Virus record (IMG/VR): IMGVR_UViG_3300027969_003844
Coordinates: 1 to 64,000 of that record
Direction: 5' to 3' (one strand)
Source of the DNA: a virus
Length of the DNA stretch: 64,000 nucleotides
Of this stretch, positions 1-64,000 are shown one piece after another. Below the pieces are notes generated by a model, which was not told the origin of the DNA, searched no databases, and worked only from the letters and a program-made list of their open reading frames with translations. Position 1 is the stretch's first letter. Each line of letters begins with the position of its first letter. The position numbers and the translations under genes are program-made.

Positions 1-5
1 ATATT

Positions 6-338
6 TTACAAACCTACAGCCTTTTTAATCACATAGCGAGCAATCTTTTCATCAAAATACATTTGGACACCATCCCGCACAGGGTCGGCAACTACAATCT
101 CGCCTAGTTCTGTGGCAAGGGCCTGTGCAAAGCCTGTTAAAATACTTTGCGTATCTTCCATTTGATCTAAGGGATTACGGTCCAGAATTTCTGAATATTT
201 TGAAATAAGATTTTCTACGTTTGAATTAATCATATTAAATTCCTGAGTGTAAAGGGTTGCGCTTACGCAAATGGGCCAAGGCCTGTTCTTTTGATTCAAA
301 ACGACCCGAGATAGGAGTCTGATGTGCGCCACGCACAA
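6..338 (-). CDS. hypothetical phage protein (likely start ~233, MINSNVE)
   Basis: ORF track; AGGA-type RBS before internal ATG. Confidence 0.55.
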   Translation of the reverse strand: MCVAHIRLLSRVVLNQKNRPWPICVSATLYTQEFNMINSNVENLISKYSEILDRNPLDQMEDTQSILTGFAQALATELGEIVVADPVRDGVQMYFDEKIARYVIKKAVGL

Positions 339-374
339 TGTACCATCCGCCCAATAAACCGTTATAAATGACTT

Positions 375-542
375 TCATTGTAATGTCTCCAATTCTGTAC
401 GAATCACAAGTTCTTGTTCTATGATCGAAATCATAATCTCGTCAAATACATTCCGACTGACCAGTGATCTGTACAATGCCAGCTGTTTTTGCAAAGCTGG
501 CGTGGTCATAGCCTGTATGTTCTTGTGGATGTCTTTGCTCAT
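375..542 (-). CDS. small hypothetical protein (MSKDIHKN...)
   Basis: internal ATG directly after the stop of the upstream gene. Confidence 0.5.
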   Translation of the reverse strand: MSKDIHKNIQAMTTPALQKQLALYRSLVSRNVFDEIMISIIEQELVIRTELETLQ

Positions 543-543
543 A

Positions 544-822
544 TTAATTGCTCCAAAATGCTTCGCTGTCAACACGGCAAGCCCAAGGTGTGTCAGCATC
601 AATTTCTACTGCCTTGCCTGTCATCATATTGCGGACAGTGATCTTAGGCGCACGATAAGTTTCGCGAGCAACAATGTTCAATTCGTTTTCGTTCCAACCT
701 GCTTTGCGGCAAAGACGTGTACGAGTTGCTTTAGCGGCACCAAAAGTTTTGTATGCACGGGTCCGGTTAGGACCATCTGTAACAATAAGGCCGGTGCCTT
801 TGGAAACGATTACGAAGCTCAT
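544..822 (-). CDS. hypothetical early phage protein
   Basis: AAGGAG RBS, ORF track. Confidence 0.7.
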   Translation of the reverse strand: MSFVIVSKGTGLIVTDGPNRTRAYKTFGAAKATRTRLCRKAGWNENELNIVARETYRAPKITVRNMMTGKAVEIDADTPWACRVDSEAFWSN

Positions 823-836
823 GGTGATCTCCTTAA

Positions 837-1064
837 TTAAGCTGAAACTCGTGCATCCATCATTTCTGACAGGATGAATTTGGCAATGTTGATTTGTTTA
901 CGGGCCTGTTCAGTGCGACCCATTGCAAGTAATTCTTGCGAGTCTGACAACACACCCATAGCAACCATTTCAAGACCGGAAAATTTAGCAGTGATGCTGT
1001 TCATGTATTCTTCGCGGATTTGAGCTTCGGACATTCCGTAGCAGTTTGTTTCAAATTCTGTCAT
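837..1064 (-). CDS. hypothetical early phage protein
   Basis: AGGAG RBS, directly downstream of a sigma70 promoter. Confidence 0.7.
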   Translation of the reverse strand: MTEFETNCYGMSEAQIREEYMNSITAKFSGLEMVAMGVLSDSQELLAMGRTEQARKQINIAKFILSEMMDARVSA

Positions 1065-1098
1065 TTTTAAACTCCTGTTTGTTGCTGTCTATGTGTTT

Positions 1099-1127
1099 AT
1101 TATAGTGCATCAGGGCCAAATGGTCAA
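1099..1127 (-). promoter_or_regulatory. sigma70-type early promoter TTGACC-N17-TATAAT
   Basis: read directly from the reverse complement. Confidence 0.85.
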
Positions 1128-1168
1128 CCGTTTTCTGGCATTTTTGGCAGTTTTTTAGCTCAAAAACC

Positions 1169-1184
1169 GTTGTTTTTTAGCAAC
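1169..1184. promoter_or_regulatory. palindromic operator-like site GTTG-N8-CAAC
   Basis: gttgttttttagcaac; recurs near other early promoters. Confidence 0.6.
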
Positions 1185-1277
1185 AAAAGTGTAACATTAA
1201 GTATTACTGTTTATACCGTTTAATTGTATGTCAAAAGCCCATATATCTGAGGGCATTGATCACACAATACTCCTGTA

Positions 1278-1517
1278 TCATCGACCCCAGTCCTTATGAT
1301 CGCCATTGGCTTCGTTCCAAGCATATCCGGCCATGTAGTCTGCAATCTCTTCTGGTGTGAGATCCTTTTTTGTAGAGCCTGAGTTACCGCCTACTCCACC
1401 TTTGTGCGGGCTAGCAAGCCGGCCGTAGTAGCTGTCAGCTGAACCACGATCAAACGGATCACCATGTTCAACTTCATATGTACGACCGTTGTATTTTACT
1501 GTGTAACCTGTTTTCAT
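1278..1517 (-). CDS. hypothetical phage protein (HGDPFDRGSADSYY motif)
   Basis: ORF track, RBS. Confidence 0.7.
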   Translation of the reverse strand: MKTGYTVKYNGRTYEVEHGDPFDRGSADSYYGRLASPHKGGVGGNSGSTKKDLTPEEIADYMAGYAWNEANGDHKDWGR

Positions 1518-1529
1518 TTTTCCCCCTTA

Positions 1530-1934
1530 TTAAGAATCAATTGCTTTACGAAAAATAATCTCTTGCCTGGCAAACGCATCCTGTTCCCAGGGCTGATCCA
1601 GGTATTTGGTGCGTTTGGTGTAACGCCGACCTGCCCAATAATGTACACCATTGACACTTCGAAGAATGCCTTTGGCCATTTGTCTAACGTGGACCATTTC
1701 ATGCGCCAGGGTTAAACCAATGTCCTTGATACTCATTCTAGGTTGTATAACAACCACATAACTGTCAATGATGTCAACTGGAACTGTCATGCCCATGCCG
1801 TCACAGTCGCTTTCTAAACGAATCAGCACAGCCTTGCGACTGTTTGATAGTCCCAATTGCTCAATCATTGAAGGCAATATGGCTTCAATGAACTTGCGCT
1901 TTTTTGCACTGGCGCCATCAACTTTAAATTCCAT
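1530..1934 (-). CDS. zincin-like metallopeptidase
   Basis: LAHEMVH (HExxH) plus downstream PWEQDA motif. Confidence 0.7.
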   Translation of the reverse strand: MEFKVDGASAKKRKFIEAILPSMIEQLGLSNSRKAVLIRLESDCDGMGMTVPVDIIDSYVVVIQPRMSIKDIGLTLAHEMVHVRQMAKGILRSVNGVHYWAGRRYTKRTKYLDQPWEQDAFARQEIIFRKAIDS

Positions 1935-1943
1935 CTTGTTTCC

Positions 1944-2270
1944 TTACAGTGAGTTAAGAGCTGGTTGCATGACTGCAATCAATTCACGTTCACGAGCATG
2001 AGCCGCTGTTTTACCGCGCACCACTTCCAGCAAGTAGGCAGTAAAGCCTTCACGACCATGTGTACGAAGTGCCTCACACAGGTTCCAGTTCTTGCTTTCT
2101 GTTTTTGCACGGCTCAAGTGACGGTTAAAACGTCCACGCACAGAGCTCAATGCAGTACCATCTACCACAGTGATACCAATGTAGCTTTCACCTGTGACTT
2201 CGCAAAACAATTCGTAAATTGCATGATTGCGATCGGTACGGCGCTTGCGGGTTACTGTTTTGCTGTTCAT
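1944..2270 (-). CDS. GIY-YIG nuclease-domain protein
   Basis: AIY...YIGIT, R..H, and E in ARERELI. Confidence 0.7.
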   Translation of the reverse strand: MNSKTVTRKRRTDRNHAIYELFCEVTGESYIGITVVDGTALSSVRGRFNRHLSRAKTESKNWNLCEALRTHGREGFTAYLLEVVRGKTAAHARERELIAVMQPALNSL

Positions 2271-2276
2271 GTTATT

Positions 2277-2305
2277 ATTATAGCCGAAAAGTGGTCCTGC
2301 GTCAA
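2277..2305 (-). promoter_or_regulatory. sigma70-type promoter TTGACG-N17-TATAAT (leaderless spacing)
   Basis: -10 box is 6 nt before the ATG at 2270. Confidence 0.85.
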
Positions 2306-2355
2306 CCGTTTTTTGGGATTTTTCAGCTTTTTTTTGGGATTTTTGAGCTGATTTT

Positions 2356-2407
2356 TGTTGTATTTTTGCAACAAATCCCCTGCTTTAAGCGTTGCAAAAA
2401 TACAACA
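2356..2407. promoter_or_regulatory. two inverted copies of the TGTTGTATTTTTGCAAC(A) palindrome
   Basis: 2356-2373 and 2391-2407. Confidence 0.65.
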
Positions 2408-2415
2408 GATTTTGC

Positions 2416-2703
2416 TTATTTTTTAGGCAAATCTTTTGCTAATTCGTACCAGCGTGTGGCGTTTTTGTAATTAAAATTGGGATGTCTGAACATATAATCC
2501 CGCTTGCGCTCTGCAATCTCTAGTGCATCTAACATACGCATTTTGTCATTGAATGGCAGTGCCATTAATACTTGATTCATATCTGTAATGTCTAGCATGT
2601 ACTCCACCCATTTTTCTGTGGCTTTTATTTTATGAAAACTGGCTTGCCCTTTGTTATTGTTATTGGTGGCAGTATATTTGCGAATAAAATTAATTGCTTG
2701 CAT
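2416..2703 (-). CDS. hypothetical phage protein
   Basis: AAGGAG RBS, ORF track. Confidence 0.7.
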   Translation of the reverse strand: MQAINFIRKYTATNNNNKGQASFHKIKATEKWVEYMLDITDMNQVLMALPFNDKMRMLDALEIAERKRDYMFRHPNFNYKNATRWYELAKDLPKK

Positions 2704-2765
2704 AACTACTCCTTTTGAATTGAATGTATATTATACAATAATATTAATTGTATGTCGACAACTGG

Positions 2766-2783
2766 TGTTGTATTTTTGCAACA
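2766..2783. promoter_or_regulatory. TGTTGTATTTTTGCAACA palindrome upstream of a TCGACA-N17-TATAAT promoter
   Basis: exact copy of the 2356 site. Confidence 0.65.
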
Positions 2784-2879
2784 GGATTTATGTGCTAAAG
2801 TTGTGTGTTTTTTACTGGTTATGAGATAAGTAAATACATGCCTGAGTAGATAATATCAGGATTTCCAAGGATTAATAAA

Positions 2880-3206
2880 ATGAGAACATTGATAATTACC
2901 ACTTACACAAGACCTATTCCTACCAATGGTACCACGCCAGCTGACTGGTGGTGGAACGCAACGACAACAACAGGCCTTCAGAAAAAAGCATTGAATGTAC
3001 ATAAAGGCATGATTCGTGCCAATACCAAGCATGGGAAAGATCAGTATGTATCTTTCCAAATTTTTGCCAACGATGCCGCAGTTACCAGTTATAATACTGA
3101 CCTGGCACTTTCTACTTCAGAATTGCATTTGGCTCAAGCATCATTGAATACCTATAATTCAGCTCGCGGTATTACCAGTACTACAACAACATCACAGATT
3201 GCTTAA
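2880..3206 (+). CDS. small protein with YTRP...WW...YNxAxGIT motifs (paralog 1)
   Basis: shares motifs with 3366-3665. Confidence 0.7.
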   Translation: MRTLIITTYTRPIPTNGTTPADWWWNATTTTGLQKKALNVHKGMIRANTKHGKDQYVSFQIFANDAAVTSYNTDLALSTSELHLAQASLNTYNSARGITSTTTTSQIA

Positions 3207-3221
3207 TACTGAAAACCAAAA

Positions 3222-3248
3222 TAAATGGGCCTAGTGGCCCATTTTGTT
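3222..3248 (+). terminator. intrinsic terminator
   Basis: aaatgggcc-tagt-ggcccattt followed by T-rich run. Confidence 0.7.
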
Positions 3249-3365
3249 TATCTGCTACTTATTTTACAATAACAATTTGCCCATAATTGATATGAAAGTG
3301 CATGTACGCAATTAAATAATCACTAAATAAAGAATATGCAAAACAATTTGCTAAGGAGATATTAA

Positions 3366-3665
3366 ATGAAAACTATCGAAACTACAATTTACACTCGCCC
3401 AGAAGTTGACGAAGGCGAAATGTTAAAGCCTTGGTGGCAACCAAATGAAGACCAGCGCAAGGCATTGCGTCAAAATAACGTAGCAATTGCTCGTACAGGC
3501 ACAAGCCCAACAACTCAACTTGAAGTAATTTATTTTAATACTGAAAAGGCCATGGACACATGGAAAGCCAAAGCTGAAGTTCAAGCAGTGGCTGCCGCTC
3601 GTGATGCATATAATGCTGCCAATGGCATCACTGCGTCTGCTACTTCAATTGCAACAACAGCGTAA
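3366..3665 (+). CDS. small protein with YTRP...WW...YNxAxGIT motifs (paralog 2)
   Basis: AAGGAG RBS; motifs shared with 2880-3206. Confidence 0.75.
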   Translation: MKTIETTIYTRPEVDEGEMLKPWWQPNEDQRKALRQNNVAIARTGTSPTTQLEVIYFNTEKAMDTWKAKAEVQAVAAARDAYNAANGITASATSIATTA

Positions 3666-3693
3666 TTGGTATATTAATAGGTTGGCTCCGGCA

Positions 3694-4548
3694 ATGAGCA
3701 TCAGAGTATTAAAAGAATTAAAAAGTGTTAATTCCAATAGTAAAAAACTAGTGTTTGCACTGCAAGATGACACTCAAATAGAAAGTGTCATCTTGCCACA
3801 TCCGTTTGATGAATCATTGTTTGGTATTTGTGTAAGTGTGCAGGTAGGGTGTGCAGTTGGTTGTACATTTTGCCAAACAGGTAAAGATGGGCTAACCCGC
3901 AATCTTTCGTCAGACGAAATAATTTATCAATTTGAATTTGCACAACAGCAACAGTATCCAAAAAATATAAGAACTGTAGTTTTTATGGGCATGGGAGATT
4001 CTGCTCATAATATTGATAATGTACTAACGGCTGTTGACGAATTTGCCAACAGAGGCCTGGATCCAAATAACATTATTGTTAGCTCAGTTGGTACACCCAA
4101 GTTTTTTGATAAACTAGAATCATCAGCGGTCAAACCTCGACTGGCCATTAGTCTACATTCTGCTGTGGATGCCACTAGAAAATCTATTATTCCAATGAGT
4201 AATTTAATGCCGATTAAAGATTTAATTAAACGTGCAACTGATTATGCCAGGATAGATAGGACTGTAATGTTCCAATGGACCTTATTGGCCGGCATTAATG
4301 ATTCAGAATCTGAAATTGATGCCCTGGTAAACTTGCTAGCACCATTCAAAGATCGTGCTGTTATACAAATAATTCCCTGGAATTACGTTGAAGGAACACC
4401 ACATACCCCATCTCCAGAATTTAGAATATTAGAAATACTTGATATTCTTGGTAAGTTAGGATTTCAACATTCCAGAAGATATTCACATGGCAAAGATATT
4501 GGCGCGGCATGCGGACAATTATCTAAATTATCTAAAAATACAATTTAA
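3694..4548 (+). CDS. RlmN/Cfr-family radical SAM methyltransferase, N-terminally short
   Basis: IESV, CVSVQVGCAVGCTFC, VFMGMGD, LAISLHS, DIGAACGQL; start moved from 3601 to ATG 3694. Confidence 0.85.
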   Translation: MSIRVLKELKSVNSNSKKLVFALQDDTQIESVILPHPFDESLFGICVSVQVGCAVGCTFCQTGKDGLTRNLSSDEIIYQFEFAQQQQYPKNIRTVVFMGMGDSAHNIDNVLTAVDEFANRGLDPNNIIVSSVGTPKFFDKLESSAVKPRLAISLHSAVDATRKSIIPMSNLMPIKDLIKRATDYARIDRTVMFQWTLLAGINDSESEIDALVNLLAPFKDRAVIQIIPWNYVEGTPHTPSPEFRILEILDILGKLGFQHSRRYSHGKDIGAACGQLSKLSKNTI

Positions 4549-4563
4549 TTTAGACCCAAATTA

Positions 4564-4590
4564 AAAATAGGCCTTAAAGGCCTATTTTTT
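4564..4590. terminator. bidirectional intrinsic terminator
   Basis: aaaataggcc-ttaaa-ggcctatttt between convergent genes. Confidence 0.8.
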
Positions 4591-4990
4591 ATCGTCCAAT
4601 ACCTTGTCGGTATGCTTCTTGTTCTCTACGTCGTTGTTCTTCTAAATAACGTTGACGTGCGCCACGTTGACAAGCTTCGCGTTCACGATAGGTTGGATAT
4701 GAATTGCACACTGGACTAACAATGACCACACGCTCATGACTTAGTGCAGGCTCGCGAACCACTACAGTTCTACCTCCGCTTTGTTGTGCATCCATGCTGG
4801 CACCAACATTGCTACCAATTGCGGCACCAGCCATTGCACCAACACCTGTGGCCAGTACGCCACCAACCGAGTGGCCCAAGATACCGCCAGCAACTGCACC
4901 AGTTACTGCACCTGCGTCACGATTGGTTGCACAACCTGTAAGTGAAAGGCCTGCTACAATTGCTGAAATTATTACAATATGTTTCATCAA
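4589..4990 (-). CDS. glycine-zipper 2TM lipoprotein
   Basis: lipobox LTGC followed by GxxxG repeats. Confidence 0.8.
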   Translation of the reverse strand: MMKHIVIISAIVAGLSLTGCATNRDAGAVTGAVAGGILGHSVGGVLATGVGAMAGAAIGSNVGASMDAQQSGGRTVVVREPALSHERVVIVSPVCNSYPTYREREACQRGARQRYLEEQRRREQEAYRQGIGR

Positions 4991-5074
4991 ATATTCTCCA
5001 CGTTTCTGTAAACAACTATAATATAGTGTATAACAAGATATTTGTCAAGTCATTATGGACAAATAGCATTAAAA

Positions 5075-5168
5075 TGCTCACTTTTGGGGTTCCGGTAGCG
5101 AATCGGATGGCCCAGGCCAGCAGCCGGCCCACACTTACGGTAACAAGTACCGGTCCTAAGGTGTGTTC
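5075..5168 (-). ncRNA. candidate structured ncRNA with several stems and a pseudoknot, family unassigned
   Basis: GC-rich island; stems CACAC/GUGUG, CGGUA/UACCG, GGCCG/UGGCC, UCCG/CGGA; loop UUCGCU can pair with downstream AGUGAG. Confidence 0.65.
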
Positions 5169-5171
5169 TTA

Positions 5172-5435
5172 TTATTCTTTTGCGGCAGTTTTCAGACCTA
5201 GTTCTAATTCCAAGTCTGGCAACTCCATGTAATTTACCTGATAAAAACCAGCGTCGTTAATTTCAACGGCATGAGCATATTCAGTTTCCAATAACTCTTG
5301 TGCAATAACACCAATCTCAGTTGTTGTTTTGCCTAGATAGTTATATGAATATACGTTAAATCCGGCAACCTGGCCAAGTAGTACGATATTTTCTTTTAAG
5401 CGTCGATCGCTAAATTTAATTGTTTTATTAGTCAT
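5172..5435 (-). CDS. stand-alone Peptidase_S74-like intramolecular chaperone domain
   Basis: SDRRLKENI...Y.Y...GVIAQEL...V.Y. Confidence 0.8.
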   Translation of the reverse strand: MTNKTIKFSDRRLKENIVLLGQVAGFNVYSYNYLGKTTTEIGVIAQELLETEYAHAVEINDAGFYQVNYMELPDLELELGLKTAAKE

Positions 5436-5467
5436 TTTTAACTCTTTAAATGTTATCTACATATTCA

Positions 5468-6043
5468 CTATGAAGACATTATACGGTTTTGAATTATCTC
5501 TATAGTTTTATTGCTTAACACTACTTCATAATGATTCAATGGTAATTCGATAAGTTCCATGTCTGGTCTTGCACGTTGGCTTTCTATTGTAACTACTCCA
5601 TCATTTTCTACAGTTATCCAAGGACTTTGTCCGGCTGTGGTAACAACTTGAGTCCAAGGCGCAGGCAATGATATTGATTTAACTGCACTCATTGGCGCAC
5701 TCAGGGTTCCAATATCACGCATAAGTTGGTTAAATGGCAAAAAGTAGCGAGCAATATCTGCTTCGTGACAACCTCCGTATGGTGTACTTAGCGTTACAGC
5801 ACCACATGTTTTTTCCTTAAATTCATTTGCAAGATGTAAGGCATATATTCCGCCCAGGCTATGTGCAATAAAGAATACATCGTCATTGATATCTTTTATA
5901 CTACTGCACATGGTTTTGAAATTTTGTTTAAACCCCTTTGAACTCTTGTATTCAAACGCAATGTCATTGCCACCTATACAGCTACGTATATAGGTAAAAC
6001 TCTCCGACGTAGCACTGGCACCGTGGATATAAACCAACATCAT
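5468..6043 (-). CDS. alpha/beta hydrolase
   Basis: IHG, AHSLGG nucleophile elbow, NDGVV, NH. Confidence 0.8.
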   Translation of the reverse strand: MMLVYIHGASATSESFTYIRSCIGGNDIAFEYKSSKGFKQNFKTMCSSIKDINDDVFFIAHSLGGIYALHLANEFKEKTCGAVTLSTPYGGCHEADIARYFLPFNQLMRDIGTLSAPMSAVKSISLPAPWTQVVTTAGQSPWITVENDGVVTIESQRARPDMELIELPLNHYEVVLSNKTIEIIQNRIMSS

Positions 6044-6045
6044 AT

Positions 6046-6186
6046 TCAGTGTTTTCCACTGGCCAACCATGCGGCATTGCCTACAAATAACAGTTCAATG
6101 CCTACAATAGGATCCAGATTAAAACTGACTACTACAGCACCTGCTAACATGATAGCAAAGCATAACCATTTGATAGCGGTCAACAT
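6046..6186 (-). CDS. small membrane protein (46 aa, not in ORF track)
   Basis: MLTAIKWLCFAIMLAGAVVV...; fills the gap, GGAG upstream. Confidence 0.5.
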   Translation of the reverse strand: MLTAIKWLCFAIMLAGAVVVSFNLDPIVGIELLFVGNAAWLASGKH

Positions 6187-6189
6187 GTA

Positions 6190-6606
6190 TTACTCCCAAG
6201 GAGTAGGATCCGGTATAGCACAAGGACCTTCAGCAGGTTCTGTACCATAATCAGCTGGAGTTATGATTTCCAAATACTCCATGTCTGGACTGTAGTCGTA
6301 CAAGTAATGCACAATGCCTGGACGTTGCTGTACACAATCTCCGGCTTCAACCAAATGAATTTTGTCTTCGTACATGAACCGGGCCCAACCCTTTAACATA
6401 TAAACGATTTGGAACTCGGCCACGTGAATGTGCCAGCCTGTACCGCCTGAACCTTCTGGTGGCAAGTTGGCTCGAGTAATATGTGCCAGTACTCGTCCGT
6501 TGGTTGCATCTGCTACGCCAAGATCTTTGTACAGGAAAAAGTCGCGTAAACCGCCACCCTTAAACTCTACTTCAGAACCTTTAACGTGTGAAAACTTTGT
6601 AGTCAT
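6190..6606 (-). CDS. cupin-domain protein
   Basis: WHIH...FQIVYMLKG...GD...PGIVH. Confidence 0.85.
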   Translation of the reverse strand: MTTKFSHVKGSEVEFKGGGLRDFFLYKDLGVADATNGRVLAHITRANLPPEGSGGTGWHIHVAEFQIVYMLKGWARFMYEDKIHLVEAGDCVQQRPGIVHYLYDYSPDMEYLEIITPADYGTEPAEGPCAIPDPTPWE

Positions 6607-6634
6607 TGTTGTCTCTCTAGTATTTTAATTTATT

Positions 6635-7522
6635 TTACCACGCACGGCAAGACCAGTAACGTGCTTTCCAACGCGGCCCTGGATCAGTATCGCAGTGGTG
6701 ACGAGCCCTAAAGCTCTTTCTGTGAGCTGGACTGTTCTTTTTAATACGCATATTAGGATCGCCAAAGTTTACTTTGACCACATTGCCTTTGGCATTGCGT
6801 ACATATACTTTTGATTTTTTTACGTCGCCTTTCATGGGCTTGCCCAATGGAACATCACGGCCGTGATATTCTGCTTCGTTGGTTGATTCAGGTACACAAT
6901 TATTGACTCTGACACCGCCTTTGATTTTGGTACCAGACTTTTTATAACCTTTCCAACAGCTTTTATCTAATCTTTGTCGAACACTTTCTTCTAACTCAAT
7001 GTTGTTTTCCAAATCATGTTTGATCAGTTGCAGTAATTCCTTGGCAGCACCATCGCCCCACTCTATGCTTTTGACAATGGCATGTGCGCCTTCTGTTCCA
7101 ATTTGATCTACAATATGTTGCAATAATTCTTTGGTCAGATGCGACATGCCTTCAGCGTCACCTTCGCCTTCGTTGGTTTTACTGGCACAGTGAGCTCGTT
7201 GGCTAAATCCCTTGGGATGAGCACAGTTGATACTGTTCTTGTACTTTTGACTCCACTTTTCATCTACCTGTGATTCTGAAGTGGTTCGACTTTGTTTTGG
7301 TCCTTGTCGGCATTTCCATTTCTTATCTGTAGAACAATAGTACTTGCCGTGTGTGCAAGTTTCCGTTAATTCTGTTAAACCAGCTTCGCTAAATTCATAG
7401 ATGTATCCATCTTCGGTTTCAGCAACAATACGTCCCTCTACCACAGTGTCAGGGTCTGTTTCAAATTCAACAATGTCACCAATGGACAGATTGTCATTGT
7501 CAATTAGTTCTCTTATTAGCAT
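6635..7522 (-). CDS. modular putative virion-internal protein (start MLIRELI)
   Basis: Cys-containing modules (KWSQKYKNSINC, CWKGY...NNCVP, FGDPNM...FRARHHC...YWSC) separated by xxE motifs. Confidence 0.7.
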   Translation of the reverse strand: MLIRELIDNDNLSIGDIVEFETDPDTVVEGRIVAETEDGYIYEFSEAGLTELTETCTHGKYYCSTDKKWKCRQGPKQSRTTSESQVDEKWSQKYKNSINCAHPKGFSQRAHCASKTNEGEGDAEGMSHLTKELLQHIVDQIGTEGAHAIVKSIEWGDGAAKELLQLIKHDLENNIELEESVRQRLDKSCWKGYKKSGTKIKGGVRVNNCVPESTNEAEYHGRDVPLGKPMKGDVKKSKVYVRNAKGNVVKVNFGDPNMRIKKNSPAHRKSFRARHHCDTDPGPRWKARYWSCRAW

Positions 7523-7629
7523 ATTAGTGTTGTCCGTAGGGATTGCGGTAGCGGTCAGTACCATCGTCTTCGGGATAGACATAATAAATGTCAGGATTTG
7601 TTACAGGCTCTGTTAATGGAGGCTGAACT

Positions 7630-7911
7630 TCATCTTGTTGAGTCTGATGGGGTTGGTCCAAAAGTATCTTCTCCATAAGGATTTTCTCCAGAAAGTTGTG
7701 GTCGGGCAAACCAAAGTTTAAACCAAGCCTCTGTTCCTGGTTCAATTTTGTGTTTACGCATATAAGCGGCCTTGTCAGATGCACCATGTGTCAGCGGACT
7801 GTCGTCGCCGGATACTTTGCCTTTTGCACCAGTACCTTGCGAAATACCTGCAAGTTTACGCAAACGTTCTATATCAACAGGCCCGCTATTATCAATGTCT
7901 CTGAGATTCAT
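7630..7911 (-). CDS. hypothetical late protein (RKLAGI motif)
   Basis: ORF track; coupled to upstream gene. Confidence 0.7.
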   Translation of the reverse strand: MNLRDIDNSGPVDIERLRKLAGISQGTGAKGKVSGDDSPLTHGASDKAAYMRKHKIEPGTEAWFKLWFARPQLSGENPYGEDTFGPTPSDSTR

Positions 7912-8252
7912 TATTCAGCTTGTAACATTTCTGCACGAACATCTTCTACCATGTCAATCATGGCACGAACACCGTAACTGAAATGCATCTGTTCTTCTTC
8001 GTCCATTAGTTCTTTTGTACGTTCGTACAGTGTCACGTATTGTTGAAAATTGGTACGAACACGTTCCAGTCCTGCTTCTATGTTGTTTAACAATGTGCTT
8101 AGTCGTTGTTCTTCACTTGCACCCATGGCTTCTGCAACTGATACACCAGTAGCAGTAGAAGCATTCATGATACCTGCTAGCTTTTGAATTCGGCTGATAT
8201 CAATTTCTTCTTGCACGTTGATACTGGCCTGGCCTTCTTTTAATTGTTTCAT
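7911..8252 (-). CDS. hypothetical late protein (QKLAGI motif)
   Basis: ORF track. Confidence 0.7.
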   Translation of the reverse strand: MKQLKEGQASINVQEEIDISRIQKLAGIMNASTATGVSVAEAMGASEEQRLSTLLNNIEAGLERVRTNFQQYVTLYERTKELMDEEEQMHFSYGVRAMIDMVEDVRAEMLQAE

Positions 8253-8256
8253 AATT

Positions 8257-8373
8257 TTACTTTTTATTGATCATAGCAATGATTCGTGCTTGAACTAACT
8301 TGGCCCATGATGGTTGTGGCATGTTCCATCCAATAAATGCACCTACAGCAATCCATAATAGTGTGTCTAACAT
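8257..8373 (-). CDS. small membrane protein (38 aa, not in ORF track)
   Basis: MLDTLLWIAVGAFIGWNMPQP..., AAGGA RBS. Confidence 0.65.
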   Translation of the reverse strand: MLDTLLWIAVGAFIGWNMPQPSWAKLVQARIIAMINKK

Positions 8374-8385
8374 AATCTTTGTCCT

Positions 8386-8733
8386 TTATTCGCCTGATAA
8401 ATCGGCATTTTCTTTATATATGCGATACTTTTGTAGTCTATCAAACTGACTTCGAGTAATACTTCTGCCATGATTAACTTGACGTAAAATCATTTGAACA
8501 TCAGCTGGCATATCTTTAAAAATTGGGTTTGGCACTGTTTTGGCACCTGGCTTGTCAACTTTAGAAAAATAGTCTCGCATGTCGGCAGTTGTGGTATCTG
8601 CTTTGGGCTTTTTGCCCCCAGTCACTGACTTGTAATACTCACCATTAAACCATGCTCGCATATCAGCCAGACTGGCTTCGTCGATCATTACATCGTCATT
8701 CATTATAGGCTGTTTTAAGTCTGATATCTTCAT
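8386..8733 (-). CDS. hypothetical late protein (MKISDL N-terminus)
   Basis: TAAATA 5 nt upstream of the ATG. Confidence 0.7.
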   Translation of the reverse strand: MKISDLKQPIMNDDVMIDEASLADMRAWFNGEYYKSVTGGKKPKADTTTADMRDYFSKVDKPGAKTVPNPIFKDMPADVQMILRQVNHGRSITRSQFDRLQKYRIYKENADLSGE

Positions 8734-8765
8734 AAATATATTTAGCCATTGAAAGGCATTAAGTA

Positions 8766-9524
8766 ATGAAAAAAATTTTGATTTTATGCATGACTAGAAC
8801 TGGTTCAAACTACATTTACGCAACAATAGCCAGGCATTTGAAGCATGACTATACCCCTTTTAAAGACAATTTAGATAAATTTCATTTGTTGTATAACAAT
8901 CTTGCACCGGAGCAGGTACAATTAACAATTGATCAATTCCTGGATCAATTTGTAACCAGCAAATTGGCCATAGCCAAACTTCATGTTAGTGGGTTGTTTA
9001 CGTTGAGTGATTATAATTTACTTGATAAATTTAAATCTGCTGATTTTTATACAATCGTTACACTCAGACGTGATTTAGTACAGGCAGCAATTAGCCACGC
9101 TCGCACACATGTTACTAAAGAATGGGTTAAGTATAAAACTACACATGCTCCAATGGCCCTGACTCAGGAACAGTTGCTGGTTGGCCTTAATTCTACAACA
9201 TATCAGATATCCGAAATTTTAAATAACAAATTTAAATTAAACTATAATGAAATTGTATATTATGAAGATATAACAGGGGTTCCAGAACAAGACATTAAAA
9301 AGTTAAAAATCTATACACCAGACTTATTTGGTCCAGAGAAACCAGCCCCTATGTACCCAGAACGTAGCCCAGACAAAGAAACAACAATTTTAAATTATCA
9401 AGAACTGGTAGAGAGTAGCTTAGAATTTTTTGATAATTGGATAAGAGATGATACCCAAATTGCTGAACGAATAACCATCAATGATGGAAAAATAATGTCT
9501 ATCAATGTAGGTGGATTACAATGA
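8766..9524 (+). CDS. sulfotransferase-like (Stf0/P-loop-type) protein, paralog 1
   Basis: N-terminal RTGSNY, LRRD..Q.IS, YEDI. Confidence 0.65.
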   Translation: MKKILILCMTRTGSNYIYATIARHLKHDYTPFKDNLDKFHLLYNNLAPEQVQLTIDQFLDQFVTSKLAIAKLHVSGLFTLSDYNLLDKFKSADFYTIVTLRRDLVQAAISHARTHVTKEWVKYKTTHAPMALTQEQLLVGLNSTTYQISEILNNKFKLNYNEIVYYEDITGVPEQDIKKLKIYTPDLFGPEKPAPMYPERSPDKETTILNYQELVESSLEFFDNWIRDDTQIAERITINDGKIMSINVGGLQ

Positions 9525-9837
9525 AAAAAATTCTTGTATTTGGACCAACTAGAACAGGATCAAATTATATCTACGCCGCTGTGGCCAAACATTTAATACC
9601 ATATTATGAGTTACTGAGTGACCGTTTTAGTAGAAGCCATAAAATGTATGTAAATACAACGCCAGATCAAAAATTATTATTAATTTCCAATGCAGTAGAT
9701 TATATTGTACAAAAAGAATTGGCTATTACCAAATGTCATCCAAATCATTTGTTTTATTTAGAAGAGCATAATTTACTTGATAAATTTAAATCTGCTGATT
9801 TTTATACAATCGTTACACTCAGACGTGATTTAGTACA
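9013..9837 (+). repeat. direct repeat: 70-nt identical blocks at 9013-9082 and 9768-9837, with further near-identical blocks downstream
   Basis: direct comparison. Confidence 0.85.
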
Positions 9838-10261
9838 AGCATCAATCAGCCATGCTCGTGGTGTAATAACTAAAGAATGGTTTGAATATGACACCACATT
9901 CACTCCAATAGCCCTGACTCAGGAACAGTTGCTGGTTGGCCTTAATTCTACAATATACAGTCTGTTTGAAATCTTAGATAATCGCTGTAAAATAAGATAC
10001 GACGAAGTTGTATATTATGAAGATATAACAGGGGTTCCTGGACAAGACATTAAAAAGTTAAAAATTTATACACCAGACTTATTTGGTCCAGAAAAACCAG
10101 CCCCTGTGTATCCAGAACGTAGTCCAAACAAAGAAGAAACTTTATTGAACTATAACGAACTGGTAGAGAGTAGCTTAGAATTTTTTGACAGTTGGAACGG
10201 TAAAGACGACAGGTTTACCATTGTCAATGGTAATTTAAAAATAAACCTAAAAGGTTTTTAA
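9521..10261 (+). CDS. sulfotransferase-like protein, paralog 2
   Basis: same motifs; DNA blocks identical to paralog 1. Confidence 0.65.
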   Translation: MKKILVFGPTRTGSNYIYAAVAKHLIPYYELLSDRFSRSHKMYVNTTPDQKLLLISNAVDYIVQKELAITKCHPNHLFYLEEHNLLDKFKSADFYTIVTLRRDLVQASISHARGVITKEWFEYDTTFTPIALTQEQLLVGLNSTIYSLFEILDNRCKIRYDEVVYYEDITGVPGQDIKKLKIYTPDLFGPEKPAPVYPERSPNKEETLLNYNELVESSLEFFDSWNGKDDRFTIVNGNLKINLKGF

Positions 10262-10280
10262 GCCTCTTAGGTGTATTATT

Positions 10281-10379
10281 TTAACGTCCAACGGTGGGAT
10301 GTTTGGCTAATTCTCTTTCTTGAAATTGTTTAAATTCATAGAAAGACATGACCAATTGTTGTAAAAAATCAAAGAACAT
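10281..10379 (-). CDS. small protein (32 aa, not in ORF track)
   Basis: MFFDFLQQLVMSFYEFKQ..., overlaps upstream stop. Confidence 0.4.
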   Translation of the reverse strand: MFFDFLQQLVMSFYEFKQFQERELAKHPTVGR

Positions 10380-10524
10380 AATTTGATCTCCTGTCATAAA
10401 TTCGCATCCAATGATCTACTTCAGCGGCCGATTGTGGATTCTTGCTAGCAATATATTGCTCTAATTGTGTTTGTTGATTTGGTGTTGCAAACCAACTGAT
10501 AATACTGTTTAAAAGTTTTGTCAT
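10369..10524 (-). CDS. small protein, DUF3563-like
   Basis: LEQYIASKNPQSAAEVDHW.R.YD; AAGGAG RBS before MTKLL. Confidence 0.55.
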   Translation of the reverse strand: MTKLLNSIISWFATPNQQTQLEQYIASKNPQSAAEVDHWMRIYDRRSNYVL

Positions 10525-10587
10525 TGTGTGACTCCTTGTAAAACAGTGCTGGCTTGTGGCCAACACTGTTGATTTGTCAAAGTATAA

Positions 10588-10818
10588 TTACTCTGCTGAT
10601 TTCTTGCTGGTCTTGGTTGCAGTATCAAAACCTGGAAACTTAAAAGTATCAAAACCTTTAAAAGCTTCTGTGGCCTGTGCTTTGAAAGTTTCAGCCAACT
10701 GTGTGTTAACGTCTACGATTGTTTTTGCAAATGCAGTTGATGCACCTGTCAATTGAGCAGCCAATTCTTTGGCCAATTTTTGGTTTGATTCAAAAGTTTT
10801 TGTGATTTCTGTGAACAT
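10588..10818 (-). CDS. phasin-like (PHA granule-associated) protein
   Basis: short amphipathic Ala/Lys/Thr/Phe-rich helix; PhaR-like palindrome upstream. Confidence 0.55.
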   Translation of the reverse strand: MFTEITKTFESNQKLAKELAAQLTGASTAFAKTIVDVNTQLAETFKAQATEAFKGFDTFKFPGFDTATKTSKKSAE

Positions 10819-10908
10819 GCTTATTTCTCCTTTAATGTTAAGCGAGTTGTTTGGTAGCCTCTAATGAGCACTACCACTAGTAGAAACACTATCAGTGTTT
10901 TCACTAGT
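10819..10908 (-). promoter_or_regulatory. structured 5' leader with ROSE-like anti-SD hairpin
   Basis: CUCGCUU opposite AAGGAG; two upstream hairpins. Confidence 0.6.
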
Positions 10909-10920
10909 ATAACACTATAT

Positions 10921-10937
10921 ATGTTGCGGTGCAACAT
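10921..10937. promoter_or_regulatory. PhaR-like operator palindrome ATGTTGC-GGT-GCAACAT
   Basis: perfect 7-3-7 inverted repeat with TGC-N3-GCA core. Confidence 0.6.
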
Positions 10938-10971
10938 CAATCTAACCCGTTTTAACGATTCTTAAAGGAGT

Positions 10972-11985
10972 TTAGTGACCATTCACTAATTTTGCAAATT
11001 CACCACTGGCAAGATTCTTGCCCTTACTTTCACATTGAATATCAAACTGCTCACTGAAACTGGCCGCCCATTCATTAACAGCCGAATTCCAGTAAAAGTC
11101 ACTGTGTGCTCGAAGCTTTTGCTTTTTATAGCCTAGTGCCAGGAGATTGGCCATGGATGGGAGCTCATCCCGGGGATAATCGATGAGTATATCTTCGCGA
11201 GATACACTGTAGTGGCAAGCAGGCCTAGCACCGCGCCAACTGTCAATGACCATTGAAACACGTGGGTCATTAGGTTGAATATATTCGCCCGAGTTAATCC
11301 AGTGATGGTGTATGTCAAGTACAATCGGCAGGAGATCAGCCAGTTGCAGGCATGTGTCAAGATTGTGTGAGTTTTCTTCATTTTCAATAGTTATGCAGTT
11401 ACGAGCCTCTGGTGACAACCGATTGTATGCTCGTCGAATACCGTCGGGTCCTTGTTGTCCTGAAATGTGTACGTTGATCTTAAAGTCCTGGAACGTCTTA
11501 CCATAGCCCATCCAACGTGCCAGATCAGCATGATATTCAAATTCTAGTATACTGCGCTCAACAATGCCTTCATTGGCGCTTGCAAGTACACAAAACTGCC
11601 CAGGGTGGAAGCTAAGGCGTACACCTAGCCTACGTGCGGCTTCACCTACCGGAGCAAAGATTCGTTCACAATGCGCTTGTACATCTGCTTGTTTCCAAAA
11701 AGGAATCCACTCTTCATGTGTGTAGCCCTGTAACATTTCTGAACCCAGGCGCACCATACGACGATGTTCGGGCAAGGTAGCAACACGTTCAACTAACAGT
11801 AGAGCCGCACGAGCATTATGATTCATAATGTCCCACTGACGCTGTTCAGCTTCGCTCTTATGTTCACGTAGCCAACGCATGGTAGTCGATCGACCGTTTA
11901 GATCACGGTCCACTGCTGAGGGCTTTAGTCCAGCCACTTCGCTAGGATCATTGATCCATTTGCAACAAAAACCTACTCGGCCCAT
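10972..11985 (-). CDS. uvsE: UV damage endonuclease (UvsE/UVDE)
   Basis: GFCC, RLGS, SFHPGQF, NVH, IENEE, LDIHHH, H.S, AHSD, E.K.K. Confidence 0.9.
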   Translation of the reverse strand: MGRVGFCCKWINDPSEVAGLKPSAVDRDLNGRSTTMRWLREHKSEAEQRQWDIMNHNARAALLLVERVATLPEHRRMVRLGSEMLQGYTHEEWIPFWKQADVQAHCERIFAPVGEAARRLGVRLSFHPGQFCVLASANEGIVERSILEFEYHADLARWMGYGKTFQDFKINVHISGQQGPDGIRRAYNRLSPEARNCITIENEENSHNLDTCLQLADLLPIVLDIHHHWINSGEYIQPNDPRVSMVIDSWRGARPACHYSVSREDILIDYPRDELPSMANLLALGYKKQKLRAHSDFYWNSAVNEWAASFSEQFDIQCESKGKNLASGEFAKLVNGH

Positions 11986-11993
11986 ACTAGTCC

Positions 11994-12185
11994 TTACCAA
12001 TGATGTATTACGTTAGCACAAATAAAGAAACATGTGATTACATGTATTATAACCCAAAATGTCTTTAAAGTCAAGGCAATTCTGGCTTCACATAAAGAAA
12101 GAATAGGCACGTCGGGCCTATCATTATCGGTATGGCCCATTAAATGACCAGTTGCGCGAGCCCAAACTTTTTCTAAACTATTCAT
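11994..12185 (-). CDS. small membrane protein
   Basis: ORF track; hydrophobic C-terminus. Confidence 0.7.
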   Translation of the reverse strand: MNSLEKVWARATGHLMGHTDNDRPDVPILSLCEARIALTLKTFWVIIHVITCFFICANVIHHW

Positions 12186-12199
12186 GTAGACTCATTATA

Positions 12200-12420
12200 A
12201 AAGCCACGAAGCAGGGACGAAATGAAAATAGTCAAACAGCAAATATCAAATATCTAACATCAAATATGGGCCTTTTGCTTGGGTATCACATCAAACATCA
12301 ATTTATTTTTTGATACCCAAGCAAGACAATTTTGGAGTTAGTTTTTCAGACTAAGCCAGTAGTTTTCATCGAAGTTCGATGATGTATTTCCATTCCCTAC
12401 CCTGGACCAAGTGTGGCAGC
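12200..12420 (-). ncRNA. candidate ~215-nt structured ncRNA with 7-nt repeat array
   Basis: long-range closing stems with G-U pairs on the minus strand, perfect 14-bp hairpin, 5 tandem heptamers. Confidence 0.8.
12233..12267 (-). repeat. 5 x 7-nt tandem repeat (plus strand CAAATAT consensus; RNA AUAUUUG)
   Basis: caaacag caaatat caaatat ctaacat caaatat. Confidence 0.9.
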
Positions 12421-12999
12421 TTAGTCTAGCCCGAGCTCAGTTAGCACAAGTGCTACCTGTTCAGGTACTTCAAACTCTGTACGGACATTGATGGTGACCA
12501 TCTCGTCCTTGATCTTGCGTCGACGACGACGAATTGTTTCCAGCTCAGTCTTGGCTTCTGTTACAGATTCAGCTGGCACAACGTTAACGTCAACGCTGTA
12601 ATCACGACCGTAAATGCTCATGCGTTCGTTGTTGCTGTTGGCCTTGCGGCTTTCAATTTCAGCAACCAGGGCATCCAAATTAGGACGAACTTGAGATTCG
12701 CTGTAGGCTTTCAACCGAGTCTCTGCACTAGCCAACATGGCTTCTTCTGCCAGGTAGTCGGCAATGCCAACTTCGGCATTTTTCTTTGCAACCACTGCAC
12801 GAAGAAACTTATTTGCATTCAGTAAACGACCAACATGTGCATGATTCTCACGAACCTTGACCAATTGCTCATCAAGGCGAGCCTGGATATCAGCTTCAAA
12901 CAAGCTGACTTTGAGAGTGGTATCTGCTGTGCCAAGACGCTTGATTTCGTCTGTGATTGTTTGTTGGATTACACTGGCCTTGCGTAAATTGATTTTCAT
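12421..12999 (-). CDS. DIP1984/DUF6847-like helical-hairpin protein
   Basis: L.KA..IQ start, ...KKNAEVGIADYLA, C-terminal KIKDEMVTINVRTEFEV resembling the family's N-xx-T-E ending. Confidence 0.6.
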   Translation of the reverse strand: MKINLRKASVIQQTITDEIKRLGTADTTLKVSLFEADIQARLDEQLVKVRENHAHVGRLLNANKFLRAVVAKKNAEVGIADYLAEEAMLASAETRLKAYSESQVRPNLDALVAEIESRKANSNNERMSIYGRDYSVDVNVVPAESVTEAKTELETIRRRRRKIKDEMVTINVRTEFEVPEQVALVLTELGLD

Positions 13000-13032
13000 A
13001 TTAGTCCTTAGAAGTTTAAATGTCTAAGTGCT

Positions 13033-13061
13033 AGTATAACAGTACTATTCGCCGTCGTCAA
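13033..13061 (-). promoter_or_regulatory. sigma70 promoter TTGACG-N17-TATACT for the DIP1984-like gene and RNA
   Basis: direct reading. Confidence 0.75.
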
Positions 13062-13503
13062 GTACTTTTGGCAATTTTGGTAAAATATATTGTCCAGAAA
13101 CAGTTAATATTTTTATACCCATTGGGTCGTTGGCACTGACTCGAACCTCTACATCATAGACTTCGTCATTGGGCCTTATTAAGGTTACAGTGGCAAATAT
13201 CCATCGAGGAATACGAGCAGTGGATTTAAACTGTGCATCTATGCTTACAGCAAATGGGTAGCGGCCCACTAGATTGAATATGGTTTCTGCAATCGAATGG
13301 TCTGCAAATGATAATATTGCACCATTATGTATATCACCAACTCGATTCTGATGGAATTTATTAGAAAGCCAGGCAAACTGACCAGTTAGTTGGTCATCAC
13401 TGAACTTATACCAGTATGGTAAAACATTGCCAGGAAAATCACGTTGGTCAGTATCTTTAAATTTGTAACCTAGCATTAACAATGCTTGAGTCGAGTATTT
13501 CAT
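13045..13503 (-). CDS. PaaI/hotdog-fold thioesterase-like protein
   Basis: HQNRVGDIHNGAILSFAD. Confidence 0.7.
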   Translation of the reverse strand: MKYSTQALLMLGYKFKDTDQRDFPGNVLPYWYKFSDDQLTGQFAWLSNKFHQNRVGDIHNGAILSFADHSIAETIFNLVGRYPFAVSIDAQFKSTARIPRWIFATVTLIRPNDEVYDVEVRVSANDPMGIKILTVSGQYILPKLPKVLDDGE

Positions 13504-13514
13504 TTACTATTAAA

Positions 13515-15476
13515 TTACCAACTGGTAGCACCAACAAATTTAGTCCAAATATTTGATTCGCCGTCAAAGTTTTTATTACAAACATAAAGAGTATCGTCTG
13601 AAATAGCGTAATACCCTTTTTTGTCCCCAATAGAACCAACTGAACTAGTTGGTACATTGACTAACCGTGATGATGAAGTGATAATACCGGTTTCATTATT
13701 ATACTCAACACCTTCACCTGCGCTCAATGACTGTCGTACGCGAGCCTCTGTAAAATAAAGGTTGTCACCTTCTCGCAGTGCCGAAGTAGTAGAATTGGTT
13801 AATAATGTTTCAAACGTTAGAACAGCACGAGCATCTGTGAAATATCTATGTGTGCCGCTTTCAGGAATGTCAGCTGAAGTAGGTAAGTTTGATAGGTCTC
13901 TAAAATCACCACTTCGTGCAACAGGCGCAAATTCTAAATTTGGCTTATTGGTTAAATCATTATAGCTACCTGTAAACAGTGATGGCTTATCAGTCAAGTC
14001 GTTATAGCTGCCACTGATTGCAACTGGCGCAAATCCAATATCACCGGTCTCAACGCCATTTACTACTTCACCAGCAAATATAATTTCACCACCATCTGTA
14101 TCAGCAGTGATAATACCAGTTGAACTGTTGTAGCTAAGGCCAGCACCTGTACTTATTGCGGCTCTTGCACGAGCATTTGTAAAGTATAGATTAATTTCGC
14201 CTTCTGACAAATCATCTGTGCTTGTAAGATTACTGTTATTTGTAGTGCCGTTATTGATATTTGCTACCAAGCTATCAAGATAAGCGGCAGCCCAGTTACG
14301 ATTTATGTATTCGTGTACTGATAGGTAGTTTAATACCAAATCATCCGAGTAGTACTTGTTGGTATTGCCTTGGGCTATATTATCAGTTGTTAATGTAGGT
14401 AGTAGAGTTGTTAGTGCGCTAGAAACTCTGGCATCAGTGAAATATAAGTGATTGGTTCCTTCAACTAAAGAATCGGTTGTTCTTGTAGCAAAGAATGATA
14501 CTACACGTTGGTCAACTCTACTATCTGTATAGTATTTGCGGTTGCCTTCGGGAATATCTGATGTACTTGGTTTGTTGACCAAGTCCGTCCAGCTACCAGA
14601 TGTTGCCAAAGTAGCAAATACAGGACGATCGATGATATCAACCCAATTACCACTAAACGCATTTGGTTTATCTAGTAAATCACTATAGCGACCAGTGTAT
14701 GCAACATTGGCCAGGGTATCTAGTGAATATTGTTGATTAATAAAAGATGAGCCAGTAAATACAATTTCGCCACCGTCTATGTTAAGAAGATCTGATGAAA
14801 CTACGTCATTAATTTGACTGTCAACGTAATTTTTTGTAGCTGCCTGCGCTGGATCAACAATTGCTCCAGTTAAAGTTATTGAAGTAAATGTAGGAGTATC
14901 ACTAATGCTCAACTGTCCAGTTGTGGTGCTGTAATCTAAATTGCCGTCATTTGGTACAATTGCGGCCCTTGCACGAGCATTTGTAAAATATAGGTTTGAC
15001 GAGCCTTCACTGATAGCATCAGTGTTTCCACTAAAAGAAATTACTCCAGTTGTACTATTGTAGCTAATACTACCACTTGCACTAATTGCGCCGCGAGCAC
15101 GAGCAGTAGTAAAGAATAAATGAGTATTACCTTCAATAACATTATCACTATTTTTTGTTCCTAGCCATGTGTTTGCAGTTGATGTAAAATCTGTTGTATT
15201 TAATTTGCCAGTGATAATACTGTAAATATTTGGATTGTTATTAATTGCGGCAGCAAGCTCTTTTAGAGTGTTCAATGCCGCAGGTGCGTTGTCAATTAAG
15301 TTAGCAATTGCAGTGTTGACATACGTTACTGTTGCCAATCCCTTATTACTAACCACAGTGTCAAATATGTTACCAGCGGTAGTTTTTTCTGTTTGCCCTC
15401 CGTGAACTAGGACAAAATTATCTTCGATGGAAATTGATGGTGCTAACCCCAGTTGTGTAATTTTTACATTTGACAT
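13515..15476 (-). CDS. tail fibre-like protein
   Basis: APAALNTLKELA motif, repeated TDxxxEGxxNLYFTxARA and SGSYNDLTDKP units. Confidence 0.8.
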   Translation of the reverse strand: MSNVKITQLGLAPSISIEDNFVLVHGGQTEKTTAGNIFDTVVSNKGLATVTYVNTAIANLIDNAPAALNTLKELAAAINNNPNIYSIITGKLNTTDFTSTANTWLGTKNSDNVIEGNTHLFFTTARARGAISASGSISYNSTTGVISFSGNTDAISEGSSNLYFTNARARAAIVPNDGNLDYSTTTGQLSISDTPTFTSITLTGAIVDPAQAATKNYVDSQINDVVSSDLLNIDGGEIVFTGSSFINQQYSLDTLANVAYTGRYSDLLDKPNAFSGNWVDIIDRPVFATLATSGSWTDLVNKPSTSDIPEGNRKYYTDSRVDQRVVSFFATRTTDSLVEGTNHLYFTDARVSSALTTLLPTLTTDNIAQGNTNKYYSDDLVLNYLSVHEYINRNWAAAYLDSLVANINNGTTNNSNLTSTDDLSEGEINLYFTNARARAAISTGAGLSYNSSTGIITADTDGGEIIFAGEVVNGVETGDIGFAPVAISGSYNDLTDKPSLFTGSYNDLTNKPNLEFAPVARSGDFRDLSNLPTSADIPESGTHRYFTDARAVLTFETLLTNSTTSALREGDNLYFTEARVRQSLSAGEGVEYNNETGIITSSSRLVNVPTSSVGSIGDKKGYYAISDDTLYVCNKNFDGESNIWTKFVGATSW

Positions 15477-15871
15477 TATGTTATGATCCTTACCATGGTT
15501 ACATATATTGTATATTCAGTTGGCGTACCTGTATCAACGCATTCGACACTTAATGTTGTGCCATTTGATGTTAAATTAACATCAGCAGAGAAATCTTCCT
15601 GGAAGACATCTTCAATTCTTGTAACTGTAGTATTATTTATTGTGCCACGTAATTGTTTTGCAACAATCTCACCAGCAGAGTTTTTAGCAACTACCTTGAT
15701 GTCATAAAACTCGACACCTGCTACTGCGATTTCAAATCCTGCTTTGTCAAGGGCCGTTGCATTTGCACCATTGCAAACTGCAAAGATAACATGATGACTT
15801 GCTGTGGCACTACCTACACCAATTGAGAATTCACTTGAGGTAGTACCGGCTATGTTATTAAATGTTTTCAT
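15476..15871 (-). CDS. putative virion structural protein
   Basis: coupled within the structural operon; beta-rich. Confidence 0.65.
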   Translation of the reverse strand: MKTFNNIAGTTSSEFSIGVGSATASHHVIFAVCNGANATALDKAGFEIAVAGVEFYDIKVVAKNSAGEIVAKQLRGTINNTTVTRIEDVFQEDFSADVNLTSNGTTLSVECVDTGTPTEYTIYVTMVRIIT

Positions 15872-17856
15872 TATATGTAAGATACCTCTACTCTGATATT
15901 ACCACTTGCTGTGTTACTTGGGATTGTTACAACAACATCTTCTCTTGCGGTTGTAATTAAATCTGAGTCTACTACGTAAGTGCCAATCTTGCTGGAACCG
16001 TGTTGGCTGAATTGCCAGATCACATTTGAGCCAACGTCAACGGAGAAGTCCGGAGCACTGGTTAAGTCTTGCAACACAGTGACACTTACATTTAAAATTC
16101 TACGGTCTTCGCTTACTGTTCCAATTGTGGCAGTTGCACCTGGCAACGCTATCACTTGTTTGATTGTTCTTGCATCAACTGCTACGCTACGTTCGCCGCC
16201 AACTTTGGTCCATTGTGTACCACTATATGTGAATGTGGCCCATTCACCATTACCATCATCAATCACATAGCACTGATCACCAACCAATGCGTTTAATGCA
16301 TCACGAGCTGTTATATTAGCCACTACTGAAGTGCCACTTGATCGAATACCTTGTTCAATGTTTAGCCCTAGTGCATAACGTCCGTTTTGTCCGCTCATTA
16401 CACCTGCGGTGTCTAAGAACTGACCGGCAAAGTCTCTGATAGTTAATGGGCCACCATCTAGGCGCATCAAGCGTAATGCAGATGTTGTGGTATTGGCAGG
16501 AGTGCTTTCTGGCAAACTACTTACAGAGTTTGCACCGGCAAAGTTGTTGCCATTGGCATCTGCCCTGATGTTAACAATAGTAATTGCTCCACCAGCATTG
16601 TTTCTTAATTTAATTTCACTACCGTTTGCAACAGTAGCAACAATATCAGTAATCTTGGCGGCATTGATATCTGCTACCATGTCATTTTGATCAGCAACTG
16701 CAGGATCACCATATGCCGCACTGCCACTTGTAGTTGTTGTAAAGTTAACTGTTGTTCCGTTGATACTTGCACTAAAAGGAGTGTAGCCGGCAATAATACC
16801 ATAAGCACTTCCTTGACCAGCAACGTTGCTGAAGACTTCGGTGGCCGCACCAACTTTAACTGCTGTAACTTTATGATTAGGAGTTTCAGCGTTGATTAAT
16901 ACAACTGCATCATCTACACCATATGTGCCATTGCCACTTGACAATGTAATCTGCACTCTATTAATTTCAACTACATCACCATCTAAACCAGTTGGGTCAA
17001 TGCCCAAGCCTGTAGTCGATGTTGTGATAGCATCTGCAATCTTCATGTAGATAGGTCTACGACTTGCATCACTGGCAGTTAAGTCACCGCTGCCGTCTAA
17101 ACTTGGATATAAGTAATCTCCAACAATGCCAGGCAATCCTGGCACAAAGTCAATAATACCATTGGCAGGACGAAGTATAAATTGATCAGGACCTGGACCT
17201 GGGTATACTACTGTACCAATAAAGCGATCAATGTTATTTGGGTCACTAAGTGCAAATTCTTTGTTTTCAATACAAATAGAATCGCCTTGTTCAAATCCAT
17301 GATTTGGTTTTTCCAACAAGTAATTTGTCAGCGGGTTCATGTATTGAAACCTACTCATCACATTGGTAAAGAAGTCAGCGGCAGCATCGCCTGGAATAGG
17401 ATCCAACATTGGGAAACCTAGTTCATTGATTTGGAAGAAGATAACAGGACCAGGTGCGTTAAAAATACCCAATCCGTTTGGATCTCTGAATGTGTTATAA
17501 CGAAGTCTATCCTCGATAATAGCAACTACTTCGCTGTTTGTTTTGGATATGACACTTGTAATTTGTAGAACTTTACCGTCTGATGCTCCTGCAACAAAGT
17601 CGCCTACTTCAATATCTTGGGCATCAAATCTAAAAGGTGTACGAGTCAAGTTACTACCATGCGTTCTTTCTGCAACGGTGAAAGAAACTTGCCAACGGTA
17701 GTATTGCGGATTAGCACCACCACTCCAGTAAGGATCGTCGGAGCTGTTAGCATAGGGCCACGAACTCAATGATATCACTGAATCAGCAGTACCGGAAAGT
17801 ACTTTAGCTGGCTTGTTTAATCCTATAAAATTAGTTTTCCAAGCATTAATTGTCAT
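15871..17856 (-). CDS. putative virion structural/tail protein
   Basis: 661 aa, Gly/Thr/Asn-rich, between fibre genes. Confidence 0.7.
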   Translation of the reverse strand: MTINAWKTNFIGLNKPAKVLSGTADSVISLSSWPYANSSDDPYWSGGANPQYYRWQVSFTVAERTHGSNLTRTPFRFDAQDIEVGDFVAGASDGKVLQITSVISKTNSEVVAIIEDRLRYNTFRDPNGLGIFNAPGPVIFFQINELGFPMLDPIPGDAAADFFTNVMSRFQYMNPLTNYLLEKPNHGFEQGDSICIENKEFALSDPNNIDRFIGTVVYPGPGPDQFILRPANGIIDFVPGLPGIVGDYLYPSLDGSGDLTASDASRRPIYMKIADAITTSTTGLGIDPTGLDGDVVEINRVQITLSSGNGTYGVDDAVVLINAETPNHKVTAVKVGAATEVFSNVAGQGSAYGIIAGYTPFSASINGTTVNFTTTTSGSAAYGDPAVADQNDMVADINAAKITDIVATVANGSEIKLRNNAGGAITIVNIRADANGNNFAGANSVSSLPESTPANTTTSALRLMRLDGGPLTIRDFAGQFLDTAGVMSGQNGRYALGLNIEQGIRSSGTSVVANITARDALNALVGDQCYVIDDGNGEWATFTYSGTQWTKVGGERSVAVDARTIKQVIALPGATATIGTVSEDRRILNVSVTVLQDLTSAPDFSVDVGSNVIWQFSQHGSSKIGTYVVDSDLITTAREDVVVTIPSNTASGNIRVEVSYI

Positions 17857-17865
17857 TTTGTACCT

Positions 17866-20800
17866 TTATACACTACTCAACAAGAACTGTACAACGCAAT
17901 GAGTTGTTTGTCCCACACCTGCACTAGCACCAGTGATACCTTTAGTCAATCCAATAGTCATTGTGTTAACTGCTGGATCAAATGCGCTAAATGCACTTGG
18001 ACTACCACTAGAGCCACCACCTACTAATGTTCTACCTGCTGTAAAGCTACTGGTCACTGCTGTTGCGACATAGGTATTGGTAGATCTTTGATAAGCATAA
18101 ACTTGTGTATTCAACGGAGCACATACACTGCCGGTAAATGTAAATGTTACTGTAGCAACTGTTGAAGTTGCGGTTGCAATAACTGCGCTGATGCCACCAT
18201 TCAAAACACTAACACTTGCTAGGTTACCAGATGCATCATACTCAACTTGTACTGCGGCACGGAAGATACCAGAACTTGAACTTCCGCCTCCGCCACCTGA
18301 ACTAATGGTTGTTGGTGCCCATGCACTACCATTCCATGCAAGTGCTTGCCCTGTAGTTGGAGTTGTATTAGTAACGTCAGCAAACGCATTTAAGTTACTT
18401 TGTCCAAGGCGTGTATCAAACCGTGCGTTTGTATAATATAAGTTTGTACCACCTTCTGTAACATTATCTGTACTTGTGCTTAGACTAAATGTACCAGTTG
18501 AACTGTTGTAGCTTAAACCAGTACCAGCGGCCAAGGCGTTACGAGCAAGTGTATCGCTAAAGTATTTGTTTGTTGTACCTTGATTTAAGTTATCAGTTGT
18601 TTTTGCCGCTAATCTATTGTCCCAACGAGTGTTGGTAAAATATTGATTAGTTGAACCTTCGCTAACATCATCTGTGTTTAATACAACAACACCAGTTTTT
18701 GAATTAACACTTGATACAGCACCACTGCCACCTGCAACACTGCTAGGCGTCCAAGCACTACCTGTCCAAGTCAATACTTGTCCGTTAGTTGGTGCTGTTG
18801 TAACTGTATCAACGTCTGACAATGCGTTAATGCTACTTGCACCAATTCTAACATCTGCACGAGCATCTGCGCGAGTATTTGTAAAGTACAAATTAGCGCC
18901 TTCAGTGATATAGCTTGTGTTAGCACGATATTTGATTTGACCAGTTGCATCATCATAACTGATTAAGCTAGTAATGTTACTGTCACTGATAGAACTTAGT
19001 GCTAATCTTGATCTAGCATCTGTATAATATAGTCTAGTACCTTCTGTGATATCACTGGTTGTTACAGCATTCAATGCTGTTGTCATAGTAATGTTGCCAC
19101 TACCATCAAAACTTGTTAAACCAGTTACTTTACCACTTAGTGTTAATGTACGAGCGGTTGTCCACTTGTTTGCCTTGTTAGCCAAATCAACTTCTAAGTC
19201 ATACCCAGGTTGTGTAGTATTGCCTAAGCCGTAAACTTGTACTGCGCCTGCTTTATTATTGACAGTATAGCTTGTTCCAGTGGCACCAGTAGATCCTGTG
19301 TCACCCTTGACACCTTGAATACCTTGTGGTCCTGTAGCGCCAGTAGCACCTGTGCTACCTTGTGGTCCAACTACGTAGCCTGCATTAATGGTGCTTCCAT
19401 CACTTAATGTAATTTGTAAATTGCCGCCTGCGTCAACCACAACACCACCATTGGCAATGCTTCGTCCTGCAGGGCCGGCGGCCCCCTGTGGACCCTGTGG
19501 ACCAACAGTACTACCAGCATTGATGGTACTAGCATCAGTTAGTGTAACTTGTAAATTGCCCGAACCGTCAACAACTACGCTATAAATTCCAAGACCAGCA
19601 GGTCCTGTGTCACCCTGTGGACCCTGAGCACCAGTAGCACCTGTATCGCCTTTTGGTCCAACTACACTACCAGCATCTACAGTTGAGCTGTCGGTTTTTG
19701 TAATAATTAAGTGACCACTGCCATTTACAGTAGCAGTACTTACGCCAACTCCATTTGTGCCATTTGTGCCATTTGTACCAGCTGGCCCTGCGGCACCTGT
19801 AGCACCTGTATCACCTTTAGCGCCAGTAGCACCTGTATCACCCTTTGGTCCAATAACCAAACCAGCATCAATAATTGAGCTGTCGGATCTAGTAATAATT
19901 AATCTACCACTGCCGTTAACTGCGGCGCCACTTACAGATAAACCTGCTGGGCCTTGGCTACCTGTATCACCCTTGATACCTTGACTACCAGTTGCACCAG
20001 TCGCACCTTGTGGTCCAATTACGCTACCAGCATTGATAGTTGAGTTGTCTTGTTTAGTTAAAATTAACTCGCCACTGCCATTTACAGCGGCAGCTTTGAT
20101 ACCGGATACATTTCCAGCATCAACTACTGTGTTATCGCTTAATGTTAATTGTAAACGACCTGCTAGAGTTACGGCTGCGGCACTAATGCTTAAACCAATA
20201 TCACCCTTTGGACCTTGTGGACCTGTATCACCTTTGGCACCACTGTTATTAACTGCTATCCACTGTGAGCCATTCCAACCTAAAAGCTGTCCAGCACTTG
20301 CGTTGGCCAAGTTTACATTAGATAGTTGACCTAATGTTGTTGTACTTGGTAAAGCGGCAATAGTGTCGTCAACATATTTCTTAGTTGCGGCCTGTAAGTC
20401 TAGAGTAGGAGCACCTGACAATGTCAATGCACCAGTCATTGTGCCGCCAGACTTTAATAATACGTCTGCGGCAAAGTTTGGATTGTTAGCAATAGCCGCT
20501 GACAATTCATTCAATGTGTTTAGTAAATTAGGAGCACCGTTGACTAAATTACCAATTTGATTGTTTACATAAGTCTGTGTAGCATAACCATTTGTAGTTA
20601 AGTAATTACCCAACGCTGTTAAGTCAATACTACTGCCACCACCGACTGCACTGATAACACCATTGCCATCAATAACAATTGTAGTACCATCAACCTTAAC
20701 ACCGCCCTTTGTTGCTATACTTGCAGTAGGTAATATATATTCAGCTGGGATTATTGGCTTGTTTGTTAAGTCGTTGTAGTTTCCACTGAAACTATTTCCA

Positions 20801-21243
20801 CCACCTTGTACTGTTACATTAGCAACACCATCTACTACGTTAACACTTGCACCACTTACAAAGTTAATGCTGGTAAAGTTTCCGCGATTTGAAGTGTTCT
20901 CATACACTGAAATGTTATTAAGACCGCCTGTAATCGTAGCAATATTATTTTGAACAGAAACGCCAGGACCAACAAAGTTTAAAGTTGTTGCATTACCACG
21001 TGCAGTACCATTTTCTTTAACAGTGATATTGCCAGAACTATTTCCACCACCAGAGCCGCCTGCTAAACTTAAAACAAGTTTGCCAGTTGCGTCATCGTAT
21101 GCGGCTTGCAAGCCAATGCTAATGTCACTGCCGCCAACGGTAATTTCATTTGCTACAATGTCTTGAACTTCTTCCTCAGTGAGGCCACCGCCGCCACCTG
21201 TTCCGCCTTGTAGTTGTCCCCCTGAAGATGCGTTAATCGCCAT
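17866..21243 (-). CDS. long tail fibre with collagen-like Gly-X-Y segments
   Basis: GPQG/GATG triplet runs, six repeated beta modules, EG..NLYFT repeats. Confidence 0.85.
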   Translation of the reverse strand: MAINASSGGQLQGGTGGGGGLTEEEVQDIVANEITVGGSDISIGLQAAYDDATGKLVLSLAGGSGGGNSSGNITVKENGTARGNATTLNFVGPGVSVQNNIATITGGLNNISVYENTSNRGNFTSINFVSGASVNVVDGVANVTVQGGGNSFSGNYNDLTNKPIIPAEYILPTASIATKGGVKVDGTTIVIDGNGVISAVGGGSSIDLTALGNYLTTNGYATQTYVNNQIGNLVNGAPNLLNTLNELSAAIANNPNFAADVLLKSGGTMTGALTLSGAPTLDLQAATKKYVDDTIAALPSTTTLGQLSNVNLANASAGQLLGWNGSQWIAVNNSGAKGDTGPQGPKGDIGLSISAAAVTLAGRLQLTLSDNTVVDAGNVSGIKAAAVNGSGELILTKQDNSTINAGSVIGPQGATGATGSQGIKGDTGSQGPAGLSVSGAAVNGSGRLIITRSDSSIIDAGLVIGPKGDTGATGAKGDTGATGAAGPAGTNGTNGTNGVGVSTATVNGSGHLIITKTDSSTVDAGSVVGPKGDTGATGAQGPQGDTGPAGLGIYSVVVDGSGNLQVTLTDASTINAGSTVGPQGPQGAAGPAGRSIANGGVVVDAGGNLQITLSDGSTINAGYVVGPQGSTGATGATGPQGIQGVKGDTGSTGATGTSYTVNNKAGAVQVYGLGNTTQPGYDLEVDLANKANKWTTARTLTLSGKVTGLTSFDGSGNITMTTALNAVTTSDITEGTRLYYTDARSRLALSSISDSNITSLISYDDATGQIKYRANTSYITEGANLYFTNTRADARADVRIGASSINALSDVDTVTTAPTNGQVLTWTGSAWTPSSVAGGSGAVSSVNSKTGVVVLNTDDVSEGSTNQYFTNTRWDNRLAAKTTDNLNQGTTNKYFSDTLARNALAAGTGLSYNSSTGTFSLSTSTDNVTEGGTNLYYTNARFDTRLGQSNLNAFADVTNTTPTTGQALAWNGSAWAPTTISSGGGGGSSSSGIFRAAVQVEYDASGNLASVSVLNGGISAVIATATSTVATVTFTFTGSVCAPLNTQVYAYQRSTNTYVATAVTSSFTAGRTLVGGGSSGSPSAFSAFDPAVNTMTIGLTKGITGASAGVGQTTHCVVQFLLSSV

Positions 21244-21265
21244 TTTATAGTTCTCCTGTTATTCT

Positions 21266-21640
21266 TTATAGGCTTAAAATCACTCGTTCACAAGTGCCTA
21301 GTTGATCTATCGTTTGATTTAAATGGCTTCTTACAATCTTAGCTCTTAGATATACAAAATTGCCAACAATGTTAAATGTTTCAACTTTGGTCTCAGCACT
21401 GTCTACGCTAAAATAAGGCAATCCGCTAGTACCTAATCCAATTGGAAACCAATCAGATTCAGCTGGATTATCGCTAATTGATGCTTCAATCATTAAACGA
21501 CCTTTGAAATTTTTTAAATAAAAACCAATGGTATGCATGCCATCAGCAAACCCATAATAACCATCAGCGCGAGTTGCTGGTCCGGTTTGGTCCAGCGAAA
21601 GTCCGTCTGTGATTAGCATGTTGGTGTTACGCATTGACAT
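21266..21640 (-). CDS. putative structural protein
   Basis: ORF track, operon context. Confidence 0.65.
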   Translation of the reverse strand: MSMRNTNMLITDGLSLDQTGPATRADGYYGFADGMHTIGFYLKNFKGRLMIEASISDNPAESDWFPIGLGTSGLPYFSVDSAETKVETFNIVGNFVYLRAKIVRSHLNQTIDQLGTCERVILSL

Positions 21641-21644
21641 GTAA

Positions 21645-21809
21645 TTATTCCTTAATAATTTCTACCACCACATCTGCACCAACAAGTTCTTGCACAATTG
21701 CTTCTAAGCTAACGGTTGTATCGTCGCTGACAATTGTATCTACATGTTCATTATCTTTATGTAGTTTGCTTACCTTGATTACAATGTGTTCTTCGTGTAT
21801 TTTTGCCAT
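21645..21809 (-). CDS. small protein (MAKIHEEH...)
   Basis: GGAGG RBS and TAAATA upstream. Confidence 0.65.
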   Translation of the reverse strand: MAKIHEEHIVIKVSKLHKDNEHVDTIVSDDTTVSLEAIVQELVGADVVVEIIKE

Positions 21810-21861
21810 AAAAAAGCCTCCAACTATATTTAGCGGAGGCTTGCCTTTTAGTGCAAAAAAA

Positions 21862-22494
21862 TTACTCTGGATTACGTATTCGTTCAAAACGATCAATAAA
21901 ATCGCCCAATTGTAATCGCAAAAGTGCGGCATCTTCTGAAGATCTCAAGTAAAGAAACAAAGGTTGTCCCCATCCAGATCTATTAGCTTTAGATTCATTA
22001 CTGATAATGTGTTTCAATAACCCACTGGCATGCCAATCCAGTGGATCCAATGAATTAACTGCTGATTTTAGTGTATCAATTCCTGTGTTTATAAATGAAT
22101 CAGTGTACTTGATACATGCTCGAACTTCAAACTTCCCGTACCATGGAGTTGCTCTAATAATGTCACGGGTGTGTGTTAGTAATAAACGTTCAGCATTGGC
22201 ATTGCTAGGTTTCCAGACTTCAAGTGCAAGACTGTCCCATTTATCTAATAATAGTTCTAACTCCGATTCGGTGTGTAAAAATACACTTAAATTTGATTCT
22301 TGCCGCAAGCCACAATCTTCAAAGTTGTCACGACACCAAGATTTAATAGTATTAGAATGTTGCCTTCGTTGTTGAAGTTCTGTATTATTTGAACGATAGC
22401 CATAGTGACTAGATTTACGCTCTGGTAAAATAGCAATGATGGCCTTATAAGGCCATTTTTTCCAAAATAGCCTTTGAGTAGCATGTACCTTCAT
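21862..22494 (-). CDS. hypothetical phage protein
   Basis: coupled to the clpA stop. Confidence 0.7.
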   Translation of the reverse strand: MKVHATQRLFWKKWPYKAIIAILPERKSSHYGYRSNNTELQQRRQHSNTIKSWCRDNFEDCGLRQESNLSVFLHTESELELLLDKWDSLALEVWKPSNANAERLLLTHTRDIIRATPWYGKFEVRACIKYTDSFINTGIDTLKSAVNSLDPLDWHASGLLKHIISNESKANRSGWGQPLFLYLRSSEDAALLRLQLGDFIDRFERIRNPE

Positions 22495-24707
22495 TATGAA
22501 ATTACTAATTCATTGTTAACACAACTTACGTTATGTGATAACATTCCGTCTTTGATAATACGTTTAGCAATAGGCAACCGAATCTGCTCGTTTATTAAAC
22601 GCTTCATTGGTCGAGCACCCATAGTTTCGCTGTATCCGTTTTCAGCCAAATAGTCCAACGAGCTATCGTCATAGTTAACTGTCTGTCCTTGTTCAACAAG
22701 TTGATCAACAATTTGACGCATAAACTTGTCTGCAATACGCCGAGTTACTTCTTTTGCCAAACGATTGAACTTGACCACTGCGTCTAAACGATTTCGGAAT
22801 TCAGGAGTAAAGAATCTCTTTACCGCTTCATCAGTTGCACTGTCATTGAAACCTCCGCCAAAGCCAATGATGTTCTTTTCACTGTCGGCCGCACCTAAAT
22901 TGCTGGTTAAAATAACAAATGCATTTCGAGCACTGGCCTGTTTATTGTCACTGCCAGTAACAATACCATTGTCCATTAAACCAAGCAAGACTTGAATAAC
23001 ATCTGGATGTGCTTTTTCAATTTCATCAAATAGTAGTACGCAATTAGGTACACGCTCTAGTTCATTGATTAACTTACCAGAACCAGTTTTACCTTCGCCA
23101 TATCCAACGTATCCCGGAGGACTACCAATTAGCGAAGCAATTTTATGAGGTTCACGATACTCGCTCATATCAAAACGGATCATCTCCATGCCCAGACCTT
23201 CGGCAAGTTGATTTGCAAGTTCTGTTTTACCAGTACCAGTTGGGCCAACAAACAAGAAATTGGCCATTGGGCGATTGACTTCTTTAAGGCCCGACTTGGC
23301 AATATACACCATGTTCATTAGTCGCTCAATTGCATCATCTTGACCAAACACATTTGTACGCATACGACTTTCTAAGTCTGTAACTGCAATGTTTTTATGT
23401 TCGCCAAGTTGTTCAATTGGTACGCGAGTAATTTCACTGACTTCTAGTCTGATATTATCTTTGTTTACTTCTGAACCAATTGGTGCGTTTGTGACACGTA
23501 ATCGTGACATTGATGCATCAATAATATCAATGGCCTTATCTGGCAACTTCTTATCTAGCATGTACTTCATTGAAAGATCAATTGCTAGATCAATTGCTTC
23601 TTCGCGGATACTTAACTTATGATAATCAGAATAAATTGGAGCAACTCGACGCAACATAATTCGAGTATCTTCAACTGACATTTCATTAATGTCAACACGA
23701 GTAAATCTACGTAGTAACGCACGGTCTTTTTCAAAGTTCTCACGGAACTCGTCGTAAGTGGTGCTACCAATACAGCGCAAGCGGCCTTTCTCTAGTGCTG
23801 GCTTTAACAAATTTGCAACGTCCATGCTGCCTTGTCCGCCGGAACCTGCACCCATGATCATATGAATTTCATCAATGAATAAGATGGCATCATCACGTTC
23901 TTCTAGAGCTTCAAGTACATGTTGCATACGTTCTTCAAAGTCTCCTCGATAACGTGTGCCAGCAAGAAGCTTGCCAATATCCAGGCTATAAATTGTTTTT
24001 TTCTTTAAGACTTCTGGCACTTCGTTGCGAACAATGGCCACAGCTAGTCCTTCGACAATTGCAGTTTTACCTACACCAGGGTCACCAACCATAATTGCAT
24101 TGTTTTTCTTCTTGCGTGTCAGGGTTTGTGCAAGACGGAACACTTCTTTCTCACGCCCAATCAACGGATCAATAAGTTTTTTCTCTGCACTTCTGTTCAA
24201 GTTTGTTGTGTACTTGTTTAGAACTTTTTCACTGTCGCGCTTCTTAGCAGTTTTACTTTCCTTGCTATGAGTATCTTTTAACTTACCAACATAATTTAAA
24301 ATTACTTCTTTGGTAACACCGTTCTTGCCCAAGAAGAAATTGGCATGACTATTTTTTTCACTGGTAATACTAATCAGTAAATCCAATGGTTCCATGTGAC
24401 CACGGCCAGTAAAGATTGCCTGTGTATAAGCACGATTGAAGCAACGTTCTAAAGTTGCAGTTTTGCGTGGCTTGGCCACACCTTCAACCCGGATGTCTTC
24501 TTGATCTCGTAACCATTCGTTGATCTCATCACCAAGTGACATTACATCAACATTTAATTCTCCAAGAACATTACGAATCTCTTCTTCGTCGAGCATGACT
24601 CGAAGAATATGTTCTAGCGTAACGTATTCATGTTCTCTGCTTAATGCATCCTGGAATGCACGGGCAATAACCTCGTTGATACGTTGATTATCTGATTCTT
24701 GGCTCAT
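22494..24707 (-). CDS. clpA: ATP-dependent Clp protease ATP-binding subunit ClpA
   Basis: Clp N-domain (HEYVTLEH), two AAA+ domains ([16 protein letters not shown]), IGFG loop. Confidence 0.9.
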
Positions 24708-25204
24708 ATAACTACCTTCTTAAATTTACGTAACTTTTTAATTTGCTTAGTTCTAGCTAACTGTAGTCCCAATTTTGATGAGCGATCAGTGAATGTAACA
24801 CCATTTAAATGATCAAGCTCATGTACATAACATCTAGCTAAAATTCCATCAAATCGCTGTTCTACTACCTCACCATTGAGTGTGGTATAACGAGCATGTA
24901 CCCACTTTGGCCTACGAATATTTAACCAAAGTGCAGGGAATGATAAACAACCTTCTGGTCCTATTTCGTCAGGCCCGTTTTCTATAATTGTTGGATTAAT
25001 ACAAACATAGTTGGGTCCTTCTTGTGGACCCATAACAAACATCCGTACTGCCATTCCACACTGTGGTGCAGCCAGGCCAATGCCTCCATTGCTCCACATT
25101 ATCAAAAACATATCTTTGGCCAAAGATTCTAAATTAATATCTGCGTCTGTTACAGGAATAGACGCTTTTAATATTGGATGATTTTCTTCTACAAGTTCTA
25201 ACAT
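24704..25204 (-). CDS. def: peptide deformylase
   Basis: GIGLAAPQ, EGCLS, HELDH. Confidence 0.92.
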   Translation of the reverse strand: MLELVEENHPILKASIPVTDADINLESLAKDMFLIMWSNGGIGLAAPQCGMAVRMFVMGPQEGPNYVCINPTIIENGPDEIGPEGCLSFPALWLNIRRPKWVHARYTTLNGEVVEQRFDGILARCYVHELDHLNGVTFTDRSSKLGLQLARTKQIKKLRKFKKVVI

Positions 25205-25216
25205 ATGATAAGTTTA

Positions 25217-25999
25217 CTAAATTCTTCCCTGTAAGTCAATGATCGATTTGTTCATATCTTCACTGGACAGTTGTGGTATCTTTACAATTACTACAATGAA
25301 TGCATTTCCTCTAAGAGAAGAACCTCGTATATTCATGCCCCTATTCTTTAATCTTAACTGAGCGCCAGGTTGAACTCCAGCTGGTATACTTACTTCTATG
25401 CTTGATCCATCAATATCCGTTACCATAAGCTTAGATCCAATCATTGCATCCCATACAGAAATTGTACATTCTGCATACAGGTCATGATTTTTAACTTCCC
25501 AGGTACCATGTGGTTGAATGGCAAGTTTAACGTACAAATCGCCTGGGGGCTGTTGTGGCAACAACTCTCCGCCTTCGCCTGCATATCGTATTTTAATATC
25601 TTTGGTTGAGCCTGATGGAAAATTAACCCATATTTTCTTCAGAGTGCCTTCCGGTGTAGTAAATTTAATTTCCCTGGAAAATCCAGTGTGCGCTTCTTCC
25701 AGTGTTGCATGAGTTGTAATATGAATGTCGGGATTTCTAACATTACGTGCAGACCAATGAAAGTCAAAATTACCAGATGTTGAACGACCTTGGTTCCTAA
25801 AAAAGTCTCCGAACGCATCGGTTGTATCTGCTTTGCCAGATACTATCATCTCATAAGCTTCTTTGATTTTTTTAAATTCTTCAGCATCACCGCCACGGTC
25901 GGGATGATGTATCATTGCTAATTTACGATAAGCCTGTTTGACTTCTTCGTCTGTAGCACCGTTTGTGAGTCCGAGTATTTTATAGTAATCTGATGTCAC
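25217..25999 (-). CDS. DnaJ/CbpA-like chaperone
   Basis: J-domain HPD, DnaJ C-terminal GDLYV, no Zn finger. Confidence 0.88.
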   Translation of the reverse strand: MTSDYYKILGLTNGATDEEVKQAYRKLAMIHHPDRGGDAEEFKKIKEAYEMIVSGKADTTDAFGDFFRNQGRSTSGNFDFHWSARNVRNPDIHITTHATLEEAHTGFSREIKFTTPEGTLKKIWVNFPSGSTKDIKIRYAGEGGELLPQQPPGDLYVKLAIQPHGTWEVKNHDLYAECTISVWDAMIGSKLMVTDIDGSSIEVSIPAGVQPGAQLRLKNRGMNIRGSSLRGNAFIVVIVKIPQLSSEDMNKSIIDLQGRI

Positions 26000-26010
26000 G
26001 GATTAGATTA

Positions 26011-26298
26011 CTATTTGACACTGTCAAACGCTTTTTTCTGTTCTCTATACCAATCTTGCCATGCACTTGTTATCTCAGAACATGAATGATATTTTGAATA
26101 GTTTTTGTTGACAGTTTCTAGTAACTCACTTAGTTTAACTTCTGGTTTACCAATTGTGCTTAGGGCAGGACATTCATTGAGAAGCTCATCTGGCACAGTG
26201 GGGAAAGTCCTGACCACAGGAACAGTTGTAGTTGCACATCCAGATAACAATATGCTTAGTGTTAATAATATTAGTTCTTTGGTAGGAAGTCTTGCCAT
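26011..26298 (-). CDS. Rz1-like outer spanin lipoprotein
   Basis: lipobox LSGC, Pro-rich, overlaps upstream gene. Confidence 0.65.
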   Translation of the reverse strand: MARLPTKELILLTLSILLSGCATTTVPVVRTFPTVPDELLNECPALSTIGKPEVKLSELLETVNKNYSKYHSCSEITSAWQDWYREQKKAFDSVK

Positions 26299-26807
26299 GG
26301 TCTTTTTGCTTTCGGTTGTGCTGCCTTATTAAAATCGCGTGTGCTTACAGTTGAATCAGTGCTCAAAACAACATCTTTAATTTCAATTCCTGCGGCACTT
26401 GCATCGTGTGCAGTAATTGCTGATTGTGGTATCTTGCATGCCGCATCTGAAATAGCAACTTCTTTTTCAATATACTCTTTAATCACATCACCTTGTTTTT
26501 CAATTACTTTGGTTCTTGTAATGTACTTGGTAACAATTTTTGTGTTTATTTCGGCGGACATTGCTTCAGCCTGAGCCACTTTAATTTCTAATTCTGAAAC
26601 TTTGATTTTCCATTCATTGTCTTTAGAAATTCCGCCTTCATACCATACGCCCAGTACGACTAAAATAATACCAAGAACCTGTAAAGGTAACCCATATGAT
26701 TTAATAAATGGAATTGCGGATAATAGCCAGCTGGACAGTATCACTAGAATACCAGCAATCAATGTTAAATGAAAAATCCAATCTGGTAAGAAGTTTAATA
26801 TCCACAT
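26271..26807 (-). CDS. Rz-like inner spanin
   Basis: N-terminal TM helices, coiled coil, C-terminal Cys. Confidence 0.6.
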   Translation of the reverse strand: MWILNFLPDWIFHLTLIAGILVILSSWLLSAIPFIKSYGLPLQVLGIILVVLGVWYEGGISKDNEWKIKVSELEIKVAQAEAMSAEINTKIVTKYITRTKVIEKQGDVIKEYIEKEVAISDAACKIPQSAITAHDASAAGIEIKDVVLSTDSTVSTRDFNKAAQPKAKRPWQDFLPKN

Positions 26808-26815
26808 ACTCTACT

Positions 26816-27037
26816 CTATATTCTATGTCGGAACATGATCCGACCCTTTGTCATATCATACGGACTTATTTCGACGTCAACCAAGTCACCTGGTATGATA
26901 TTAATTTTATGCATTCTGAGCTTGCCTGCTAGGTGCCCTAGAATTTCATGCCCAGAATCAAGTTTAATCTTGAATACTGCATTTGGTAAAGCGTCAGTGA
27001 TATGACCCTTGACTAAAAGACTTTCTGATTTTGCCAC
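26816..27037 (-). CDS. infA: translation initiation factor IF-1
   Basis: LPNAVF...GKLRMHKINIIPGD.V.VEISPYDMTKGRI. Confidence 0.92.
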   Translation of the reverse strand: MAKSESLLVKGHITDALPNAVFKIKLDSGHEILGHLAGKLRMHKINIIPGDLVDVEISPYDMTKGRIMFRHRI

Positions 27038-27046
27038 AACAACGAA

Positions 27047-27529
27047 TTAATATTTTGTTAACGTTTTTATACGCATATACCAATCTCTGCTGTCTGGTGG
27101 CAATGCATATAATTTAGGATTTTGAATAATCTTATAGTTTAGCGAGTTAATATCTAAATCTTCTCGCTTACCATCCATGCCAATGAATTTCCATTCTTGT
27201 GGTCCAGTAACATGTTCAATATCTTTAATAATAGTTATGATATTGTTATTGAGGCCAGGTAACCGTTTTAGTTCAATGTACACATGAAATTTGCCATCAT
27301 TATCGCTGGCATCACTTACTTCAACATCTGAAATACTATTACTAGGCGACCATTCTAAATACGCACCTAAATCTGTGGCTGCATCAAATGAGTCAACCTT
27401 GAATGCAACAACAACAGTATCAGCATCGTTTCCAATTTTAGGCTTGTAGCGATCAATTTCAACCAATGGGTTGACTAAATCAATCAATTCATTAATACGA
27501 AGATTTTCATTAAGTTGGTACTTCTTCAC
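27047..27529 (-). CDS. conserved-type phage protein (late region)
   Basis: GGAGG RBS and GTG start. Confidence 0.65.
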   Translation of the reverse strand: MKKYQLNENLRINELIDLVNPLVEIDRYKPKIGNDADTVVVAFKVDSFDAATDLGAYLEWSPSNSISDVEVSDASDNDGKFHVYIELKRLPGLNNNIITIIKDIEHVTGPQEWKFIGMDGKREDLDINSLNYKIIQNPKLYALPPDSRDWYMRIKTLTKY

Positions 27530-28043
27530 TTGGCACCTCCTCATTGTTTTCTAAACCCTGTTCTCCGTCAAGTTCCTCTTCATATGCAGATTCGATACTA
27601 TCATAATCAATATCGTCTGTGTCTTTGATGTCTTCACTTACATCTAGTAACGTTTTAGGAAATCTAATGTTTACTAACCAAACTTTCTTTTTTATACTCT
27701 TTGGTATGCGTTGTCCATCAACAGTACTAATAAGATCTTCGGGGCCGCTGACCTTAGAAAATGTTTCTAAAGTGTCTTCACCCATTTTAACCTTACAGCC
27801 GTTTTTAACAAGACGCATGGCTGCATCCGGATTTGGCATTAATTTATGTGGGTACATTAATGTACATTCTACCCAATGACGTTCTACAAATGGACCGTCG
27901 ACAATCTCACCTTTGATCCAATTTTCGTAGGCATATACATCCATACGATCCAGAACGCGGTCGATTTCAACTAGTGTGTCAATAACGTTAGGACTACGGT
28001 GTATTGTATCTAAGTTTTGATAAATGGTATGTTGTTTTAGCAT
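27510..28043 (-). CDS. conserved-type phage protein with acidic tail
   Basis: TAAATA just upstream; ORF track. Confidence 0.7.
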   Translation of the reverse strand: MLKQHTIYQNLDTIHRSPNVIDTLVEIDRVLDRMDVYAYENWIKGEIVDGPFVERHWVECTLMYPHKLMPNPDAAMRLVKNGCKVKMGEDTLETFSKVSGPEDLISTVDGQRIPKSIKKKVWLVNIRFPKTLLDVSEDIKDTDDIDYDSIESAYEEELDGEQGLENNEEVPSEEVPT

Positions 28044-28209
28044 GATAAGATATTTAGCCGATTAATGCCTTAACCGTAGCCAAGACAGTTCGATGGATTA
28101 AATACCTTTGGTTCAGCGATGAATCTTAACCCAAAAGTTGGGTTGAGTCTTATATATTGCAAAATTTATTAAAATCAGCCCAACAATATTATTATTGTAG
28201 AGGAGCAAG

Positions 28210-28971
28210 ATGAGAAACAAGCAACGACGAGTCCCTCAGCAGGACCGGAAAGCGGCGTTCAATGGTAACGCGGTCATCGATTTAAATCATTTCAGAGACA
28301 CTGACACTAACACTAAACCCTCCAAGTATAAACGAGTTGAAATTACGCCACGTAATTTGCGCCAAGAAGACTATTTGGCACACTTAGAAAATCCACAAAA
28401 AGACATGGTGTTTGCACTAGGACCCGCAGGAACTGGTAAAACACTATTGGCCACATTGTGGGCAGTGAAGCAATTAAAATCGGGCGAAATTGACAGAATT
28501 GTTGTAACTCGACCAGCAGTTAGTGTAGACGAACAGCATGGTTTTTTACCTGGTGATTTAATGAGTAAAATGGCTCCTTGGACGAGACCGGTATTTGATG
28601 TATTTCGAGAATATTGGAACAATAAACAAATTGAATCAATGATTACCGAAGGCATTATCGAAGTTGCACCATTGGCCTACATGCGCGGTCGTACATTTAC
28701 TCGTAGCGTTGTTATTGCAGATGAAATGCAAAATGCAACACCTAGTCAGATGAAAATGTTACTAACACGTATTGGTGATGGCAGTAAGTTTATTATTACT
28801 GGAGATCTTGATCAGCACGATCGTGGATATGAACACAACGGTTTAAAAGACTTCATGGAAAAACTTTTAGACAGCAACAGAGCAAACAGGCTGACTGTTG
28901 TCAAGTTTGAATTGAATCACGTTGAGCGTCATCCTGCGGTAGCACAGGTACTTGGAATTTACCAAGAATAA
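28210..28971 (+). CDS. phoH: PhoH family ATPase
   Basis: GPAGTGKT, GFLPG, YMRGRTF, DEMQN, TGD..Q.D. Confidence 0.93.
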   Translation: MRNKQRRVPQQDRKAAFNGNAVIDLNHFRDTDTNTKPSKYKRVEITPRNLRQEDYLAHLENPQKDMVFALGPAGTGKTLLATLWAVKQLKSGEIDRIVVTRPAVSVDEQHGFLPGDLMSKMAPWTRPVFDVFREYWNNKQIESMITEGIIEVAPLAYMRGRTFTRSVVIADEMQNATPSQMKMLLTRIGDGSKFIITGDLDQHDRGYEHNGLKDFMEKLLDSNRANRLTVVKFELNHVERHPAVAQVLGIYQE

Positions 28972-28977
28972 TACCAA

Positions 28978-29006
28978 TAAAGTAGGGGAGAATCTCCCCT
29001 ACTTTT
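28978..29006. terminator. bidirectional intrinsic terminator
   Basis: aaaagtagggga-gaatc-tcccctactttt. Confidence 0.85.
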
Positions 29007-29025
29007 AGATGTCAACGCCTTTATA

Positions 29026-29637
29026 TCAATTATTAATGATGTTGTAAATTTCTGCCCAGTTATGTACCCTAGAAACAGCACCAGCGTACTTTTGATTATG
29101 TGGATTATCCATTAGCAATGGTTGTAGACCAAATTTAAATCCTAGTTCGGCATTCTTGGGCTTGTCTTCGATCCAAAAAAATCCACTGTCTGTATATTTA
29201 GAAAGTTGATCTCCCTTATCGCCATGCAATGGAAGAATGTATAATTCATCAACAACACCGTCGCCAAACACTTTTTCAAAGTTGGCCATACGTAGTCCGT
29301 ATGTGCGAGGATCCTGTCCAGCAGTGGTGATGGTAATAATTTTCCAACCTTCTGTACTAAGACGACGAAGATATTCGACACTGTCTCTCCAGGAGCCTAG
29401 ATCACCAAATGCATCACTGGCATTGAACCTAGCAATCATGTTGGTACCTTCTTCGTAGGTTACATTAAATTGCTTGCTAATGTCATATTCGTTTTCTAAA
29501 CCAACAACTCTAGTAAAGCCATTGTCTTTTGCCCATTGTACAAATCCAGCTTCCCAGTCTAATATAACTCCATCAACATCAGTTAGTAGTACTTTTTCCA
29601 CAATAATTTCCTTTATTTTCATTCTACCTATGTTCAA
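29026..29637 (-). CDS. HAD-family 5'(3')-deoxyribonucleotidase-like
   Basis: TDVDGV, WIEDK, PHN. Confidence 0.8.
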   Translation of the reverse strand: MNIGRMKIKEIIVEKVLLTDVDGVILDWEAGFVQWAKDNGFTRVVGLENEYDISKQFNVTYEEGTNMIARFNASDAFGDLGSWRDSVEYLRRLSTEGWKIITITTAGQDPRTYGLRMANFEKVFGDGVVDELYILPLHGDKGDQLSKYTDSGFFWIEDKPKNAELGFKFGLQPLLMDNPHNQKYAGAVSRVHNWAEIYNIINN

Positions 29638-30560
29638 GACCCACGAGTAAGTCTCTCTAGTTCCACAAACGTGGCACTTAGATTAATTTCTGGGTCTGCG
29701 GCAAGCCCGTGATTTACCATGCCTTTGCGTATTAATAGCAATGCCTGGTCTTGTATGTCTTCATTGCTACCCCAAAGATCTAAATTACGATACATGAAAC
29801 GATACATATCATCATATTCTTCTAATGTAATTTGTTTAATAATTAAATTACGTGCTTCTCGAATGCGTCCTTGTCGGAATAAATCTACCATGGCAAGTTT
29901 ATAATCACTTTCTGAGTCATCAACTTTTGGTGCATCTAACTTGCCACTTGTGCTACGCATTTGTACCGTATTAATTGCCTTGCGAAGATCAGGATAGCAT
30001 GCCTTAACATACATTTGCAATGTATCAGCGTCAAGGTCTACCCCTTCAGTAACTAAGATTTCTGCCAAACGACGGGTAAAGTCTGTTTCATCTAATGTTC
30101 TAAAAGATATTGACTGTAACCGACTGTGCAATGCTGGAATAATTTTATTAGGATAGTTACATGTCAGAATGAATCGCACGCCTTCATGATACTGTTCAAG
30201 CATACCACGTAAGATACCCTGTGCTGGTGGGGTAATGTAATCAGCTTCATCCAGTAGCACTACCTTAAAAGGTCCCATTGCCATTGTGCTACAGAAATTA
30301 TTAATTTTGTTACGCAGGAAGTCTACGCCATTGTCGCGACTTGCGTTAATGTGCATAAACTCACCTGGGTCAATGCCTAGTTCATTGACAAGAACCTTAG
30401 CAAGTGTAGTCTTTCCTGCACCTGCTTGTCCAGCTAATAGCAAGTGAGGAATGTATTGGTCTTTGACCCAAGTTTGGACCATGTGCTTTTGATCATTGTC
30501 AATCCAAACATAATCGTCAACAGATGCTGGACGATATTTCTCAACCCATAACTCTTTCAT
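29634..30560 (-). CDS. clamp loader subunit (RFC-small/T4 gp44-like)
   Basis: LWVEKYRP, GAGKTT, LLDEAD, LHSRL. Confidence 0.9.
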   Translation of the reverse strand: MKELWVEKYRPASVDDYVWIDNDQKHMVQTWVKDQYIPHLLLAGQAGAGKTTLAKVLVNELGIDPGEFMHINASRDNGVDFLRNKINNFCSTMAMGPFKVVLLDEADYITPPAQGILRGMLEQYHEGVRFILTCNYPNKIIPALHSRLQSISFRTLDETDFTRRLAEILVTEGVDLDADTLQMYVKACYPDLRKAINTVQMRSTSGKLDAPKVDDSESDYKLAMVDLFRQGRIREARNLIIKQITLEEYDDMYRFMYRNLDLWGSNEDIQDQALLLIRKGMVNHGLAADPEINLSATFVELERLTRGS

Positions 30561-30624
30561 ATTAATCCTTTATCGCAAATATAGTAATACTATAACAGAA
30601 TGCCGTTACTGGTGTCAAGCAGAA

Positions 30625-30795
30625 TTACGGTTTCTTTTCTTCAATTGGAATAGTTGCGGTAGATTTTATCAGTGAGGTATGATGTTCAACCGATTGCTCT
30701 GTGGCAGGTTTGGTAAATTTTGATAATGTGACTTCCCCGGCGTGCCACCCAAAAAATGTAAAAAATCCAGCAATAAAATATCCTAAAATCATCAT
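30625..30795 (-). CDS. small membrane protein (not in ORF track)
   Basis: MMILGYFIAGFFTFFGW..., TAATG coupling. Confidence 0.5.
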   Translation of the reverse strand: MMILGYFIAGFFTFFGWHAGEVTLSKFTKPATEQSVEHHTSLIKSTATIPIEEKKP

Positions 30796-30995
30796 TACCA
30801 GCTTTCAACGTCGGTAATATCTATTTTAGTATTAGATTCTGTTTTATCAGAAAACACGGTAAATTTTACATTGACTGTGGCTCCAATTCCTGATTCGGAA
30901 GTTGAGGTAATTACGTAAAGATCAACCTCTTTGAATTGATTAGCAATTGTAGCAAGTTCTTTTATTTGCTTACGAGTTAGTGTTAGTTCAGTCAT
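30795..30995 (-). CDS. hypothetical protein
   Basis: ORF track, coupled. Confidence 0.65.
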   Translation of the reverse strand: MTELTLTRKQIKELATIANQFKEVDLYVITSTSESGIGATVNVKFTVFSDKTESNTKIDITDVESW

Positions 30996-31213
30996 TTGAC
31001 ACCTGATAGTTTTGAAAGTACTACTTCTTCTTTATGATCTTGTATAAATTCGTCTTCGCCTACAAATGTTGGGCATTTGATTAATGCATCCTCAACTTGC
31101 CATAGTAATTGATACAACCGCTTTTTATATTCAAATTGCACATAGCCAGTTAAATTACCATCACATGCTCGCATAGTAAGATCATGAATATGAGTACTTG
31201 GGTCTTTATACAC
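30992..31213 (-). CDS. hypothetical protein
   Basis: ORF track, coupled. Confidence 0.65.
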   Translation of the reverse strand: MYKDPSTHIHDLTMRACDGNLTGYVQFEYKKRLYQLLWQVEDALIKCPTFVGEDEFIQDHKEEVVLSKLSGVK

Positions 31214-31343
31214 GATTAAAAAATGATTTAATTAGATTATAAAACTTAAAATCTTGTAACAGAGGAGTATGCATTGGACAACGTCCTTGTCTCCAGTCAC
31301 ATGCAGGGGAATATGTTTTCTTACAAGTATTACAGTTCATCTG
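31206..31343 (-). CDS. small Cys-rich protein (CxxC...C...C)
   Basis: MNCNTCKKTYSPACDWRQGRCP. Confidence 0.5.
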   Translation of the reverse strand, partial: QMNCNTCKKTYSPACDWRQGRCPMHTPLLQDFKFYNLIKSFFNRV

Positions 31344-31641
31344 GTTGGTCATCAGTGACAAGTAATACTTCTTCGTTATCCAAATGCACAAGCTTCAGTG
31401 TTTCACCGTTGTGTTCACATTCAAACTGGCGACTCCAACGTCCGTGTGCAACCAAAACATATTGTCCCGGTTGTACCCAATCGATTCCTTCACCTACCAA
31501 ACGAATTTTTGCCCAGCGCGGACGTACTCCGTGATCTTTACCGTTGTCAGATTTTAAAATAATTCCACCAACAGTGACTCGTTCTTCTAATCCTAGTAAT
31601 TCTGCTAAAATGCGCTTTGGCAATGGTTTAATAGTTTTCAT
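31330..31641 (-). CDS. GroES-like co-chaperonin
   Basis: IKPL...TVGGIIL...VG.G...V.PG..VL. Confidence 0.8.
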   Translation of the reverse strand: MKTIKPLPKRILAELLGLEERVTVGGIILKSDNGKDHGVRPRWAKIRLVGEGIDWVQPGQYVLVAHGRWSRQFECEHNGETLKLVHLDNEEVLLVTDDQPDEL

Positions 31642-32021
31642 TTTTCTTCCTGTTTGTTAATATTAATAACTTCAATGCTACCATCAGCATATTCTACTTC
31701 TGTTGCAGGCCCAGTTGGAGTATCAATGGTCTTAGTTGCCACGACTGATGAAGCAAAATCAGTTTCAACAGGATTATGTTTTACAGGACTTAGATTATCG
31801 TCTGCCTTTAAACTAACCTTTTGGCTTTCGTTGTTTTTAATGTTAGAAGTTGCTCTAGAAATAGTTTGACTAGGAATTCTAACATTGCCCCTGGCATCAA
31901 TGATGTCACCACGGCCATTCATTGGTACATTACTAACGGCTCGCGTGTCTCCGTTCTGATCTGCAAACGCGGCCATATTAAATTCTTTACCGCGATGTGT
32001 TTTATACCTAGCATTTGTCAT
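31638..32021 (-). CDS. hypothetical protein
   Basis: ORF track, coupled. Confidence 0.7.
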   Translation of the reverse strand: MTNARYKTHRGKEFNMAAFADQNGDTRAVSNVPMNGRGDIIDARGNVRIPSQTISRATSNIKNNESQKVSLKADDNLSPVKHNPVETDFASSVVATKTIDTPTGPATEVEYADGSIEVININKQEEK

Positions 32022-32482
32022 CTAATAAATTCCTCTATTCCTAGTTTATACTTAATCGGATTAATCTGGTGTAGTCCTGCCAAAAATAATAGATACGAGC
32101 TAACCGAACTACCTCGTCCTACTCCCCATACAATCTTATTATCTTTTAATAATTGAACCAAATAAATCATAAAACGCAACACCGGAATCAGTCCTCTTTC
32201 AGCAAACAGCTCTAATTCTAGTGCTACACGTTCTGCCTCTTCTAATGTTGAAATGCGTTCAGCAAAATATAGTTCTAAATCTAAAGCTTGGTAATATTCT
32301 GGCATTGCCCAATGTGCAACTGCTGTTTCTGGCGCAGGTACTTCAGAAATAGAAAACAGTGGATTAATATTAAGCTTCTTACAACCTTCAAAATAATGTG
32401 TAAGAGATTCAATTTCAACTGTTAAGGGTCCTGCTTTATCTTGATACAATAACTCAACCAAGTCTGTGTCTTTCAAAATCAT
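32018..32482 (-). CDS. DnaE (Pol III alpha)-like fragment
   Basis: RV..EL...IVWGVGRGSSVSSYLLFL.G...INPIKYKL. Confidence 0.8.
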   Translation of the reverse strand: MILKDTDLVELLYQDKAGPLTVEIESLTHYFEGCKKLNINPLFSISEVPAPETAVAHWAMPEYYQALDLELYFAERISTLEEAERVALELELFAERGLIPVLRFMIYLVQLLKDNKIVWGVGRGSSVSSYLLFLAGLHQINPIKYKLGIEEFIR

Positions 32483-32491
32483 ATCCGTGTG

Positions 32492-32716
32492 TTAAACAAT
32501 ACTGTCTTTAAAAGGATCATCATCTTTGTTGGCATCAAAGGATTTTTTATAACCCATCTCCCACATTGCGTGTCGAATTGCTTCAATATGACCTAGCAAT
32601 TGATTTACCACTTGCTGACTAGCACCAACAGAATATGCCGTATTGTACTTTTTATGAAGCTCTGCCTGTTTGGCCATAAGCTCGTCAAATGTCATTGAGT
32701 AATAGTGTGAATACAT
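32492..32716 (-). CDS. hypothetical protein
   Basis: ORF track. Confidence 0.6.
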   Translation of the reverse strand: MYSHYYSMTFDELMAKQAELHKKYNTAYSVGASQQVVNQLLGHIEAIRHAMWEMGYKKSFDANKDDDPFKDSIV

Positions 32717-32718
32717 GA

Positions 32719-33057
32719 TCAGTAAGGATTAAAACTACTGCCACATCCACATGATGTTTGGGCATTTGGGTTATCAATAACAAAACGTGAACCTGTTAAG
32801 TCGTCCTTAAAGTCAATGGTAGCACTTGATAGATATTGCATACTCATTGAGTCAATGATTACACTAACTCCGTTCTGTTCAAATGTAAAGTCGTCTTCGT
32901 TTACATCTTCGTCAAATGTGAAGCCGTATTCCATACCTGAACAGCCTCCACCTTGCACAAAAATACGTAGTGCTTTTCCTGCTAACTCTGCATCTTGATT
33001 TGCAATGTTTTTAATTTGTGAAAATGCAGAATCTGTAATGTTTACTGAACCATTCAT
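32719..33057 (-). CDS. erpA: A-type Fe-S carrier ErpA/IscA
   Basis: [16 protein letters not shown]...CGCGSSF. Confidence 0.9.
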
Positions 33058-33058
33058 A

Positions 33059-33277
33059 TTATGACCTTATGATAATTTTAATTAACTCTTCTTTGCTCTT
33101 TCTGGAGTTGAAGCTAATGTCATACTTATGTGCATAAGCAATAACTTCTTTCTTCGTGAGCGTATTTAAATGTTCTTCACTGTGTCGAGGACCCACTGTA
33201 ATAGTTTCACTGACTACCGCATCATTGACATCAACTTGTTTACCTAAAAACGATTTAATATTATTCATGATATCCAT
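33059..33277 (-). CDS. small protein with Rho-N/HeH-like C-terminus
   Basis: [10 protein letters not shown]...KSKEELI. Confidence 0.5.
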
Positions 33278-33540
33278 TTCAAATCTGAATTAGTAGTTTC
33301 TAATGATAGTTCTTCTACAAATGCTTCTTCTTTGCTTTCAAATAAGAGAAAAGGAGCGGAGTGTGCTTCATTGGTATAAAATCCCCAACCTACCCACCTT
33401 TTGCATCTTTCACTTAAATTGTCTATTAACTCAAAAGGAACACCATCTAGGGGTAATCCAATGGCCCACACTTGATCTGGTCTATCAAACTGGCATTGAC
33501 TATACGACTGATCTAGCGAGGACAATTGGATATATTTCAT
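33265..33540 (-). CDS. hypothetical protein
   Basis: ORF track. Confidence 0.55.
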   Translation of the reverse strand: MKYIQLSSLDQSYSQCQFDRPDQVWAIGLPLDGVPFELIDNLSERCKRWVGWGFYTNEAHSAPFLLFESKEEAFVEELSLETTNSDLKWIS

Positions 33541-34056
33541 TTAGCCTTCGTAAGTAGCAGAGTTGGCACCATGCTCAAATACTTCAACTGATTTAATTTT
33601 TACAGTTGGATTGATTGGATATCGCATGTCACCGCTTGCAAGTAATTCTGCCATCTTATCATAACACAGCTTGGCAAACATTTCACACCCTACACCAGGC
33701 ACAATTCTTAAATCACACAAGGCGCCGCGCTCATATGGGACTGTGCTTTCTGGATTAGGTGAGCCCATGTTAACAATACTATTCATTTCTTTGAAGAATG
33801 CCAACATTGGATCGTCTTCGGCAACTACCAAAGTATGGTCAAACATGTAGTCTGCCCAGGCTTTGAATTCTTTAAGTCCACCAAAGTCCATGCACCAGTT
33901 TTTATCGTCTAATGTATCGCATTCAAATACAAGCTTGATGCCAATTGAATATCCATGCAAAGTTGAGCAATGCGAGTGTGATGCTCTCCACTGCCTAAAA
34001 CAGCATGATAAGCCGCGATCGTTTCCGTAAGTTTTTGTTGAGTAAAATTTTGCCAT
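33541..34056 (-). CDS. queD: 6-carboxytetrahydropterin synthase (QueD/PTPS family)
   Basis: SHCSTLHGY, MDFG, FDH, GCE, V.VFE; AAGGAG before ATG 34056. Confidence 0.85.
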   Translation of the reverse strand: MAKFYSTKTYGNDRGLSCCFRQWRASHSHCSTLHGYSIGIKLVFECDTLDDKNWCMDFGGLKEFKAWADYMFDHTLVVAEDDPMLAFFKEMNSIVNMGSPNPESTVPYERGALCDLRIVPGVGCEMFAKLCYDKMAELLASGDMRYPINPTVKIKSVEVFEHGANSATYEG

Positions 34057-34080
34057 TGTTATCTCCTTTAGATTTAGCAA

Positions 34081-34122
34081 TGACGGCAGAGTTTATTAAT
34101 CGGGATGACGCCTGAGACCGAT
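34081..34122 (-). promoter_or_regulatory. candidate riboswitch-like pseudoknot in the queD leader
   Basis: AUCGG/CCGAU stem, loop GGC pairing with tail GCC after an A-rich linker. Confidence 0.5.
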
Positions 34123-34140
34123 ACAGTATATATCATGAAT

Positions 34141-34734
34141 TTATCTTGATGGTAACTCGTTAATGCCAAGACTAGAAAAGGCACGTTGTACTCCGACTAC
34201 CTGGCTCCAGCAGTCCCATAGCGCATGATGGGCGGCAGTTCGAGGACGTTCCAGTCCCGGCACCAATGCATACAGTGTACGTGCATCACGAGCTTGCCAG
34301 TAATTCCATGCAACACCTCGCTTGAGTTCTCGGCTAAAATGTTCTAGAATATTCAAGTCAAAGCCAGTACCATTAGCCCAAATAGCGTCAACTCCACCAC
34401 ACCACTTATGAAAGTCACGTAAGACTTCGGCCAACGGTTGACGATCTTCTTCAGCAAATGCTTCAGCTCTTACTTCTTCGCTTTGTTTACTCCACCATTC
34501 AAGTGTAGCATCATCAATAACATGGTCAGTGCCTTCAAAGCTTTCAAAGCTTAGACGACGATAAAAGCTGTCCATCTTATTTGGACCATTTAATACACTA
34601 TCATCTGCCCAGGGGTTGAAACGAACAGCACCGATAGTAAGCATTAGACTATTTGGTTTTGTTCCCAATGTTTCCAAGTCAACCATAACGTGATTGCCAG
34701 GATTATCAAAATTAAACATCTTGTTTTGCATCAT
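34141..34734 (-). CDS. DEDDh 3'-5' exonuclease (Rv2179c/exo VIII-like)
   Basis: MVDLETLG, WANG..FD, RDART, HHALWD. Confidence 0.85.
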   Translation of the reverse strand: MMQNKMFNFDNPGNHVMVDLETLGTKPNSLMLTIGAVRFNPWADDSVLNGPNKMDSFYRRLSFESFEGTDHVIDDATLEWWSKQSEEVRAEAFAEEDRQPLAEVLRDFHKWCGGVDAIWANGTGFDLNILEHFSRELKRGVAWNYWQARDARTLYALVPGLERPRTAAHHALWDCWSQVVGVQRAFSSLGINELPSR

Positions 34735-34897
34735 TGGTAACTTCTTTCTTTGTTAACGACCAAGAGCCATCTTTGTTGTCAATCCAAGTTAATGTATCAC
34801 CAGATTGCCATCCTTGCATCTCTAAGAGATCTGGTGGTAAAGGTAGAAGAAGATCGCCAGTGTCAGGATCTTCTTCTACTGTAATAGTCCATTTCAT
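34712..34897 (-). CDS. AbrB/MazE-like small protein
   Basis: LLLPLP.D....GW..GDTL.W. Confidence 0.6.
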   Translation of the reverse strand: MKWTITVEEDPDTGDLLLPLPPDLLEMQGWQSGDTLTWIDNKDGSWSLTKKEVTNDAKQDV

Positions 34898-35106
34898 GAT
34901 AGTAATCCGGCAGCAAGAGTTTTAATCTCGTCTTCCGTTAAGAAGTAATTGTACACGCTAGAAATGTATACATCACCATTTGTATCAAGTGATTCTTGCA
35001 GAAAGTCAACACTGTATAAAGTGTCCGGGTTCATGCATTTCTTTACTTTAACAGTTAGTTTAAAGGCAACTTCGTCTTTAACTACAAATTCTTTATCAGT
35101 AATCAT
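34894..35106 (-). CDS. hypothetical protein
   Basis: ORF track, coupled. Confidence 0.6.
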   Translation of the reverse strand: MITDKEFVVKDEVAFKLTVKVKKCMNPDTLYSVDFLQESLDTNGDVYISSVYNYFLTEDEIKTLAAGLLS

Positions 35107-35324
35107 TTTATTGTATTTCCATTAAAATCTACGTTTGAAAGTATATGAGGATTTTCTTTTGCAAAACTTTCAAGTTCGTATGTGTTAGGATAATGTCGCA
35201 TAATCCAACGTGCTCGATCTCTGATCGCACCAGGAACCCTAGGGGTTACTTGTGGTATCAATAAATCCTCAATTAGTTTTAAGCCTTCTACCATTGCACG
35301 GTAGCGTTCATCTGGCATTGTCAT
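35103..35324 (-). CDS. hypothetical protein (MTMPDER...RHYP)
   Basis: RBS, ORF track. Confidence 0.7.
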   Translation of the reverse strand: MTMPDERYRAMVEGLKLIEDLLIPQVTPRVPGAIRDRARWIMRHYPNTYELESFAKENPHILSNVDFNGNTIK

Positions 35325-35391
35325 TTAATGACCCCTCGTTTTCTTAAGTATAATAGTATTTGTCTTTAAATGCAATACCATATTTGACCTT

Positions 35392-36237
35392 TTATGTCCA
35401 TAAACTATCTCTTGCTTTAATTAAGCGGATCATCATGGCTTCGTCTTCTTTTTCATAAGCGGCTTCAATCTTTTGTAGCAGTTTGTGAGCCTTATCTTGT
35501 GCTTTTTTAAGTGCAGGATCTGTGGGAGTACTAAAACTCAGCTTGCCACCATTGGCAATACGACTTGCTTCGCATGCCTCAGTCCATCCACTGGCATCAT
35601 AAGGATCGGGACGATTAGGATAAACAGTGGTCCACCATGTGTACAGTTCTTTGATTTCTTTTGCACGGATGGCTTGACCAGTAGGCTTACCATGATTAGG
35701 ATCAGTTTCTTCCACTCCCCAGTCTGTTCCCATTGTTAAGGTCATTGCCCAGTCAAGATGATCAAGACCTGCTTGGGGACAACGCCATGTGCGCCAGCGG
35801 AACCAACCACTTGCCCAAAATGGAGCATTGTACTTTGCTCGGTCTTCTTTACTGCCCCACGCAATATGGCTCCATGCTTGTTCTACTTCAACAAAATCAA
35901 CCAGCTCATTGAATAAGCAAGGCAAAAAGCGGTTCCCCACGTCGCACCATTGACCCGGTTTAATATCCCGGGCATGAGCGGTAAGACCATGAGTACGAGT
36001 AACCCAACGGTTGTTAATGTAGTATTTGATATCATATATTTTCCTTACAGGCCATGTTACGAAATCTTGGATGTAACCTAGACCTTCTTCGGCTAACCAG
36101 TATCGAAAGTTGTGTTTCATTTGTGCCTGGGTTGTCCAGTCATCCCATTCTTCACTTGTGCCGGCACTGAGCTTTTTAGTGCCACGAAGCCAGTCTGCAA
36201 AAGGACTGCAACTCCAATATCTTGAATGATGTGCCAT
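35392..36237 (-). CDS. conserved-type phage protein, Trp-rich
   Basis: ORF track; likely start MAHHS. Confidence 0.7.
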   Translation of the reverse strand: MAHHSRYWSCSPFADWLRGTKKLSAGTSEEWDDWTTQAQMKHNFRYWLAEEGLGYIQDFVTWPVRKIYDIKYYINNRWVTRTHGLTAHARDIKPGQWCDVGNRFLPCLFNELVDFVEVEQAWSHIAWGSKEDRAKYNAPFWASGWFRWRTWRCPQAGLDHLDWAMTLTMGTDWGVEETDPNHGKPTGQAIRAKEIKELYTWWTTVYPNRPDPYDASGWTEACEASRIANGGKLSFSTPTDPALKKAQDKAHKLLQKIEAAYEKEDEAMMIRLIKARDSLWT

Positions 36238-36238
36238 T

Positions 36239-36910
36239 TTATTTTCTGTCGCCAAACAGTTGTAGTAAGTTTAAGAACAAGTTGATAAAGTTCATGTACA
36301 GTGAAAGTGCTCCAAAGATTTCTTCCCTACCAGTTTCTGTATCATGTGAAACAATTTCACGAATACTTTGCGTATCGTATGCAGTTAGTCCCATGAAGAT
36401 AATGATAGCTAATGCACTAATGACCATTTGCATTACTGTGCTACCAATAAAAATATTAATGATGCTGGCAATCACAATAGCAATAAGTCCAACAAACATC
36501 ATTTGACCAAGTGAGCTTAAATCTTTCTTGGTAAAGTATCCGTAAGCACTCATGGTACCAAATAACACTGCCGCACCCATAAAGGCTGTAAAGATACTGC
36601 CCATTGTGAATACTGCAAAGATTGTAGCAAAACTCAAGCCCATTAATGCGGCAAAGCCATGCAAGAATACTTGTAATCCACCTTTGCCCAAGTTATCAGA
36701 AGCAAATGTAAGACCAAGCATTGCCACCAATGGTGCAAACATTACAATCCATTTCATTACACCAGTAAAAAAGAACTCTAGTAGTTCTGGTGTAGTACCT
36801 ACCAAGTAACTGACAATCATGCTGGTAACAACTGCCAGGCTCATGTGTCCATATACACGGCCCATAGCTTCATTGATACCACTGGCTGAACGATAAGTTG
36901 TTGCGTACAT
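36239..36910 (-). CDS. Bax inhibitor-1/YccA family membrane protein
   Basis: 7 TM; TAYDTQ.I, GALSLY..FINLF. Confidence 0.9.
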   Translation of the reverse strand: MYATTYRSASGINEAMGRVYGHMSLAVVTSMIVSYLVGTTPELLEFFFTGVMKWIVMFAPLVAMLGLTFASDNLGKGGLQVFLHGFAALMGLSFATIFAVFTMGSIFTAFMGAAVLFGTMSAYGYFTKKDLSSLGQMMFVGLIAIVIASIINIFIGSTVMQMVISALAIIIFMGLTAYDTQSIREIVSHDTETGREEIFGALSLYMNFINLFLNLLQLFGDRK

Positions 36911-36922
36911 TTCAATCCCCTT

Positions 36923-37432
36923 TTAATCAATTTGGTTAACAATCACACCGGCTTGCTTTAAAAAGTCAACACCAAGACTGTTACGATAGTTATCACGATA
37001 AAATACTTGTCTAATACCACTTTGGTATATCAGCTTGGCACATTCGATGCAAGGTGAGTGTGTTACAAATAACACTGCATCTTCAGCACTTTCCGGACTG
37101 CGAGCCACCTTGGCAATTGCATTGGCTTCTGCATGAAGAACCTCTGGTTTGGTTTTTAACCCATATCGTACATTACGGCCTGCACCTTCGTGCCATCCTT
37201 CGTAAGGATAATTTTCGTTAAACTCTTCAGGGTCAATCCAACCACCTGCACCAGTATCGTATACTCGATCCTCACAGGTATTATCCCAACCGCTTGGCAT
37301 ACCATTATAACCAATGCTGATAATGCGATCGTCTTTGACAATGATACTACCAACTTGCAATCGAACTGCTGTAGAAAGACTTGCATAGTTCTCAGCAGTC
37401 TTCATATGTGCTTTGATGATTTTTGGTTTCAT
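36923..37432 (-). CDS. dCMP deaminase
   Basis: GYNG, HAEANA, PCIEC. Confidence 0.9.
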   Translation of the reverse strand: MKPKIIKAHMKTAENYASLSTAVRLQVGSIIVKDDRIISIGYNGMPSGWDNTCEDRVYDTGAGGWIDPEEFNENYPYEGWHEGAGRNVRYGLKTKPEVLHAEANAIAKVARSPESAEDAVLFVTHSPCIECAKLIYQSGIRQVFYRDNYRNSLGVDFLKQAGVIVNQID

Positions 37433-37438
37433 GATAGT

Positions 37439-37467
37439 ATTATAGTTGATTGCCTAGCATAAGTCAA
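37439..37467 (-). promoter_or_regulatory. sigma70 promoter TTGACT-N17-TATAAT (leaderless spacing)
   Basis: 6 nt before the ATG. Confidence 0.8.
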
Positions 37468-37479
37468 TTACATGATTGA

Positions 37480-37812
37480 TTAAACAATTACTGATTTTTC
37501 CTTTTTTAATTTATAAAGGCTTGTACCCTTTTCCCTTACTAGATCGGCCACTGCCTGTGGCGTTTCTTCCCAAAGTTTTTTCATTTCTTCATATGCATAG
37601 TCTTCTGCGGTATCATATGCCCATACTTCCGGAAAGCGTTGGTGGTTGGCCTTTGCTCGCAGTATCATCATATTGACATGCTTATTACCCTTCTTGGCTG
37701 GATTCTTGCCCGACAGCACAGCAATCATGTCATCGCTTTTAAGGTCGTCCCAAGGTATAAGTGTATCAACTCCCAACGTATCAAATAATACAATCCATTG
37801 TTTGGCCATCAA
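37480..37812 (-). CDS. hypothetical protein
   Basis: ORF track. Confidence 0.7.
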   Translation of the reverse strand: MMAKQWIVLFDTLGVDTLIPWDDLKSDDMIAVLSGKNPAKKGNKHVNMMILRAKANHQRFPEVWAYDTAEDYAYEEMKKLWEETPQAVADLVREKGTSLYKLKKEKSVIV

Positions 37813-38015
37813 TAATCTCCAGAGTCGGTGCCTTTGAGAATACGTACAGCACGTTCAAGGCCTTCTAGGTTTGGCTCAACATTTCTTAGTAATGTGTTAC
37901 CAGTTCTTTCATTATAAATTGCTAGAGACTTGCCAGACGTATTCTCTAATCCGTCAACCAAAATCAACTGCATGTCGCCGTGACTGACAAGGGTTTGAAA
38001 TTTGTAATCTTTCAT
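37809..38015 (-). CDS. hypothetical protein
   Basis: ORF track, coupled. Confidence 0.6.
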   Translation of the reverse strand: MKDYKFQTLVSHGDMQLILVDGLENTSGKSLAIYNERTGNTLLRNVEPNLEGLERAVRILKGTDSGDY

Positions 38016-38308
38016 TTTACAATCTCCGTACTGTTGGATTCAACAATGATTCCCTTTGAACCTGGAAATCTTTTACCAAAATTATCGTTAAGTTCTTTGA
38101 TGTCTTTGCCCTGACATACAAATTCTTCAGTGACTGCATTATAAGCAATTTGTGAACCATTATGGGGTTCAATCCGTAGAAAAATAAACTTGTTCAGCAT
38201 TTTTTCGAGTAGAGCCTGATATTCCATTGCATTTGCTTGCAAACGAATGTACCAAGCTATTAAAACAAAGAATACAAGCACCACGACAAGAATAAATTCT
38301 ATGGACAA
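38012..38308 (-). CDS. membrane-anchored hypothetical protein
   Basis: N-terminal TM. Confidence 0.6.
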   Translation of the reverse strand: MSIEFILVVVLVFFVLIAWYIRLQANAMEYQALLEKMLNKFIFLRIEPHNGSQIAYNAVTEEFVCQGKDIKELNDNFGKRFPGSKGIIVESNSTEIVK

Positions 38309-38310
38309 GA

Positions 38311-38586
38311 TTATGCAACCTTTACACTAATGACGTTTTCAACACGAAAGCTACGCCATGCTTGCTTATCAGTACACCATACACTCATTACTTCGGGTTT
38401 GAACAATTTTGTCTTATGGTGTTCAGTCACAGCAGGTGGCGGCATTAGACTAGTATCAAGTGTGCATGGCATTTCTCGTTTTGTACCATCTACTTTGGTA
38501 AACTCAATGATACAGGTTTTATTTTTAATTTCATTTAGAATAATAGCACGACGTTGTGTGATATCTTCTGTTGTAAATGTAATCAT
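38311..38586 (-). CDS. WYL_2/SH3-fold phage protein
   Basis: FTKVDGTKREM.CTL...W...KQAWRSFR. Confidence 0.75.
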   Translation of the reverse strand: MITFTTEDITQRRAIILNEIKNKTCIIEFTKVDGTKREMPCTLDTSLMPPPAVTEHHKTKLFKPEVMSVWCTDKQAWRSFRVENVISVKVA

Positions 38587-38900
38587 TATTTGTGCTCCTT
38601 TAAAAGATTACGTAGCATTTCATATTCGTTTCTAGCTTCATCTAGATTTGGATACTTCTTACATAAGTCATCAAGTTCCGCTTCCTCAGCCTTCTTTTTG
38701 TTAATCCAGTTTTTCATTTCTTGTAATTCGACATTAAACGAAATATTAACAGTAGCACCATGAAGATCCTCCGAACGTTCTCCGTTTACAACCTTAAACT
38801 TTTGTTGATTGCCGTCCCAAAAAACTACTCCACTACCATACGGTCCAGGTGCTCCGGTTTGTGAAACTATTAAATCAGCTGATGAAATATATTTTATCAT
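38586..38900 (-). CDS. hypothetical protein
   Basis: ORF track; likely start MIKYI. Confidence 0.6.
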   Translation of the reverse strand: MIKYISSADLIVSQTGAPGPYGSGVVFWDGNQQKFKVVNGERSEDLHGATVNISFNVELQEMKNWINKKKAEEAELDDLCKKYPNLDEARNEYEMLRNLLKEHK

Positions 38901-38904
38901 TTTA

Positions 38905-39462
38905 CTATACAATTCCGAAAAAGTCAAAGTGATTTTGTAAGGTCCAATCAGACATATCTGTAATTGGTTGTCCGTTATATGTGGTAAATTTAGAGTTCAA
39001 TACAGCATACCGACGGAAGAAAAACCAATTGTCTGCATTGGTCGATACCAACCCATTTTCGGTCAGAGTTTTATCGCTGGTTCTTTTTACCAAACAAGTA
39101 GGGGTATTTAGAGCCTGCTTAATTGTAATACGTCCTTCAATCAACAGATCTCTAACCGAGCTGGCAGGGATTACATGTTCAAATGTACTGTCAGCTTCAA
39201 CTACGCCTACTTCTCTGTAGTGGCTACCAATATTGCCTTGAATGGCATACTTGTGGTAACGTCTAACATGATGATCGATGCTATCTCTAATCAGCCGCGC
39301 CCGCATGTCGTCACTGAATACAGTATTACGATACATGTCAACCAAGCGATCAAGTTCGCTGGTAGTAAATTCTTCACACTGACTATATGCATCTGCGTTA
39401 CGTTGTACTCGTTTATAGACTTTTTCGTTAAACGAATCTATTGTTTCTTTAAGCGAGCTCAT
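38905..39462 (-). CDS. putative His-Me/HNH-like nuclease (FEHVIP)
   Basis: EHVIP motif; TAATG coupling to upstream gene. Confidence 0.5.
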   Translation of the reverse strand: MSSLKETIDSFNEKVYKRVQRNADAYSQCEEFTTSELDRLVDMYRNTVFSDDMRARLIRDSIDHHVRRYHKYAIQGNIGSHYREVGVVEADSTFEHVIPASSVRDLLIEGRITIKQALNTPTCLVKRTSDKTLTENGLVSTNADNWFFFRRYAVLNSKFTTYNGQPITDMSDWTLQNHFDFFGIV

Positions 39463-40628
39463 TAATACAAATCCTTTACAGCAGGAATAAATGAGGTCGA
39501 GTTCTGCATCGGTGGCATACGTCCGCCCCAAGTTTTGTCAAGCTGATGCCAAAGGAATGTGCCACCAGTGTTCCAATTCTTGGCCATGCTAACTCGGGTA
39601 GGTCGATGACTCTTTGGCACCTTTGCATAATAGCTGGTGTGCCAATTTTGGTATGCTGTACGTACTTGTTCCCAGAATGGACTAGACTGATGAAAGTCTG
39701 CATCAAACAACTTGTGCAAATGATTGCCCAGATCAATGACTTCTTCGTCGGTATAATCAATTCCGTTCTTACGTGCAAGGTCAAACCAGGCACATAGAAT
39801 CTCAATTTCTTGACTATCAACAGGACGCGGAGCAGGGTAGGTTGTAGTGTATAAGCAAAACTTGGCAATGACATCTGAAGTATAGCCATCAATTTCTTGC
39901 ATACGACTGATAGCACCCGGTTCATGTGTGTTACCAAATTTTTCTGCTGTCACAAACAGATCAGCTGATGCAAGGTACTGTTGTTTAAGTTCTGCATCAA
40001 CCCACGTTGGGTCAGTACTACCATCCATACGTACACCTTGCACCATTTGCATAAACAGATCAATTGTTTCCAGTAGTTTCTTTCCGCTTTTACTGTTGCC
40101 TTCAACAAAGTTTTTACGAACATCAGCTTTGTTCTTGACCTTGTAAATTACACTGGGCACTTGCACAGTAGCAGGATCCTGTTTGTAAATCATCACAGCA
40201 ATGATCCAATACACAATTGCAGTGTGTTGAGCATCCCAGCTGGCAAAAATTGTGCCTGGGCGATGAATACTTGCCAAGTCGCCACCTTCGGTAACTTGAT
40301 ACAATTTGATTGGGTCTGCTTGAACTGCACGAAAGTTCTTTAGGATGGTTGCCACCCAAACTAAATCTAGCAGGCGTTGGATTGTGATATCAATAAAGAT
40401 ATCTGCCATTGGCGTCTTACACGCTTCGGCCAGTTCAAGGTCTTCAAAGCGGGTAATGTGTGGATGATTCTTTTGAAACTCTTTGATTGAGTTTGCAATT
40501 GTAGCTCGGATGCCCTTTTGTTTAATAACAGGGAGGTTTGATATAGTATCGTTGAACCGTTGACCCAGATCTAGAAACTTAGATCCTGTATGATTATAAC
40601 GTGCGTTTTGTGTTGCCGCATATGACAT
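39462..40628 (-). CDS. ParB/Srx-like (DGQHR-type) protein
   Basis: DITIQR.LD and WDAQHT motifs. Confidence 0.55.
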   Translation of the reverse strand: MSYAATQNARYNHTGSKFLDLGQRFNDTISNLPVIKQKGIRATIANSIKEFQKNHPHITRFEDLELAEACKTPMADIFIDITIQRLLDLVWVATILKNFRAVQADPIKLYQVTEGGDLASIHRPGTIFASWDAQHTAIVYWIIAVMIYKQDPATVQVPSVIYKVKNKADVRKNFVEGNSKSGKKLLETIDLFMQMVQGVRMDGSTDPTWVDAELKQQYLASADLFVTAEKFGNTHEPGAISRMQEIDGYTSDVIAKFCLYTTTYPAPRPVDSQEIEILCAWFDLARKNGIDYTDEEVIDLGNHLHKLFDADFHQSSPFWEQVRTAYQNWHTSYYAKVPKSHRPTRVSMAKNWNTGGTFLWHQLDKTWGGRMPPMQNSTSFIPAVKDLY

Positions 40629-40684
40629 ATATTTCCTTAAATTTTTATTGCTAATAGTTTCAGGTCTATTAGCAATTTAGTTAC

Positions 40685-40713
40685 ATTGTAAAACTTTTTG
40701 ACTTAGGCGTCAA
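40685..40713 (-). promoter_or_regulatory. sigma70 promoter TTGACG-N17-TACAAT, followed by an 11-bp inverted repeat (40647-40676)
   Basis: direct reading. Confidence 0.75.
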
Positions 40714-40737
40714 CCTCACCAAGAATGACTGTTTACT

Positions 40738-40896
40738 TTAAAGGGCGCCCAAATAAGGACTATAAACTTCTTCTTGCTCAGGAGCAAACCAAGACTTTAT
40801 TGCTTGTTCAAGTGGCTCAAAGTTGTAAGAAACAGCCTTGGGACGAATTACCTGACGGCTGTCGTGTTCAATGTTTTTTTCGCGATTGGTTTTCAT
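40738..40896 (-). CDS. small protein (not in ORF track)
   Basis: 52-aa ORF filling the gap. Confidence 0.45.
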   Translation of the reverse strand: MKTNREKNIEHDSRQVIRPKAVSYNFEPLEQAIKSWFAPEQEEVYSPYLGAL

Positions 40897-40907
40897 AATA
40901 GTCTTTC

Positions 40908-41090
40908 TTAAAGTGATTTGATATGATTGATAACGGTGATTGCTTCTTTATAATCAGAATCTTCAAGCATCTGATTTTCATTTAGTTCTGTTATCATTTT
41001 TCTTGCAAGTACTTGCAACTCAAAATTTGACAGTGGATAAGCCTGTGTCCAACGAATTTTATATCCGTTGAGGTGATCTTTATTTTCCAT
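40908..41090 (-). CDS. hypothetical protein
   Basis: ORF track. Confidence 0.55.
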   Translation of the reverse strand: MENKDHLNGYKIRWTQAYPLSNFELQVLARKMITELNENQMLEDSDYKEAITVINHIKSL

Positions 41091-41093
41091 GAA

Positions 41094-41252
41094 TTAAGCC
41101 ATTTCGCTCAACTGGTCATTGACGCCCATGTTCTTAAAAGCATCAAGTACAAATGTAACTGGTACATTCAATTGCTTGGCGATTTCATTGGCACTAAGAC
41201 CTTCAATAAAAAGTTCCTGGATGTCGTAATCCAATTCTGCCATTTTACTCAT
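41094..41252 (-). CDS. small HTH-like protein (not in ORF track)
   Basis: EGLSANEIAKQLNVPV. Confidence 0.55.
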   Translation of the reverse strand: MSKMAELDYDIQELFIEGLSANEIAKQLNVPVTFVLDAFKNMGVNDQLSEMA

Positions 41253-41485
41253 TTTGTTTCCGTTTCAAGTTGTTGAATTTGAGCTTCTAAAAGATTAGCA
41301 TGAGCATTGCATAGCCCTGCTATCACTTTCATGATGCGTTGACGAGTTTGCAAATCAGTAGTCTGATATTGCGTTAGTCCATTGTTAATCATCTTAACCA
41401 GTTCATTTATGTTAGCATGACAACCGGTAGTACAATCATTGAGTTTGTCATTGGCTGCCTGCTGTTTGCTACGGTATCCACTCAT
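41249..41485 (-). CDS. hypothetical protein
   Basis: start MSGYRSK with AAGGA RBS. Confidence 0.55.
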   Translation of the reverse strand: MSGYRSKQQAANDKLNDCTTGCHANINELVKMINNGLTQYQTTDLQTRQRIMKVIAGLCNAHANLLEAQIQQLETETK

Positions 41486-41946
41486 ACTGTTTCCTTTAAT
41501 GCGGCCAATGCTTCTTTCAATGAAACCAACTTGTTGCCTTTGTATGGCGAGCCAACAAACCATTCGCCGTCACGCATGATATAATAGTATTCGGCATCAC
41601 ACGCATCTACGCGATCAAGAAAGTCTGCAAAGGAATGATCTACCTTAAATTCTACATTTTTCTCACCGCGGTCACGACCGTAGAAGGTAGTCATCTTGCC
41701 GTACTTTTCGGCATACTCGCTAGTAGAGATACTTGGAGTAATATCAAATTGGCTGAATGGATGCTCTTCGCCGATCTGTTCTTTGAGACTAGAGATATCA
41801 CCAAGTGCAACCAAATGATTGGCCTTAGAAGAATCATAGTGCTCTTGCAGGATCTTGCCATTATGCTCGAGATAACCGTCCCAATGACAATAAACACTTT
41901 TACAAACTGTACCATGCATAACTGCGATGCGACTACGAGTACCCAT
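41482..41946 (-). CDS. conserved-type early phage protein (MGTRS...YCHWDGY)
   Basis: AGGAG RBS, promoter upstream. Confidence 0.75.
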   Translation of the reverse strand: MGTRSRIAVMHGTVCKSVYCHWDGYLEHNGKILQEHYDSSKANHLVALGDISSLKEQIGEEHPFSQFDITPSISTSEYAEKYGKMTTFYGRDRGEKNVEFKVDHSFADFLDRVDACDAEYYYIMRDGEWFVGSPYKGNKLVSLKEALAALKETV

Positions 41947-41978
41947 TTTAAACTCCTGTTTTGTTTGCGTATGTATGT

Positions 41979-42042
41979 ATTATAGCACCGAACCAATAAC
42001 TCGTCAACCTGACGGGTTATTAAGTGTTGTTTTTATGCCACA
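41979..42042 (-). promoter_or_regulatory. sigma70 promoter TTGACG-N17-TATAAT (41979-42007) plus palindrome variant TGTTGTTTTTATGCCACA (42025-42042)
   Basis: direct reading. Confidence 0.8.
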
Positions 42043-42314
42043 ACTTCTAGCATGTTGGCAGGGACATTAAACAACCCGAGACCAGTACGAACAAGAACAA
42101 ACTTGGTTTTAATCTTGTCAACTGTGCCGGTGTACGTGGTACCGTTGCGGTTGCTAGTAAACTTAACGGTACATCCATTTCGTAGTTGGCGTTTGGTTGA
42201 CTTTGCGAGTTGAGTGCGAGCAACTTGTACCGCTGAAAGTATGCTACTCAATTGCTCGTTTGTAAAAGTTTGCGTCATGATTGCGTAATTGATGTCTTGG
42301 ATAGATAGACTCAT
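42033..42314 (-). CDS. small protein with SH3/KOW-like C-terminus
   Basis: G.TVKF...GTV.KI..K.VLV. Confidence 0.65.
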   Translation of the reverse strand: MSLSIQDINYAIMTQTFTNEQLSSILSAVQVARTQLAKSTKRQLRNGCTVKFTSNRNGTTYTGTVDKIKTKFVLVRTGLGLFNVPANMLEVVA

Positions 42315-42325
42315 TTTGGTTCTCC

Positions 42326-42598
42326 TTAAACTAAATCAACTTGAATTTGTTTGCCACGAATCGTAGTACCAAGTCCAGTGGGCATTGGCCTGCGAAGTGC
42401 TTTAGCAAGACCTCGATCAACTGCTAGCAGGTTCATAGCATCATAGCAAAGGCTACGAGCGTTGACTGTAGCAAACTGCTCGCTCATTTGCTTGATTGTA
42501 AGGTACATACCAATGTCATTTTCACTGCCATCGCCCTTGAAAATGACACGGAATTTTTGGCTGTTTTTGAAGCCGTCAACGATAGTTGGTGTACGCAT
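42326..42598 (-). CDS. hypothetical early protein
   Basis: RBS, promoter. Confidence 0.7.
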   Translation of the reverse strand: MRTPTIVDGFKNSQKFRVIFKGDGSENDIGMYLTIKQMSEQFATVNARSLCYDAMNLLAVDRGLAKALRRPMPTGLGTTIRGKQIQVDLV

Positions 42599-42629
42599 TT
42601 CAAAGTCCTTTTTGTTTCGCTATGTATGT

Positions 42630-42715
42630 ATTATAAAGCAAAGCAGGTCCAGAGTCAACCGTTTTTTGGCAAATTCTCAGATATTTTTGGTGATTTTTGT
42701 TGTTTTTTAACAACA
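42630..42715 (-). promoter_or_regulatory. sigma70 promoter TTGACT-N17-TATAAT (42630-42658) plus palindrome TGTTGTTTTTTAACAACA (42698-42715)
   Basis: direct reading. Confidence 0.85.
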
Positions 42716-42725
42716 ATCTCCAAAT

Positions 42726-43004
42726 TTATGCAGTTTTACTGACTTTAATGTCTTGGATCTTGAGAATTTGATGTTTTACAGTAGTCTTGACTGTCTTTTT
42801 ATTAAATTCGCCGTTAATGTAGTATTTTACCAGCTTGCTTTTAATATGGTATACTACATCAAAACTTCCATCATCAATGGCCCATTGATAGGGACAATTC
42901 TTCCAACTGTTGGTACGTTCAAACTCGTAAAAATATTTACGGTGATCACTGTTTGATGGATCAAACACTCGGACGGGTCTAAGTAAAGCATTAATAGTCA
43001 TCAT
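42726..43004 (-). CDS. hypothetical protein
   Basis: ORF track, RBS. Confidence 0.65.
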   Translation of the reverse strand: MMTINALLRPVRVFDPSNSDHRKYFYEFERTNSWKNCPYQWAIDDGSFDVVYHIKSKLVKYYINGEFNKKTVKTTVKHQILKIQDIKVSKTA

Positions 43005-43019
43005 AAGAATTTTCCTTCT

Positions 43020-43220
43020 TTAATTGTAATTACTGTAATCGGGGTAATTAAAAAATTGCTCTATAAAATTGCTAATGTTTCCATACACTATGGCTTCCAG
43101 GTGTGCTTGTTGTTCTTCACTAAGTGATACATTATTATCAATTTCTTCGTGTAAAGTCAACAACCATGAATTAATTAAATCCATGTGTACCTGTTCAAAT
43201 GCAATTTTATTCTTGCTCAT
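43020..43220 (-). CDS. small protein (MSKNKIAF...), probably leaderless
   Basis: TTGACA-N17-TATAAT at 43227-43255, 6 nt before the ATG. Confidence 0.6.
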   Translation of the reverse strand: MSKNKIAFEQVHMDLINSWLLTLHEEIDNNVSLSEEQQAHLEAIVYGNISNFIEQFFNYPDYSNYN

Positions 43221-43287
43221 AAGGCTATTATAGCGTATACTAGTGAACTTGTCAACGATAAGTAATATACAATAATATTGTGATCCT

Positions 43288-43851
43288 ATGTTATCAAATT
43301 CTGAATATCCTGCCCTTTTATTAAATGCCGATTGGCAGCCGGTCCATATGCATCCATTGAGCACAATTACATGGCAAGATGCAGTCAAAGCAGTTTATAT
43401 GGACCGAGTAACTGTAGTCGAAGAATATGATATTGAGGTACATAGTGCCACAAGAGCCTGGCGCTTGCCATCTGTTGTGGCTCTTAAAGAATATGTTCGA
43501 CGAGACCAAACTCCTACATTTAGTCGTTACAATGTTTACCTGCGTGATGAATTTAATTGCCAATACTGCGGCAAAAGATTTGAAACACGATTATTGACAT
43601 TTGACCACGTTATTCCACGTGCTCATGGTGGCCGTAGCTCATGGCAAAATGTGGTGGCGGCATGCAGTCCTTGTAATCACAAGAAAGGTTCATTGCTTCC
43701 CAAAGAAGCAAATATGTTTCCTATTAATACTCCTTGTGAGCCTACAATGTGGGACTTATACGGTAAGGGTAGAAAACTTCCCAGCAAGTTTACTAACCTG
43801 CACGACACTTGGAGAGACTACTTGTATTGGGATAGTGAACTAGAAGCTTAA
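43288..43851 (+). CDS. HNH endonuclease
   Basis: RD...CQYCG, TFDHVIPR..GG, NVVAACSPCN..KG. Confidence 0.9.
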   Translation: MLSNSEYPALLLNADWQPVHMHPLSTITWQDAVKAVYMDRVTVVEEYDIEVHSATRAWRLPSVVALKEYVRRDQTPTFSRYNVYLRDEFNCQYCGKRFETRLLTFDHVIPRAHGGRSSWQNVVAACSPCNHKKGSLLPKEANMFPINTPCEPTMWDLYGKGRKLPSKFTNLHDTWRDYLYWDSELEA

Positions 43852-44090
43852 GAAGTAAGTTTCTTGATCATTAGTTCTTCGGCATTTTGTCGAGATGACT
43901 CTGCCTTTGCTTCTATTAATAAAGGCAGAGTCGCTTTTATTACTGCCAAGACATATCTTTCGCCGTCTGATTTTAACTCAGAAAACATAGGACTGTTGAT
44001 GTTTATATAGGTCAGATTGGGGTCATTTAATAATTCATTCAACGACCCCATAATAATCTTAGTTACTATTGCAGTCTTATCTACGGACAT
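43848..44090 (-). CDS. hypothetical protein
   Basis: ORF track. Confidence 0.6.
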   Translation of the reverse strand: MSVDKTAIVTKIIMGSLNELLNDPNLTYININSPMFSELKSDGERYVLAVIKATLPLLIEAKAESSRQNAEELMIKKLTS

Positions 44091-44091
44091 G

Positions 44092-44700
44092 TTACCTGAC
44101 TAACCATTCGCTTAATGATACACCATTAAGCATTTCTGATACTGCATTGAGTCGTATCCAACGTGGATTGGTTGCACAGTTATCTCGCATGACCACACGA
44201 CCCAATAGTACAACCATGCCCCATTCATTTCTTTCCCACCGCGGCAAATACGGATCAATATGTTTGCCAGGATTTTTATATTCCTCGCTTAGTATCTCTC
44301 TCATCAATGGATGACCATTGGTTGGATGAATATTATGATATACTGCGTCAGGTGCTGGAACAATACCTTCAGGAATACGGTCCGCTTCGTACCAGTGTCG
44401 GAAGCCCTTGTCAATCCATTCAACCATTACTTGCTTTTCCCAAAGTAATCTATTCATTGGATCGCGAAGATGTTTACCATGCCATTCTCCTGGAGAACCA
44501 TTGGTGATAATTGCTGTAGAAGTATTGTCTCCGGCAACTACACCAATTATATCTTCATCTTGGTTAACAAGATGTGGCGAGTTACCTTGTATATAAATTT
44601 TTCCTCGATAAAGGACTACTGGCAATCCTGCTCGGTCTTCATTACTGGGGTTTCCATCACCCCATTCAAACATTTCTGCATAACCTGATGGTGCGCTCAT
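44092..44700 (-). CDS. stand-alone Peptidase_G2-like intramolecular chaperone domain
   Basis: YAEMFEW.DGN...EDR.G, IIGVV, Y.PR.ER.EW..V.LLG. Confidence 0.75.
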   Translation of the reverse strand: MSAPSGYAEMFEWGDGNPSNEDRAGLPVVLYRGKIYIQGNSPHLVNQDEDIIGVVAGDNTSTAIITNGSPGEWHGKHLRDPMNRLLWEKQVMVEWIDKGFRHWYEADRIPEGIVPAPDAVYHNIHPTNGHPLMREILSEEYKNPGKHIDPYLPRWERNEWGMVVLLGRVVMRDNCATNPRWIRLNAVSEMLNGVSLSEWLVR

Positions 44701-45254
44701 TTTTCTATTAGTTCCACATTTAATTCAGCCAAAACTTTTCTATAAAGTTGTTCACCGGCAGCAACTGAGCGTTGCCAATGATCTGGTGCATCCTTATCGG
44801 CTGCGTCACTGATGTATTTCCAGACTTCACATTCTACGTTGAGTATTTTACAAGCTTTGGCCACGCTATATGCTTCCATTTCAACAATGTCGCAGTTAAC
44901 TCTGAGTTTGCCAGGCTCTGTTACAAACAAGTCTCCACTGGCACAAGTTTTGCCTTCTCCTGCAAATGTAATTGTAGAAAGACTATCTTTAAGATGCTGA
45001 CCTGGTGCCAATCCCATTGCCATTAAATTCACATCATGTTGCACAATTTTGTTGATTCTGTGAATGCCAGCAGTGACACGAATGCCACCAGCAGTTCCTA
45101 GATTAATAACACGTCGTGGATTATAGTAACTGATTAGTCTTGCTGTGCCAATGGCAGCATTGACTTTACCCACACTAATTTCAAAAACATTTTTATAGTT
45201 TTCAAATAGACCAGGTGCTTCGTCGCGCAATGCAAATAAAATTAGATCATTCAT
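44697..45254 (-). CDS. MTA/SAH nucleosidase-like (PNP_UDP_1)
   Basis: VGKVNAA, NLGTAG, SGD.FV, VEMEA, KYISD.A. Confidence 0.85.
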   Translation of the reverse strand: MNDLILFALRDEAPGLFENYKNVFEISVGKVNAAIGTARLISYYNPRRVINLGTAGGIRVTAGIHRINKIVQHDVNLMAMGLAPGQHLKDSLSTITFAGEGKTCASGDLFVTEPGKLRVNCDIVEMEAYSVAKACKILNVECEVWKYISDAADKDAPDHWQRSVAAGEQLYRKVLAELNVELIEK

Positions 45255-45807
45255 TTATCATCCCTATGATATTAACGCCAAGGTCTCTTAGCTTTTGTTC
45301 ACCGCCCAATGGTACAATGTTAACAAGAACAGCAACTGTCATTGATGCATACTCAATGCCAAGGTTGTTGTGTAATAATTTGCAAATCGCTTCAGCGGTG
45401 CCACCTGTTGCTAGAACATCATCTACAATCATTACTGGTCTGTTACCAGCAGGCACAGATGACATTAACTCCAACGTGTCAGTGCCGTACTCGAGTTCAT
45501 AAGTTTGCTTCCATGTATCGCCAGGCAACTTCCCAGGCTTACGTACAGTGTGCATGGGAATCATTAAACGATTTGCAAGAACCGAGCCCCATATGAATCC
45601 ACGGGCATCAGCCGCGAATACATCATTGATTTTTTTAATACCAGCATGGAAAGAAAACCACCTGACGCTGTTATTAAAGCCCACAGGGTTAGCACATAAC
45701 TCTACAGTATTGAGATAGTTGATGCCTGGTTTTGGCCAGTCTGGGTAAACTGGAATGCTTGCACGAACAGCTTCGGCAAGTAACGGGTTGAAGAGTGTAT
45801 TGTCCAT
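45247..45807 (-). CDS. apt: adenine phosphoribosyltransferase
   Basis: PDWPKPGI, ARGFI, RKPGKLPG, YELEYG, VDDVLATGGT. Confidence 0.9.
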   Translation of the reverse strand: MDNTLFNPLLAEAVRASIPVYPDWPKPGINYLNTVELCANPVGFNNSVRWFSFHAGIKKINDVFAADARGFIWGSVLANRLMIPMHTVRKPGKLPGDTWKQTYELEYGTDTLELMSSVPAGNRPVMIVDDVLATGGTAEAICKLLHNNLGIEYASMTVAVLVNIVPLGGEQKLRDLGVNIIGMINE

Positions 45808-45863
45808 ACACTTAATTATCTTGACTAACAATGCAATGTTAATCAAAATATATAACTGAAAAA

Positions 45864-46559
45864 TTATAACTTGATTTTTACACGAGTCAACCGAGTTTCT
45901 TGATTTGTTTGAAAATCATGACCATGTGATTTAACTACTCCAACTATAGGAAACTCTTCAGGAGTATCTGGCCACATATCAACTGTCATTGAACTGGTCC
46001 AAAAATATAAATTTGTACCATCTGTTGCACGAACCACTGAACCAGGAAAGGCCTTGCCAGCAAATTTAGCAATTAGCCTTACTGTTAATTCTAGCTTTTC
46101 ACCAATGGTCCCTTGATGTATGCTACTGTAAGACAATTTAGCAAGTTGTTCGGCTCGTTCCTCTTTGACTATTTCCCTGCGATAGCGTACAGCCATACAT
46201 GCCAAGTATGCCATGTCTGTGCGTGAATGAATTTCAGTTTTGGTAATTGTATTAATAATTTTCTGGTCGAACTCGCTCAATTTACCACTAATTGCATCCA
46301 TGGCAATGTACTGGAAATGATTACTCATTAGCTCGCCAAATTTGTAATCTTCAGCTGTTACATTGACCATGTCCAGTTTAAGTTGGTCAGCAATGACTTC
46401 TCTGTTTGGACGTAAAGTAACATTGCCAGTCTCTTGATCAAACTCTGCAAATTTTACATATTGACCTTTATTGATACGGTCTGCCATTGACACCAACGCC
46501 CATGCATCAGCAATAGGTATCAAATTAGATAGACGCTGTTTAATTTTTGCCTTTTCCAT
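45864..46559 (-). CDS. hypothetical protein with OB-fold-like C-terminus
   Basis: G..GEK....V...G.VKSH...TRLTRVK. Confidence 0.65.
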   Translation of the reverse strand: MEKAKIKQRLSNLIPIADAWALVSMADRINKGQYVKFAEFDQETGNVTLRPNREVIADQLKLDMVNVTAEDYKFGELMSNHFQYIAMDAISGKLSEFDQKIINTITKTEIHSRTDMAYLACMAVRYRREIVKEERAEQLAKLSYSSIHQGTIGEKLELTVRLIAKFAGKAFPGSVVRATDGTNLYFWTSSMTVDMWPDTPEEFPIVGVVKSHGHDFQTNQETRLTRVKIKL

Positions 46560-46560
46560 A

Positions 46561-46755
46561 TTAGCGACTTAAAATATCAATGACACGTTGTTGTAAAATG
46601 TCTATTTCTTCTTGGCCAACATAAAAATCAGTGGTAGGATCATAATATTGATTTTCCTTGGTATCGTAGTACAACACGCGATCAACAAACCAGAAAGGGC
46701 CTTGTAGTCCCTTTCTGGGTTTCCACTTGTCCAGTACATTGTACGACATTAGCAA
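46561..46755 (-). CDS. small protein (LYYD...YYDP.TD)
   Basis: ORF track. Confidence 0.65.
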   Translation of the reverse strand: MLMSYNVLDKWKPRKGLQGPFWFVDRVLYYDTKENQYYDPTTDFYVGQEEIDILQQRVIDILSR

Positions 46756-47123
46756 GCCTTGTAAAATAGATCCACTGATTCCGAATAGTAGCCGTTGCTT
46801 TCACCTAACCAACGAACGTCCACGTAGCCCCGGCGGGTTGCAAACTTGTAGAAGGTGTAGCTGTAGCTGTCGGCGTACTCTGGCTCTGGACCAATGTATC
46901 CGCTCACTTCCACAGCCATCAACATGGGCTCACCTACCAGGTCCTGTAGGTCACCTACTATATCTTCAATGTTTACTGATTCACAGCAGTCCTGGTAGTG
47001 GGCAAATACGAAACGTTCGCCCTCTGCGGTTACGAAAGTCATCTCGCTATCGCCAACTGAACCAGTTACTTGGACAAAGATCTTGCCCTTCATCAGCTCT
47101 AGTCCTTTTGCAGTATCGATCAT
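46749..47123 (-). CDS. conserved-type phage protein (HYQDCCE...GESNGYYS); start uncertain
   Basis: ORF track; promoter at 47172-47200. Confidence 0.7.
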   Translation of the reverse strand: MIDTAKGLELMKGKIFVQVTGSVGDSEMTFVTAEGERFVFAHYQDCCESVNIEDIVGDLQDLVGEPMLMAVEVSGYIGPEPEYADSYSYTFYKFATRRGYVDVRWLGESNGYYSESVDLFYKAC

Positions 47124-47171
47124 GTTATCGTAGTTCAACTGGTTCACCTTATTTTGTTCCGTTATGATGCT

Positions 47172-47227
47172 ATTATGCATTAAGTAGACCAAAATGTCAA
47201 CCAGATTTTAGTTGTATTTTTACAACA
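47172..47227 (-). promoter_or_regulatory. sigma70 promoter TTGACA-N17-CATAAT plus palindrome GTTGTATTTTTACAACA (47211-47227)
   Basis: direct reading. Confidence 0.75.
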
Positions 47228-47230
47228 AAA

Positions 47231-47674
47231 TTACCCAGAAATCCCCAGTTTAACACCGTGTTGTTTCATTGTGTCTTTCCAGATGAAAAACGTAGTTTGA
47301 CCGTGAGTCATTACTTCGTGTGTTTCCCATTCCCATTGATGGACCATTTCATGAGCAACAACATTGATAAATTTTTGAAAATTGGGCCAGTGTTTTTGTA
47401 GCCGAATGTATTTGGTATACGGCTCACCCCATCTACTCTTTCGGGCAAATCCTTCACATTCTCCCCAAAAATTTTTAGTTTTGTAATCACGTACAATTAA
47501 TTTTGGTCTTGGAAGAGTGTTTCCAAAAATGCTTCTGTTTAGTGCGTCGTATACAATTTCAGCACTTTCCTGCGATGCTATATACGGAACATTTTTACCT
47601 AAGATATCAGCCTGACTCACCAGAGTCTGTAATCGTGGCTGACGTGTTTGTTTTAATTGAAGCCGAGTTGACAT
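47231..47674 (-). CDS. SprT-like metalloprotease
   Basis: LN..IF...L, HEMVHQW, HG..F. Confidence 0.8.
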   Translation of the reverse strand: MSTRLQLKQTRQPRLQTLVSQADILGKNVPYIASQESAEIVYDALNRSIFGNTLPRPKLIVRDYKTKNFWGECEGFARKSRWGEPYTKYIRLQKHWPNFQKFINVVAHEMVHQWEWETHEVMTHGQTTFFIWKDTMKQHGVKLGISG

Positions 47675-47759
47675 AAATCCCCTGCTAAAGCCATAGTAGC
47701 TAGAAGTATTTATTGTATGTCAATGTTTATAAAGTACTGCTGAAGTGTATGATAAACTG

Positions 47760-48410
47760 CTAACTTAATTGTTCTCTTAGCATGACTTCACCAATTTCAA
47801 ACCAATTATTAAAACGACGGACTCTTAAATCAGAAAAATCATGATTCCATGGCTGGCTTATTAAGTAAGTTGCATGACCAGCATCTGCACTTGCTATTGC
47901 AGTGGCGGTTGTAGCAGTTACACATATAGAAGGATCATGTTCCTTCAGCATTGGATAAAGTGTTACTTCTCTGTTGACAACATAGACATCATTGAACACG
48001 CCCGGAAATACTAATTCTAAATTTGCACGTCTAAGAATTGCACGATTCATATCGTTGCTGGCGCGACTATAACCTACAATATGCCATCCTTGCTTTTTTA
48101 AAGTTGGCAAGACTTTCTCAGCTGACATGCAAGGATATAATGCACCCCATTGCCAAGATTGTTCACAAAATTCTTTATTCCAAAGACTTGCATGTTCGTT
48201 ACTTACGCCTAGCCAAGACCCGAAATTTTCTCTACTAGATATTTTTTCTTGTGAGACATTATTTAAACGTCCCAGTAGTCCAAGCCATTTTACAAAAGCT
48301 GTCAACGTGTCGAGGCACGTATCATCGACGTCGATGATTAGCTTTAAGGGGACCTCATCATCCTGCAAGTTCAACGCTGACTCCCAAAGGATGGCCATTG
48401 GTGCGAGCAA
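47760..48410 (-). CDS. HAD-like nucleotidase paralog (start uncertain, motif IV degenerate)
   Basis: IIDVDDT, PWN; lacks the IEDK motif. Confidence 0.6.
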   Translation of the reverse strand: MLAPMAILWESALNLQDDEVPLKLIIDVDDTCLDTLTAFVKWLGLLGRLNNVSQEKISSRENFGSWLGVSNEHASLWNKEFCEQSWQWGALYPCMSAEKVLPTLKKQGWHIVGYSRASNDMNRAILRRANLELVFPGVFNDVYVVNREVTLYPMLKEHDPSICVTATTATAIASADAGHATYLISQPWNHDFSDLRVRRFNNWFEIGEVMLREQLS

Positions 48411-48666
48411 TTTGTGTAGATTCTAGTGCCTTTTGTTCTGCTACTTCAAACGTGTAGATACCTGCTGTACCTTTACCTTTTTCATGAACTTCTAACATAA
48501 CTGCAACTGCGGCTTCGTGACCATGATGAAAGATTACTTTTAATAATTCAATTACAAATTCCATTGGCGTTTGATTGTCATTTAAAATAACAACACGAAA
48601 TCGTTCTGGTTCTTTTACACCAGTAATATTTTCAGTTTTCTTAAGTGTGTCGGTTGCAGTACTCAT
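48358..48666 (-). CDS. clpS: Clp protease adaptor ClpS
   Basis: VVILND..TPMEFV, MLEVH.KG, FEVAEQK, HPL. Confidence 0.92.
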   Translation of the reverse strand: MSTATDTLKKTENITGVKEPERFRVVILNDNQTPMEFVIELLKVIFHHGHEAAVAVMLEVHEKGKGTAGIYTFEVAEQKALESTQIARTNGHPLGVSVELAG

Positions 48667-48740
48667 TTTATTCCTAATTTAACTTGACTAACAATACTTA
48701 TCAAGGGTAACCTGTTATAGCTACCCTTGACAATAATCAA

Positions 48741-49169
48741 TTATTCCTTGATTAATGGGATTTTTTTTGGTTTATGTTGTTCAGGAACTAGTTTTTCTAG
48801 ATCAATTACCAACATTCCATCTTTTAGACTTGCTGACTTTACTTCAACGTGATCTGCTAACACAAATTCCTGACGGAAATTGCGCTTTGCTATACCACGA
48901 TAAACATAATTGCGTTCTACATCATCTTCTGACTTGCGTCCTTCAACCAGTAGCACATTTTGTTGTTGTGTAATATCAACTTCACTTTCGCTGAATCCTG
49001 CAACTGCCATAGTAATACAGGTGCCAAACTCTCCGACTTTTTCTACATTTACAGGCGGATATCCTGCTTTGCCACCTGGTTGATTTGTGGCCATCAGACG
49101 TTCCAGGTCTTCGAACATACGATCGAAGCCGATACCAAAGTGATGTTGTGGGAATCTTAGATTTGTCAT
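48741..49169 (-). CDS. Hsp20/IbpA small heat-shock protein
   Basis: IGFDR, YPP.NV, AVAGF, RGIA.R.F, DGML.I.L, KKIPL. Confidence 0.92.
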   Translation of the reverse strand: MTNLRFPQHHFGIGFDRMFEDLERLMATNQPGGKAGYPPVNVEKVGEFGTCITMAVAGFSESEVDITQQQNVLLVEGRKSEDDVERNYVYRGIAKRNFRQEFVLADHVEVKSASLKDGMLVIDLEKLVPEQHKPKKIPLIKE

Positions 49170-49260
49170 AATAATCTCCTAATAATTAAGCGAGTTTAAA
49201 TTTAACAACCCCTTCATGGGCATTGTTTTTGCACTTTACTAACCCTCTTGGCATTAGTAT
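49170..49260 (-). promoter_or_regulatory. ROSE-like thermometer leader with two UG/G internal-loop hairpins
   Basis: CUCGCU opposite AGGAG. Confidence 0.65.
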
Positions 49261-49298
49261 CGTACAATTATATTTATCATTGACCAAGGTGTCAATAA

Positions 49299-49577
49299 TC
49301 AATAAAGCCGTTTTCTTCCACCTTCTTTTGGAGGTCTACGTCCTTCTAATTCATCACGTTCGACCTGCTTGAGCCATCTGCGTCTTGCTGAGTTTGCTTT
49401 TTTTGTGCGCTCAATGTTGGGTTTAACATATTCCATTCTTTCGCGTACTTCTTCTAGTAGACCGCTGTCTTGTATCTTGTTTTTAAATTTACGTAATGCT
49501 TTTTCTACATTGCCGTCTCTGACTTCTACCTTTGACCCTTTTATTAAAGGTTGACTGTCCCTTTGATCTCTACTCAT
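49299..49577 (-). CDS. rpsU: ribosomal protein bS21
   Basis: NVEKALRKFK...G...E...R..Y.KP. Confidence 0.88.
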   Translation of the reverse strand: MSRDQRDSQPLIKGSKVEVRDGNVEKALRKFKNKIQDSGLLEEVRERMEYVKPNIERTKKANSARRRWLKQVERDELEGRRPPKEGGRKRLY

Positions 49578-49584
49578 GATAATA

Positions 49585-50847
49585 TTATGCTGATGATTCT
49601 ATATTTTTAAATATTTTAACTGGCAGGTGGTCTTCCACTGCCTTTTCGTTAATTATAACTTTACTTAATCCTTCTCGGGACAATTCTGGTAGATTAAATT
49701 GTGTATCCAATAGAATTTGTTCAATAATATTACGCAATCCACGTGCTCCAGTTTTTTTAGTTATACTTAGATTTGCAATTGCCAGTCTGGCGTCGGGTGT
49801 AAATTCTAAATCAACCCCGTCCATTTTAAAAACTTCTTTGTATTCGTTTTCAATGCTGTCATCAGGATCTCTCATAACACGCACCAGGTCTTTGCTACTC
49901 AATGATTCTAATGCAGTAATAACAGGAATCCGTCCCATAAACTCTGGTATCATTCCAAACTTGACAAAGTCTTCGGGTTCTACTTCGTTTAACCAATAAT
50001 CAACATTTACTTTAGAGGCAGTAACATCCGCGGCAAACCCAATCTTGGTGCCACCTTTGATTCTCTTTTTTACTTCTTCATCCAGACCAACAAATGCACC
50101 ACCTAAAATGAATAGTATGTTCTTTGTGTTAATGACATTTGAATCTTGGCCTGGATGCTTACGGCCGCCGCCGACTGGAACCCTGCATTCAGTTCCTTCA
50201 ATTAATTTTAGTAATGCTTGCTGAACACCTTCACCAGACACATCTCTGGTAATACTTGCACTTTCACTTTTGCGACCTTTTTTGTCAATTTCATCAATAT
50301 AAACAATACCTGTCTCGGCACGTTTAATGTCGCCGCCGGCGTTTTGTAATAGTCGATGAATAACACTTTCAACGTCTTCGCCTACATATCCGCTTTCGGT
50401 CAATGTAGTTGCATCAGCTACTGCAAATGGTACGTTGAGTTTTTCAGATAATTTTTGTGCCAATAATGTTTTACCGCTACCAGTTGGACCAATCAGTAAA
50501 ACATTACTTTTCTTAATAAGATTAGTTGAAGCACTATTATGTAATCTTTTATAATGATTACGTACTGCAACACTTAACGCTCTTTTTGCAACATCTTGGC
50601 CAATCACAAATCGGTCAAGGTAAGATTTAATTTCGCTTGGAGTGGTTGTATTATCAAATGATGATTTTTGTTCTTTACTGTCAGACAATGCTTCTAAACA
50701 TAAATTTATACATTCATTGCAAATATAAGCCTTGTCACCTGCAATTAGAGCCTGAACACTATCTCTATGTTTGTTACAAAAACTGCAATTTAAGTTAGAG
50801 GATTTATCAGCCAAACAGAGCCTCCAGTAGTGTTGGTAAATCATCAA
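49585..50847 (-). CDS. clpX: ATP-dependent Clp protease ATP-binding subunit ClpX (start probably ~50814)
   Basis: CSFC...C.EC zinc domain, [35 protein letters not shown]. Confidence 0.93.
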
Positions 50848-51226
50848 CGTCTGAGAAGTGCAAAATTTCAGATGCTTTTAACAATGCAATAAACTCATCA
50901 TTGCCTGGCTTTACATAAAATATAATTGGATGCTCTAATTTTGCAATGGCTAATGCTACTCGTACTTCATGCTCTGTGCAACTTGCTACATCACACAGCA
51001 CCATGTTGCAATTATCAACAATATGCCAGTACCATACCCATGCTTTTGGATCTTTGACTCCTGAATCATTGGCATAGAATGTAATTTGATCTTGTATGCC
51101 ACTTTCAATGATTTCAACAATCTTATCTTGCCAAGACTTATCATTGCTTATTAAGCAAATTGCAACACCACCAGTGGGCATATATAGTGTGGGTGGACTT
51201 ACCACATAGACATTAGAATCGCTCAA
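50807..51226 (-). CDS. hypothetical protein
   Basis: ORF track. Confidence 0.65.
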
Positions 51227-51242
51227 AGTAAACCTTTAATTT

Positions 51243-52553
51243 TTAGTTGTCATTCTTAGGAAATACAGCTTGAAACCAACCTCGATTACGATGTTGTTTT
51301 GCAAGTTCTTCAGCACTTGCTTTATATATTTTATCAATATTGCTAGGTGCTTGTTGCTCAGATTGATCTGGCGCAGTCCATGCTTCTCCGGGTGTTCCAG
51401 GAGGGGCAAATTCTACAGGTGTAGATGCAACAAGTGGCACATTATCTGCAGGATTGCTGTTGGTGACTACCAGTGGGATTGGTGTTGTAGTAGCTGTTTC
51501 AACAGTTGATTTTTGCTCAACTATTTCTTCCTGGCGTACCTCTGCTTTGGCAACTTTTATAGCATCTGCTAACTCATCAATGTCTTCGTCGTTGGCAGGA
51601 TATACTGGAACAACGGTGACCACATCAGGTATGCTTTCGCTATGTATTTCTTCTGGCAATGTATCAGGGGAGTCTACTAACTTATCTGCCGCGGCTTCTT
51701 CATCTAATTTACGTGCAACTTCTTTACCACGTTTAAAAAACTCTTCAATGTCGTCAGTGGTTGATTCTTCTTCTTCCTCTCTGAACCATTGAAAGCTGTA
51801 CTGACTGGCAAGTAATAGTACAACTGCCAGCGGATCAAATACAATAACAATAATAACAATGACCCATGTTACTGCTTTATCTAAAATATTAGCATTTGGA
51901 TTATCACCATAGATAAAGTTAGCAATATATTTGATGGGTCCTACTTCGGCTTCTACTTTACGTACTTCTGCGGCAATAGGGGCACGTTCTTCATTTAGTT
52001 TGCTAATTGCTTTCTGGTCGGCCACTATTTCAGACTGTAGTCTTGCTCGTTCTTTTGCCTGTGCCTTGCGAATAGCAACTGCTTTGTCAGCCCCTGTTTC
52101 CGACGTACTACGACCCATAACTTGGTCAACTGCTTCATCCATTTGTTTAAGAGCCTTGCGATTGGCATCTATATTTTCTTTTGCTGTTTTAATCTTTTCA
52201 TCATACACACTAATCTTTGCCTGTACATCGCCTGACACCAGGCTTTGATCACTGTGTGCTTTACTTAGGAATCCAAAGATACCCATACTTGTAATCAACA
52301 TTAAAACTGCAATTGCAATCAGCAGATATGATTTAATTAAAAATGGTGCTCTTTTCCAATTTGTTTTAATCCAAACAGTGGCAACCAACTTGCTAATACC
52401 AAGTGCAACACCCATAATAATAATAGGAATAACTGCCGCGGCAAAGATTGCCATCAACCCCATGATGGAGTAGTATTCAGCAACTGCTGAAATGCATAAC
52501 CCACTTAACAATGTTAGATAGGCAATGATCCTATCAGTCGCTGATGCTTTCAT
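51243..52553 (-). CDS. membrane coiled-coil protein
   Basis: 3 TM, coiled coil, TM (VFDPLAV), acidic tail. Confidence 0.75.
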   Translation of the reverse strand: MKASATDRIIAYLTLLSGLCISAVAEYYSIMGLMAIFAAAVIPIIIMGVALGISKLVATVWIKTNWKRAPFLIKSYLLIAIAVLMLITSMGIFGFLSKAHSDQSLVSGDVQAKISVYDEKIKTAKENIDANRKALKQMDEAVDQVMGRSTSETGADKAVAIRKAQAKERARLQSEIVADQKAISKLNEERAPIAAEVRKVEAEVGPIKYIANFIYGDNPNANILDKAVTWVIVIIVIVFDPLAVVLLLASQYSFQWFREEEEESTTDDIEEFFKRGKEVARKLDEEAAADKLVDSPDTLPEEIHSESIPDVVTVVPVYPANDEDIDELADAIKVAKAEVRQEEIVEQKSTVETATTTPIPLVVTNSNPADNVPLVASTPVEFAPPGTPGEAWTAPDQSEQQAPSNIDKIYKASAEELAKQHRNRGWFQAVFPKNDN

Positions 52554-52894
52554 TCTTCATCCTCCTCCTCAGGGGCTTGGAAGTTAGTGGCCAAGCCTTG
52601 TTCAACTAATACTTCATTTATATTTAATGTTGGGTCGCCAGATTCGTTAGCAATATATGCCCAACCTAGAACTCTACCAAGTTTTGCTCTTTTAGTAATG
52701 ATAGGCTCAACAATAAGCCCGTCTTTACATAACTCTGTAAGTACAATACGTACTTCAGCATCTTTGCCAGAGCTTGCTACACCAAACAATCTAATTTTTT
52801 GTCTGCTGTAAACATTAAAACCAAGGTCTAGTTCTACGTCAAGTGTATCTGCACCGCGTACTTCTAACAACTTAGCTGGATATAATCTTCTCAT
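52550..52894 (-). CDS. thermonuclease (SNase)-like protein, degenerate
   Basis: DTLDVELDLGF..IRLFG...GRVLG...N..LV..GLA. Confidence 0.65.
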   Translation of the reverse strand: MRRLYPAKLLEVRGADTLDVELDLGFNVYSRQKIRLFGVASSGKDAEVRIVLTELCKDGLIVEPIITKRAKLGRVLGWAYIANESGDPTLNINEVLVEQGLATNFQAPEEEDEE

Positions 52895-53574
52895 TATTGT
52901 TCTCTCGGTTTGATTCTATAAAATACATGATTGCCAATTTGACTCACAGAATCTTTGACTCTTTTGAAACTTGACCTCCATGCAATATATGTAGCATGAA
53001 AGTGAGTGGCACCGTTAGTCGGATCCTCTAATGCATCTGGGTCGTCAACTACTAAAGAAGCAATACCCGCGGCTTGGTACCAAAGATATCCATGAGGAGG
53101 CACTTTTGTACGATCGCATACCCATGCAAATTGGCATCCTGCTGGATTTCTTTGCTTTACTACACCACATAGGGTACTGGCATACCCTTCATTGAAGCGA
53201 TTCATTGTTACCTTTGCAACTGCTAGTTGCCCGGTAATGCTTTCGCCTCTACTTTCATAATAGATGTTTTCTGCCACACATCTAATTTGATTATCTGCTA
53301 CAACCTTATTAAGGCCGCCAGCATCATCAATTTTGGATTGAATTAACCTGGCAATTTTTTTGTCCCAGGTTTCATGTTTATGTCCACGATAGCGATCTGC
53401 TACCCAGTCTGAATATGACGAATACGTTGGATCGCCACTTATGCCATATGCATAAGATTTTGTATTGATACCAAATACAGTTATCAATACCAATAAGGCT
53501 ACAATAGCAACCTTTGTTAGCAAACGTGTTACCGGTTGCTTTGACATGCCCGAAGTAATGGGGGTCATGTGCAT
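52894..53574 (-). CDS. cell wall hydrolase (SleB/Hydrolase_2)
   Basis: NIYYESRGE, AVA.V.MNR, CQFAW, GATHFH, IGNHVFY. Confidence 0.9.
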   Translation of the reverse strand: MHMTPITSGMSKQPVTRLLTKVAIVALLVLITVFGINTKSYAYGISGDPTYSSYSDWVADRYRGHKHETWDKKIARLIQSKIDDAGGLNKVVADNQIRCVAENIYYESRGESITGQLAVAKVTMNRFNEGYASTLCGVVKQRNPAGCQFAWVCDRTKVPPHGYLWYQAAGIASLVVDDPDALEDPTNGATHFHATYIAWRSSFKRVKDSVSQIGNHVFYRIKPREQ

Positions 53575-53606
53575 GTTACACCTCCTTTCTCAAGGATTGC
53601 CTCCAG

Positions 53607-54125
53607 TCAGGCCTTTGATGCTAATATAGCATCTAAAACTTCACCTGGGCTCTGGTATCCATAATCAACCTGGGTGTAGGTTATATCATGCTTGGCCAAG
53701 AGCACCGCAATCCGCCGATCGATCTCCAAGCTAGCTTGAAGATTATGCACACGGCCGCGATCATCGAACCACGGGCCGCGCTCTAGAAGCCCAACATAGT
53801 TGTTGTAACGCTTCCAAAGTTCTACTACCACAGTCTCCCAATGTTGAGGATAATCCTCGGGAGCATAGATAGCACTTAATAACACAGGACTGTCGGTAAT
53901 AACTATATCTACCGTTCCTTCTAGCCTATGTATCCTTTGCATTTGTCTACCAAATACATAAGCCTGATTTGAAAGAGCACAATGTCTACCTTCCCATACT
54001 AGATCTTTAGCAACTTCCGTTACTAATTCTGCATTCCACCCTCTGCGTTTTGCCTCATGGTAAAGGCCTGACGCTAGGGTGCTTTTTCCAGCACCTGGTC
54101 CAGCAATAACATTGATAACTTTCAT
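53607..54125 (-). CDS. AAA_28/NadR-like P-loop kinase
   Basis: GPGAGKST, ITDSP. Confidence 0.8.
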   Translation of the reverse strand: MKVINVIAGPGAGKSTLASGLYHEAKRRGWNAELVTEVAKDLVWEGRHCALSNQAYVFGRQMQRIHRLEGTVDIVITDSPVLLSAIYAPEDYPQHWETVVVELWKRYNNYVGLLERGPWFDDRGRVHNLQASLEIDRRIAVLLAKHDITYTQVDYGYQSPGEVLDAILASKA

Positions 54126-54131
54126 AGTGTT

Positions 54132-54160
54132 ATTGTAGCATAATATTTATCTTAAGTCAA
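54132..54160 (-). promoter_or_regulatory. sigma70 promoter TTGACT-N17-TACAAT (leaderless spacing)
   Basis: 6 nt before the ATG. Confidence 0.7.
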
Positions 54161-54201
54161 TAAATTTAAATGCCCAACTGCTATGTTAAAGTTAGTTTTA
54201 A

Positions 54202-54564
54202 TTAGCCAATATCCCAATACATCTTGTTATGCAATTGATAAAACAAGTCTTTTTTCAATTCTATCATATCATCAGGTGATATTCTATACTGGTGCCCAAT
54301 GCCATTATGATATACAGAAATCCTTACATACGCACATGGTATTCGTGGTTCTGGTGATTGCATTTTAAGTTGAACTAGCCAATAACTTCCGTTTATTTCT
54401 TTATCAAATCCTTTGCCAAGGATGCTATAGTTATCTAGCATCTCTTGTAATACCAGCGTAGGCAAGTTAAAGGTCTGAGCATACTGTTCGCTTACTTTAA
54501 TGGTAAGATCGCTAGTGCCTTTGTCTTTGAAAACGTAAAGCTTAAATGTTTTAGAAAATTCCAT
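54202..54564 (-). CDS. hypothetical protein
   Basis: ORF track. Confidence 0.6.
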   Translation of the reverse strand: MEFSKTFKLYVFKDKGTSDLTIKVSEQYAQTFNLPTLVLQEMLDNYSILGKGFDKEINGSYWLVQLKMQSPEPRIPCAYVRISVYHNGIGHQYRISPDDMIELKKDLFYQLHNKMYWDIG

Positions 54565-54568
54565 AATA

Positions 54569-55702
54569 TTATTGCTTTACAAAGGTCAGGCCACCAAAAT
54601 CAGACATGATTGCTCCATTCCTTTCAATGATCCAATCAATCCAAGTTGAATATCCATCTCTGGGGTCAACAAAGGTAGGATTGGAATATACAACCGTGCT
54701 AGTTTTGTCAGTAACTGAAAACTTTTGTATCCACACTCCTTTGTATAAATCATTTGCATCTGCGGCAGTCCCGCCTGTTCTTAACACATATACAGAGTTT
54801 GTATTTTTAGAATACACAAAGTCTAAAATAATCCTGGCACCGTCAACTGCTGGAATTATCATTGTTGGTGTTCCAGTGAATTTGTTACTGCCAGGGTTTA
54901 TTTCAATGGCAGTTGGTTCAGCATATCCCCATTCAATTGCACCATATACCAGATCAAATTTGCCGTCATTGTTTACATCAATGGCTTCAATTTGAAATAC
55001 AGTTTTCTGTGTTGATGGTAATGCATATTCAGTTGAGCGAACAAACTTTCCAGTTTTATCATTTAGATAAACAACCAGTCCATTGAAGGTAGTGACAATT
55101 ACATCAGGATATCCATCGCTGTTAAAATCATTTGCGCTACCACCATGATAAAATCCAGTGTCGGAGTTTGATGTTGTTAAGTAGTCTGTTTTATATCTGC
55201 CATTGGATTGACTTAATACAATACGATTACGCTCGCCAGGAAAGGGCGGAGCATCATATCCGTGACAAACAATTATAAAGTCTAAAACACCATCTTGATT
55301 GTAATCTGCAGGCAATACTTTTCTTGGATGAATACACATTGGGACTGCTTCATCAATTAAAGAGTTAGAGGACCATGTTCCGTTTGCTTGTTTCCATAGT
55401 GTCAATGTTGCAGGTGGTGAATTGCTGGCAGTGTGTTGATTCACTACATAATTGAGACTTGTGGTTATTAGTCCTGCTGTACCATCTGTATATTTAAAAA
55501 ATGTTCGAGCATTTATCTGGCGTTGCAGTTGAAGTGAATCTACATAAAATCCTGGATTCTTTGAATTCTCATAAGAACTCAAACTGTACGTGATATTTTG
55601 CACAGGTGGCTGTACAGGTGGCGTAACAATAGTTGATCCGCCTCCACCACATGCGGTTAATACTACTGCCAGAGATCCAATTAAAAAATTACAAAGTTTC
55701 AT
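54569..55702 (-). CDS. FG-GAP/VCBS-repeat lipoprotein
   Basis: LTACGGGG lipobox; DYNQDG..D, DFNSDG..D, DVNNDG..D. Confidence 0.8.
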   Translation of the reverse strand: MKLCNFLIGSLAVVLTACGGGGSTIVTPPVQPPVQNITYSLSSYENSKNPGFYVDSLQLQRQINARTFFKYTDGTAGLITTSLNYVVNQHTASNSPPATLTLWKQANGTWSSNSLIDEAVPMCIHPRKVLPADYNQDGVLDFIIVCHGYDAPPFPGERNRIVLSQSNGRYKTDYLTTSNSDTGFYHGGSANDFNSDGYPDVIVTTFNGLVVYLNDKTGKFVRSTEYALPSTQKTVFQIEAIDVNNDGKFDLVYGAIEWGYAEPTAIEINPGSNKFTGTPTMIIPAVDGARIILDFVYSKNTNSVYVLRTGGTAADANDLYKGVWIQKFSVTDKTSTVVYSNPTFVDPRDGYSTWIDWIIERNGAIMSDFGGLTFVKQ

Positions 55703-55764
55703 AAAATTACCTATTAAGAAAAACTTGACCTAATTGTAGCAATTTATATGAAACTTGTCAATCT

Positions 55765-56580
55765 TTATTTGCAAGCGGCTCGTTTTGCGTTGGTCAATGC
55801 ACCAAAATCAACGATCCACTCTTTTCCAACTTGGACCTCTTTGGCGTTTTTAGGAAATTCAAACTGGACCTTTGCATTGGCCATGATTTCTTTGATTGGC
55901 TTACGGAACACGGTCAGATCATTTCCCAAGTTTGGATATGGTACTGTGTGTGGGAATGCCCAACCTGCTACTTCGCCGGTAGTTTTGTTGATCACAATCT
56001 TATAATACCCGTGCGGCACAATTACTCCATTTCCAATTTGTTTGTCATTGTTATCATAGTAGGCACCAACATAAATGATAAATGTTTGTTTATATTGTAC
56101 CGCCCAACCGCGAACACTGGTTTCTAGTAATTTCCAAATTCCTCGATTTAATGATCCTGCTTGAGGATACATATTGGTCATTAAAAAACTTTCGTATTCA
56201 ACTTGAGTATCCCAGCTTTGGTCGCCATCAGGAGTAGCATGTCCCTTATCATAACCAGTGCCTACATAGTCATCAGGACGAGCACCGTTTTTGATACTTT
56301 GGTCAGCAACAAAAGCATCAGTCCGAGGAACACATCCAATGGCATTCTGTGGCAATAGCTCATAGGTCACATACTGTGGTATCTTGGCTTCTGCATCGTA
56401 ACCTACCAGGTACCCCTGGCGACAAATTGGTACTAATGTTTTTGTTGAATCAGGAAACCCAAATGGTGAATGTGCTTTGCAGGCCTTGAGTGGTAAAGGA
56501 GGACGTTGTGTCCATGCAACAGCTGGTTGTGTAAGTAGTGCCATTAGCAGTACACCAAACACAATAATAAATTTTTTCAT
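55765..56580 (-). CDS. DNA/RNA non-specific endonuclease (NucA-like) with signal peptide
   Basis: YDKGH, TNM.PQ...LNRG.W..LE, VP..YYK. Confidence 0.9.
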   Translation of the reverse strand: MKKFIIVFGVLLMALLTQPAVAWTQRPPLPLKACKAHSPFGFPDSTKTLVPICRQGYLVGYDAEAKIPQYVTYELLPQNAIGCVPRTDAFVADQSIKNGARPDDYVGTGYDKGHATPDGDQSWDTQVEYESFLMTNMYPQAGSLNRGIWKLLETSVRGWAVQYKQTFIIYVGAYYDNNDKQIGNGVIVPHGYYKIVINKTTGEVAGWAFPHTVPYPNLGNDLTVFRKPIKEIMANAKVQFEFPKNAKEVQVGKEWIVDFGALTNAKRAACK

Positions 56581-56606
56581 AAAGGTTCCTTAAAAACAGT
56601 AGTTAT

Positions 56607-58067
56607 CTAAAATATTGAAATCTGATGCAGGTCTTGAAATTTTCTAGCATTTGCCCAGGTGTTGACCAAGGGCTCGCCCTTGATATTTAAACTGGTATTC
56701 ATTAATACTGGACACCCACTTGCATCATACCATCTCTCTAGCAATTGTCTGAATACAGGGTTATCAAGACCATTGACTGTCTGAACACGGCTACTGTTAT
56801 CAACATGGCACACTCCCGGTAATATATCTGGTACCTTGCATTGAGCAACAAACTGCATGTAAGGACTAGATACAATTGGCATATCAAAATAATCAGCGGC
56901 ATGTTCTTCTAAGATAGCAGGCGCAAACGGTCTAAATTGTTCGCGCTTTTTAATAGTATTCATTCTTGGCTTGGCTTCTTTGCCTCTAGGATCACATAAT
57001 AAACTACGATTGCCTAGTGCCCGTGGCCCAAACTCTGCACGACCATTTGCCACTGCCACCACTTCGCCTGCTAGAAGCTTTTTAACAATACCATCAATGT
57101 CTAATTCTCTATCAATGTTTGTACCCAGATATGGATGTTCCCATTTTAAATGTTGACCAGTATAAGCAGCCACGGCGCCAATTGCACTGCCAGCATCTCC
57201 GGGATTTGGCATTATCCATACATTATTGAATACCTTAGATTTTGCAATCCTACTGTTGGCAACACAATTAAGTGCAACACCGCCCATGAATACTAAATTT
57301 TCACTTGTGGTGTTCATACGCATGTTAATAACAGTTTCCATCAGGTAGTCTTCAACAATGCTTTGTACACATGCGGCAATGGTGAACTTATCAGCAGTCA
57401 CAGGAGGCTTCCACCACAAACAGCCCCTGTGCAAATTGTGTCTTAACTTAAACTTGGGTGCTGAAAATTCAATGAAGAATTCTTTTAATATTTCAGATTT
57501 TAGCAATTGATCAACATGTCCGTATGCTGCCATGCCCATAAGAATATATTCTTCCTCATTGGGTTTGAGTCCCAGGTACTGAGTAAATGCAGAATAAAAT
57601 AGGCCAATGCTGTCAGGATAACGCTTGCGCCATTTAGATTTTATCTTGTGGCCATGTCCTTCCCAAATGCTAACACTATCCCATTCTCCAATTGCATCAA
57701 CAACTAAGATCGCGGCGTTATCAAAGCCACTGGTATAATATCCTGCGGCTGCATGACTTTTATGGTGTTTACCATAATGCAAAGGTATGTTGTTAAGGCC
57801 AACACGTTTTAATTCTTCTTTGGCACTTTCGTAATACGGACGCTGACCAGCATAAAGATTACGTGTACTTTTTAGTAATGGGCTTTCGAACCAGACAATG
57901 TCAGTGGGAGTACCATAATCAAACATTTCCTGTACCATGTCATAATTTAAAACACGGTCATTTTTATTTCTGCTGTACCGCTCTGCATGTCCAGCCCATA
58001 CTATACGATTTCCGTTGATAAGAGCTAAACTGGCATCGTGATTTAATCCTGTTGCTCCTAGAATCAT
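56607..58067 (-). CDS. carbamoyltransferase (NodU/CmcH family)
   Basis: HDAS, ERYSR.K, HH.SHAA, DAIGE, GGVALNC, EFGPRALG.RS, RE.FRPFAP, NTSLN. Confidence 0.92.
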   Translation of the reverse strand: MILGATGLNHDASLALINGNRIVWAGHAERYSRNKNDRVLNYDMVQEMFDYGTPTDIVWFESPLLKSTRNLYAGQRPYYESAKEELKRVGLNNIPLHYGKHHKSHAAAGYYTSGFDNAAILVVDAIGEWDSVSIWEGHGHKIKSKWRKRYPDSIGLFYSAFTQYLGLKPNEEEYILMGMAAYGHVDQLLKSEILKEFFIEFSAPKFKLRHNLHRGCLWWKPPVTADKFTIAACVQSIVEDYLMETVINMRMNTTSENLVFMGGVALNCVANSRIAKSKVFNNVWIMPNPGDAGSAIGAVAAYTGQHLKWEHPYLGTNIDRELDIDGIVKKLLAGEVVAVANGRAEFGPRALGNRSLLCDPRGKEAKPRMNTIKKREQFRPFAPAILEEHAADYFDMPIVSSPYMQFVAQCKVPDILPGVCHVDNSSRVQTVNGLDNPVFRQLLERWYDASGCPVLMNTSLNIKGEPLVNTWANARKFQDLHQISIF

Positions 58068-58068
58068 G

Positions 58069-60141
58069 TTAAACTCTTTTCCATTTGCTTATTGAAATGT
58101 CTGCTCCGCAATGGCATCGTAGGCTATTGCAAATAACAGGATTAGATAATGTATTCCAATTAAGCTGGTCAAAATCCTTGACTGTTCCAATTACACCACC
58201 CACATCACAATTGCCTCGTTTGATATGACCATTTTGATGAATGAACAGACTCTCTACACCAATGTTACAATTAAAATCGTAAAAGTTTGTTTGTCCTCTG
58301 TTAATTAATTCTTGTTCATTGTCAATGATTGCACGACTGCCATCACTGAATGTAGCAGTTGGGCTCCATGGTGGGAATGGACGATATATTGGATTAGTAA
58401 CAGAAATATTGTCAGGCGATGACCGTGTTTCGACTTGCTTAAAATTCTTGAAGAATTGATTTTGTTCTTCAGAATAATTAATTTTGGCCAACTTGGTTCT
58501 AGAACTACCGTATTGATCGTCGATATAAACTAGTTCAATTCTAGCAGTTGTAGTTTTCTTTGCTTGGTCGATAAACTCTAATGTTTCTTCCCAGTACAGT
58601 GGATCCATCATTATACGCAATGACACCATGGTTTGCATTGTGGCAATACGTATGCGATCTAAATAATCTTTGGCTGTGCCATTGGCAAATTCTTGTGCAG
58701 GATGAAAACTACATGCCGCATAGGTCAGATACTTAAAATTTTCTTTAATGAATCGAGGTGTTCTTGCCAGGTTAGTGGTAATGCCAACATTGCCACCCAA
58801 GCTATGTATCTTTTGAACCATTTGAGGGAAGAACGGGCTCATTGTTGGTTCCCCACCACTGAGTGAAAAATTAATGTACTTTCCATCCCAGTGCTCAAAC
58901 ATCTTATCCAAGAAAGGTTCAATTTGTTCCCAATTAAACAAATGATTCTTTCCATTATGCAAAGACGATGGACAATATCTACAAGAATAATTACAGATAT
59001 CGTTAAGAATCCAAGTTACTATCACACGCTGTTCATTTTTAACTCCAACAATTTTTTTCCCTTGTACTGGGATTGGAAACTTCCATTGTGGGATTCTTGC
59101 TCTGGGATTTTCAATGCTTGAGTACATTTGAATATCGTCAACAATTTCAACATCCTGAATACTTCTAAATTTATTTAAATTAATGGTAATGCCAGTCACT
59201 GGAGAATAGATTTTTTCAAGCTGAACATCAACCAATCGTCCAATGCCCATAAAACCATCTCTATTATCTGGGTTGCGCCACTGGTAATCTAAATGCTTGT
59301 CCTCATCAAGTTCTTTGAACTTTTTCCAGTCATTGGTCAATGTGTACGGATCATAGGAGTCGTGGATTAGATAGCATAGTATTTCATTAGACCAAGATTC
59401 TTGACGAGTAATAGAATTGTTATCAACTGCCACTCCATCCCCGTCGGCCACAACCCGGCTTAGATTTTTACCTTCTCCGTTGTAGCCCAGTACAAGATCA
59501 CCAAATCTTAAATGCGACATAAAACTGGCGGCATCTTCGTTGGTGATTTCAAAATCACGGCGTGGATTAAAACTAATTAATAAATTTGCTTCAGTTGACG
59601 ATGTTGTTTCAATTGTGGGCTTCTCATCCGACGCAGATGCTGCCAATGTTTCTGCAATGGTAATGGCATCATTTAGTTGATTAAATGTTGTGTGGAAGTC
59701 TTCGTTGAATGTAATACCTGGCCATTGTAATGCTTCTGGACTATCTGCAGGGATTCGTTGATACGCAGTATCCCACCATTTTTTAGATAACTTTTCTGCT
59801 ACTCTTCCTTGATACTCATCAAATTGTTTATACAAATAATCAATAGCAGCCTGGTCGTATTTTTTAAAAATTGTCAATGGCTTGTCATAGAAAAGATTAA
59901 TCTTACGAATGATGTTGGTCAGACGCTCTTCAAATGCCATGTCTTTGGTTAAAAGAGTACGAGTAAATTTAATACGTTTATCCCTGAAACTTTTTTCTCC
60001 AAATTTCATATCTTCCAGTAACTGGCACCATTTAGCAGACAGCTTGGTATTATACAATCTGTAATACAGATCATAACATTCCCAGTTTTCTGGATTTACC
60101 AATGTAATCCTAACATTTTTATTGTCAATAAACTTTCCCAT
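58069..60141 (-). CDS. fusion of an uncharacterised N-domain and a radical SAM domain
   Basis: CNYSCRYC, SGGEPT, C-terminal Cys cluster; GAGG RBS before ATG 60141. Confidence 0.85.
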   Translation of the reverse strand: MGKFIDNKNVRITLVNPENWECYDLYYRLYNTKLSAKWCQLLEDMKFGEKSFRDKRIKFTRTLLTKDMAFEERLTNIIRKINLFYDKPLTIFKKYDQAAIDYLYKQFDEYQGRVAEKLSKKWWDTAYQRIPADSPEALQWPGITFNEDFHTTFNQLNDAITIAETLAASASDEKPTIETTSSTEANLLISFNPRRDFEITNEDAASFMSHLRFGDLVLGYNGEGKNLSRVVADGDGVAVDNNSITRQESWSNEILCYLIHDSYDPYTLTNDWKKFKELDEDKHLDYQWRNPDNRDGFMGIGRLVDVQLEKIYSPVTGITINLNKFRSIQDVEIVDDIQMYSSIENPRARIPQWKFPIPVQGKKIVGVKNEQRVIVTWILNDICNYSCRYCPSSLHNGKNHLFNWEQIEPFLDKMFEHWDGKYINFSLSGGEPTMSPFFPQMVQKIHSLGGNVGITTNLARTPRFIKENFKYLTYAACSFHPAQEFANGTAKDYLDRIRIATMQTMVSLRIMMDPLYWEETLEFIDQAKKTTTARIELVYIDDQYGSSRTKLAKINYSEEQNQFFKNFKQVETRSSPDNISVTNPIYRPFPPWSPTATFSDGSRAIIDNEQELINRGQTNFYDFNCNIGVESLFIHQNGHIKRGNCDVGGVIGTVKDFDQLNWNTLSNPVICNSLRCHCGADISISKWKRV

Positions 60142-60157
60142 TTTAGCCTCTAAAATT

Positions 60158-61390
60158 TTATATATCAAGTAATTTTGTGTAGTCTGTGCCATGCAGGCGA
60201 TCAAGACCCTGTAGGTAATCCAGTGTTTGTGGGTACAAGTGACTCCAGTCTTCCGAATTCATAAATGTAATTAATCCAGCAAGTCTTTGCATTTGTACGT
60301 TCTTGGGATAACTTGCAAAATATGTTTCTAGTTTTTCCGTTACACGTTTTTTCATTTCTATTGGCAATACCTTGACACAAAGATATTGTGGCCAATGCAA
60401 TGTACCTGGATAGAATATGCCACCAATATTACTTTTACGAACCTTGTCAAGATTTAGGTTTAATAACCATTCGGACATTTCTGGCAACCAATTTATATTC
60501 AATGCTTGAACAGTGCATAACACTTTGACAATGATATTGTCTGGAGTGTCATTGTATAATTTTAAATTACGTTCAACCACTTCCCACTTGGCCGGACGAC
60601 GAATGTAATCATTGACCCAATCGTAACCATCAATACTGAGCATTAGTTCTACTTGCTTAAAGCTTTTCCAAAGCTCAACAATTTCTGGATTGTGTATAGT
60701 ACAATTGGTATGGTAACGAAGTGTGATATTTTTAGCTAAATCACGTGCAACCAACTGTTCGATGATTGACTTGTGTTCTTTGATGTACAGTGGTTCGCCA
60801 CCACCAAAAATAATGTGTTGTATAGAGCTTGCATTTTCAAAGAAATCATCCCAAAATACTGGATCTTTATACCACTCAAACTGTTCGGCGGCATAGTTTT
60901 CAATTTTATATTTCCACTCATGTCTTGCGTCAGTTTCTAATGTTTCACTGAGTGTTTTTGCGTCCTTGACCCATTTGCTCGAGTCCTGTGGCCGACACAT
61001 TACACATTGTAGATTACATGTATTACCAAGTCGTAAATCTAGTGTAATCAAATCATGATCAACACGACCATTGCGGCGTGTACTATCAACTAGACCATCT
61101 AGGTACTCTGCATCCAAGTGCTTGTACCAGTATTGATTTTCGTTTTGCCTGTGACTTTTGATACCAGCAGATTCTTCTTTGTAACAAGTGGTACATGCAG
61201 GGAACTCACGTCCATTTAGCATTGCCAGTCTGGCTTCTGCAAAATGACTACTGTTCCAAATCTGTGACCAATTTGATTTATTTAGATTTAAGTTTGAGGC
61301 CTTGGCCACACAACATAACAATGCTGTACCATCATTATAAGTTGCCGCATGTATCCAAGGTAGAATACAAAAAGTTTTAGATTTATCCAT
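60158..61390 (-). CDS. radical SAM protein with N-terminal SPASM/twitch-like domain
   Basis: FCILPW..CC..C..C; CNLQCVMC; GGEP. Confidence 0.88.
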   Translation of the reverse strand: MDKSKTFCILPWIHAATYNDGTALLCCVAKASNLNLNKSNWSQIWNSSHFAEARLAMLNGREFPACTTCYKEESAGIKSHRQNENQYWYKHLDAEYLDGLVDSTRRNGRVDHDLITLDLRLGNTCNLQCVMCRPQDSSKWVKDAKTLSETLETDARHEWKYKIENYAAEQFEWYKDPVFWDDFFENASSIQHIIFGGGEPLYIKEHKSIIEQLVARDLAKNITLRYHTNCTIHNPEIVELWKSFKQVELMLSIDGYDWVNDYIRRPAKWEVVERNLKLYNDTPDNIIVKVLCTVQALNINWLPEMSEWLLNLNLDKVRKSNIGGIFYPGTLHWPQYLCVKVLPIEMKKRVTEKLETYFASYPKNVQMQRLAGLITFMNSEDWSHLYPQTLDYLQGLDRLHGTDYTKLLDI

Positions 61391-62681
61391 TGATCAATTC
61401 TGCTATTCTGCTATCAAGTACTGTGACATCTTGTTCCCTGCTTTTGTCCAGGCTTTTTGTATATGTGCGTAAACGTTGCAATTGTTCTTCCCAGTCATCG
61501 GCTCTTGGTTGTTGTAATAGACCAATTATACCATTAACACTATTACGGGTTAATTCATGTACATTCTTAGGCATCTGATTGTCTCGATAATCCATTAGTA
61601 ATTGACACGCTTTGGCTTTAAGATCGTCAGGTAATATGTTTACATTGAGATGATAAGGATGATAATTTATAAGCAGGTCAACAAAAATATCTTTATTGTG
61701 TTTTTTGTTGAGCTCGTCTACCCATAACAACGTTTCAACTAGATTAAAAACATTATAAACCTGCACCGTTGGAGTCACACCTAATTTGACATTTGATAGC
61801 TCTGCAATCTTCTCTACGTTTGCACTCAACTGACTCCACTTACTTGGCGCACGAATGTAATCATTTACAGCACCAATTCCGTCTAAGCTGGCATTAATAT
61901 TAATTTCATCAAATTGACTGATAATATCAAGAAACTTTTTATTAACGTTGGTACAGTTTGTATTAAAAAATAATAAAATATCTTTGCGACCTTGGTCAAT
62001 ACAAGATTGCATAAATTTAAAATTGTTGCCAATAAGTGTTGGCTCGCCTCCGGTCATATAGACTTTCTTTAATTCTGGAATTAATGCGATAATCTGGTCC
62101 CATAACACATCGCTTTCAAACCATTCCTGTTGATCCATGACTGATATAGGAAACTTTCCAAATGCTTTACGCCAAACTTGTCCGTATGCTGGGTCTGTTT
62201 CTGTAAGCTCTAAGTGTTCCTTGGCAATCTGACTAGAATTCCATGGGTTGCACATTCTACATTTGAGATTGCACAAGTTGCCTAATCGCAAATCCAAATA
62301 CACCAAATCAGAATTAACTACGCCACCGTGTATTTTTGCATAACGAACACGTTTGGCCAATTCTTCTTCGCCTAATCTCCAGGCCCATTCATTGTTTGCA
62401 TGTATTCTATTACTGTCTCGACCCGAATCTTCTTGAAGATAACAGACTTTACAACCTTCAATGTTATCACCATTGATCATTGCAGTACGAATATCACGCA
62501 TGTCTTGTCCGTTCCATGCATGTTCAATAAACTGATCCTGGATAGTAAAGAATTTACCATCCTCTTTTTTAAGTTTGTTGGCCGCGCCTTTCACCATGCA
62601 ACAATACCGTACAGTTGCATCTGTATTGACCATTAGGCTAACAAAAGGAATAGCGCAAAACGTTTTTGAAATTGGTTTCAT
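61383..62681 (-). CDS. radical SAM protein with N-terminal SPASM/twitch-like domain
   Basis: FCAIPF..CC..C..C; CNLKCRMC; GGEPT. Confidence 0.88.
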   Translation of the reverse strand: MKPISKTFCAIPFVSLMVNTDATVRYCCMVKGAANKLKKEDGKFFTIQDQFIEHAWNGQDMRDIRTAMINGDNIEGCKVCYLQEDSGRDSNRIHANNEWAWRLGEEELAKRVRYAKIHGGVVNSDLVYLDLRLGNLCNLKCRMCNPWNSSQIAKEHLELTETDPAYGQVWRKAFGKFPISVMDQQEWFESDVLWDQIIALIPELKKVYMTGGEPTLIGNNFKFMQSCIDQGRKDILLFFNTNCTNVNKKFLDIISQFDEININASLDGIGAVNDYIRAPSKWSQLSANVEKIAELSNVKLGVTPTVQVYNVFNLVETLLWVDELNKKHNKDIFVDLLINYHPYHLNVNILPDDLKAKACQLLMDYRDNQMPKNVHELTRNSVNGIIGLLQQPRADDWEEQLQRLRTYTKSLDKSREQDVTVLDSRIAELING

Positions 62682-62753
62682 TAAACTAAGCTTTAAAGAT
62701 TTGTCTTTTACTTATCGACAAACTTTATTACGAGTTAGCCAGTAAGATGACAA

Positions 62754-64000
62754 TTATGATGTGCGCGAATCTTCAACAGCAATTTGGTCTTGCCATGTAT
62801 AATCAAGATTCTTGGTTACAATTACATTATTATCAAAATCAACAAGTTCAAGCTTGCAAACATCGTCGTACTCAAACAATTCACGCATGAAATTTTCAGG
62901 ATCCGGATCAGACCAATCATCGCGTACAATACGTGCCACTGGAATTTTTCCAATGCTGGTAAACTTACTGTCTGGATCAACGTTTCTTTCGCGTAACCAT
63001 GGGAACATTTTTCTGTTTAAATTGTCAATAAGTTGTGTTTGTAATGCATAACTGTGTTCATGCAAAAACGTAATATTGCATTCGCCACTTAGGTAGCGTA
63101 ACCCACTGATGTTCTCATCATGAATTTCTCCGTCTTTGTCATAATACGCTTCCAATGGAGTTTTGCCAAGTTGGCAATAGTGCAAGAGTACATCGCCAAA
63201 GAATTCATATTGTGTAAAATTATCAAAATCGCTTTCAACAAATTTATAACGCTTGACTGGCATAGCAGGCAAAAATACATGGGCATTCCAATACCCTTGT
63301 CCCAATGAGTTTTGTCTATTGCCTTCTATTTCATGACACAAGTTATTGAGCTGTCGAATTGCAAACATAATAGGTAATGGCGAATTGGTAAAGTATCTTG
63401 AAGGATTCCATACCTGCCCAATTAGTAATTCAAAATGATGATGGATCTCATTGAGAATTTGTTGATCTAGAGTGATAGAATCAAACACCTGTGTAATATT
63501 ATAATATGGACGAGTATCTTCATTGCTGCCATCAAAATACTCATTGATTTTACCAATGTACTTGTTTAACTCGTTACACAGGCCTGGAATGTTTCTGGCA
63601 ATTGAACTATCATCTCTATACGTCCAGTTCTGTAGCATAAAGTACTTTTCAAACTTGGCTTCGTCAACGCTTAGATAATCATTGTGACAACACCTGGCCC
63701 ACTTTTGTGCAATAAAAGAAGTATTAATTTTAAATCGTACTTTCTTTGTTGCGCCGGTATCAACTGCTCTAAAGGTCAACTGAAATTCATTGTATTTTGT
63801 ATTTTCGTATGCACTGCCAATGGCTTCGACAATTGCACCATCTGTGGTAATTTCCGTACTAAACAATCTAGTGCGTCGTACACGGTCAACATGTTCATAA
63901 TCTACCAACCAAAGAAAATTGTTGACATGACATTGAGATTCTAAATCATCAAAGAATTCTTGACTGTCGGCTATAAAGAAAGATTGATATATGCTGTTGC
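62754..64000 (-). CDS. uncharacterised His-motif protein, 5'-truncated by the window edge
   Basis: frame is open from 63908 to the window end; LNEIHHHFE, LNNLCHEIE, LHYCQLGK. Confidence 0.7.
   Translation of the reverse strand, partial: NSIYQSFFIADSQEFFDDLESQCHVNNFLWLVDYEHVDRVRRTRLFSTEITTDGAIVEAIGSAYENTKYNEFQLTFRAVDTGATKKVRFKINTSFIAQKWARCCHNDYLSVDEAKFEKYFMLQNWTYRDDSSIARNIPGLCNELNKYIGKINEYFDGSNEDTRPYYNITQVFDSITLDQQILNEIHHHFELLIGQVWNPSRYFTNSPLPIMFAIRQLNNLCHEIEGNRQNSLGQGYWNAHVFLPAMPVKRYKFVESDFDNFTQYEFFGDVLLHYCQLGKTPLEAYYDKDGEIHDENISGLRYLSGECNITFLHEHSYALQTQLIDNLNRKMFPWLRERNVDPDSKFTSIGKIPVARIVRDDWSDPDPENFMRELFEYDDVCKLELVDFDNNVIVTKNLDYTWQDQIAVEDSRTS

Follow-up and report, generated by a model that had tools for sequence, protein, structure and literature searches.

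Between a short reading frame with a Peptidase_S74 domain and a lipoprotein gene, the window (the whole stretch analysed here, 64,000 nucleotides of the IMG/VR record IMGVR_UViG_3300027969_003844) contains a GC-rich intergenic segment that reads like a folded RNA. The original prediction, made from the letters of the sequence, described it as a small structured phage RNA with a pseudoknot, and offered a ribozyme-like element or a 3' regulatory element as further possibilities. The locus therefore raises the questions of whether such an RNA exists, how it folds, which strand encodes it and what it might do for the phage.

The element occupies positions 5165-5075 of the minus strand, which makes the window copy 91 nt long. 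Its GC content is 0.59-0.63 against a genome mean of 0.39, in agreement with its earlier description as GC-rich, and among the 13 GC islands of the 105-kb record only this element and one tRNA lie outside convincing open reading frames. Upstream on the same strand is an ORF of 87 amino acids (5435-5172) that consists of a Peptidase_S74 domain only (E 5e-09). The element had been said to start just after a stop codon, and the UAA of this ORF does lie immediately before it (5172..5174, minus strand), followed by a second in-frame UAA at 5171-5169. Downstream is a gene for a glycine-zipper lipoprotein (4990-4589, minus strand; Pfam Gly-zipper), which is served by a sigma-70-type promoter, TTGACA-17-TATATT, at 5020..5048 on the minus strand with 11 of 12 consensus matches. 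The tail of the element is overlapped by an AU-rich hairpin, AGCAU-UUUA-AUGCU followed by AUUUG (5065..5078, minus strand), which is peculiar to the window copy, not conserved in relatives and not called in the terminator scan. That scan of the window called no terminator-like site at 5060-5180, and the element lacks the combination of a GC-rich hairpin and an immediate U tract that forms the intrinsic terminator of many operon ends.

A family of single-copy elements in large phages

Relatives were collected from IMG/VR using two short strings from unpaired segments of the element as baits, each of which returned at least 120 stretches. Among the matches listed, BLAST places copies of 72-89% identity, extending over ~100 nt, at more than 150 loci whose flanks are unrelated. 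A covariance model, R1, built from 99 distinct copies (alignment A1), matches at least 187 IMG/VR loci (89 + 67 + 31), with one copy per locus and scores of 20-121 bits. In the window the full model, comprising the element and short flanks, matches 5068..5178 on the minus strand with 121.8 bits (E 2.8e-33), and this is the only R1 match in the 105-kb record. Across the family the element measures ~90-110 nt, and conservation ends at the edges of this ~100-nt unit.

Exactly one R1 match is present in each of five records that span 210-349 kb, one of which is a complete 347-kb genome that has terminal repeats; a T4-type gp23 capsid gene (E about 1e-97) occurs in four of the five. The family's carriers are uncultured phages of ~200-350 kb, with one copy apiece. 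In prokaryote species genomes (185,579, one per species) a 25-base gapped pattern of the element matches once, on a 183-kb contig of a metagenome-assembled genome (MAG) labelled 'Haliscomenobacter', where a DsbA-like 86-aa gene and a family-B DNA polymerase adjoin; we think that this is a mis-binned contig of a T4-like phage. Homologs, which the original prediction had suggested looking for, are abundant in IMG/VR. None was found in 50,697 deposited phage genomes by megablast or blastn with the window copy and an AT-rich relative as queries, at an E-value where blastn would miss relatives below roughly 70% identity. An exact 22-mer from helix P3 finds nothing in IMG/VR because P3 is variable, and the element is absent from the IMG/VR relatives of both flanking proteins (L002-L007), so that synteny offers no route to the family.

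Rfam 15 gives no match at gathering thresholds across the whole window, and at E values up to 10 the region 4900-5400 yields a single match of 18 nt and 15 bits to a microRNA model; no known family matches the element, and the novelty suggested for it survives this comparison. A literature search found no publication containing the motif or describing such an RNA. Fremin et al. 2023 (PMC10690425) describe a catalogue of more than 10,000 unnamed candidate structured RNAs from IMG/VR, and the present family may be among them. Set against the literature text and Rfam 15, the RNA family is apparently undescribed.

Fold of the RNA

The pairings originally listed for the minus strand, namely P1, P2, the GGCC hairpin and the GGG..UCCG/CGGA..CCC stem, are all found where they had been placed; the positions that follow refer to that strand. 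Helix P1 joins CACAC (5161..5165) to GUGUG (5130..5134), with 5165-5161 pairing with 5134-5130, and in relatives it covaries as ACACC/GGUGU, ACCC/GGGU, GGCC/GGCU and ACGC/GCGU. P1 closes over an invariant unpaired bulge of 8 nt, J1/2 (CUUAGGAC, 5153..5160), and over the variable hairpin P2 (5138..5152), which opens with the next C (5152) and in which CGGUA (5152-5148) and UACCG (5142-5138) enclose the loop CUUGU. Compensatory changes occur in four of the five P2 pairs; the length of this hairpin is variable, and in one subfamily (L027, L100, L120) it is missing. P3 (5115..5129) is a GGCC/GGCC stem (5129-5126 with 5118-5115) with a 7-nt loop, L3 (GGCUGCU, 5125-5119); compensatory changes are seen at each of its four pairs, and pairing holds in 97.9% of cells. 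P4 (5086..5113) combines an outer GGG/CCC stem (5113-5111 with 5088-5086) and an inner UCCG/CGGA stem (5107-5104 with 5094-5091), with compensatory changes in seven of seven pairs, and ends in the 9-nt loop L4 (AUUCGCUAC, 5103-5095), which includes UUCGCUAC. In the 3' tail (AAAAGUGAGCA, 5075..5085) an A-rich run stands before the strand that returns to L3: tail AGC (5078-5076) pairs with L3 GCU (5124-5122), and the pairing can be extended by tail AGU (5082-5080) with L3 GCU (5121-5119) if G5079 is bulged. P4 in this layout sits inside the loop of an H-type pseudoknot formed by L3 and the tail.

Folding of the single sequence is no better than chance, with a z-score of -0.9 and 36 of 200 shuffles folding equally well (z is -1.1 for the opposite strand), so the evidence for structure is comparative. 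RNAalifold recovers P3 and P4 from a plain MAFFT alignment, with compensatory changes in 9 of 11 pairs. For the full structure, the share of paired cells is 90.5% on alignment A1 and 92.1% on A2, the model alignment, which is the more diverse of the two. Covariation among homologs, named in the original prediction as a check, is present: on A2, 22 of 26 pairs show double-sided changes, none of 500 shuffles reaches the observed covariation score, and displacing the partners by 1-3 columns lowers the score 5- to 10-fold. The fitting of A2 to the nested helices works in their favour, but the unfitted A1 gives the same picture.

The pseudoknot pairs are absent from the model, so fitting cannot have created them, and three of the five that were counted show compensatory changes. 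The majority pairing sets GCU-GCU of L3 against AGU[G]AGC of the tail. Elsewhere the two segments change together to GCUAC:GUAGC (with an inserted U), GGU:ACC (L059), GCCCC:GGGGC (L078), GCCAC:GUGGC (L132), GUUAC:GUAAC (L158), GCCGUU:AACGGC (the L046 group), GCCAUU:AAUGGC (L084) and CCGUU:AACGG (L113), so that at least six different complementary L3/tail sequence pairs are represented. The pseudoknot predicted for the element thus exists, although with another partner than the one first named: the tail covaries with the P3 loop, whereas UUCGCU in the P4 loop, though able in principle to pair with AGUGAG, shows no compensatory change with it and loses pairs wherever the tail differs. A pairing of the junction UAGUG with CGCUA of L4 was also considered and is not conserved, the junction being UAA, AAA, AUA or absent in other members. 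Covariation supports the four helices P1-P4 together with the L3:tail pseudoknot, and we have hardly any doubt that the element belongs to a real structured RNA family.

Complementarity to 23S rRNA

Long unpaired segments that do not vary occur at only two places in the RNA, the bulge and the P4 loop, and each complements a piece of 23S rRNA exactly. With E. coli MG1655 rrlH as reference, CUUAGGACC of the bulge complements positions 1921-1929 (target GGUCCUAAG) and UUCGCUAC of the P4 loop complements positions 1930-1937 (target GUAGCGAA). The two targets abut between G1929 and G1930, so that the invariant cores of 9 and 8 nt cover 17 contiguous nucleotides; in the window copy the matches are longer, 12 nt to 1920-1931 and 9 nt to 1929-1937. 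The invariance of the segments was not made by the baits, as each was counted in the sequences fetched with the bait of the other. Among the matches listed for the P4-loop bait (bait 2), 52 distinct sequences contain CTTAGGACC without a mismatch, and one more has CCUAGGACC; the remaining best matches of this bait, with 2-4 mismatches, are mostly chance bait matches. For the bulge bait (bait 1), again among the matches listed, ATTCGCTAC is exact in 70 of 97 distinct sequences and a further 9 have TATCGCTAC, with TCGCTAC kept in at least 79 of the 97.

The 12-nt antisense match by itself arises in ~2% of shuffles (p about 0.02). Placement of both segments within 20 nt on the rRNA occurs in 12 of 200,000 composition-matched permutations (about 6e-5), and the analytic estimate for exact abutment is about 4e-6. 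RNAduplex with the full-length RNA against rRNA returns long spurious duplexes, which 39 of 200 shuffles equal in score. The exact 17-mer target is present in 1-4 copies in 54 of 121 genomes from the phylum of the 'Haliscomenobacter'-labelled MAG, which we take to be Bacteroidota, and a reversed control matched once; the genomes that do not contain it are presumably drafts missing their rRNA operons. No target for the two loops was found inside the phage's own 105 kb. The element also contains CGGCUGCUGGC, which complements 16S 517-527, and this match, which lies in P3/L3, is probably fortuitous, given that L3 covaries with the tail and differs between subfamilies.

The matched region of 23S rRNA takes in H70, the 3' strand of H69 and helix/loop 70, which is single-stranded. 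This part of the large subunit is important for subunit association and for contacts with tRNA and ribosome recycling factor (RRF). MazF-mt6 cleaves the UUCCU next to it (1939-1943) in 50S but spares it in 70S particles. Accessibility is found for helix/loop 70 in free 50S (PMC5408214), and not for the H69 strand.

We tentatively propose that the element is a phage RNA, present once per genome and acting in trans, whose two invariant unpaired segments dock on the abutting pieces of large-subunit rRNA that they complement. The docking part of this proposal derives from complementarity, and we regard it as possible but doubtful. If it is correct, the pseudoknotted scaffold would present the bulge and the P4 loop to the large-subunit rRNA, the substrate being free 50S subunits or assembly precursors, and the two separate loops would read one contiguous target (23S 1921-1937) in the way that group II introns read IBS2-IBS1. 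Docking at this interface might then influence how the subunits join, or how readily factors or toxins reach H69/H70.

Several observations weigh against docking. The rRNA complementarity was noticed post hoc. G1921-C1924 are base-paired in mature H69, so pairing over all 17 nt would need unfolding or a precursor, and a helix of 8 bp is hard to form from a 9-nt hairpin loop. The segments also stand in the reverse of the order expected for plain antisense, with the complement of the 5' half of the target first and that of the 3' half ~50 nt later. Some members have another P4 loop, GGAGUCGUGCC (L017, L033, L071, L096), or a plain hairpin (L078), and in others the loop is deleted (L013, L124), so the second guide is not universal. 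Finally, a phage needs working ribosomes, and the advantage of binding them is not obvious.

The main rival reading is that of a fold related to protein binding, ligand binding or catalysis. It retains a trans-acting RNA but takes the invariant bulge and loop for a tertiary pocket, a protein or ligand site, or a catalytic core such as that of a self-cleaving ribozyme, with the match to rRNA a coincidence. Variable stems with invariant junctions and loops are typical of aptamers and ribozymes, the alternative P4 loops keep a UCG core that fits a structural motif better than a guide, and CUA of L4 could pair with UAG of J1/2. Coincidence is conceivable for the 12-nt match taken singly, at a p of about 0.02, but much less so for two segments that match abutting rRNA pieces, given the permutation frequency above. 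No protein gene consistently adjoins the element among the matches listed, and raising the E-value limit to 10 brings out no match to any Rfam ribozyme or riboswitch model. We hold this reading to be possible, short of probable.

Genomic context and transcription

The family occupies a consistent site among inconsistent neighbours. Of the 68 copies among the matches listed that follow an ORF of at least 80 aa on their own strand, 66 have the end of that ORF 4-14 nt ahead of CUUAGGACC, so that its stop codon touches or overlaps P1, with no frame preference relative to the motif. The element is co-oriented with adjoining genes in essentially all loci. The genes themselves differ, forming 30 clusters upstream and 37 downstream among the matches listed, and include those for cytidine deaminase, fatty-acid desaturase, radical SAM enzymes and endonuclease. 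A DsbA-like 86-aa protein (regulator) makes up the largest downstream cluster, with 20 of ~95 among the matches listed, and both this gene and the family-B DNA polymerase adjoin some copies. Promoter-like signals are concentrated on the downstream side: among the matches listed, ATAAATA boxes resembling late promoters occur within 60 nt downstream at 39 of 140 loci versus 7 of 135 upstream, and sigma-70 -10-like hexamers occur at 66 loci downstream versus 13 upstream.

With a position on the coding strand, right after a stop codon and usually before the next promoter, the RNA would be made as the 3' end of the upstream transcript, and we infer that the element behaves like an RNA gene riding on whatever transcript lies upstream of it. 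One copy per genome among unrelated neighbouring genes suggests that the RNA acts in trans, and we lean towards this view. The same combination speaks against a gene-specific 3' regulatory element, and the changing neighbours of a single copy against a terminator of general use, a repetitive element or a leader tied to one gene. The small structured phage RNA of the original prediction is accordingly strongly supported, being conserved, covarying, single-copy and free of Rfam matches, while the 3' regulatory role offered beside it is disfavoured.

A cis-acting element of the 3' end would be an exonuclease stabiliser, a pseudoknot-assisted terminator or an insulator between transcription units. 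The coding-strand location and the site between stop codon and next promoter are what such an element would have, and a run of at least five T right after the tail in 29 of 140 copies, among the matches listed, points the same way. A general terminator or stabiliser would, by contrast, hardly be limited to one copy in genomes of up to 349 kb or follow unrelated upstream genes, and ~17 invariant unpaired bases are superfluous for stability. Some copies moreover have a separate canonical terminator of their own downstream (L212, L143, L067), and none was called at the window site. We consider a cis-acting role unlikely.

Other classes of element were also compared with these data. For a riboswitch or cis-regulatory leader, the 37 downstream gene clusters and the promoter that often stands between the element and the next gene do not fit. 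A translational recoding signal is set aside on the distance of 4-14 nt between stop and motif without frame preference and on indels that are not multiples of three. The reading frame is open past the double stop, but a coding interpretation fails on the same indels and on substitutions that keep pairing. Repetitive or mobile intergenic elements, such as a MITE or PeSL-like cassette, are at odds with exactly one copy in each of six records.

Strand and remaining alternatives

The helices can be written on either strand, and the direction of the RNA was judged from its co-orientation with the adjoining genes and from wobble pairs, since a G-U pair on one strand becomes an A-C mismatch on the other. 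For the minus strand the ratio of G-U to A-C is 68 to 34 without one register-ambiguous P1 pair and roughly even with it, and in several subfamilies the pseudoknot contains G-U pairs that would be A-C mismatches on the other strand. The RNA is very probably encoded by the coding strand, that is, the minus strand of the window.

Were the plus strand the functional RNA, it would contain the rRNA-identical segments GGUCCUAAG and GUAGCGAA and, in this copy, also GCCAGCAGCCG of 16S, and could be a decoy for an rRNA-directed enzyme or toxin. All helices form there too with similar energy, the register-ambiguous P1 pair would be G-U (51 cases), and a weak promoter-like site at 5042-5069 on the plus strand would place a start at the edge of the element. 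Toxins that cut helix/loop 70 and H69 do exist (PMC5408214; see also PMC13189344). In this orientation, however, A-C mismatches would replace the G-U pairs in the pseudoknot and the majority of those in P2 and P4. The promoter-like match, at 9 of 12, is at chance level, no promoter is conserved on that side, where flanks are unrelated, and the rRNA pieces stand in swapped order and end before the UUCCU cleavage motif. A plus-strand decoy is distinctly unlikely.

Two further readings are the least compatible with the data. A DNA-level element, whether a replication or priming signal, a packaging site or an rDNA-related recombination or homing target, would suit a single copy whose genome position differs between relatives, and the rDNA region matched is a known homing-endonuclease hot spot (I-CeuI and I-CpaI sites). 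Duplex DNA sites, however, need no covariation of pairing and pseudoknot, the rDNA-like halves are ~50 bp apart and swapped and so form no homing site, and no endonuclease or recombinase gene consistently adjoins among the matches listed, which makes this reading scarcely credible. A decayed tRNA gene or tRNA-like relic, for which one could cite the three consecutive hairpins (one with a 7-nt loop), the six tRNAs elsewhere in the phage and a 'tRNA-Gln(CUG)' called by ARAGORN at 5159-5083 with a relaxed threshold, is effectively refuted by the covariation-supported fold: the relaxed setting makes three overlapping calls in 270 nt and the default calls neither tRNA nor tmRNA in the window, no acceptor stem joins the ends, loop positions 33 and 37 are G and C, the 'T loop' has 9 nt, P1 encloses P2 only, and purifying selection and covariation indicate another fold, pseudoknot included. 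The element had been judged not to be a tRNA cloverleaf from the start, and both the default ARAGORN result and the fold bear this out.

What docking on the large subunit would mean

To return to the proposed trans-acting RNA that docks on 23S rRNA, its wider form is that jumbo phages of the T4-like kind devote a small RNA of their own to base-pairing with 23S 1921-1937, a claim drawn from sequence and one we put forward as a possibility against which there is a good deal to be said. If true, the RNA could control subunit joining or recycling in infection, or mask the site from rRNA-cleaving defence toxins. We are not aware of another RNA from a phage, in contrast to proteins, whose target is the ribosome itself. 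Docking would give phages an RNA-based route to manipulate or protect host ribosomes, beside the recently found ribosome-binding phage proteins, and would offer a scaffold of natural origin for reading an rRNA sequence that is widely conserved in bacteria. The family is in any case abundant, under strong purifying selection and kept at one copy in genomes that rank among the largest of tailed phages. Orphan RNAs with such conservation have often been a source of new biochemistry, and even without the link to rRNA the element is a well-supported target for structure determination and a search for partners.

Comparison with known systems

Like a tRNA, the element has three hairpins in a row, of which one carries a 7-nt loop and another a loop that includes UUCG, and the phage that hosts it has tRNAs; unlike a tRNA, it possesses no acceptor stem, U33 or R37, its 'T loop' has 9 nt and its 7-nt loop is taken by the pseudoknot. 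It resembles the candidates of Fremin et al. 2023 (PMC10690425) as a covarying intergenic motif of uncultured phages drawn from IMG/VR, and in the text of that article 23S is not mentioned and rRNA appears only in an overlap screen with predicted rRNA genes. With the type III antitoxins (ToxI-like) it shares being a small, non-coding, pseudoknotted RNA related to phages or phage defence. ToxI is a tandem array of 36-nt repeats beside the gene for the ToxN nuclease, whereas the element is a single unrepeated match of ~95 nt per record with no nuclease consistently adjoining among the matches listed, so that it was not assigned to the type III toxin-antitoxin RNAs.

Viral RNAs with motifs complementary to rRNA are known from eukaryotes. 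Motif 1 of the calicivirus TURBS complements helix 26 of 18S rRNA, and the 3' element of the luteovirus BTE complements 18S rRNA. These systems and the phage element are alike in being structured viral RNAs with a short, invariant rRNA-complementary stretch near a stop codon or 3' region. They differ in that TURBS and BTE are eukaryotic, address the small subunit through 5-6 nt and serve a defined downstream ORF in cis, while the phage RNA would address 23S rRNA through 17 nt in two parts and has no constant neighbours.

A parallel to the proposed two-part recognition is found in group II introns, in which the EBS2 and EBS1 loops pair with the contiguous IBS2-IBS1. Membership of this class was rejected on conservation that stops at the ~100-nt edges and on the absence of any Rfam intron model match, and the likeness is one of layout only. 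The phage RNA, at ~95 nt, possesses no domain V, catalytic core or reverse transcriptase/maturase, and its flanks are not conserved. What the two have in common is a pair of guides, one in a bulge or internal loop and one in a terminal loop, that lie tens of nucleotides apart and follow the same 5'-to-3' order as the halves of their target. In the intron these guides are about 6 + 6 nt and read an exon junction, while those of the phage RNA are 9 + 8 nt and would read rRNA.

Further rRNA complementarity and alternative pairing in the RNA element

In the copy of the RNA element carried by the window phage, helix P3 together with its 7-nt loop L3 (CGGCUGCUGGC, window 5115-5127, minus strand) provides an exact 11-nt complement of 16S rRNA 517-527, in the 530-loop region. 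As L3 covaries with the 3' tail, with which it forms the pseudoknot, this complementarity is probably due to chance. It nevertheless brings to two the matches to conserved rRNA sites within a single 91-nt element. Among relatives of the element, a recurrent second P4-loop motif, GGAGUCGUGCC, takes the place of GAUUCGCUACC in the IMG/VR loci L017, L033, L071 and L096, and its UCGUGC is complementary to 23S rRNA 1964-1969 (GCACGA), approximately 30 nt from the main 23S target, a 6-mer match too short to be given weight.

The pseudoknot tail itself overlaps a hairpin rich in A and U (AGCAU/AUGCU, then AUUUG; window 5065-5078, minus strand), and in the window phage the tail could therefore switch between the pseudoknot and this weak terminator-like hairpin, which is not kept in relatives.

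Genes surrounding the RNA element

Upstream of the element lies a minus-strand gene (window 5172-5435) for an 87-aa protein that consists of the Peptidase_S74 intramolecular-chaperone domain alone (E 5e-09), without a tail-fibre or spike body; its closest relative in IMG/VR, 53% identical, forms the C-terminal end of a longer ORF. Also on the minus strand, at 4589-4990, is a glycine-zipper lipoprotein gene (Gly-zipper_Omp / Rick_17kDa_Anti, lipobox LTGC). A near-consensus sigma-70 promoter of its own precedes this gene, which is convergent with a plus-strand radical SAM gene at 3601-4548. Three further radical SAM genes form a run with a Nol-like carbamoyltransferase gene at 56607-62681 (minus strand), and radical SAM genes are frequent neighbours of the RNA element in other phages too. 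Outside the window, the 105-kb parent record (G000) carries six minus-strand tRNA genes at 97728-105014: Arg-TCT, Leu-TAG, Ser-GCT, Ser-TGA, Ile-GAT and Cys-GCA.

Downstream neighbours in related loci

Among the matches listed, the commonest downstream neighbour, found beside 20 of approximately 95 copies, is a conserved protein of 86 aa (phrog_12534 / phrog_639) that weakly matches Pfam Phage_DsbA. Its gene has its own strong sigma-70-type promoter and is positioned 56-82 nt downstream of the element in L195, L184, L201, L104, L168 and about 15 further loci.

A pattern search of 185,579 prokaryote species genomes returned a single match, L239, on a 183-kb contig (NZ_JBBAKG010000001.1) of a MAG labelled 'Haliscomenobacter sp.', which is at best a weak hint to the host. 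There the element is flanked on one side by a 384-aa ORF and on the other by the DsbA-like 86-aa gene and then a 933-aa family-B DNA polymerase; this gene arrangement suggests that the contig is the genome of a T4-like phage, placed in a bacterial MAG during binning.

Follow-up and report, generated by a model that had tools for sequence, protein, structure and literature searches.

The VIPR system of phages consists of a protein, Vipr, and a noncoding RNA, vrRNA. Vipr, a RAMP protein, has an RRM core together with a glycine-rich loop and a thumb, and the vrRNA is built from 9 to 16 YNNGG pentanucleotide repeats with a fixed GGY, or from a related 5-mer (bioRxiv 10.64898/2026.04.26.720920, 10.64898/2026.04.26.720927). 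Vipr protomers polymerize along these repeats, sequestering GGY and exposing the NN bases, which are hypervariable and pair with DNA by a 1-nt-skip rule (bioRxiv 10.64898/2026.04.26.720920, 10.64898/2026.04.26.720927). A 7-nt spacing of RNA motifs is known from HutP, which binds the hut leader of Bacillus subtilis as an oligomer, recognizing XAG triplets spaced by 7 nt in single-stranded RNA; in-line cleavage was seen at U498, U505, and U512, and three XAG motifs are accommodated per hexamer surface (PMC2425495). HutP is an alpha/beta hexamer that takes up 3 + 3 units on its two faces, and it serves as a cis antiterminator in a bacterial operon (PMC2425495).

Here we describe an array of 7-nt units within a noncoding RNA (ncRNA) of a phage. 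The stretch of DNA analyzed, referred to as the window, corresponds to positions 1 to 64,000 of a 105-kb phage record in IMG/VR (estimated completeness 32%, G+C 39%). Like VIPR, the locus is phage encoded and pairs one small protein gene with an adjacent ncRNA on either side, and its tandem array, in which a fixed trinucleotide recurs at strict spacing with other bases in between, is joined to a conserved structured part. It differs from VIPR in having a period of 7 rather than 5, five to six units rather than 9 to 16, and UUG rather than GGY as the fixed element. Moreover, the array is enclosed in a closed multihelix RNA instead of preceding a 3′ tail as in the vrRNA. In contrast with the RAMP/RRM architecture of Vipr, the neighboring 192-aa protein is predicted to be all helical, and structure searches with it returned helical bundles and no Cas5, Cas6, or Cas7. 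As for an alternative VIPR-type effector, no other gene is conserved beside the RNA. Neither the VIPR papers nor a survey of periodic intergenic arrays contains a UUG, heptamer, or 7-nt type with a helical protein.

With HutP, the locus shares a trinucleotide every 7 nt, and the second unit of the window array is often xAG. Unlike in the hut leader, the trinucleotide is UUG, the units form one run of five to six plus a pair in a hairpin loop, and the whole sits in a closed RNA domain rather than in a terminator leader. A Pfam scan of the neighboring proteins found no HutP domain.

Short repeated motifs are also present in the TRAP-binding leader, which carries 11 (G/U)AG units with 2- to 3-nt spacers, and in Csr sponges of the CsrB/RsmZ type, whose GGA motifs lie in hairpin loops at irregular spacing. 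These RNAs likewise display several short single-stranded motifs, each of which binds one subunit there, but neither is tied to a helical phage protein, and the array described here has a period of 7 and five units. A first-pass annotation of the window had suggested that each heptamer is the footprint of one protein subunit, with TRAP as an analogue. The periodic recurrence of the units in relatives (see below) fits this idea, under which each unit would be such a footprint, whereas TRAP, with a period of ~5 and 11 units, did not hold up as the model; by analogy, HutP and the vrRNA of VIPR are closer. The present system lacks defining features of VIPR, HutP, and TRAP alike, and what it may have in common with them is the mode of working.

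A folded noncoding RNA next to an uncharacterized phage gene

The array lies in a spacer of 235 nt between two minus-strand features, an open reading frame (ORF) of 192 aa (12421-12999) and one of 63 aa. The latter is followed by the gene of a UvdE-type endonuclease; tail-fiber genes are located upstream, and tRNA genes occur in this genome only at 97.7 to 105 kb. Since a promoter-like site precedes the 192-aa gene (Table 1) and none lies between that gene and the RNA, the RNA is probably the 3′ part of the 192-aa gene transcript. The 63-aa ORF (11994-12185) is without a Shine-Dalgarno sequence, and within it lie a hairpin resembling a terminator (12122-12102) and, for the UvdE gene, a strong promoter-like site (12074-12046, 11/12 matches), so that its coding status is uncertain despite a weak PHROG match.

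The spacer is kept in 26/26 IMG/VR loci that encode relatives of the 192-aa protein (60 to 96% identity). Its conserved part extends from the stop codon to a GUGGC motif ~225 nt further on, and the gene that follows varies among the 26 loci. RNAalifold, applied to 18 distinct copies, predicted three stacked closing helices, two short hairpins, and one long hairpin, with changes on both sides in 21 of the 46 pairs. Many G-U pairs in the closing helices are compatible with the minus strand only. When metagenome copies were added to give 40 distinct rows, 96.5% of the cells were paired and compensatory changes were present in 34/46 pairs, values that favor the structure somewhat because this alignment was fitted to the model. 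Slid controls were 36 to 47% paired, and none of 500 shuffles reached the observed values. In the two helices of the long hairpin (helices 7 and 8), 13 of 16 pairs show changes on both sides. The single-sequence fold gave a z of -4.85. The spacer is an RNA whose fold is backed by covariation. In addition, a P5-like stem-loop with a CUUGAAA-type loop is found in two loci at 32% protein identity (L066 and L097).

Table 1. Features of the ncRNA locus in the window
Feature	Position	Strand	Remarks
Putative sigma-70-like promoter	13033..13061	-	TTGACG, 17 nt, TATACT, TG extension; consensus match only; before the 192-aa gene
192-aa protein P0001, predicted all helical	12421..12999	-	Candidate RNA partner, by adjacency
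Whole ncRNA, ~225 nt	12197..12423	-	Begins at the 192-aa gene's stop codon and ends just beyond the P1 3′ strand
5′ strands of P1, P2, and P3	12385..12417	-	P1 GCCAC, within 12411-12417; P2 CAGGG, within 12397-12404; P3 12385-12395
Hairpin P4	12366..12384	-	CAUCAUCGA...UCGAUGA; compensatory variants in the alignment; unscored by RNAalifold owing to gaps
Hairpin P5	12338..12354	-	UUAGU, loop CUGAAAAA, ACUAA; RNAalifold helix 6
Long hairpin P6	12270..12327	-	14-bp core (12311-12324 with 12275-12288) plus 4-bp extension; helices 7 and 8
Mini-array	12288..12301	-	UUGAUGU UUGAUGU; two units in 7-nt register inside the loop of the long hairpin
Main array, U1 to U5	12233..12267	-	Five 7-nt units ending UUUG/UUAG; single-stranded in the consensus fold
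3′ strands of P3, P2, and P1	12203..12230	-	P3 12219-12230; P2 12212-12216; P1 12203-12207; P3 adjoins the array

No match at the gathering score of Rfam 15 was obtained in the window, where the region 12100-12500 gave only sub-threshold noise of the microRNA type, and 15 related loci yielded tRNA matches only. Comparison of the spacer DNA with GenBank phages found no similarity. As a separate observation, the sequence GACUAAG spanning the stop codon (12417-12426, minus strand) can pair with either of two CUUAGUC-type sites (12404-12410 and 12347-12353), the second of which can also pair with ACUAA (12338-12342, minus strand). In one related locus, L025, the stop codon is UGA and a matching change is seen at all three other pairing sites. 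Such complementarity suggests that the stop codon may take part in alternative pairings.

Read on the minus strand, positions 12233-12267 give AUAUUUG AUGUUAG AUAUUUG AUAUUUG CUGUUUG, to the letter the five tandem heptamers reported in the first-pass annotation, and Tandem Repeats Finder lists 5.9 copies with a period of 7 at 12226-12267 (score 47). The same annotation had placed the array in an unpaired arm of the multiloop and had noted a recurrence of the unit in the loop of the 14-bp hairpin. Both descriptions hold: in the consensus fold the array remains unpaired, flanked by the long hairpin and by the 3′ strand of the closing helix, and the hairpin loop carries two further units in 7-nt register. 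The motif of this mini-array, TGATRTTTGAT, is unchanged across 18/18 sequences, and a UUG-N4-UUG pair, as read by eye, is likewise present in the corresponding part of the hairpin in L056, L066, and the Caulobacter phage CcrColossus. Scanning both strands of the 64 kb for at least four of five TTG at 7-nt spacing returned the main array as the sole run, compared to a mean of 0.05 runs in shuffles that preserve local composition.

Relatives of the close clade neither lack the repeats nor carry them at random periods: the period is 7, the number of units is five to six, and the 25 distinct gap-free arrays of the close clade are free of indels. The register is kept while individual positions vary, as had been claimed, with the caveat that unit 2 is degenerate. 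Pairwise differences within the close clade amount to 3.5% for the TTTG cores in units 1, 3, 4, and 5 and to 50% for unit 2, which indicates that the anchors are strongly selected and unit 2 is nearly free; elsewhere in the RNA, paired columns differ by 19% and other unpaired columns by 34%. Unit 2 often reads UAG instead of UUG in the window's clade, and unit 4 is weaker as well. Column information shows an autocorrelation of 0.36 at lag 14 but of ~0 at lag 7. Owing to the degenerate unit 2, conservation strength alternates and looks 14-periodic, while the register of the sequence is still strictly 7. The units of the array are not equivalent although the register of 7 is kept. Between the anchors, the window clade shows few forms only (AURU, ACNU, and CURU), and apart from unit 2 the variability of these bases does not exceed that of other unpaired columns. 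Elsewhere in the 105-kb genome, the 9-mer ATRTTTGAY shows no enrichment, and it is therefore not a genome-wide signal.

The neighboring 192-aa protein matches no Pfam, NCBIfam, or PHROG family, and PADLOC as well as PDB sequence searches gave nothing meaningful; DUF6847 is assigned to 19% of the members of a nearby ESM Atlas cluster, one of the nearest. An AlphaFold2 model (pLDDT 80) is all helical apart from two 3-residue strands. Its best and only near-full-length match among solved structures is 3kdq, an uncharacterized protein of Corynebacterium diphtheriae whose fold is the one termed DIP1984-like in the first-pass annotation (Foldseek probability 1.0, E 0.036; structural alignment with Z 10.2 over 143 of 152 residues, rmsd 4.3, 14% sequence identity). 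We consider this match suggestive, not decisive, as the score lies in a range common for helical bundles and 3kdq itself is without an assigned function. The protein carries a basic helix, RRRRRKIK, which is invariant in the close clade but not conserved across the wider family; this family numbers 384 cluster representatives at E ≤ 1e-3. A literature search on DIP1984, on ncRNAs of jumbo-phage tRNA clusters, and on ncRNAs of CcrColossus found nothing relevant.

Recurrence of the array in distant phages

Homologs of the 192-aa protein with 29 to 32% identity are encoded by two cultured, GC-rich Caulobacter phages, namely gp272 of CcrColossus and gp279 of CcrPW. In both genomes, the homologous gene is followed by an unannotated gap of 284 to 292 nt, which contains a 10-bp closing helix and, just 5′ of its 3′ strand, six units: AUUUGUG GGUUGCG CGUUGUC CGUUGUA GCUUGCC CUUUGUC. 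A profile search added 55 loci at ~30% protein identity, and 50 distinct distant loci were scanned for arrays. At least five of six TTG at a period of 7 were present in 13 of these 50 loci, invariably on the strand of the gene, and in none of the shuffles. A blind scan of the same 50 loci, covering all 64 trinucleotides at periods 4 to 11 on both strands, singled out TTG with period 7 as the only combination to reach five of six.

In distant relatives, the array takes the form (NNUUGNN)x5-6 and lies upstream or downstream of the gene. Ten of 14 listed array loci have five units ~95 nt upstream of the gene; RNAs of this upstream type have a promoter-like site of their own, a 14-bp closing helix, and the array beside the 3′ closing strand. 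In L066 and L055, the array is downstream. Gene and array can thus swap order yet remain together, and the linkage of gene and RNA extends across ~30% protein identity in either order. Compared across homologs, as the first-pass annotation had proposed, period and unit number persist: UUG recurs every 7 nt in relatives at ~30% identity and in the GC-rich Caulobacter phages, whether the array precedes or follows the gene. In 37 of the 50 distinct distant loci, a search out to 1.5 kb from the gene found no array, so that either the protein is not always beside such an RNA or the RNA lies farther off. A covariance model of the window-type RNA, R1, was strong for the close clade only, weak for L066 and L097, and did not reach the RNAs of the Caulobacter phages or those with upstream arrays. 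The distant RNAs are therefore considered homologous on the basis of layout and array, not of the model score.

Distant relatives share a further feature of genomic context. At ~30% identity (L056 to L110, gene at ~1501-2070 of the locus), the gene is situated inside a phage tRNA cluster, often with tRNA-Met(CAT) directly downstream or after a gap of 300 to 360 nt. A conserved noncoding stretch of ~340 nt separates gene and tRNA-Met in L059 (2070-2430) and likewise in L061, L067, and L072. This stretch contains no UUG array and has no Rfam match in these four loci; it may represent a further RNA that partners with this protein family. ARAGORN predicted a tRNA with anticodon CUA, labeled Pyl (L066:3088-3162) and a possible amber-suppressor tRNA, within the tRNA cluster of a 168-kb phage that is 99% complete.

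The scan for the TTG-N4 pattern also brought up a second, abundant type of heptamer array, composed of four to nine GCTTGNN units in which GCTTG is fixed and NN variable (L233:1732-1900 and 2634-2700, for example; also L254, L256, L257, L286, L296, L299, L305, and other IMG/VR contigs). Two to four such arrays flank the gene of an ~200-aa Cys-rich GP88 protein (PF17338), always on the opposite strand, an arrangement seen in 25 of the 80 loci returned. The GP88 model (pLDDT 87) has no clear match to a solved fold and is not RAMP-like, and the VIPR papers make no mention of a GP88/GCTTGNN array. In a 285-kb relative of the window phage (L350; G004:C1:231525-231998), a GP88 domain is part of a 778-aa open frame ~8 kb from that genome's copy of the ncRNA locus. 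A GP88-type protein was considered as the true partner of the UUG array and rejected, because neither the genome fragment of the window nor the complete genome of CcrColossus nor that of a relative at 99% completeness contains one.

A candidate docking track and its rivals

We propose that the heptamers form a periodic single-stranded docking track within a dedicated phage ncRNA, most likely for the adjacent 192-aa protein; reading this from sequence comparison, we see the chances of the proposal as evenly balanced. An oligomerizing protein, for which the neighboring helical protein is the most likely candidate, would hold each UUG of this exact 7-nt series in one binding pocket or protomer. 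Five to six protomers on the junction array and two on the hairpin loop would then assemble into a defined ribonucleoprotein on a closed RNA scaffold. Its recurrence next to this gene in very different giant phages makes it probable that the array serves as the docking track of a protein-RNA particle. We infer protein binding, the neighbor as the binder, and a stoichiometry of one unit per protomer from several observations: the fixed register and number of units, the unpaired state of the array, its deep recurrence, the singular result for TTG and period 7 in the blind scan, and the fact that the RNA stays with the 192-aa gene while the downstream gene varies. The basic helix RRRRRKIK also suits an RNA partner, and HutP and Vipr provide precedents for the spacing. 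Against the proposal stand the 37/50 distant loci without an array nearby, the 14-periodic conservation, which is not simply explained by one identical protomer per unit, the arginine run that is unconserved in the wider family, and the 3kdq match below the decisive level.

We rank the rival explanations in the order guide RNA, decoy, role of the RNA alone, and element acting at the DNA level. The first concerns the four bases between anchors (N4), which may carry specificity since they are lineage specific. Between two lineages with upstream arrays, the anchors differ by 0% and N4 by 60%, whereas the 80-nt flank on the 5′ side differs by 6% and the remaining RNA by 15%. Within these lineages, N4 differs by just 4 to 5%, meaning that these bases are kept within a lineage and replaced between lineages. 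Such a pattern would fit a noncontiguous guide RNA, in which the protein sequesters the UUG anchors and shows the four bases between them as a gapped guide to DNA or RNA, that is, the vrRNA logic of VIPR executed by an unrelated helical protein. Five to six tetranucleotide blocks would jointly specify a target, and the block sets of different lineages would stand for different target specificities. That a code of this kind exists in phages is demonstrated by VIPR. However, the lineage switch of N4 is a single event, and the inter-anchor bases of the window clade are constrained to few forms. Gapped targets were searched for in phage sequences (own genome, CcrColossus/CcrPW, and IMG/VR). The 105-kb own genome contained no gapped complement at skips of 0 to 4 nt, and CcrColossus/CcrPW, at skips of 0 to 2 and with up to 3 mismatches, gave only one chance-level match with 3 mismatches. 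Exact searches of IMG/VR at skips of 0 to 3 yielded nothing but the arrays themselves at skip 3 and one chance-level match at skip 2. We consider it unlikely that the UUG array is the guide of a second noncontiguous RNA-guided system, unrelated to RAMP proteins.

It is similarly doubtful that the UUG units act as a decoy or sponge, titrating an RNA-binding factor of the host or of a rival phage while the neighboring protein has another role. Conceivable targets are proteins of the Hfq, cold-shock, or S1 type and nucleases recognizing loops that are U rich or anticodon-like. Several identical single-stranded units in the manner of CsrB would fit, as would the position of the distant-relative locus inside phage tRNA clusters, a region tied to tRNA conflicts. 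Read as sequence, the xU-UUG-AU units of the window clade even resemble a 7-nt anticodon loop, but this likeness fails in other clades (UUGCA, UUGUA). More generally, a sponge would have no need of an exact, indel-free 7-nt register, and it leaves the tight linkage to one protein family unexplained.

A role for the RNA alone, in which the U/G-rich track makes tertiary contacts or offers evenly spaced RNase processing sites, appears improbable. The array does adjoin an A/U-rich closing helix, RNAalifold places weak pairs inside the array of the upstream clade (one with changes on both sides), and the RNA of relatives lies among tRNAs, which are processed. Yet inspection of the window clade revealed no conserved sequence complementary to the array, and a triplex or loop contact would not predict UUG every 7 nt across differing base compositions.

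We give still less credence to an element acting at the DNA level, such as iterons or operator sites, or to a cis translational operator in those cases where the array is in the 5′ leader. Autoregulation is known for some phage single-strand-binding proteins, and the layout of ten distant loci would suit it, since the array there follows a promoter-like site and precedes the start codon of the gene. On the other hand, the array is always on the strand of the gene and belongs to a fold with many strand-specific G-U pairs, and in the window, in L055 and L066, and in the Caulobacter phages it comes after the gene, with differing genes behind it.

Finally, slippage and a micro-ORF were rejected as most improbable origins of the pattern: perfect microsatellites of similar sequence do exist in unrelated contigs ([GATGTTT]n in L111:3354-3530 and [ATTTGAT]n in L258:6728-6835), with which the conserved imperfect array is not to be confused, and an ATG-to-TGA frame of 11 codons (MFDxxxLxFAV) runs across the array in 20/25 variants, but copy number is invariant in 25 arrays whose units are imperfect while their anchors are conserved, 5 of the 25 start with ATA, two have internal stops, no Shine-Dalgarno sequence lies upstream, information per codon position is flat (1.45, 1.52, and 1.50), and no frame is shared by the distant clades.

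The array is a conserved, functional element within a previously undescribed phage ncRNA, which is tied to an uncharacterized protein family. Repeat-coded RNAs read by oligomerizing proteins have been recognized in phages only recently, through VIPR, and the locus described here presents a different repeat code, with a period of 7, a UUG anchor, a different RNA architecture, and an unrelated, uncharacterized protein family. This family has hundreds of cluster representatives in giant phages, often within tRNA clusters, and with CcrColossus and CcrPW it includes cultured members, which makes the proposed docking of the protein directly testable at the bench. Should the array be a protein track, the locus would encode a new phage ribonucleoprotein; should the inter-anchor bases carry specificity, it would represent an independent invention of gapped RNA-guided recognition.
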